From Gammaproteobacteria bacterium (lineage in GTDB: Bacteria > Pseudomonadota > Gammaproteobacteria > Xanthomonadales > SZUA-36): 24,000 nt of DNA. The stretch covers positions 1 through 24,000 of the forward strand of contig JAJFLA010000045.1 of assembly GCA_021772935.1 (NCBI GenBank), given 5' to 3'. Of this stretch, positions 1 through 24,000 are shown in pieces; the first letter of the stretch is position 1; every line of letters starts with the position of its first letter. Position numbers and translations under genes: made by a program. The notes under the pieces are model-generated. The model did no database searches, was not told the origin of the DNA, and was given only the letters and a program-made list of their open reading frames with translations.

Positions 1-70
1 CAGGGGTACCGGCTTCGGCCTGGCTCAATATCGCCAGTATCTGGCTATCGCTATATCTTGATTTTTTCAT
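1..70 (-). CDS. IS3-family transposase OrfA (HTH subunit), first 23 codons only
   Basis: The minus strand from 70 reads ATG AAA AAA TCA AGA TAT AGC GAT AGC CAG ATA CTG GCG ATA TTG AGC CAG GCC GAA GCC GGT ACC CC, which is MKKSRYSDSQILAILSQAEAGTP. This matches the MKKSRF/Y..Q....L.QAEAG pattern of IS3-family OrfA. An AAGGAG Shine-Dalgarno (complement of 78-83) sits 7 nt upstream. Confidence 0.65.
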   Translation of the reverse strand, partial: MKKSRYSDSQILAILSQAEAGTP

Positions 71-147
71 GAAGAATCTCCTTCGTTTAGTTTACGAGAA
101 AATTCTACTTATGAATTCAATTAATTAATGGGGGGATTACCTACTCA
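1..147 (-). mobile_element. Partial IS3-family insertion sequence (one terminal end plus start of orfA); the element continues off the left edge of the window
   Basis: The orfA N-terminus at 70..1 is typical of IS3-family elements. Reading the minus strand from 147 gives TGAGTAGGTAATCCCCCC, and a TG start followed by a C-run resembles IS3/IS407-group terminal repeats. The neighbouring sensor ORF runs only three codons (L-S-R-stop) into this sequence. The exact boundary is inferred, not proven. Confidence 0.55.
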
Positions 148-406
148 GCCCGGCATAACCTTGCTTGGCCTCGTGAAGCGCGTTGATAATCATGGGATGG
201 GCGGCAAGGATGTGGGTCTCATCTACACGCGCATCAAGAATTTCTTCAATGGCGTGGGCTTTTTCTATGGCGATGTTCTCTAATCTACTTCCAATTTCTT
301 CCTGCAATATGTTTCTGGCTTTGTGAACACTGACAGTAGAAAAAAAGATTATAGGAATGAGTGAAAAAAGAAGCAGGATAATGATAGCTTTAACGCGAAT
401 ACTCAT
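137..406 (-). pseudogene. N-terminal fragment (about 86 native codons) of a membrane signal-transduction sensor protein, apparently truncated by the IS insertion
   Basis: The 89-aa ORF starts with a TM helix (KAIIILLLFSLIPIIFFSTV) followed by a helical extracytoplasmic sensor-like segment. It has no output domain. It terminates at TAA (139-137) just inside the putative IS end at 147. Confidence 0.5.
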
Positions 407-512
407 TTGGTCCAGTTCTCAACCAATTGAAACTTAGACAATATGACAGAAACATATCACCGAAAGCACAGGGTTTCTCTTTCGCAAGTGCCTTTTACAG
501 TACAAGCCGTAA

Positions 513-718
513 CTATACAGGTCCTAGTGTCTCATAAACAACACGACTCAGTTTACTCACAGCGAACGGTTTGCTGAAAGTTCTATCCGTCTGGTTTTGA
601 AGATATTTACCACGGTTGCAGAGTTAATCTTAGCCGGTCGAAAATAAGCTTATACCTCCGGATTGGTTTCCTTAATGAGCTCCGGTACCTCGGCTCCACC
701 CATTCTCTTTTTGACCAT
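513..718 (-). pseudogene. Possible degenerate remnant of a response-regulator receiver domain
   Basis: The minus strand just after the kinase stop encodes MVKKRMGGAEVPELIKETNPEV-stop (718..650), which resembles the M.G.E....IK...PEV alpha3 region of receivers. In another frame it encodes FSKPFAVSKLSRVVYETLGPV-stop (578..513), which resembles the KPF....L receiver C-terminus. The two pieces are separated by stops and a frame change. This is weak, pattern-based evidence only. Confidence 0.25.
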
Positions 719-736
719 GAATGGCGAATCCTGTTA

Positions 737-2653
737 TCAGTCCTGTTCCAGCGGTAACCATTTGGCAATCGTTGAGAACAGCGTATCCGGCTCAACCGGC
801 TTGGCGACGAATTCATTCATACCGGCATTCAGACAGGCCAAACGGTCTTCTGATAATACGTTGGCAGTCATTGCCAGGATCGGGATATCCTTATGAGTGG
901 CACTTGCACTTGCACTTGCACTGGCCATAGCACGGATAACGCGTGTTGCCTCCAATCCATCCATCTCGGGCATATGGATATCCATCAGGATAAGATCATA
1001 AGCCGTGGCGTGGGATTTTTCGACTGCTTCCCGACCGTTTTCCGCCGTGTCCACCACCAGACCCGCGCCAGTGAGCAATGCCACCGCCACTTCACTGTTG
1101 ATGGCATTGTCCTCTGCCAGCAGGATGCGTAAACCGCGGTGCCCGGGCAGGAGCCCCGTTTCAGTGGCCATCTCTTCGGCTGATCGCGCGGCAGGTATGA
1201 CAGCCTCACTCAGGCCAAGCCGGGCGGTGAACCAGAAGGTACTGCCCTGGCCCGGTTCGCTCTCCACCCCGGCCTCACCATCCATCAGTTGCGCCAGATG
1301 CCGGGTAATGGCCAAACCCAAACCTGCACTGCCGTATCGATGCGTGCTGGTAACATTAGACTGTTCAAAGGCATCAAACAGGTCGGGGATCTTCTCCGGC
1401 TCAATACCGATCCCGGTGTCCCGCACCTCGAAACGTATTAGTAGTGCATCATCATATTCTTCCAGCAATTTGGCACGCAGGAAGATCGTTCCCTCCTCGG
1501 TAAACTTGACGGCGTTGACAGCATAATTGAGCAAGGCCTGGCTCAGACGACCGGGGTCACCCCGAAGCAACTGTGGTATCTTGATTAAATCTGTAGTTAT
1601 GATCAGGTCCTTCGACCCGATCAGTTCTTTCAATAGTGATCGCACATCATCGAAAATGGTGCTCAACTGGAATTCTGACTGCTCCAGGACCAGCTTCCCC
1701 GACTCGATCTTGGACAGGTCCAGGATGTCATTGATGAAAGTTAGCAGGTGCTGAACGGAGGCATCAATCTTTTTCAGTTGCTGCTCCTGTTTTGGCCTCA
1801 CACTGCCTTGCATCAGGCGGGTGAGCCCGATGATGGCGTTCAAGGGTGTGCGAATTTCATAGCTCATATTGGCCAGTAAGACACTCTTGGATCGGCTGGC
1901 AATTTCCGCATGGTTCCGGGACTCAGCTAATTGTTTATTTAGTTTCTCTACCTGGGCCACCAATAAGTTTTTCGGCATGACCTGCAAACGTTCGGTTAAC
2001 TTAATCAACTGTGTCCGGATTTGTACGTGTGCGGAGATGTCGCGAAACACAAGGATTGCACCGGCCGGCTCTTCACCCTCGAACACGGGTGTGGAGGTGT
2101 ATTCCACTGGAAAACTGGAGCCATCTTTACGCCAGAACACCTCGTCTTCATGGCTATGGACTTTGCCATCTTTTAAGGTAGCGTAAACACGGCACTCCTC
2201 AAACGAGCACGGTGAGCCATCCGCTTTGCTGTGGTGCAGCAGCTTGTGCTGAATCTTACCTACCAGTTCTTGTGTTTCCCAGCCTAACATCCTGGCCCCC
2301 GCGGGATTGATGAAGGTGGTGGTGCCCTGCATGTCCAAACCACAGATCGCTTCGTTAGTTGCGTCCAGAATCTGACGGTTCAAACTCTCGCTCTCCCGCA
2401 ATGACCCCTCTGCCTGCTTACGCCTGGTGATTCCATTATTGATGTTGCGTATAACGACAATTGCGAGCACGATATTGGCGATAAGGATAAGCAACCATAA
2501 CATTCCAATAAACAAGAGAACCGGGGTCTGTCGTGCTGTCTCAACGACATTTTCTGTGCTCATGAATGCCGCCAGGCCCAATAGGACCAACAATAAGATG
2601 ATAACGCTAAACGCTACAATTAAATGAGAACCAATATTAAGATTTGTTTTCAT
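737..2653 (-). CDS. Hybrid sensor histidine kinase (2 TM, PAS, HisKA, HATPase_c, receiver) with Tyr at the canonical phospho-His position
   Basis: This is a 638-aa ORF. It has two N-terminal TM helices with a very short loop and a PAS-like segment (LDATNEAICGLD...VFRDISAHV). The H-box reads MSYEIRTPLNAIIG. The N-box is LLNYAVNAVKFT, G1 is DTGIGI and G2 is GSAGLGLAI. The C-terminal receiver shows LLAEDN, LILMDIHMPEMDG, ILAMTAN and VAKP. Confidence 0.9.
   Translation of the reverse strand: MKTNLNIGSHLIVAFSVIILLLVLLGLAAFMSTENVVETARQTPVLLFIGMLWLLILIANIVLAIVVIRNINNGITRRKQAEGSLRESESLNRQILDATNEAICGLDMQGTTTFINPAGARMLGWETQELVGKIQHKLLHHSKADGSPCSFEECRVYATLKDGKVHSHEDEVFWRKDGSSFPVEYTSTPVFEGEEPAGAILVFRDISAHVQIRTQLIKLTERLQVMPKNLLVAQVEKLNKQLAESRNHAEIASRSKSVLLANMSYEIRTPLNAIIGLTRLMQGSVRPKQEQQLKKIDASVQHLLTFINDILDLSKIESGKLVLEQSEFQLSTIFDDVRSLLKELIGSKDLIITTDLIKIPQLLRGDPGRLSQALLNYAVNAVKFTEEGTIFLRAKLLEEYDDALLIRFEVRDTGIGIEPEKIPDLFDAFEQSNVTSTHRYGSAGLGLAITRHLAQLMDGEAGVESEPGQGSTFWFTARLGLSEAVIPAARSAEEMATETGLLPGHRGLRILLAEDNAINSEVAVALLTGAGLVVDTAENGREAVEKSHATAYDLILMDIHMPEMDGLEATRVIRAMASASASASATHKDIPILAMTANVLSEDRLACLNAGMNEFVAKPVEPDTLFSTIAKWLPLEQD
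900..923. repeat. Hexanucleotide simple sequence repeat (GCACTT x3 plus GCACTG) inside the kinase receiver domain
   Basis: The sequence is read directly: gcacttgcacttgcacttgcactg. On the minus strand it encodes the (Ser-Ala)n stretch ASASASASAT in the loop before the PILAMTA strand. Confidence 0.9.
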
Positions 2654-2674
2654 TGTTTCCTGATTTATGACCAG

Positions 2675-4774
2675 CTATTTTAATTGCGTCCAAAGATGAG
2701 TGTAGGCTAAGGCCAAGCGGTAGGCCAGTTGATCATTGGTACTGGAGCCACCATGACCACCTTCCAGGTTTTCATAATACCAAACCTCCTGATCATACTC
2801 TTTCATACGTGCGGCCATTTTTCGCGCATGACCTGGGTGAACCCGGTCGTCACGGGTTGATGTGTAGAAAAAAACCGCTGGATAATCCACACCATTGCTA
2901 AGGTTGTGATAAGGCGAGTACTTTTTGATGAACTCCCACTCTTCCGGCACATCCGGGTCACCATATTCGGCCATCCAACTGGCACCCGCCAACAGTTTGT
3001 GATAACGCTTCATGTCCAATAACGGTACACCGCAAATCACTGCACCATACAAGTCCGGGCGACGAGTCATGGTCGCACCAACCAGCAATCCGCCATTTGA
3101 TCTACCCTCAATCCCCAGATGTTTGGGTGAGCTTATATTGCGCTTGAACAAGTCTTCCGCCACCGCTTCAAAATCTTCAAATGCACGGTATCGGTTCGCC
3201 TTCAAGGCGGCAGCATGCCAGGCAGGACCAAACTCGCCGCCACCACGGATATTGGCCAGCACAAAGACCCCACCACGATCCAACCATAACTTGCCGTAAG
3301 CACCAGAGAGATTTTCGTAAGAACCAGAATACGTGGGGGTCAAAGAATTACGAAAGCCGCCATATGAAAAGATATGGGTTGGGTTGTTACCATCCAGTTT
3401 CACGCCTTTGGGCAGGACTACGAAATACGGTATTTTTGTGCCATCTGCTGATGTCGCGAAATATTGCTCTGTTTTGTAACGGCTGCCGTCAAAGCTTGGT
3501 AATTGGTTTTTGATTTTTTGCGGTTGCCAATCGGCAGAGGCGACGTAATACAAAGCAGGTGGACTCGTAAACGATTCATAACGCGCAAAAAAGTTGCCAC
3601 TGGTATCATCGGTGCTGGTGATCGCGAGGGAGCCATTATCAGGAAAATCCACCAGGGTACGCTGCCAGCGACCTTCTGATCCGGGATTGTAGCGATAAAT
3701 CCTGCCACGAACATTTTCCAATACCGTGACCAGAATAGTGGCATCGGTCGTGGCTACCGATTGCACAACTGTTGCGGCATCCGGTTCGATCATTACGTCA
3801 ATCACCCCCTCGCCGTCTGCATGCAAGGCACTGGTATCGGCAATCAATACTGCACCTTGTGGATAGGTGATATCCGCGCGGGTCCAGTCTTCTTTCAGAG
3901 AAATAATCAAACGGCCCTGGAAGGCACCATTGATGCTTGCAGAGACGGGTATTTCAAGATGATGTTTACTGCCATCAATTAGTTGGAATCGTTCTGAGGT
4001 CCAGAATGTTTTGCCTTCACGAACCATGTCGATATTACCGCCGGCGGAGTGTAAGCGAAAGGCACCGGTCGAGACTGATGTAGGCCCACCTTCATGGACC
4101 AACTCAGCAGCAGCCAGCGGGGTACCCCGTTTCCAACGTTTAACAATTCTTGGGTAACCGGATTCTGTCATTGACCCCTTACCAAAATCGGTGGCTATGA
4201 AAATTGTGTCAGCATCTATCCAACTGGCCGAACCCTTGGACAGGGGCAAATAGAAGCCGTCTTCCACAAAGATTTTGTTAACAGCATTAAATTCACGCAT
4301 GACAACCGCGTCGCCACCACCGGGGGACAGACGAACCAGGCAGTGCTCAGGCTCTTTCTGCAGACAGTTCATGCCTTTGAAAACCCACTGTTTATTCTCT
4401 TTTTCGTTCAGTGCATCAATATTGATGACAACTTCCCACTCAGGCTCATCTGAGGCAAATCCAGCCAGGGTTGTACGTCTAAACACACCTCTTGGGTTTT
4501 TTTCATCCCGCCAGAAGTTATACAGCCAGTCTTCTTCCTGATAAACATTGGGGAGCCGGGAAGAAGCGTTCAGGATTGTTTTGGCCTCGGTATAGAGTTC
4601 GTCAAACAATGGACCAGATTTCAGTCGATTGGCCGTTGATGCATTTTCCGCCCGGACCCAATCCAAAGCTTTGTCATCATCTACTCCTTCCAGCCAAAGG
4701 TAGTGATCAGTTTCGGCCCAGGCGAACGAAGTGACGATGAAACCTACCAGCAAAATAAAACCTTTCAATTGCAT
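2675..4774 (-). CDS. Secreted prolyl oligopeptidase family (S9A) serine peptidase
   Basis: This is a 699-aa ORF with a signal peptide (MQLKGFILLVGFIVTSFAWA). The N-terminus (YLWLEGVDDDKALDWVRAENA) is typical of prolyl endopeptidases. Catalytic triad motifs are present: GRSNGGLL (Ser), TSTRDDRVHP (Asp) and LEGGHGG (His). Only 21 nt separate it from the downstream kinase gene. Confidence 0.9.
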   Translation of the reverse strand: MQLKGFILLVGFIVTSFAWAETDHYLWLEGVDDDKALDWVRAENASTANRLKSGPLFDELYTEAKTILNASSRLPNVYQEEDWLYNFWRDEKNPRGVFRRTTLAGFASDEPEWEVVINIDALNEKENKQWVFKGMNCLQKEPEHCLVRLSPGGGDAVVMREFNAVNKIFVEDGFYLPLSKGSASWIDADTIFIATDFGKGSMTESGYPRIVKRWKRGTPLAAAELVHEGGPTSVSTGAFRLHSAGGNIDMVREGKTFWTSERFQLIDGSKHHLEIPVSASINGAFQGRLIISLKEDWTRADITYPQGAVLIADTSALHADGEGVIDVMIEPDAATVVQSVATTDATILVTVLENVRGRIYRYNPGSEGRWQRTLVDFPDNGSLAITSTDDTSGNFFARYESFTSPPALYYVASADWQPQKIKNQLPSFDGSRYKTEQYFATSADGTKIPYFVVLPKGVKLDGNNPTHIFSYGGFRNSLTPTYSGSYENLSGAYGKLWLDRGGVFVLANIRGGGEFGPAWHAAALKANRYRAFEDFEAVAEDLFKRNISSPKHLGIEGRSNGGLLVGATMTRRPDLYGAVICGVPLLDMKRYHKLLAGASWMAEYGDPDVPEEWEFIKKYSPYHNLSNGVDYPAVFFYTSTRDDRVHPGHARKMAARMKEYDQEVWYYENLEGGHGGSSTNDQLAYRLALAYTHLWTQLK

Positions 4775-4820
4775 TGTGAATATCCTTGTAAAAAGAACTT
4801 GAAACCAGTGTAGTGACGAA

Positions 4821-6014
4821 TCAATGCCAGTACACCTCGATAGATTCGATCAGCAAATTGTCTTTCAATGCGTCCCGAACGCGCTGTTCGATTAAGTGAC
4901 AGGTTTCTGGTCGTGAGTTCTCGTCGAATGGCATCAACATTTCCAATCGTATCCTTCCAGCCAGATAGTGCAAGGTAAAGCGCTCTATACGCTCCACCTC
5001 TTCGATACCTTCAAGGTCGTGGTGAACGCGACTCAGTAATTCATCACGCATCGGCAATGCCAGACTTAAGGGTTGGAGTTCGTCATCCTCCGGGTCGATA
5101 TGAACCGTAACATCGGTGACACCCTCGAACTCTTTCAGTAGTCGGCTGCTCACCATCTCACTGATATGGTGGCCTTCAGACAGGCTGATGACGGCATCAG
5201 TGATAATATGCACATCCACCAACACCTGACCACCGGCACGTCTTGTGCGCAACAGGTGCAGGTCACGTACGCCTCCAACACTCATGATACTCTGACGAAA
5301 TTTATCTACCTGTCGTTGGTCAACTGCTGTGTCAACCAGTTCTTTGAGTGCATTCCAGCCGAGACTCCCGCCGATGTGCGCAATAATCAGTGCGACACCT
5401 ATGGCGGCGAGAGCATCAAGATAAGGGAAGCCGACCATGGTGCCTGCAATCCCAATCACTACGATCACGGACGAAAATGCATCGGTACGACTATGCCAGG
5501 CATTGGCACGCAGCATGTCCGAACGATGACGCCGTGCCACCCGTATGGTGTAGTGATAAATCCATTCCTTGCAGCCTATGGACAGTGCTGCCACAAACAA
5601 CGCCCACATACCGGGATGCGGCACTATCTCCGCTTCAAACAAACGCATAATGGCATCATAAGCGATGCCGCTGGCGACCAGCATCAACGCCACGGCCAGC
5701 CCTACAGTGGCGATGGTTTCAAAACGCCCATGGCCATAGGGGTGTTCGGCATCCGGTCCCTCATTACTGTGGCGCGCGGCATACAGAACCATCCCGTCGG
5801 TGGCAAGATCCGACAACGAATGTATACCGTCTGCGATAAGTGCCTGAGAGGACGCGAGGTAGCCGGTTATCAGCTTGGCAAGACCCAGTATAAGATCAAA
5901 CACTGCGCCCACGATTGTGACCCGAGCCACCGCATGATAACGGGCCTGCCGGGCCATCGCCTCTGTTTCAGTAGTTTGATTCTCGTCGCTCAATTGGTCT
6001 GACCGCTCATTCAT
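4821..6014 (-). CDS. Cation diffusion facilitator (CDF) family divalent-metal efflux transporter
   Basis: The TM core carries CDF signatures (ALIADGIHSLSDLATDG, HPYGHGRFE, NAWHSRTDAFSS), followed by a C-terminal cytoplasmic domain. The start is uncertain: the ORF opens at TTG 6044, and I chose ATG 6014 (MNERSDQ). GTG 6020, 6 nt after GAGAGG, is an alternative. Confidence 0.85.
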   Translation of the reverse strand: MNERSDQLSDENQTTETEAMARQARYHAVARVTIVGAVFDLILGLAKLITGYLASSQALIADGIHSLSDLATDGMVLYAARHSNEGPDAEHPYGHGRFETIATVGLAVALMLVASGIAYDAIMRLFEAEIVPHPGMWALFVAALSIGCKEWIYHYTIRVARRHRSDMLRANAWHSRTDAFSSVIVVIGIAGTMVGFPYLDALAAIGVALIIAHIGGSLGWNALKELVDTAVDQRQVDKFRQSIMSVGGVRDLHLLRTRRAGGQVLVDVHIITDAVISLSEGHHISEMVSSRLLKEFEGVTDVTVHIDPEDDELQPLSLALPMRDELLSRVHHDLEGIEEVERIERFTLHYLAGRIRLEMLMPFDENSRPETCHLIEQRVRDALKDNLLIESIEVYWH

Positions 6015-6187
6015 ACACACATTGTACCTCTCATATGCAATCAAGGAATATATGACAACGGCAAAATCTCAACTATTGTTTGCAGAAACAACCGGGGCCA
6101 CTCCGTTACTATAATATTTGCAAGAAAATCATACCTGTGCTTAACTTTGCTTCCCCTGTTTTTAGGGCAGAGACTATGGAGTCCATG

Positions 6188-6532
6188 ATGATGAAGATTA
6201 AATTCACTGGTTTGGTAATGATATTAATGGTAATCACACTGGCAGCATGCAGTAAGACGGATGACAGTCATAACGAAGCTGCTTCTGATGCTGTTGAGCA
6301 CGCCTCAGATGCCAGTACTGAAGCCCCTGCCGCAGCCGTTAAAAGTGCGGAAGAAGCTGTGGATACAGCGGATGGAATGATCACAGAAGCAGCTGACACA
6401 GCTGGTGAAATGGTCAACGATGCAGCGGACACAGCAAGTGGAATGGTCAGTGATGCCGCGAGCGATGCCTACGACACAGCAAAAGAAGCTGTTGAAGACG
6501 TCGTTGAAGAAAAAGAAGAGGCTGGCGGCTGA
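6188..6532 (+). CDS. Small acidic lipoprotein with tandem 11-residue repeats, function unknown
   Basis: GGAG at 6178-6181 is followed by three consecutive ATGs at 6185, 6188 and 6191. The signal peptide carries a lipobox (LMVITLAAC-SK). The mature part is rich in Asp, Ala and Glu. The longer ORF from 6080 has no SD or signal logic. Confidence 0.6.
   Translation: MMKIKFTGLVMILMVITLAACSKTDDSHNEAASDAVEHASDASTEAPAAAVKSAEEAVDTADGMITEAADTAGEMVNDAADTASGMVSDAASDAYDTAKEAVEDVVEEKEEAGG
6362..6460 (+). repeat. Three imperfect tandem 33-bp repeats encoding DTADGMITEAA / DTAGEMVNDAA / DTASGMVSDAA
   Basis: Read directly from the nucleotide sequence and translation of the lipoprotein ORF. The period is 33 nt, or 11 aa. 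Confidence 0.7.
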
Positions 6533-6554
6533 GTGGTAGACATTTGAGTCAATT

Positions 6555-6584
6555 GACTCCAACCCCTGATCAGGGGTTGGAGTC
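6555..6584. terminator. Perfect 30-bp palindrome between convergent genes; possible bidirectional terminator or REP-like element
   Basis: GACTCCAACCCCTGA|TCAGGGGTTGGAGTC is exactly self-complementary. It lies 22 nt after the lipoprotein stop and overlaps the last codons and stop (6570-6572) of the convergent redoxin gene. No U-tract follows on either strand, so intrinsic-terminator function is uncertain. Confidence 0.4.
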
Positions 6585-7154
6585 CCGCAGTATAGAATCA
6601 ATCGCTTCCAACACCGTGTCGATCTGCGGACGTTTGCGATAGCCTTTCTCGGCAAACTTTGCCCTGATAACACCCTTGGTATCAGTGATAATAATTCCGG
6701 GATTGGGAATACCATACCCCCTTGAGCCAGGCTTCTGGCGTTGATTGAGGATGCCAAAGGCTTTGATGACCTCCGATTGTGGATCTGACAGCATGGTCAA
6801 TCGAGGTGCGTGTTTGACTTGAAACGATTTGAGCGTTTCAACAGAATCGTAGCTCAAGGTGACAAGGCGGATACCACGGCTGGCGAAATCATCTACCCGT
6901 GTTTCCAGTTCCTTTGCCTGACCCCTACAAAACCGACACCAATCCAGTGAGCGTAGAAAAACAATGGCGAGTCCTTTTTCTCCTACCAGCATTGAAAAAG
7001 ATTGTGCGTTACCATCCTGATCCTGCATTTCCAGTTGATTTGGAATTGTGATGCCCAGGTCCGGCCCCCAGGACTTGGCTGGCGCAGCCAAAGCGGTGGC
7101 GGCCAAAAGCATCGCAATCACAAACACCTGCACTGTCAATCCCATCTTTCTCAT
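6570..7154 (-). CDS. Secreted thioredoxin-fold redoxin (AhpC/TSA / Bcp-like family) with a WCRFC motif
   Basis: The internal ATG at 7154 is preceded by GAGGAG. It gives a signal peptide, MRKMGLTVQVFVIAMLLAATALAAPA. The thioredoxin-fold pattern LAIVFLRSLDWCRFCRGQAKELE...LVTLSYDS...MLSDP is present. Confidence 0.8.
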   Translation of the reverse strand: MRKMGLTVQVFVIAMLLAATALAAPAKSWGPDLGITIPNQLEMQDQDGNAQSFSMLVGEKGLAIVFLRSLDWCRFCRGQAKELETRVDDFASRGIRLVTLSYDSVETLKSFQVKHAPRLTMLSDPQSEVIKAFGILNQRQKPGSRGYGIPNPGIIITDTKGVIRAKFAEKGYRKRPQIDTVLEAIDSILRDSNP

Positions 7155-7230
7155 TGACTTTAACTCCTCGTAAGCCTGGGTTAAGCATAAAGTAAGCCGA
7201 CAATCTGGTGGTGCAGTACTCACCTTTATT

Positions 7231-8109
7231 TCAGATGTTTTCCAAATACACTGTCGGTAATACCAAATTATTGATGCCAGCCATTTCCAGTTGATGTGCA
7301 AATTCTTCTATTTGCAATTGAGTCGCGTTTTCCCAGGTTTTAGCAATACCCTTAACACCGTGATGCTGGAAGGCGTTGATTCTGACCGTGGTCTGTTTGG
7401 GTAGTTGCAAAAGCGTCTCACAAAGATCAACCAGGTAATCCTGATAGTCCGTTTGATTCGGAATCAGCAGTAGACGGACTTCCGTGATTTTATTAGCGGC
7501 AGTCAGTAGTTTCAAAGATTGTTTTACCTTGCCGTTGCCAACACCTGTTAACACTCTGTGGCGTTTCGTATGCCACGATTTCAGATCCAGCAGTACCCCG
7601 TCAATATAAGGCAACAGCTTGCCCCAGCTTCTTTTGCCAAGTGAACCATTGGTATCTACAAGGCAGTTGAGGCTGTGTAACTCGGAGTCTGCTCTGAGCA
7701 TTGTCAGCAGATTGATAATAAAGGGCAGTTGAATCGTGGCTTCACCACCCGATAATGTAATGCCACTGATAAATGGCAGGTTTTCACGGATGAGTTCGAG
7801 CAACGTTGAAACGCTGTACAGGCTTGTTTTCGGGCTGGCAGATACCGGACAAATATCGAGGCATTTGTCACATTGAATGCAGACTTCGTTATTCCATTGA
7901 ATCTTGCCACCGCTATCCAGCTTCAATGCAGCTACTGGGCAACCCTCGATACAGTCTCCACAATGATTGCAAACACCCATCGTATAGGGGTTATGGCATG
8001 CTTGGCAGTGAAAGTTACAGCCATGAAAAAAGATGACCAGCCTGTTACCGGGGCCATCTACGCAGGAAAACGTCAGTATTTTATTGACTAAAGCCTGCTT
8101 CGAGTTCAC
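7231..8109 (-). CDS. yjjW: Glycyl-radical enzyme activating protein, YjjW-like (radical SAM with two ferredoxin-type clusters)
   Basis: The N-terminus VDGPGNRLVIFFHGCNFHCQACHNP carries the CxxxCxxC of PflA-type activases. Two 4Fe-4S ferredoxin motifs follow: CNHCGDCIEGCP and CIQCDKCLDICP. The SGGE motif is present. It lies immediately downstream of the YjjI-type gene. The GTG start at 8109 overlaps the yjjI 3' end by 29 nt. Confidence 0.85.
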   Translation of the reverse strand: MNSKQALVNKILTFSCVDGPGNRLVIFFHGCNFHCQACHNPYTMGVCNHCGDCIEGCPVAALKLDSGGKIQWNNEVCIQCDKCLDICPVSASPKTSLYSVSTLLELIRENLPFISGITLSGGEATIQLPFIINLLTMLRADSELHSLNCLVDTNGSLGKRSWGKLLPYIDGVLLDLKSWHTKRHRVLTGVGNGKVKQSLKLLTAANKITEVRLLLIPNQTDYQDYLVDLCETLLQLPKQTTVRINAFQHHGVKGIAKTWENATQLQIEEFAHQLEMAGINNLVLPTVYLENI

Positions 8110-9631
8110 GGCTGATCACCCTGGGTTTACGCTCCAGTATGCCAGTTTTTTCTGCGGCTTCGGCGCCCAGTATGGTTGTGTTTTTCCTGGATCCACTTTC
8201 ATTAAAGGCTTTGATATCTGAAAGTTTGACCATATAGCCTGTGACCCTGACCAGATCGTTTGAAGCAACGTTGGCCGTGAATTCTCTAAGCCCCAGGGAC
8301 AAGGCGCCTTTACAAAGCTGATACATGGCTTCCGGATTGGCTTTAACAGTTTCTTCAATCGTCAGTATGTCGCTGATACCGGAACTGTAATATTGATGAT
8401 GTGCTGCGATTGCCCTGATATGTTCAATCACATCAGGTTCACAGCCATATTGAATCCTGGTCCCTGGTGTAACGCCTTCATCAATGCTCAATCCAGCCTG
8501 CGAATGAAGCAACGCCCGGTTATTGAGGCCGTAGCGAACCGGTGTGCGCTTTACGATATCACTCAAGCTGGCAGAAATTTTATGTCCCAACTCATTTTGC
8601 CAAATACTGTGGCCGTAACTACCGGTATTTTCTTCAGTGGCTGCAAGGCAATTGACCGCTTCTGCCATTCCGTACACACCCCACATCGGCGCAAAGCGAT
8701 TCTCGTGTATCAGTCCTTCAGTAATCAAAAAGCTTTCAAAAAACCCGGATTGTTGATGCAAAAACTTTGTACGGGATTCAATCAGCTCAAACATTAAGCT
8801 GCTGTAATGAGGTAGTTGATTGGTAAAAAAATCCTCAACATCCGCTGACGCCTCTGCAAGCCGTTTCAAATTAAGTCTGACCAGCGTGTTTGCGCCACCA
8901 CCTAAAGGCAATACGTTGTAGCAACTAACGATACCAAAGCCTGTATCGTTAAAAGTTGCTTGATGCAGCGGAAAATTGGCCACATGGGGTTTGCTACATT
9001 CGCATATGTTGCTGGTAACCTGGCGTAACAAATCATCCGGTGTGACATCCGGGTCATACATAAACGTCAAATTTGGAACAATCTGCTTCAACTCAGCGTC
9101 GATACGTAACAGAACCCGGCAAATGATATTGTCGCTTGGGCCAATATTGGCGTGCACAAAAGCATCCGGAAAGGTTCGGTCAAGTTGAATCCAGAATAAC
9201 TTCAGCTTTTTGTAGATATCGCCTTCAGTAAGCCCGTCAACATAAGGCAGAAGCAGGCCATCCAGATAACCAAGAAATACCGGCAAATCGGTGACCGATG
9301 GCACATGATGATACAAAATCAATAAATGGTTGAGCGCCTCATCAATATCTGTGGCCGGCGACAACTCAAGGTAGTCTGAGCCCAACTCAAGAAAGCGTTC
9401 GTAATCGGGCAATACATACCTTGGTTTGTAGGGCGCATGCCCCTCCAGCATGTCACAAATGAAGCCTGCGGTCATCGCATCGCTAACGGCAGCCGACACC
9501 AATGGGAGGGGTAACAAGCTGTCAGCTGCCAAGGCAAGATTTCGGCTTTTTTGTCTGAACGACAACTTTGCTTCAGTCACAATATCCAGCAGTTGTTGTT
9601 CAAAATGCGTCATGTCATAACTATACGCCAT
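8081..9631 (-). CDS. yjjI: YjjI-family putative glycyl radical enzyme (DUF3029-type), substrate unknown
   Basis: This is a 516-aa ORF. It has a C-terminal glycyl-radical fingerprint, NDLVRVTGYMVKLSD (RVxGY). It is paired with a YjjW-type activase directly downstream, and its size and layout match the E. coli yjjI-yjjW pair. Confidence 0.8.
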   Translation of the reverse strand: MAYSYDMTHFEQQLLDIVTEAKLSFRQKSRNLALAADSLLPLPLVSAAVSDAMTAGFICDMLEGHAPYKPRYVLPDYERFLELGSDYLELSPATDIDEALNHLLILYHHVPSVTDLPVFLGYLDGLLLPYVDGLTEGDIYKKLKLFWIQLDRTFPDAFVHANIGPSDNIICRVLLRIDAELKQIVPNLTFMYDPDVTPDDLLRQVTSNICECSKPHVANFPLHQATFNDTGFGIVSCYNVLPLGGGANTLVRLNLKRLAEASADVEDFFTNQLPHYSSLMFELIESRTKFLHQQSGFFESFLITEGLIHENRFAPMWGVYGMAEAVNCLAATEENTGSYGHSIWQNELGHKISASLSDIVKRTPVRYGLNNRALLHSQAGLSIDEGVTPGTRIQYGCEPDVIEHIRAIAAHHQYYSSGISDILTIEETVKANPEAMYQLCKGALSLGLREFTANVASNDLVRVTGYMVKLSDIKAFNESGSRKNTTILGAEAAEKTGILERKPRVISRELEAGFSQ

Positions 9632-9758
9632 TTTTTATACAGATTTCCGCGCTGGCTATATTAAACCTTGGAAACGACCGGGCAATTACTTTTCCGGGGC
9701 CACCAGGCCCCTGAAATTTGGTACATTAAGCACTTCCGTTGACTGACAGGAAAGGGAC

Positions 9759-11066
9759 TTGAGAAAAAATAATCATAGCAATTTTCGAAGCGTAATAATT
9801 GTGGTCCTGACACTTGGGCTTTTGCTGGCCTGCAGTGCTCAGGCCGAGACCATTGAAGACAAAGTACAGGGCACTGGTGGAATCAATACAGCACAGCAAC
9901 AGGCCAAGCCTTACCTGATTCTTGTCTCCATTGATGGCTTCCGCTGGGACTACATGGATCGCTACCCAACACCAAACATGGATCGAATAGCTGTAAACGG
10001 CTCAAAAGCTGAACGTCTGATACCGGTATATCCAACACTGACCTTTCCAAATCACTACTCGATTGCAACCGGTCTGTACCCTGCCCATCACGGACTGGTG
10101 GCCAACAATTTTCCTGACCCCAAAAGGAACAAATGGTATTCATTAAAGAATCGGGAAACAGTGGAGGACCGCTGGTTTTATTCTGGCGAGCCGATCTGGG
10201 TCACAGCAGAAACCCAGGGCATGGTTGCTGCTTCTTTTTTCTTCGTCGGAAGTGAGGCTCCGATCAAGGGTGTCTCCCCTACCCACTGGCGTAACTACGA
10301 CAAGAACATCAATGGCCAGCAGCGCGTTGATCAGGTATTGGAATGGTTGACACTGCCGGAAAAAAACCGGCCACACATGTACACCTTGTACTTCGAGGAT
10401 GTAGATGATAATTCACATTGGCATGGTCCAGACTCAGTAGAAAATATCGCCGCTATCAGCCGGGTCGATGATTACCTTGGGCGTCTGCTAGACGGAATTC
10501 AAAAGCTACCGCACGCTCAGCGCGTAAATATTATCCTGGTTTCCGACCATGGCCAGTCTGCTTACCTGGAGAATCAGCGACCATTCATATTGGCTGATCA
10601 TGTGAATCTTAATAACACCATCATCATCGAAGGTGGTTCCTACCTGTTTTTGCATTTGGACCAGGACCAGCCAAGCCGGGCTCGTGCCATCGTCAAAACC
10701 GTTAACGAGCACTGGAATCATGGGCGTGCTTATTTACCAACCGAGACCCCTGCGCAATGGCATGTCGATAACAACCCACGTTTTCCTGATGTTATCCTGA
10801 TACCAGAAGCAGGATTTGCAGTACTTTCAACGGTAGAAATGGCTGGCAAAATCAACGCTGGGGATCATGGTTGGGCACCCGAAGCATCCGCAATGCATGG
10901 ATTTTTTGTCGCCAGTGGCCCGAACATCAAATCAGGTGTTACGCTCGGTCCCATTAATAACATCGACATCTATCCTTTGATGTTGTCCATTCTCGGACTT
11001 GATGCACCGGATACCATTGATGGTGATGCCAGTAAATTGGCTACAATTTATTCTGAACATAACTGA
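9759..11066 (+). CDS. Exported nucleotide pyrophosphatase/phosphodiesterase (NPP, alkaline-phosphatase superfamily)
   Basis: The start is TTG, because no in-frame ATG occurs before the conserved core. The signal peptide has either a possible lipobox (LLLAC) or an AQA-E cleavage site. NPP metal and nucleophile motifs are present: SIDGFRWDY, PTLTFPNH, DDNSHWHGP, LVSDHG and GDHGW. Confidence 0.9.
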   Translation: MRKNNHSNFRSVIIVVLTLGLLLACSAQAETIEDKVQGTGGINTAQQQAKPYLILVSIDGFRWDYMDRYPTPNMDRIAVNGSKAERLIPVYPTLTFPNHYSIATGLYPAHHGLVANNFPDPKRNKWYSLKNRETVEDRWFYSGEPIWVTAETQGMVAASFFFVGSEAPIKGVSPTHWRNYDKNINGQQRVDQVLEWLTLPEKNRPHMYTLYFEDVDDNSHWHGPDSVENIAAISRVDDYLGRLLDGIQKLPHAQRVNIILVSDHGQSAYLENQRPFILADHVNLNNTIIIEGGSYLFLHLDQDQPSRARAIVKTVNEHWNHGRAYLPTETPAQWHVDNNPRFPDVILIPEAGFAVLSTVEMAGKINAGDHGWAPEASAMHGFFVASGPNIKSGVTLGPINNIDIYPLMLSILGLDAPDTIDGDASKLATIYSEHN

Positions 11067-11068
11067 AT

Positions 11069-13753
11069 ATGAACAAGAAAAAGGTAGCATTACCCTCCAT
11101 AGCGCTCATATTGTCACTGTTTTTTGTTTCCGGAGCCCTGGCACTGACCTACGAAGTTGTTTGGTCCCGCATGATGATGAACATATTTGGCTCCACCGCG
11201 ATTGCGGTTGGAACCGTATTGGCCGCTTTTATGACGGGTATGGCCATCGGTAGCTGGAAAATAGGTAAACTCGCCGACAGCAGCTCAAATTGTCTTCGCC
11301 TTTACGCTGGCCTTGAAATTGGAATAGCGCTGGCTGCCATAGTTTCACACCTCCTTTTAAGTCAGATAGGTCCCACCCATGCGGCCATTTTTCTGCTGTT
11401 TGGTTCGTCTGCAGCAACGTTTGGATTGGTCCGCTTCACAATGGCATTTTTGCTGGTCATGATCCCTACGATATTGATGGGAGCCACGCTACCTGTCCTG
11501 GCCCGTTTGCTGGTGACCAGAAAGGGGAAAGTAGGGATTAACCTCAGCACACTTTATGCAACAAACACTTTTGGAGCGGTGAGCGGCGTATTGCTTACCG
11601 GTTTTTTCCTGATTGGCAAATACGGCATCCATGTACCGGTCTACGCGGCGGTAATCGGTAATTTGCTCATCGGTGGTATTGCCTGGTTAGTATCACTTCG
11701 ACTGCCCGTATCTTCAACCGACACAACACCTGTTAAGGTGCATTCGGAGCACGGCACGACTGTTGCAAATGGTAGCCCGAGTCCTGCCACCATTCGTATC
11801 ATTTTATTCGGTCTTGGACTCTCTGGTTTTACCTCCTTTGCCTATGAGATTTATTGGACCCGGTCACTGGTCTTCATCCTTGGGAACTCTACCTATGCAC
11901 TGACTACTATGCTAAGTGCATTCCTGACCGGTATCGCACTGGGTGGTTACCTGGTCCGATTCTTTCTCAAAAGAATCAAGGATAGTTGCATCATTTTCGG
12001 AAGCACCCAGATTCTGCTGGGTATTTTTTCAGCCCTGGCATTGCCACTATTGTTTTCCATTTCCGATCCTCAATCCTTGAGCCAATACTTGCTGGAAAGC
12101 TCCGCTCAGATCTTTCCACTGTTTTTTGCAGGTTTCGGGGTGGCCTTTTTGGTCATGCTTGTCCCCGCCATGCTGATTGGCGCAAGCTTTCCGTTGGTCG
12201 GTCAAATCGCGGTCAGGGATTTGCAGCAAAGCGGCACATCCATCGGCAGGGTTTACGCCATCAATACCATTGGAAATGTTTTTGGAGCCTTGTTACCGGG
12301 CTTTCTTCTGCTCAACTGGCTGGGTATCCAAAAAGGCATACTGAGCATGGCTATCATCAACGTAGCCTTGGGATTTGTAATTCTTTTTTTAAGACTAACA
12401 ACCTCATCCCGACATCCAGCCTGGCGGCTTGCCCTGGCCGTACTTGTGGTTTTAACTGTGTTTACGCTGAGTCGGGCACCGCTTCATTTTCAGTTTCCTT
12501 CAGAGGGTGAATTCAGTCATCACCAAACCCTTTTTTATCGTGAAGGACCATCAGCGACAACCAAGGTGTTCCAGGACCCTAAGACACAAACCAAACACAT
12601 GAGTGTGGACGGTATCATTATTGGTGGTACCGGAATGATCGAGTTCAAGCAATTGTTGCTGGCGCATTTACCAAAATTACTGCTTGATGATGTCTCAAAT
12701 GAACTTTCAGTCGGTGTGGGCTCGGGTATTCTCATGGGGGAAAGTTTTCTTCACGCCCGTGTGAAGCATGTTACTGGTGTTGAAATTGAGCCAGGTGTGG
12801 TCGATGGTGCCGCATGGTTCGCGGGAGAAAACCACGATGTTCTGCAGCATCAGGGACTGGACGTCATCGTTGATGATATTGGTAACTTCCTGCGTACCAC
12901 GTCTGATACCTATCAGGTCATTACCGCTGATGAGAAGACTGCTGACGAATACGCATCGAACGGCTATTCATACTCTCTGGAGTACTATGAATTGTTGCAG
13001 CAGCACCTCGACCCTGATGGTTTGGTTGCCCAATGGATTCCTACAACTCTACCGCCAGAACAATATCAAATGATCCTCAGGACATTTACCGACAGTTTTC
13101 CTCATGTCCAGCTCTGGTACTTTTTACCTGCTTATAAAAGAGGCCCTTTTAATTCCATATTGATTGGTTCCAAGCAGCGCATTGAGGTCAGTTATAACCA
13201 TATTAAGAAGCAATTCGCCGAGCACCCTGAGGCCTATCAAAGCCTGGTCGCATATGGTCTGACATCCGCCGAGGCTGTTCTGCCTCATTTTGTGGCTGAT
13301 GAAAAAACGATCCACAAGGCCGTCAGCACGGCCGCCATCAACAGTCTGACCCATCCCCGTTACGAGTTTTATTATCCTTGGGATTATGCAGCTGAAAAGC
13401 AAAATAAATTTATTGCGAATCATCAATTGATTACCCGTCTCAGACGTGAAGCTTACCCCGGCTTTCTGGCAGCTTTGCAGGAAGAAATACCGGACACTAG
13501 CCGACTCGAAACCACCTTCACGGCCGAAGACCTGTACCTGGCCGGATTTGCACAATACCTAAGCGGTATGACCTCAAGCAAACTCTACCGTGTATTTGAC
13601 TATGTGCTCTCTGTCGCCCCATGGAACGACAGTCTGAGGGCCCGAATTTATTCGCTTTACGCATATACGGCCTCGGTTCGCAGGAGTCCCTCGGAAAGAG
13701 CGCGCCTTATGAAGCGGGCAGATTCACTCTATGCAAGCCACCCGGAACCATGA
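11069..13753 (+). CDS. Fused polytopic membrane (MFS-like) / spermidine-synthase-like protein with a helical C-terminal extension
   Basis: This is an 894-aa ORF. The N-terminal roughly 470 aa contain many TM helices and open with FFVSGALALTYEVVWSRMMMNIFG, typical of the fused MFS/spermidine synthase family. A Rossmann-type domain follows (LSVGVGSGILMGE...VTGVEIEP...VITADEKTADEY...LDPDGLVAQW). The ATG lies 2 nt after the NPP stop. Confidence 0.8.
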   Translation: MNKKKVALPSIALILSLFFVSGALALTYEVVWSRMMMNIFGSTAIAVGTVLAAFMTGMAIGSWKIGKLADSSSNCLRLYAGLEIGIALAAIVSHLLLSQIGPTHAAIFLLFGSSAATFGLVRFTMAFLLVMIPTILMGATLPVLARLLVTRKGKVGINLSTLYATNTFGAVSGVLLTGFFLIGKYGIHVPVYAAVIGNLLIGGIAWLVSLRLPVSSTDTTPVKVHSEHGTTVANGSPSPATIRIILFGLGLSGFTSFAYEIYWTRSLVFILGNSTYALTTMLSAFLTGIALGGYLVRFFLKRIKDSCIIFGSTQILLGIFSALALPLLFSISDPQSLSQYLLESSAQIFPLFFAGFGVAFLVMLVPAMLIGASFPLVGQIAVRDLQQSGTSIGRVYAINTIGNVFGALLPGFLLLNWLGIQKGILSMAIINVALGFVILFLRLTTSSRHPAWRLALAVLVVLTVFTLSRAPLHFQFPSEGEFSHHQTLFYREGPSATTKVFQDPKTQTKHMSVDGIIIGGTGMIEFKQLLLAHLPKLLLDDVSNELSVGVGSGILMGESFLHARVKHVTGVEIEPGVVDGAAWFAGENHDVLQHQGLDVIVDDIGNFLRTTSDTYQVITADEKTADEYASNGYSYSLEYYELLQQHLDPDGLVAQWIPTTLPPEQYQMILRTFTDSFPHVQLWYFLPAYKRGPFNSILIGSKQRIEVSYNHIKKQFAEHPEAYQSLVAYGLTSAEAVLPHFVADEKTIHKAVSTAAINSLTHPRYEFYYPWDYAAEKQNKFIANHQLITRLRREAYPGFLAALQEEIPDTSRLETTFTAEDLYLAGFAQYLSGMTSSKLYRVFDYVLSVAPWNDSLRARIYSLYAYTASVRRSPSERARLMKRADSLYASHPEP

Positions 13754-13791
13754 TGAGCTGAAAGCAATAATAACAACAACTACCTTACACT

Positions 13792-13805
13792 TTGATTGGA
13801 ATCAA
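13792..13805. promoter_or_regulatory. Perfect FNR/CRP-family (FNR-type) binding-site consensus TTGAT-N4-ATCAA
   Basis: The sequence TTGATTGGAATCAA is read directly and extends to the 16-bp palindrome TTTGATTGGAATCAAA (13791-13806). It lies in the AT-rich 196-bp gap upstream of the Yip1 and oxidoreductase genes. TATAGT hexamers occur at 13823-13828 and 13842-13847. Confidence 0.5.
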
Positions 13806-13949
13806 ACGATTGATATTAATCATATAGTTCAACAAAAAGAGTATAGTTAACGAGATCAGAGAACCATATTCTGCTGGGCCGACCGGTTGCATCAATGGGC
13901 ACTGCAGGAAATGGATCGCTGTCCCCATAAACTCAGTTGGAGAGAGGCC

Positions 13950-15023
13950 ATGACATTCGATTTTGCAAGAACCCTATCGCTGGTTAAAGGTGGATTGTTT
14001 GACCATCGAACAACCTGGGAATCTTATCTGCAGGAAAACCCTGGCTGGCAACAAACGGCCATGCTGCTTACAGGGCCGTTAGTGCTCGCTAATGTGCTGC
14101 TCAGCACTATTTTCTCAAGAATCACTGGTGGCTTTGCATACCCTGGTTACGACAGTAATATTTTCGCGGCATTGTTCTCGGGTCTGGTGATGGCCTGCCT
14201 GGGTTTTGTTGTCGCGGTGTTCGCCTTCAATTTCCTGGCCGGTGTGTTTAAGGGCAAGCAAGATTTTTCCCGTGTATTTGCCGCCATAAGTCTGGCTGCT
14301 ATCCCTTCATGGGTCGCCGGTGTACTGGGGGCACTGGTTCCTGCCTTTGGTTTTTTGATCATTCTTGCCGGTGGCATCATGTCACTGGTTTTCTTATACA
14401 AGATTATGCCACTCGCGCTGGCTGTACCAGAGGACAAAAGACTGGCCCACTTCATTGTATCTCTGCTGGTGATATTTATTCTGAACATTTTGATCGGCAG
14501 TATTATTGGTATCAACTCACTCTACAGCAGCGTACAACGTGATGCGTTCAACAATAAAACAACAACTTCGGGGTCATTAACTGGATCAGGCGTTTTGGGC
14601 GAATTTGAACGTCAGGGTCGCTTGATGGAAGATGCCGACGAAGATAACTATGATCCGCCAGCTGATGATAAATTGACCAAATCTCAGGTAGTCGCTTATG
14701 TCAAAGTACTAAAAAAGACCCGCGCGGTTCATGCAGAGTATGCGAACAAAGCACAAAAATTTGCTGACAAAATGGAAGCAAAAGAGAAAGCTGGCGAAAC
14801 CCCTTCAGGAAAAGACCTGTCACAATTGTATAGCGGCATCGGTGGTGTAATGAGCATGAACAACGCTGAAATGGAAATCGTCAAGACCGGACAGGGTAAC
14901 TGGGCGGAGCACCTATGGGTCAAGGAACAATTACATATCGCACAAATTCAGCAGGGTGATGGATCCGAGGCGCTCGCACACAACTACAAACTGTTCAAGA
15001 AATACAAAGAAGATTTAGACTAA
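13950..15023 (+). CDS. Yip1-domain integral membrane protein with an uncharacterised soluble C-terminal domain
   Basis: ATG 13950 is preceded by GGAGAGAGG. The N-terminus MTFDFARTLSLVKGGLF is followed by five hydrophobic helices, typical of the Yip1/DUF1282-type topology. The C-terminal roughly 140 aa are charged and helical, with no motif I recognise. Confidence 0.65.
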   Translation: MTFDFARTLSLVKGGLFDHRTTWESYLQENPGWQQTAMLLTGPLVLANVLLSTIFSRITGGFAYPGYDSNIFAALFSGLVMACLGFVVAVFAFNFLAGVFKGKQDFSRVFAAISLAAIPSWVAGVLGALVPAFGFLIILAGGIMSLVFLYKIMPLALAVPEDKRLAHFIVSLLVIFILNILIGSIIGINSLYSSVQRDAFNNKTTTSGSLTGSGVLGEFERQGRLMEDADEDNYDPPADDKLTKSQVVAYVKVLKKTRAVHAEYANKAQKFADKMEAKEKAGETPSGKDLSQLYSGIGGVMSMNNAEMEIVKTGQGNWAEHLWVKEQLHIAQIQQGDGSEALAHNYKLFKKYKEDLD

Positions 15024-15064
15024 GTTCCACACAGTCTGCGATCGTTGCCGGAGATATCATTGAC

Positions 15065-16189
15065 ATGAGTTATGAATTCATCGAAGGCAACGAGGCCGTT
15101 GCACGTGCGGCAATGAAGGCTGGCTGCAATTTTTTTGCGGGCTATCCAATCACCCCGGCGTCGTCGATCTTTCAAAGTATGCTTGACTTGATACCGTCAA
15201 CCGGGGGCATGGCTATCCAGGCTGAAGACGAAATCGCCGCCATTGGTTTTTGTATCGGTGCTGCGATGGCGGGTCGCAAAGTGATGACGGCCACCAGCGG
15301 CCCAGGCATCAGTCTGTATAGCGAGAACCTTGGACTTGCCACGATCGGCGAGACACCCATGGTGATCATTAATGTACAGCGACAAGGACCGGCCACAGGC
15401 TCAGCAACCAAGGGTGCGGAAGGTGATATTCAATTCACACGCTGGGGTACATCTGGCGGACTCCCTGTCATTGCCCTCAGCCCGGCATCTGTCGCGGAGG
15501 CCTATGAGCTTACTTATCATGCATTCAACCTGGCTGAACGATTCCGTGTGCCCGTCACACTACTGTCGAATAAAGAAGTTGGTCTTACCCGTGAAAGAGT
15601 TGACCTTGATGCGATTAAGCTACCTCCGCGTCGGGAACGTATCAAAGTAGCTGAGGATGAAGCCTTTGTTCCACATGGCTTCCAGTCATCCGCGGATGTA
15701 CCGGTGATGGCAGACATCGGTGGTGAACATATTGTTCGTTATACGACCTCGACGCATGACCAGGTGGCCAAGCTGACCACCAATCCAGAAATTATTGGGG
15801 ATATGCTGGCGCACTATAACAACAAGATCATCAACCACGTCGATGAAATTACGCGGGTAAAAGAAGATTTTGAAACCGGTGCCCAGACGCTGTTTATCAG
15901 CTATGGCGTTACATCACGATCTGTCGCAGCCGCGGTTGAAACGGTGAGGCGTAAAGGCAGGAAGATCTCGTCATTGGTGATACAGACACTTTGGCCGGTG
16001 CCGGAGAAAGTGATTCTTGAGGCAATGCAAGGTATCAAAAAAGTGATCGTACCGGAAATGAACCTCGGACAGTACCTGCTGGAGATTCAACGTCTGGTAC
16101 CTGCAAACGTAGAACTGGTTGGAATTAACAAGATGAACACCACGCTGATCTCACCCAGGCAGATCATCGAGGAAGGGGGCTTGTTGTGA
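15065..16189 (+). CDS. 2-oxoacid:ferredoxin oxidoreductase, alpha subunit
   Basis: The N-terminus GNEAVARAAMKAGCNFFAGYPITPASSI is the POR_N signature. GPGISL and the domain II pattern are also present. The stop overlaps the next gene's start (GTGA at 16186-16189). Confidence 0.9.
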   Translation: MSYEFIEGNEAVARAAMKAGCNFFAGYPITPASSIFQSMLDLIPSTGGMAIQAEDEIAAIGFCIGAAMAGRKVMTATSGPGISLYSENLGLATIGETPMVIINVQRQGPATGSATKGAEGDIQFTRWGTSGGLPVIALSPASVAEAYELTYHAFNLAERFRVPVTLLSNKEVGLTRERVDLDAIKLPPRRERIKVAEDEAFVPHGFQSSADVPVMADIGGEHIVRYTTSTHDQVAKLTTNPEIIGDMLAHYNNKIINHVDEITRVKEDFETGAQTLFISYGVTSRSVAAAVETVRRKGRKISSLVIQTLWPVPEKVILEAMQGIKKVIVPEMNLGQYLLEIQRLVPANVELVGINKMNTTLISPRQIIEEGGLL

Positions 16190-17535
16190 CCACTGCAGCA
16201 ATCGCTACTTATCTCGATACCGAGAACATTGCGCTACCCTATTGCCCCGGTTGTGGCCATAAGAGCATCGTCAAGCAGCTCGACAAGGCCCTGGTAAAGC
16301 TGCAATTAGATCCAAAAAAAGTAGTTATTGTTACCGACATCGGCTGTATTGGTCTGGCTGATCGCAATTTCATGACCAACACATTCCATGGCTTGCACGG
16401 ACGATCGATTACCTATGCATGCGGCGTCAAACTCGCCCGACCGGAACTGACAGTTATCGCTGTCAAAGGCGATGGGGCTTGCGGTATCGGTGGCACACAT
16501 CTGCTTAATGTCGCACGTCGTAATATTGGTATTACGCTCCTTATCGCCAATAATTTTAACTACGGTATGACCGGTGGCCAACACTCGGTCACCACACCCG
16601 ATGATGGCGTGACACCGACGACACCGTGGGGCAATTTCGAGCAGCCGATGGATCTCTGTGCCACAAGCTCGGCAGCGGGCGCTGCATGGGTACATCGGGC
16701 AACATCGTTTGACCGTGACCTGCCCGATGTACTCGCCGATGCGATCAGCCAGGAAGGCTTCGCCATGGTTGATATTTGGGAGTTGTGTAGCGCCTATTAC
16801 CGACCTCGAAATGATTTTCGTCGAGCTGACATGATGGCCATGCTGACGGAGAACCAATTCAAGCCCGGTCGGATCACTGACAAACCTCGCAAAGAATATA
16901 GTGCGCGGTACTTTGAGACCTATCAGGCTGACAGGAATGTGCGAGAAGATAGGTCAAAAATATCCCTCCAGTTTGAACACCGGCTTGATCGTCAAATGGG
17001 CATTATCATCGCCGGTAGTGCAGGCCAGAAAATCAAGTCCATCGCGACCTTATTGGGCCACGCGGCAATTGCCAGCGGGCTGCATGCCACACAGAAGGAT
17101 GACTATCCGATCACGGTGATGAGCGGCCATTCACTGGCAGAGGTCATCCTTAGTCCGCATGTCATCGAATACACTGGTATTGATGAACCCGCTATCGTCG
17201 TAGTGATTTCGATGGATGGAGTAAAGCAAGCGGGTGCTTGCATCCGCGCGCTGCCGGAAACCAGTACCATCTATGCCGAAGAGTCGTTAGAACTGCCCGA
17301 TACCAATGCCCAGGTACGTCGCTTTGCCTTTATCGAAGCCGCTAAGCATGTTGGCAAACTCTCGCTGGCAACGGTCGCTATCGGTACAGTGTTGCAGGAC
17401 ACCGGTCCGTTCCCACTTGCCGCGTTCACCGCCGCGATCCAAAAAAATCAAAAACCAGCTATCGCTGAAGTCAATCTCAAAGCCATATTAGCGGGCGCGG
17501 CCCTGGTAAACCCCAATGCCGCCATAGGTCTTTGA
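16186..17535 (+). CDS. 2-oxoacid:ferredoxin oxidoreductase, beta (TPP-binding) subunit fused to a gamma-like domain
   Basis: The N-terminal half has the cluster Cys motif YCPGCGH, DIGC, and TPP motif GDGACGIGG...IANNFNYGMTGGQ. The C-terminal half, from about residue 265, has the gamma/POR-domain pattern GIIIAGSAGQKIKSIATLLGHAAIASGLHATQKDDYPITVMSGHSLAEVILSP. Confidence 0.85.
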   Translation: MTTAAIATYLDTENIALPYCPGCGHKSIVKQLDKALVKLQLDPKKVVIVTDIGCIGLADRNFMTNTFHGLHGRSITYACGVKLARPELTVIAVKGDGACGIGGTHLLNVARRNIGITLLIANNFNYGMTGGQHSVTTPDDGVTPTTPWGNFEQPMDLCATSSAAGAAWVHRATSFDRDLPDVLADAISQEGFAMVDIWELCSAYYRPRNDFRRADMMAMLTENQFKPGRITDKPRKEYSARYFETYQADRNVREDRSKISLQFEHRLDRQMGIIIAGSAGQKIKSIATLLGHAAIASGLHATQKDDYPITVMSGHSLAEVILSPHVIEYTGIDEPAIVVVISMDGVKQAGACIRALPETSTIYAEESLELPDTNAQVRRFAFIEAAKHVGKLSLATVAIGTVLQDTGPFPLAAFTAAIQKNQKPAIAEVNLKAILAGAALVNPNAAIGL

Positions 17536-17546
17536 ACCTATTGCCA

Positions 17547-18653
17547 CTATCTTTTTTTCATGATGGGTTTTTCAACATAATAGTAACTGATTGATGCCAA
17601 CATCAAGGTTCCCACAAGTGTCACAACAAGTGCCAAAACACTCAATAATGGAGATTTCCACTCACTGAGGATGGTTCGATTCAACAGCATCAATAAGGGG
17701 TAATGCCACAAGTAAATTCCAAAGCTGATATTTCCCAACCATATCATTGGTTTACTGGATAGCCACTGAAACCCTTTTAGAGGACGTATCAGTGAAAACA
17801 TGAGCACACAGATAATCAATGCCATGATCGGATTCCAGACTCCAAGCATCCAGTGCCCGCTCCAGTAGCTGTCAAGATTTGATCGTAACCAGACCATCAT
17901 GAGGTAAGACAGGACAACTGCTACTGTCAGCAAAAGGTAACGCAGCGGCTGGGTAGGAAGACGTTTGCTGGCGAGAAGGTATGCCAGGGCTACACCGGAA
18001 CAAAATGTAGAGAGACCGCCCGGAACCGCGTCAAGTACCGCTTGATGTGCCGAGTAGTTTTCGCCAGCATACAACCACATCACGCTATATCTCCAGCCAA
18101 TCGTTAACACAATCGCACCGATAAATACGCTTAACCACCCAATGCGATCTGAAAGCAATACCAAAAACGGTAGTAGCAGATAGAAACTCAACTCAACCGG
18201 TAGAGTCCACCAGACGGCATTCATCGGAGTAGTCATCCAGGGTGGTAAATTGACCCACAACAGAACGTGCCTGACGATATCAGCGCTCGCAGTTAACTGA
18301 GGCATGAAAGAAAACACCTGGCTCAACATCAAAAGCAGTAATAGTTGTAACCAGTACGCGGGATATATTCTCAAGCCCCGTCTTAACCAGAATCGTAGTA
18401 TTCTCGTCTGATTGAGTTCTTGTTTTAATAGTTGGGAGGCTAATAAGTATCCGGATAATACAAAAAAGACCGGCACACCCAACCAGCCAAAATCCACCAA
18501 CATACCTAGATCCCAGTCAGTGTTTAATCCGGTAATAACCATATGCGCACGCGCTTGGGGGAAAAAACCTATACCTGAGCCCCAATGAAAAAGCAGCACG
18601 GCCAGTGCCGCACTGGCTCTGAAACCATGCAAGACCGGGTTAAAATTTTGCAT
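17547..18653 (-). CDS. Membrane acyltransferase family 3 (OafA/YrhL-like O-acyltransferase)
   Basis: The N-terminus LHGFRASAALAVLLFHW is typical of acyltransferase_3. About 10 TM helices run throughout the 368-aa ORF. Confidence 0.85.
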   Translation of the reverse strand: MQNFNPVLHGFRASAALAVLLFHWGSGIGFFPQARAHMVITGLNTDWDLGMLVDFGWLGVPVFFVLSGYLLASQLLKQELNQTRILRFWLRRGLRIYPAYWLQLLLLLMLSQVFSFMPQLTASADIVRHVLLWVNLPPWMTTPMNAVWWTLPVELSFYLLLPFLVLLSDRIGWLSVFIGAIVLTIGWRYSVMWLYAGENYSAHQAVLDAVPGGLSTFCSGVALAYLLASKRLPTQPLRYLLLTVAVVLSYLMMVWLRSNLDSYWSGHWMLGVWNPIMALIICVLMFSLIRPLKGFQWLSSKPMIWLGNISFGIYLWHYPLLMLLNRTILSEWKSPLLSVLALVVTLVGTLMLASISYYYVEKPIMKKR

Positions 18654-18689
18654 CTCAATCTACTTTATTCAGAATAAATCAGAAGCACC

Positions 18690-19544
18690 TTAATTTGTGC
18701 TGTCTGGTTTCAAGAACCTCAGCGTCATGCGGTCTGATTCACCGATGCTGCGGTAATGTTGTGAACACCGCACTGCCTCAGCCTCATCGGTCATGTTACG
18801 GCAATAACGCAAGCTTGGTGGTAACGACCATACACCGGTGGGGTGATCCTTTGTATCACTTGGATTGGCGTTGATTTCTGATTTTTCCAGCAACTTGAAG
18901 CCGGCATCCTGCGCTGCTGATATTACGTAAGCTTCACTGACATAACCGCTGAGCTTCATCAACTCAATATCGGCATCATGCCTTGCGCGGTGTTCAACCA
19001 GACCCAACACTCCACCTGGTTTGAGTGCGGTAAACATAGCCGCAAACACACCTGCCGCATAATCACCCTTAATCCAGTTGTGCACATTTCGAAACGTCAG
19101 CACCATGTCCAACGAGCCCGGTGGAGCAATTTCTGTGTCTTCAGGTATCGAAAGCGAGCTGACGATAACTTTGTCGAAGCGTTGTGGATCGTTACTGAAC
19201 GTGTTGTTGAGCTTCGTAGCCATATTCTTTCGCCATTTAGGCGTTCTTCGCGCACTCAAAGAGTAGCCCGCTGCGTAGTACTTGCCTTCTTCTTTAAGAT
19301 AGGGTGCAAGAATTTCTGACCACCAGCCTGAACTTGGCCAGATCTCTGCCACCGACATGTTTGGTCTGATGCCAAAAAACTCCAGTACCGCCTGTGGATG
19401 ACGGGCCACATCGCGTTGGGCAAAGGTTACATTGCGACGGCTGTCTGCAACCGCCGCTGTGAGGGCGTCATCTGATGCGAGCAGATCAGCCTGCACCAAC
19501 AGCGCAATAATGATAAAAACAATTGATATGCTGAATGGCTTCAT
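18690..19544 (-). CDS. Signal-peptide-bearing class I SAM-dependent methyltransferase (COG4798-like), function unknown
   Basis: An AAGGAAA SD lies upstream. The signal peptide is MKPFSISIVFIIIALLVQADLLA. The methyltransferase-fold segments are MSVAEIWPSSGWWSEILAPYL and LKPGGVLGLVEH. Confidence 0.7.
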   Translation of the reverse strand: MKPFSISIVFIIIALLVQADLLASDDALTAAVADSRRNVTFAQRDVARHPQAVLEFFGIRPNMSVAEIWPSSGWWSEILAPYLKEEGKYYAAGYSLSARRTPKWRKNMATKLNNTFSNDPQRFDKVIVSSLSIPEDTEIAPPGSLDMVLTFRNVHNWIKGDYAAGVFAAMFTALKPGGVLGLVEHRARHDADIELMKLSGYVSEAYVISAAQDAGFKLLEKSEINANPSDTKDHPTGVWSLPPSLRYCRNMTDEAEAVRCSQHYRSIGESDRMTLRFLKPDSTN

Positions 19545-19572
19545 GGCTCGTTTCCTTTAAGGTTTAAATAAG

Positions 19573-19594
19573 GTGAACAGTTCACTGATATCAG
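19573..19594. promoter_or_regulatory. Two abutting perfect palindromes (GTGAAC-A-GTTCAC and CTGATATCAG) in an intergenic gap
   Basis: Read directly. They lie in the 101-bp gap between the ArsM-like gene stop (19646) and the secreted methyltransferase start (19544). Whether they act as an operator or a stem-loop is unknown. Confidence 0.25.
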
Positions 19595-19645
19595 CTCAGT
19601 TAGCTTCACAGAAACCGGTCCACTGTACTTGCAACATACAGCTGG

Positions 19646-20479
19646 TTACAGACCGTGTGCTGGTTGCTCTTTGACAAATACCATTCGGCAGTATTGGATT
19701 GTACCGTCATTAACCAGTTGCTTCACTTGGTCAAGCAAAGACTTCATTTGTTTGATATCGAGACTGGCCAACACATGTGGGACCTCGTCGATAGTGCTAA
19801 GCATTTTCCCAAGCCCTGCCATCAACAAACGACGTTTCAAATCGGCAATCAAGTCTAACAATGACTGGCTTTCGTCTTTATAACTGACGACTGTAAAACC
19901 AGCATCGATAAACAAGCGCTGATAGGCTTGTGCTGTTTTTGCACTCTCCAGACAAGTCCACGGTACGATCAACTCATGTAGCTCCGTCGGAAGCATGCCA
20001 TTGAGCACCATATCCGATATACCCACCTGTCCACCCTTGTTAAGCACTCGAAAAAACTCTTTAACAACCTGTTGCTGCTTGTCAAACGTGCTCACTGCAC
20101 ACTCACATATCAAGTGGTCAAACAAACCATCGGGAAATGGCAAAGACGCCGCACTACCTTGTAAGTATTCAGGCGACACCGGCAAATGAGCCGCTTGCTC
20201 GACAGCACGATTAATGTTTAATTGGCTGAAGTCGAGACCGGTTGCAAGGCCTGAATAATCTTTGGCGATTACCTGAACTGATGTACCCATACCACAGGCT
20301 ACATCCAACACCCGGTCACCCGCTTTAATGTTCAGACTATCCAGCAAGCGACGGCTCAAACCCATACCACCCGGATGAAAACTTTCGCCTAAAATGGTCT
20401 GTACCCAATCTTGTTCATAGAATTGACTGCAACACGAAGCAGTAGTGGTTGCATTGCTGGTCATGTTGTCGTTAAGCAT
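19646..20479 (-). CDS. ArsM-like (arsenite-methyltransferase-related) class I SAM-dependent methyltransferase
   Basis: The ATG at 20479 overlaps the upstream stop (TAATG). SAM motif I is VLDVACGMG. Cysteines sit at ArsM-like positions: N-terminal ASCCSQFY, ICECAVSTFDK (compare ISNCVINL) and VPWTCLESA (compare WVGCLAGA). GESFHPGG replaces the canonical LGCGNP. Confidence 0.65.
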   Translation of the reverse strand: MLNDNMTSNATTTASCCSQFYEQDWVQTILGESFHPGGMGLSRRLLDSLNIKAGDRVLDVACGMGTSVQVIAKDYSGLATGLDFSQLNINRAVEQAAHLPVSPEYLQGSAASLPFPDGLFDHLICECAVSTFDKQQQVVKEFFRVLNKGGQVGISDMVLNGMLPTELHELIVPWTCLESAKTAQAYQRLFIDAGFTVVSYKDESQSLLDLIADLKRRLLMAGLGKMLSTIDEVPHVLASLDIKQMKSLLDQVKQLVNDGTIQYCRMVFVKEQPAHGL

Positions 20480-21798
20480 TACAAATTTCCAGTTGAACGA
20501 TTGATCGCGTTGTATTCGCAAAAAGAAACCGGTTTGCCTTCTGTCGAGATAATATGAACACAGCATTTGTCGATGCGATCCTGATCGTAGCTGTACGCAT
20601 CCATGAAGGGCTTGATACCGATGGCAAATAGCGGATTCCAGTCTTCTGAATTGTGCTCACCAGGTTCAGCCGGCAACGAGGCGATTACTTCCAACATCGC
20701 GTCAACGACTTTGTTGCTCATGTCGGCAACCGCGGATGCCTCAACCACTTTTTGCAAAAGACCTGAAAAACTGCCGGCGCTGTCGAAGGTATCAGATACA
20801 GCCGCGATCAGTTGGCTGACTCCTTCGTTCGCCCAATCTTTGTAGCGTGGTAAAAAACGGGAAACCGGGACCAGGCCGTCAGCACTTCGAATGGCAACTG
20901 CCATACTGAAACAATTTGGATCAGAGCAGGGAATCGGGCTGAAGTCGTCCTGCTTAAAAACACCACCACTCTGCTCTGAAATCAATGTGGCAACATCGGC
21001 CAGTGTAAGCCGATCATCTTGCATTGGATTGTCATACCGTCCTGAATACATCGCCGGTTGAATCATGACTTTGCGTACACTTTGGGTTTTTGATTGAGCA
21101 AAATTCAAAAACGCACCGACCTCTGTGTCGTTGATTCCACGTGTCAGTGTCATAACTGGAACTGTATTGATTCCGAGTTTTTCGCAGTTTTCCAGTGCAC
21201 GTATTTTGATCCCACCAAGATCCCGTCCCCGAAGTGCCTTGTGGGTGTCGCTGGCAAAACCATCAAATTGCAAGTAAACGGAAACACAAGGCCCGTAAGC
21301 GGCCAGACGTTTGGCAAATTCCAGCTTCGCCAAATAGAGCCCATTGGTATTAACATAAACCTGCTTAATGCCCTTGGCGACTGCCATTTCTACGATCTCG
21401 AAAAACTGCGGATGGATCGTCGGCTCACCACCCGAGAGCTGAATCAAATCAGCTTCGCCTTTCCCTATTGCCAATAACCCGTCGATCGTACTTTCAAATT
21501 TGTCGAGCGTCATGAAAGTCTTATTGTGGGGAGATGAGCCTGCATAACAGGTTGGACAAGTCAAATTGCAGCTTTGAGTGATCTCAATCAACATGTTGCA
21601 ACTATGATTTTCGACCTGGTCACCACAATGCTGTCCTGGTCCACAACAACCGGCAATTGCCTCGACCTTAGGATCAGCAACGTAATAATGCTTTACATCG
21701 GATGCGAGCAATGCTGAAAAATCACCATGTTCAGGGCATATTTTCAGCATAAAAACCTTGCGATCGCGTTCGATAACATCGGCCGATACCTTACGCAA
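20479..21798 (-). CDS. Cysteine-rich radical SAM enzyme (COG1964 / MJ0619-like architecture); the true N-terminus lies upstream of the listed TTG start
   Basis: The radical SAM motif is SCNLTCPTC and the SAM-binding motif is SGGEPT. Extra Cys motifs are GCCGPGQHC..HSC and, at the C-terminus, DKCCVH...FCEYN. The conserved zinc-ribbon-like ICPTC...ICPEHG begins upstream of TTG 21798. The frame stays open to 21915 but has no ATG or GTG. Confidence 0.85.
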   Translation of the reverse strand: MRKVSADVIERDRKVFMLKICPEHGDFSALLASDVKHYYVADPKVEAIAGCCGPGQHCGDQVENHSCNMLIEITQSCNLTCPTCYAGSSPHNKTFMTLDKFESTIDGLLAIGKGEADLIQLSGGEPTIHPQFFEIVEMAVAKGIKQVYVNTNGLYLAKLEFAKRLAAYGPCVSVYLQFDGFASDTHKALRGRDLGGIKIRALENCEKLGINTVPVMTLTRGINDTEVGAFLNFAQSKTQSVRKVMIQPAMYSGRYDNPMQDDRLTLADVATLISEQSGGVFKQDDFSPIPCSDPNCFSMAVAIRSADGLVPVSRFLPRYKDWANEGVSQLIAAVSDTFDSAGSFSGLLQKVVEASAVADMSNKVVDAMLEVIASLPAEPGEHNSEDWNPLFAIGIKPFMDAYSYDQDRIDKCCVHIISTEGKPVSFCEYNAINRSTGNL

Positions 21799-22036
21799 GC
21801 ATGTCGGACAAATCGAAATCGTGGTTTTTATCAGGCGATCATAATCGCGATCAAAAGTAGCAATGTTTTTCTCATGTGTAGGTGTTAAGTCAGCTAATAA
21901 AATTTTCGGAGTCCCCTATAGTATGGTTTTGCCCTGGGTGAAATATGGCAATGATTGTAATAAAAACTGCTTCTACGGTGACAGACCGCGCAACCGGGGG
22001 ATTTATGACGTATTGTTCCATTTTCTTATGAAAGTA

Positions 22037-22048
22037 CCTGAATTCAGG
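22037..22048. promoter_or_regulatory. 12-bp perfect palindrome CCTGAATTCAGG in the divergent control region
   Basis: Read directly. It lies between the divergently oriented radical SAM operon and the rhodanese gene. It is a candidate operator only. Confidence 0.2.
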
Positions 22049-22133
22049 GGGATTGCAATCTCAGTGATGTCTTTTTACCATGAGCTTCCTATCTGCCAAT
22101 GAATACCTGCATACTTCAAAAGTTGACCGGATT

Positions 22134-22568
22134 ATGAAAATGTCAAAAAAGAACATGACTCAAATCAGTGCACTAAAAGCCTGGGAACTGATGCAAAAAG
22201 AACCCAATGCGGCCTTTATCGATGTACGTTCAGATATGGAATATTTGTTCATTGGTCATGCCATTGACTCAGTCAATATACCCTGGATAAACGAGCCCGA
22301 CTGGGAGGTGAATCCAAATTTCGTCAGAGATGTCAGAAAGCTGATTTTAGGTGGCGTAATCGACACACCTGAACATCATGCCATACCTGTTTTTCTCATT
22401 TGCCGCAGCGGCAAGCGATCTGAAGAGGCGGGGCATCTGCTGGTGGAAAACGGCTTTCATCGCGTTTACAACATCGAGGATGGTTTCGAAGGTGAGTTGG
22501 ATGAAAAACACCAACGCAGCACCTTGGGCGGATGGCGCTTTGACAACTTACCCTGGCAGCAGTGTTAG
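22134..22568 (+). CDS. Single-domain rhodanese-like sulfurtransferase
   Basis: The active-site loop is FLICRSGKRSEEA (CRxGxR[ST]). Rhodanese-fold patterns AFIDVRSDMEY and GGWRFDNLPW are present. The start is uncertain among 22134, 22140 and 22155. The ORF opens at 22080, but that extension has no homology logic. Confidence 0.8.
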   Translation: MKMSKKNMTQISALKAWELMQKEPNAAFIDVRSDMEYLFIGHAIDSVNIPWINEPDWEVNPNFVRDVRKLILGGVIDTPEHHAIPVFLICRSGKRSEEAGHLLVENGFHRVYNIEDGFEGELDEKHQRSTLGGWRFDNLPWQQC

Positions 22569-22597
22569 GGATGTTTTAAAAGTATACCGCAGCCACC

Positions 22598-23944
22598 TCA
22601 GTGCCGACCTTTTCGGCGCAAAGCCTGCGGAGAGAACTGGCTAAGCGACAGCTCCATGCCGAATCGCGCCACACCGTTTCGGTTGTCTTGCCGATAAGTA
22701 ACATAGCGTCCTGATAGTAGGTCATGGTGGGTTTCGATGGACGTCCACAAGGTGGGAACTTCGTAATACATGATCGGGTGTGCCTCCGAAAACCGCCATA
22801 ATTTGCCGCGCTCATCATAGTGTTCGGTCAGCAGTATTTGATAGCTGTCTTCATCGAGGTAATACCGTCGCCTGGGGTTGATGTGACGAACGCCTTCACG
22901 CAAACGCGCCTCCACCACCCACACCCGGTGCAGTTCATAGCGTAACAGCGAGGGCTCAAGATGACCGGGACGCAACATCTCACCATATTCGGGATCGCTG
23001 CGGTGAGCCCGGTAAGCATTGTAGGGCACGTAAATTTCGCGTTGACCTTCGAGTTTCCAGTCAAAGCGGTCCATAGCGCCGTTGAACATATCTGCCATGT
23101 CACTCACCGACAGGCCGTCGGTGGCTACTGATGGGTTGTCATAGGCTACATTGGGTGCCCGCAACACACGTCTTTGTGAAGGGTTATAAGTCCAGACATT
23201 ACGGGGTCGCAGCTTCTGATTTACCGTCTCATGAACCAGCAACAAGGTGCCCGCCAGACGCGACGGCGATTTGATCGTTTGCAATAGGTACAGCAGTCGA
23301 TTGTCGATGGACTGCAGCGTGGCGCCTGGTTGGTGGTACTGGCTCAGTACTTCGATATGAATTTTTACAGACTGGTAGCGACCACTCGCCGTGGCATTAA
23401 TCATATTAAGTCGACGCACGCTGCCAAGCCCTTTGTACTTTAGCTTGTGGTTCCAGATGAGTTCCCGACCATTTTCTGGAAATGGGAAGGGAAACCCCTC
23501 GGCGACTTCCAGTACGCCTTCGCCATCTTGCGTGAGACGCCCGGTCATCCCATTGGATGCAGTTTTGTCGTAAATTCGCTGCGGAAAAGCCGCACTGCGA
23601 TGTGTTGGATAAATATCGAGAAAATATGAACCGCTGTACTTACGCAGCATTGCGATCTGACCAGGTGTCAAATGGCTGGTGTGTTCATCGAGGTTAGAAG
23701 CATTGACGCGAAATAATGCTACCTCGCCATCATAAGGGTTCAGATGCACGGTGCCGGGCTGGTAGCCATCCGGTGCTTGACTGATACCACCCGTCCACGC
23801 CGGTATACGACCGTCGGCATTGCCAGCACGCAAGGCACCAACAGGCGTCAGATCAGCTTGCAATCGTTCCACCTGCTCTGGATGCGCGCCAGCCCACAGG
23901 CTCGTCACCGACCAGCCAGCCAGCCAGCAAAGTACTTTGATCAA
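22598..23944 (-). CDS. DUF1329-family periplasmic protein (LolA-like fold family, usually partnered with DUF1302)
   Basis: After a signal-like segment, the N-terminus LTPVGALRAGNADGRIPAWTGGI is the hallmark opening of DUF1329 proteins, and the roughly 450-aa size fits. The listed start is TTG, but the frame remains open to the window edge (24000), so the start is uncertain. Confidence 0.7.
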   Translation of the reverse strand: MIKVLCWLAGWSVTSLWAGAHPEQVERLQADLTPVGALRAGNADGRIPAWTGGISQAPDGYQPGTVHLNPYDGEVALFRVNASNLDEHTSHLTPGQIAMLRKYSGSYFLDIYPTHRSAAFPQRIYDKTASNGMTGRLTQDGEGVLEVAEGFPFPFPENGRELIWNHKLKYKGLGSVRRLNMINATASGRYQSVKIHIEVLSQYHQPGATLQSIDNRLLYLLQTIKSPSRLAGTLLLVHETVNQKLRPRNVWTYNPSQRRVLRAPNVAYDNPSVATDGLSVSDMADMFNGAMDRFDWKLEGQREIYVPYNAYRAHRSDPEYGEMLRPGHLEPSLLRYELHRVWVVEARLREGVRHINPRRRYYLDEDSYQILLTEHYDERGKLWRFSEAHPIMYYEVPTLWTSIETHHDLLSGRYVTYRQDNRNGVARFGMELSLSQFSPQALRRKGRH

Positions 23945-24000
23945 CTGCGTGGGTTTAATGGGTGAGTTCCATTTCCAGGTAAAGCCGCGAACATTGAACC

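Follow-up and report, generated by a model that had tools for sequence, protein, structure and literature searches.

A conserved radical SAM–methyltransferase gene pair related to Tes and TrsS in a gammaproteobacterial contig

Organization of the locus

The window, which is the whole stretch of gammaproteobacterial DNA analyzed here (24,000 nucleotides), contains two minus-strand genes coding for a radical SAM enzyme and a class I methyltransferase (Table 1). The motifs quoted for both proteins in a preliminary description of this DNA are all present on that strand. The methyltransferase gene begins at an ATG (20479–20477) and reaches a stop at 19646; its start codon shares a TAATG with the radical SAM stop codon exactly where the preliminary description had put it, and the pair is translationally coupled in this locus. 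The product of the 284-codon gene downstream of the pair matches Methyltransf_23 at 20.7 bits, under the Pfam cut-off, and the gene is not a conserved partner, being found elsewhere only in one related locus (L055), ~8 kb off and on the opposite strand. The divergently transcribed rhodanese gene adjoins the pair only in this window and thus gives no general support for sulfur chemistry.

Table 1. Genes and sequence motifs of the radical SAM–methyltransferase locus, in window coordinates.
Feature	Coordinates	Strand	Remarks
Rhodanese gene	22080..22568	+	Single-domain; divergently transcribed; non-recurrent in the family
Radical SAM gene	20479..21915	-	Frame open from 21915 to TAA stop at 20481-20479; Tes/GDGT-MAS/TrsS superfamily
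Rubredoxin-like metal site C22-x2-C25-x20-C46-x2-H49 (CPTC...CPEHG)	21727..21810	-	Tes spacing
N-terminal auxiliary-cluster motif C76-C77-x5-C83-x6-H90-x-C92 (GCCGPGQHCGDQVENHSC)	21598..21648	-	Variant of Tes CX3CX2C plus His
Radical SAM cluster motif C102-x3-C106-x2-C109 (CNLTCPTC)	21547..21570	-	
SAM-binding motif SGGEPT (S147-T152)	21418..21435	-	Invariant
PIPCSDPNCF motif, C316 and C321	20911..20928	-	
C-terminal cluster region GIKPFMDA...DKCCVH...FCEYN; K421, C437, C438, I441, C452	20518..20613	-	From 7TOL alignment
TAATG overlap of radical SAM stop codon and methyltransferase start codon	20477..20481	-	Read from the sequence
Methyltransferase gene	19646..20479	-	Class I SAM, 277 aa; DVU_1556-like and ArsM-like
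N-terminal vicinal cysteines C16-C17 (SCC)	20429..20436	-	
H35-P36-G37-G38 (FHPGG, within GESFHPGG)	20366..20377	-	Invariant
C125-E126-C127 (CEC, in ICECAVSTFDK)	20099..20107	-	C127 aligns with SNC cysteine of ArsM
C176 (PWTC, in VPWTCLESA)	19952..19954	-	Aligns with LWSGC cysteine of ArsM
284-aa protein gene	18690..19544	-	Downstream, co-directional; signal peptide; weak methyltransferase-like similarity
Acyltransferase_3 membrane protein gene	17547..18653	-	Downstream, co-directional; not a conserved partner

The upper boundary of the radical SAM gene had been placed at 21880, but the nearby ATG (21875–21873) is out of frame and the open frame extends to 21915. There is no in-frame ATG, GTG, or TTG upstream of the invariant CPTC, and a TAG (21918–21916) occupies the position of the TTG start codon in Pirellulaceae orthologues. 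The likeliest start, judging from the sequence, is an ATT (21903–21901) with AGGGGA 8 nt upstream, which would give a product of 474 residues. The public annotation starts the gene at ATG 21750 (423 residues) and the ORF lister at TTG 21798; use of ATG 21750 would cost the protein two metal ligands. Since the gene lacks a canonical start codon its expression here is putative, and the system could be decaying in this genome, with a radical SAM enzyme that is inactive or poorly translated after loss of the start codon, a reading to which the absence of the recurrent partner genes from the contig would also conform. We regard this as rather unlikely, however, because the in-frame stretch above CPTC still resembles the orthologue N-termini, all 109 of the 109 family-invariant residues are intact, and a good Shine-Dalgarno sequence precedes the available ATT. 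An error of one base in the assembly is as possible as a real loss.

The radical SAM enzyme

The radical SAM protein matches Radical_SAM (8.3e-23) and Zn_ribbon_HMPTM (2.9e-18) in Pfam, and is related over its full length to GDGT-MAS/Tes (MJ0619; PDB 7TOL/7TOM), an enzyme that couples lipid chains tail to tail through a C–C bond. The match to 7TOL has an E value of 1.8e-63, the four-domain architecture is the same throughout, and 7TOL is the sole full-length structural match found with Foldseek (TM 0.74/0.70). The best-scoring named families for the two proteins of the pair are TrsS (NF045646) and the DVU_1556 methyltransferase (NF045667), the source of which is said to be Haft and Tolstoy 2025. 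The radical SAM protein scores below the NCBIfam cut-offs for both TrsS (288.9 bits vs 490) and Tes (NF045702; 240.3 bits vs 450, with 247.7 bits for the orthologue in L043), and 20 representatives of neighboring clades are also under the TrsS cut-off, the best of them (P0274) at 454 bits. The protein belongs, over its full length, to the Tes/GDGT-MAS/TrsS superfamily. The family tie to arsenic enzymes that had been suggested found no support: the ArsS model (TIGR04167), with a cut-off of 300 bits, gives 39.7, ArsL is absent among the best 25 of the 56 NCBIfam matches listed, and the methyltransferase is likewise under the ArsM cut-off.

Among 33 homologues with 52–78% identity, drawn from at least four phyla, every cysteine of the radical SAM protein is invariant or at least 90% conserved, and the conservation of the motifs in both proteins shows that these are not chance features. 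The radical SAM motifs correspond in sequence to the superfamily sites for a rubredoxin-type iron, for an auxiliary [4Fe-4S] cluster near the N-terminus (here in altered form), for the cluster that cleaves SAM, and for the C-terminal [4Fe-4S] cluster. The vicinal-cysteine motifs had been described as additional, but they are not specific for metalloids and are common to the superfamily, and the pair near the N-terminus corresponds to the rubredoxin motif of Tes: the 33 homologues all retain C22, C25, and C46, H49 is kept in 90% or more of them, and the spacing (CX2CX20CX2H) equals that of C9X2C12X20C33X2H36 in GDGT-MAS (PMC9433317). The CX3CX2C of the SAM-cleaving cluster, SGGEPT, and the C-terminal FMDA...CC.H...FC.YN are also common to the two enzymes.

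The N-terminal auxiliary motif departs from Tes, which has C73-x3-C77-x2-C80 plus His where this family has CCx5Cx6HxC. The motif (GCCGPGQHCGDQVENHSC) aligns with NGCPYDCGLCPNH of 7TOL, with no conservation at the third cysteine position. Over the superfamily sample C83 and C92 do not vary and C76 hardly does, and on sequence grounds C77 and C92 may be alternative ligands. C321 is invariant throughout the superfamily sample, whereas C316 is invariant in the family, missing from some TrsS-like proteins, and one cysteine more than Tes has. The C-terminal CC...FC motif aligns with RCCIHY...PFCTYN of GDGT-MAS, and in a sample that includes both Tes- and TrsS-like proteins C437 and C452 are invariant and C438 nearly invariant. 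The corresponding domain of Tes holds a [4Fe-4S] cluster of which Met439 is the labile ligand, and both Met439 and Tyr459 are reported to be completely conserved in 1000 archaeal Tes homologues (PMC9433317). In the 7TOL alignment the Met439 position is taken by K421, an invariant lysine of the family where TrsS-like proteins retain methionine, and the Tyr459 position by I441 (Ile or Val in the family). The protein ends in ...FCEYNAINRSTGNL and has no RCCLKC tail.

The methyltransferase

The methyltransferase matches Methyltransf_25/11/31 in Pfam and narrowly misses the NCBIfam cut-off for DVU_1556 (138.8 bits vs 155; 137.8 bits for L043), a score that is consistent with membership in a sister clade. 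Several ArsM-type models rank next, and some sources name some family members arsenite methyltransferase, but the arsenite methyltransferase model itself (NF008823) reaches 89 bits where 263 are required, and the ArsM structure 5EVJ 31.5 bits. There are also weak CMAS-family matches. The AF2 model (pLDDT 85.9) has AtmM, RebM, PMT, and TleD as its best folds, which are small-molecule O-, N-, and C-methyltransferases, and no ArsM is present in its top 50 structural matches. ArsM has the same class I fold, together with an additional domain and an ars operon context that are lacking here.

The preliminary description likened the cysteines to those of ArsM, and in their placement, if not in the family score, the likeness stands. 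C16, C17, C127, and C176 are 99–100% conserved in 71 sequences, and BLASTP and MAFFT pair C127 and C176 with the cysteines of the SNC and GC motifs in an ArsM-type protein (from L002), the positions that bind As(III) in ArsM. That protein also has a CC at the place of C16-C17, followed as in the family by an aromatic and an acidic residue; DVU_1556 methyltransferases beside true TrsS share C127 and C176 but lack the N-terminal CC. Some family members have a cysteine-rich C-terminal tail like that of ArsM, such as PCGCDDESCC in Fuerstiella compared with DGCDERPCC. The N-terminus departs from ArsM, as had been noted, in that the invariant FHPGG has no cysteine where the ArsM-type protein carries ...YGCGDP; the alignment of this stretch is gapped and does not pair the residues one to one. 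Alternatively, the cysteines could form a structural or catalytic zinc site.

Conservation of the pair and its partner genes

The methyltransferase gene is co-directional with and at most 1.5 kb downstream of the radical SAM gene in 59 of 62 loci (~95%), start and stop codons overlap in many loci and small gaps also occur, and the two genes are fused in a sister clade (P0480, P0451, and P0398) related to P0274, the near-TrsS query. The idea in the preliminary description that the two genes act as a pair is thus supported, and they belong together as a functional unit. Tes, by contrast, does not share this almost constant pairing with a cysteine-rich methyltransferase, nor the bacterial, mostly aerobic or marine, host range of the family.

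In 23 of 54 loci, and also in L088–L090, the next gene after the methyltransferase encodes an FAD-dependent disulfide reductase of the GR/MerA type. In one subclade (about 11 loci) the methyltransferase carries a fused CobW/COG0523 metallochaperone domain. Further partners among related loci are DUF547, Coq4-like, and MMPL proteins, with the MMPL lipid exporter, Coq4-like, and acyltransferase genes being occasional neighbors. Neither the window nor its contig has the reductase, DUF547, or any other recurrent partner. One locus of 80 has arsenic genes close to the pair, and the 149 nearest neighbors show no recurrent ars family, nor do L088–L090 or the window.

The TrsS and DVU_1556 genes are likewise adjacent and also have a disulfide-reductase-type partner, but their order is reversed, with the methyltransferase upstream of TrsS in the two true TrsS clusters L083 and L084. 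A CCG/HdrD-like protein and DUF7479 are encoded in both, and L083 (Clostridium tyrobutyricum) also has C_GCAxxG_C_C, an AMP ligase, MoCF_biosynth, a molybdenum hydroxylase, XdhC, and NTP_transf_3. None of the true-TrsS partners (CCG/HdrD-like, DUF7479, C_GCAxxG_C_C, AMP ligase, XdhC, nucleotidyl transferase) is present in the window or was seen in neighbor surveys of 80 family loci, one of which covers the 25 commonest of 135 families listed; these surveys also revealed no recurrent candidate client enzyme. The pathway had been called undescribed, which is true only in part, the closest named families being already present in NCBIfam as a TrsS/DVU_1556 pair to which no function is assigned.

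Proposed role and alternatives

The observations in the preliminary description were confirmed and its interpretation is partly supported, with an arsenic role of the pair being conjectural. The reading that we prefer, tentatively and with a little less than even confidence, is by analogy a conserved two-enzyme module in which a heteroatom is attached to an unactivated carbon and then methylated. As in Tes, a 5'-deoxyadenosyl radical would remove hydrogen from a hydrophobic substrate at a carbon that is not activated; a lipid or polyprenyl-type tail is a candidate substrate. A heteroatom at or beside the C-terminal cluster would capture the carbon radical, a step alongside which we note the invariant lysine at the labile methionine site of Tes. 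The thiols of the methyltransferase would then hold the heteroatom while that enzyme methylates it, and in many relatives, although not in the window, the dedicated disulfide reductase would re-reduce them. For Tes itself, formation of a carbon–sulfur adduct at the C-terminal cluster is documented (PMC9433317; PMC13459092). Sulfur derived from the cluster, in a split methylthiolation, is the most likely heteroatom and is possible rather than probable; arsenic and selenium are doubtful choices even when taken jointly, and the remaining probability falls to other, unnamed chemistries. The thiol/disulfide theme among the partners (the reductase, the CCG/HdrD-like protein of true TrsS clusters, and CobW) counts for such a module, as do the Tes homology, the methyltransferase cysteines, the coupling of the genes, and the intact invariant residues of the window copy. 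The predicted methyltransferase fold, nearest to small-molecule O-, N-, and C-methyltransferases, counts against it, as do the lack of the recurrent partners in the window and the molybdenum-related setting of true TrsS clusters.

MiaB and RimO carry out chemistry of the kind proposed here: sulfur of an auxiliary [4Fe-4S] cluster traps a carbon radical and then receives a methyl group from SAM. This is a functional analogy only, as these proteins belong to a different radical SAM family and perform both steps in one protein, whereas methylation here would fall to a separate class I methyltransferase. The ArsL/ArsM (arsinothricin) and ArsS/ArsM (arsenosugar) pairs have the same logic, a radical SAM enzyme and a thiol-rich methyltransferase by which a carbon–heteroatom bond is made and methylated, but ArsL and ArsS are unrelated to the radical SAM protein here beyond the core and transfer SAM-derived groups, where a Tes-type enzyme takes hydrogen from its substrate. 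There is a slim chance that the module makes heteroatom-terminated lipids, with the Tes-type enzyme joining a terminal acyl or isoprenoid carbon to thiol-held arsenic (or selenium) and the ArsM-like partner methylating it, and such lipids would be of the omega-dimethylarsinoyl type. We know of no genes for making the arsenic-bearing fatty acids and hydrocarbons found in marine food webs, and the module would then be the missing bacterial route to them.

A true bacterial synthase of tetraether or membrane-spanning lipids, with the methyltransferase adding carbon methyl branches, would account for the full-length homology with GDGT-MAS, the occasional MMPL, Coq4-like, and acyltransferase neighbors, and the weak CMAS-family matches, and would agree with the published hypothesis that brGDGTs are made by bacterial Tes homologues (PMC8941075; PMC11868695). 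We nonetheless find it unlikely, given the Tes score (240 bits vs 450), the replacement of Met439 and Tyr459 by Lys and Ile, and the fact that carbon methylation leaves unexplained four invariant cysteines placed as in ArsM, the disulfide reductase, and the fused CobW. Many of the hosts, among them Pirellulaceae, Puniceicoccaceae, and Lysobacterales, are also not, to our knowledge, familiar as producers of membrane-spanning lipids. The position of true TrsS clusters beside molybdenum-hydroxylase maturation genes suggests that the TrsS clade acts on cofactors and not on lipids, and the pair could similarly modify a cofactor or metal site. TrsS and DVU_1556 being the best NCBIfam matches, the L083 gene content, and the fused CobW-type metallochaperone all speak for this, but with both proteins under the respective cut-offs, no TrsS partner beside the family, and no recurrent client enzyme nearby, it is quite improbable.

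An organo-arsenical pathway, in which the radical SAM enzyme makes a C–As bond and the ArsM-like enzyme methylates the arsenic, for example in arsenic-containing lipids, is also distinctly unlikely. The methyltransferase cysteines at two conserved ArsM positions, the N-terminal CC, the rank of the ArsM-type models with the naming of some members, and the Fuerstiella tail all favor it, and ArsS is a second precedent for C–As bond formation by a radical SAM enzyme. The first is ArsL, whose C-terminal RCCLKC tail binds As(III) (bioRxiv 10.1101/2024.02.01.577332), in line with the CC-containing motif named in the preliminary description. The radical SAM CC motif here is of the Tes type rather than that of the ArsL tail, however, and the scarcity of arsenic genes near the pair, the low scores against ArsM (NF008823 and 5EVJ), and the cysteine-free FHPGG argue against such a pathway. 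In Gemmataceae CJuql4 the pair does lie inside a genuine arsenosugar cluster, with ArsS at 452 bits (cut-off 300) and TIGR04282 and TIGR04283 above their cut-offs.

Organization of the gene pair

The radical SAM and methyltransferase genes are arranged in tandem (Table), and the TAATG overlap between the radical SAM TAA and the methyltransferase ATG is exact at 20477–20481, as noted previously. The motifs listed in the preliminary description are all present: CPTC...CPEHG, GCCGPGQHCGDQVENHSC, CNLTCPTC, SGGEPT and DKCCVH...FCEYN in the radical SAM frame, and SCC, GESFHPGG, ICECAVSTFDK and VPWTCLESA in the methyltransferase. The upper boundary implied there differs from ours, since the ATG close to 21875 lies in another frame.

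The window has no in-frame ATG, GTG or TTG ahead of the radical SAM CPTC motif, and DNA alignment places a TAG (21918–21916) at the TTG start position of the closest (Pirellulaceae) orthologues. Between this TAG and CPTC the in-frame residues have kept a likeness to the N-terminus of the orthologues, and the window copy has lost none of the 109 residues invariant among 32 homologues. Gene decay therefore seems less likely than either initiation at an ATT codon (21903–21901, minus strand), preceded at a distance of 8 nt by AGGGGA, or a one-base error in the assembly. The public annotation (P0001) is a 423-aa protein starting at ATG 21750, a truncation that would cost the enzyme two predicted metal ligands. 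A promoter and terminator scan gave nothing beyond shuffled expectation. The pair gave no compositional signal of horizontal transfer, as its G+C content (0.465–0.467) falls inside the range of the neighbouring genes.

Table. Features of the window and of related loci (L numbers); coordinates without a locus are those of the window.
Feature	Location	Strand	Remarks
Radical SAM frame	open 21915 to TAA 20481–20479	minus	read from sequence
Methyltransferase	ATG 20479–20477, end 19646	minus	read from sequence
284-aa signal-peptide protein and acyltransferase_3 membrane protein	17547–19544	minus	co-directional; the former with weak methyltransferase similarity
2-oxoacid:ferredoxin oxidoreductase	15065–17535
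YjjI-like glycyl radical enzyme and overlapping radical SAM activase	7231–9631	minus	Pfam E 5.6e-207 (YjjI-like)
Hemerythrin-domain gene	L088 9289–9915; L001 7162–7557		unrelated contigs, one of them the window's
Arsenosugar genes around the pair	L002 1945–2688 and 16107–19030		ArsS, ArsM-type methyltransferase (17849–19030), TIGR04282 and TIGR04283 transferases
Fuerstiella-type methyltransferases	L043 11369–12238; L017 11369–12238
CobW/COG0523-methyltransferase fusion	L061 11317–13122; L072 3234–5114		divergent subclade
TrsS-like radical SAM/ArsM-like methyltransferase natural fusion	L085–L087 8001–10175		P0480; also P0451, P0398
True TrsS cassette	L083 422–13435		JAHHUY010000003.1; among MoCF_biosynth, xanthine-dehydrogenase-family enzyme, XdhC, NTP_transf_3/HD, His_Phos_1

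A Tes-type radical SAM enzyme

The radical SAM protein contains Radical_SAM and HMPTM zinc-ribbon domains (Pfam). Among NCBIfam models TrsS ranks first (288.9 bits, cut-off 490) and Tes, the archaeal tetraether synthase GDGT-MAS, second (240.3 bits, cut-off 450); the ArsS model scores only 39.7 bits. Of the solved structures, GDGT-MAS (PDB 7TOL) matches by sequence at E 1.8e-63, and an AlphaFold model (pLDDT 81) fits 7TOL along its entire length (TM 0.74/0.70, with 27% identity in the structural alignment), the structural matches that follow being radical SAM cores only.

The metal sites of GDGT-MAS are given by the published structure (PMC9433317; review PMC13459092). Its rubredoxin iron motif, C9X2C12X20C33X2H36, has a counterpart of identical spacing in the window protein (C22X2C25X20C46X2H49); the N-terminal [4Fe-4S] ligands (C73, C77, C80 and a His) correspond to a variant motif, CCx5Cx6HxC; and at the C-terminal [4Fe-4S] cluster (three Cys and the labile Met439) RCCIHY...PFCTYN aligns with DKCCVH...FCEYN. 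From these alignments we assign the protein as a Tes-type enzyme with motifs for four predicted metal sites. In a superfamily sample that included two source-named TrsS proteins, one fused protein and archaeal relatives, C83, C92, C321, C437 and C452 are invariant, and C76 and C438 nearly so. This conservation argues that both vicinal-cysteine motifs, earlier taken as additional, are inherited superfamily features fitting its predicted metal sites. They do not resemble the RCCLKC tail of ArsL, which does bind As(III), as stated earlier (bioRxiv 10.1101/2024.02.01.577332). Specific to the present family are an invariant Lys (K421) at the Met439 position of Tes, Ile/Val at the Tyr459 position and the extra cysteines C77 and C316.

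The partner methyltransferase

The best NCBIfam family for the methyltransferase is DVU_1556 (138.8 bits, cut-off 155), followed by arsenite methyltransferase (89 bits, cut-off 263); further ArsM-type models come next, mixed with generic methyltransferase models of the UbiE/MenG type. By sequence the top PDB matches are phosphoethanolamine N-methyltransferases (65 bits), and the ArsM structure 5EVJ scores 31.5 bits. The AlphaFold model (pLDDT 85.9) is nearest to AtmM, RebM, PMT and TleD; ArsM is absent from its top 50 structural matches, and filing the protein as an ArsM was therefore rejected.

Among 71 methyltransferase sequences, the HPGG motif and residues C16, C17, C127 and C176 show no or almost no variation. 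The ArsM-type protein of L002, a Gemmataceae locus, has its SNC and LWSGC cysteines aligned with C127 and C176, and equivalents of these two residues also occur in the DVU_1556 methyltransferases beside true TrsS and in the fused proteins' methyltransferase domain. An N-terminal CC is common to the family and ArsM but not to the DVU_1556 proteins. At the ...YGCGDP segment of the ArsM-type protein the family has an invariant FHPGG that lacks cysteine. Judged by the aligned cysteines and the sub-threshold models, the enzyme is ArsM-like at its putative active-site thiols, yet reaches the threshold of no ArsM model; the likeness proposed earlier thus stands for the cysteines and not for the family assignment. 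The Fuerstiella-type methyltransferases have a cysteine-rich end, PCGCDDESCC, resembling the DGCDERPCC tail of the L002 ArsM-type protein; the window protein has no such tail.

Conservation of the pair and its neighbours

A database search returned 5878 radical SAM relatives at E below 1e-10, the closest in Planctomycetota, Myxococcota, Verrucomicrobiota, Gammaproteobacteria and Gemmatimonadota, and a genome scan yielded 80 loci from these same groups. A co-directional methyltransferase gene lies within 1.5 kb in 59 of the 62 loci that have at least 2 kb downstream; it adjoins or overlaps the radical SAM gene in about 46 loci, and a DUF547 gene separates the two in about 12 Lysobacterales-type loci. 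The two domains also share one polypeptide in P0480 (724 aa), P0451 and P0398, relatives of the near-TrsS query P0274. The genes thus form a unit. In about 11 loci of Myxococcota, Gemmatimonadota or Planctomycetota the methyltransferase is extended at its N-terminus by a CobW/COG0523 GTPase domain that bears a metal-binding GCFCC motif, which hints at delivery of a metal, possibly zinc, to the module. Upstream of the fusion genes of L085–L087 lies a gene for a CCG/HdrD-like iron-sulfur protein, and downstream a further radical SAM gene.

An FAD-dependent GR/MerA-type disulfide oxidoreductase, scoring 619.8 bits on PRK06370.1-3 (cut-off 620), is encoded directly 3′ of the methyltransferase in 23 of 54 loci, and in three additional contexts (L088–L090, of which L089 is from Pelagicoccus mobilis) the genes for the radical SAM enzyme, the methyltransferase and the FAD reductase make up a compact operon. 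DUF547 proteins are found in 21 of 57 loci, and Coq4-like proteins and MMPL/HAE3 transporters in 10 loci each. The window holds the pair only, without these recurrent partners; it is followed by genes for a secreted 284-aa protein and an acyltransferase_3, which may be co-transcribed with the pair, and preceded by a divergent rhodanese gene. None of these three is conserved beside the pair elsewhere, and they were rejected as recurrent partners. Among the 149 nearest non-recurrent neighbours, Pfam found no family in more than two members. Three MAGs carry two paralogous cassettes each (L007 and L059 in CAZXLW01, L016 and L027 in CAYNWT01, L073 and L076 in JBBSFT01), with partner sets that apparently differ within a MAG; in one Pirellulaceae MAG the FAD reductase accompanies one copy and DUF547 the other.

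Arsenic genes and possible roles of the cassette

In L002 (Gemmataceae CJuql4, LR594584.1) the pair is embedded in a complete, genuine arsenosugar-type gene cluster, with ArsS at 452 bits and TIGR04282 and TIGR04283 above their cut-offs, the only such gene set near the pair among the 80 loci. Recurrent linkage to arsenic was rejected: phmmer searches of all loci with the L002 ArsS, ArsM and DUF2064 led back to the L002 genome, the sole other match being in L071, where an ArsM-type gene 7 kb away from the pair scores a weak 36 bits. No ars family is among the 25 Pfam families listed for the 149 nearest neighbours, and the window has no ars genes, in keeping with the earlier remark that this is not a classic ars operon. 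An arsenic role is therefore possible, and not the default. A literature search on arsenolipids and radical SAM enzymes returned ArsL papers only.

The family is uncharacterised, and is a sister of the catalogued TrsS/DVU_1556 cassette, itself without known function, and of Tes. Literature searches yielded no paper on DVU_1556, and only incidental plant and phage mentions of DUF547. In Tes a carbon radical is trapped on an iron-sulfur cluster, with a C-S adduct at the C-terminal cluster (PMC9433317; PMC13459092). We propose that the radical SAM enzyme would abstract hydrogen at an unactivated carbon in a hydrophobic substrate, that a heteroatom at or near its C-terminal cluster would capture the carbon radical, and that the methyltransferase would then methylate this heteroatom, with the disulfide reductase restoring reduced thiols. 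Sulfur would be our tentative first choice for the heteroatom; arsenic or selenium, taken together, rank after it and seem improbable.

Two rival readings were weighed. A genuine membrane-spanning lipid synthase acting with a lipid C-methylase is unlikely, if slightly less so than arsenic or selenium. A cofactor-maturation role like that of TrsS is the most doubtful reading. No true TrsS was recovered at the cut-off among 20 50%-cluster representatives tested, and members were reached via P0274. The partners in true TrsS clusters differ from those of the present family: L083 and L084 share a CCG/HdrD-like protein and DUF7479, and L083 (Clostridium tyrobutyricum) adds C_GCAxxG_C_C, an AMP ligase, XdhC, a nucleotidyl transferase and a molybdenum hydroxylase, a context that suggests a cofactor-related role for the true TrsS clade. 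What the clades have in common is a radical SAM enzyme joined by a thiol-rich methyltransferase and by a protein of some disulfide-reductase type.

In related loci the Tes-like enzyme is tied to a thiol-rich methyltransferase. The function, once solved, would extend Tes-type chemistry beyond C-C coupling and could reveal a new route to build and methylate carbon-heteroatom bonds on inert carbons.

Implications for biomarker surveys

Bacterial Tes homologues are counted as possible brGDGT producers in environmental studies (PMC11868695, following PMC8941075), and one survey (PMC11868695) set its limits at E below 1e-30 with 30% identity or more. The present clade is caught by such searches on E-value, and its 27% identity to 7TOL is near the 30% threshold, yet it scores below the Tes model cut-off, does not have residues conserved in Tes and is set in another gene context. 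Inferences of brGDGT producers may therefore be inflated by it. A literature search on Tes homologues in Planctomycetes turned up the brGDGT hypothesis only.

Other features of the window

A hemerythrin-domain gene lies shortly upstream of the pair on two unrelated contigs, including that of the window, which may be coincidence or reflect a link to oxygen or iron sensing. The window also encodes a YjjI-like glycyl radical enzyme with an overlapping radical SAM activase; these and the 2-oxoacid:ferredoxin oxidoreductase mark an anaerobic or facultatively anaerobic host.
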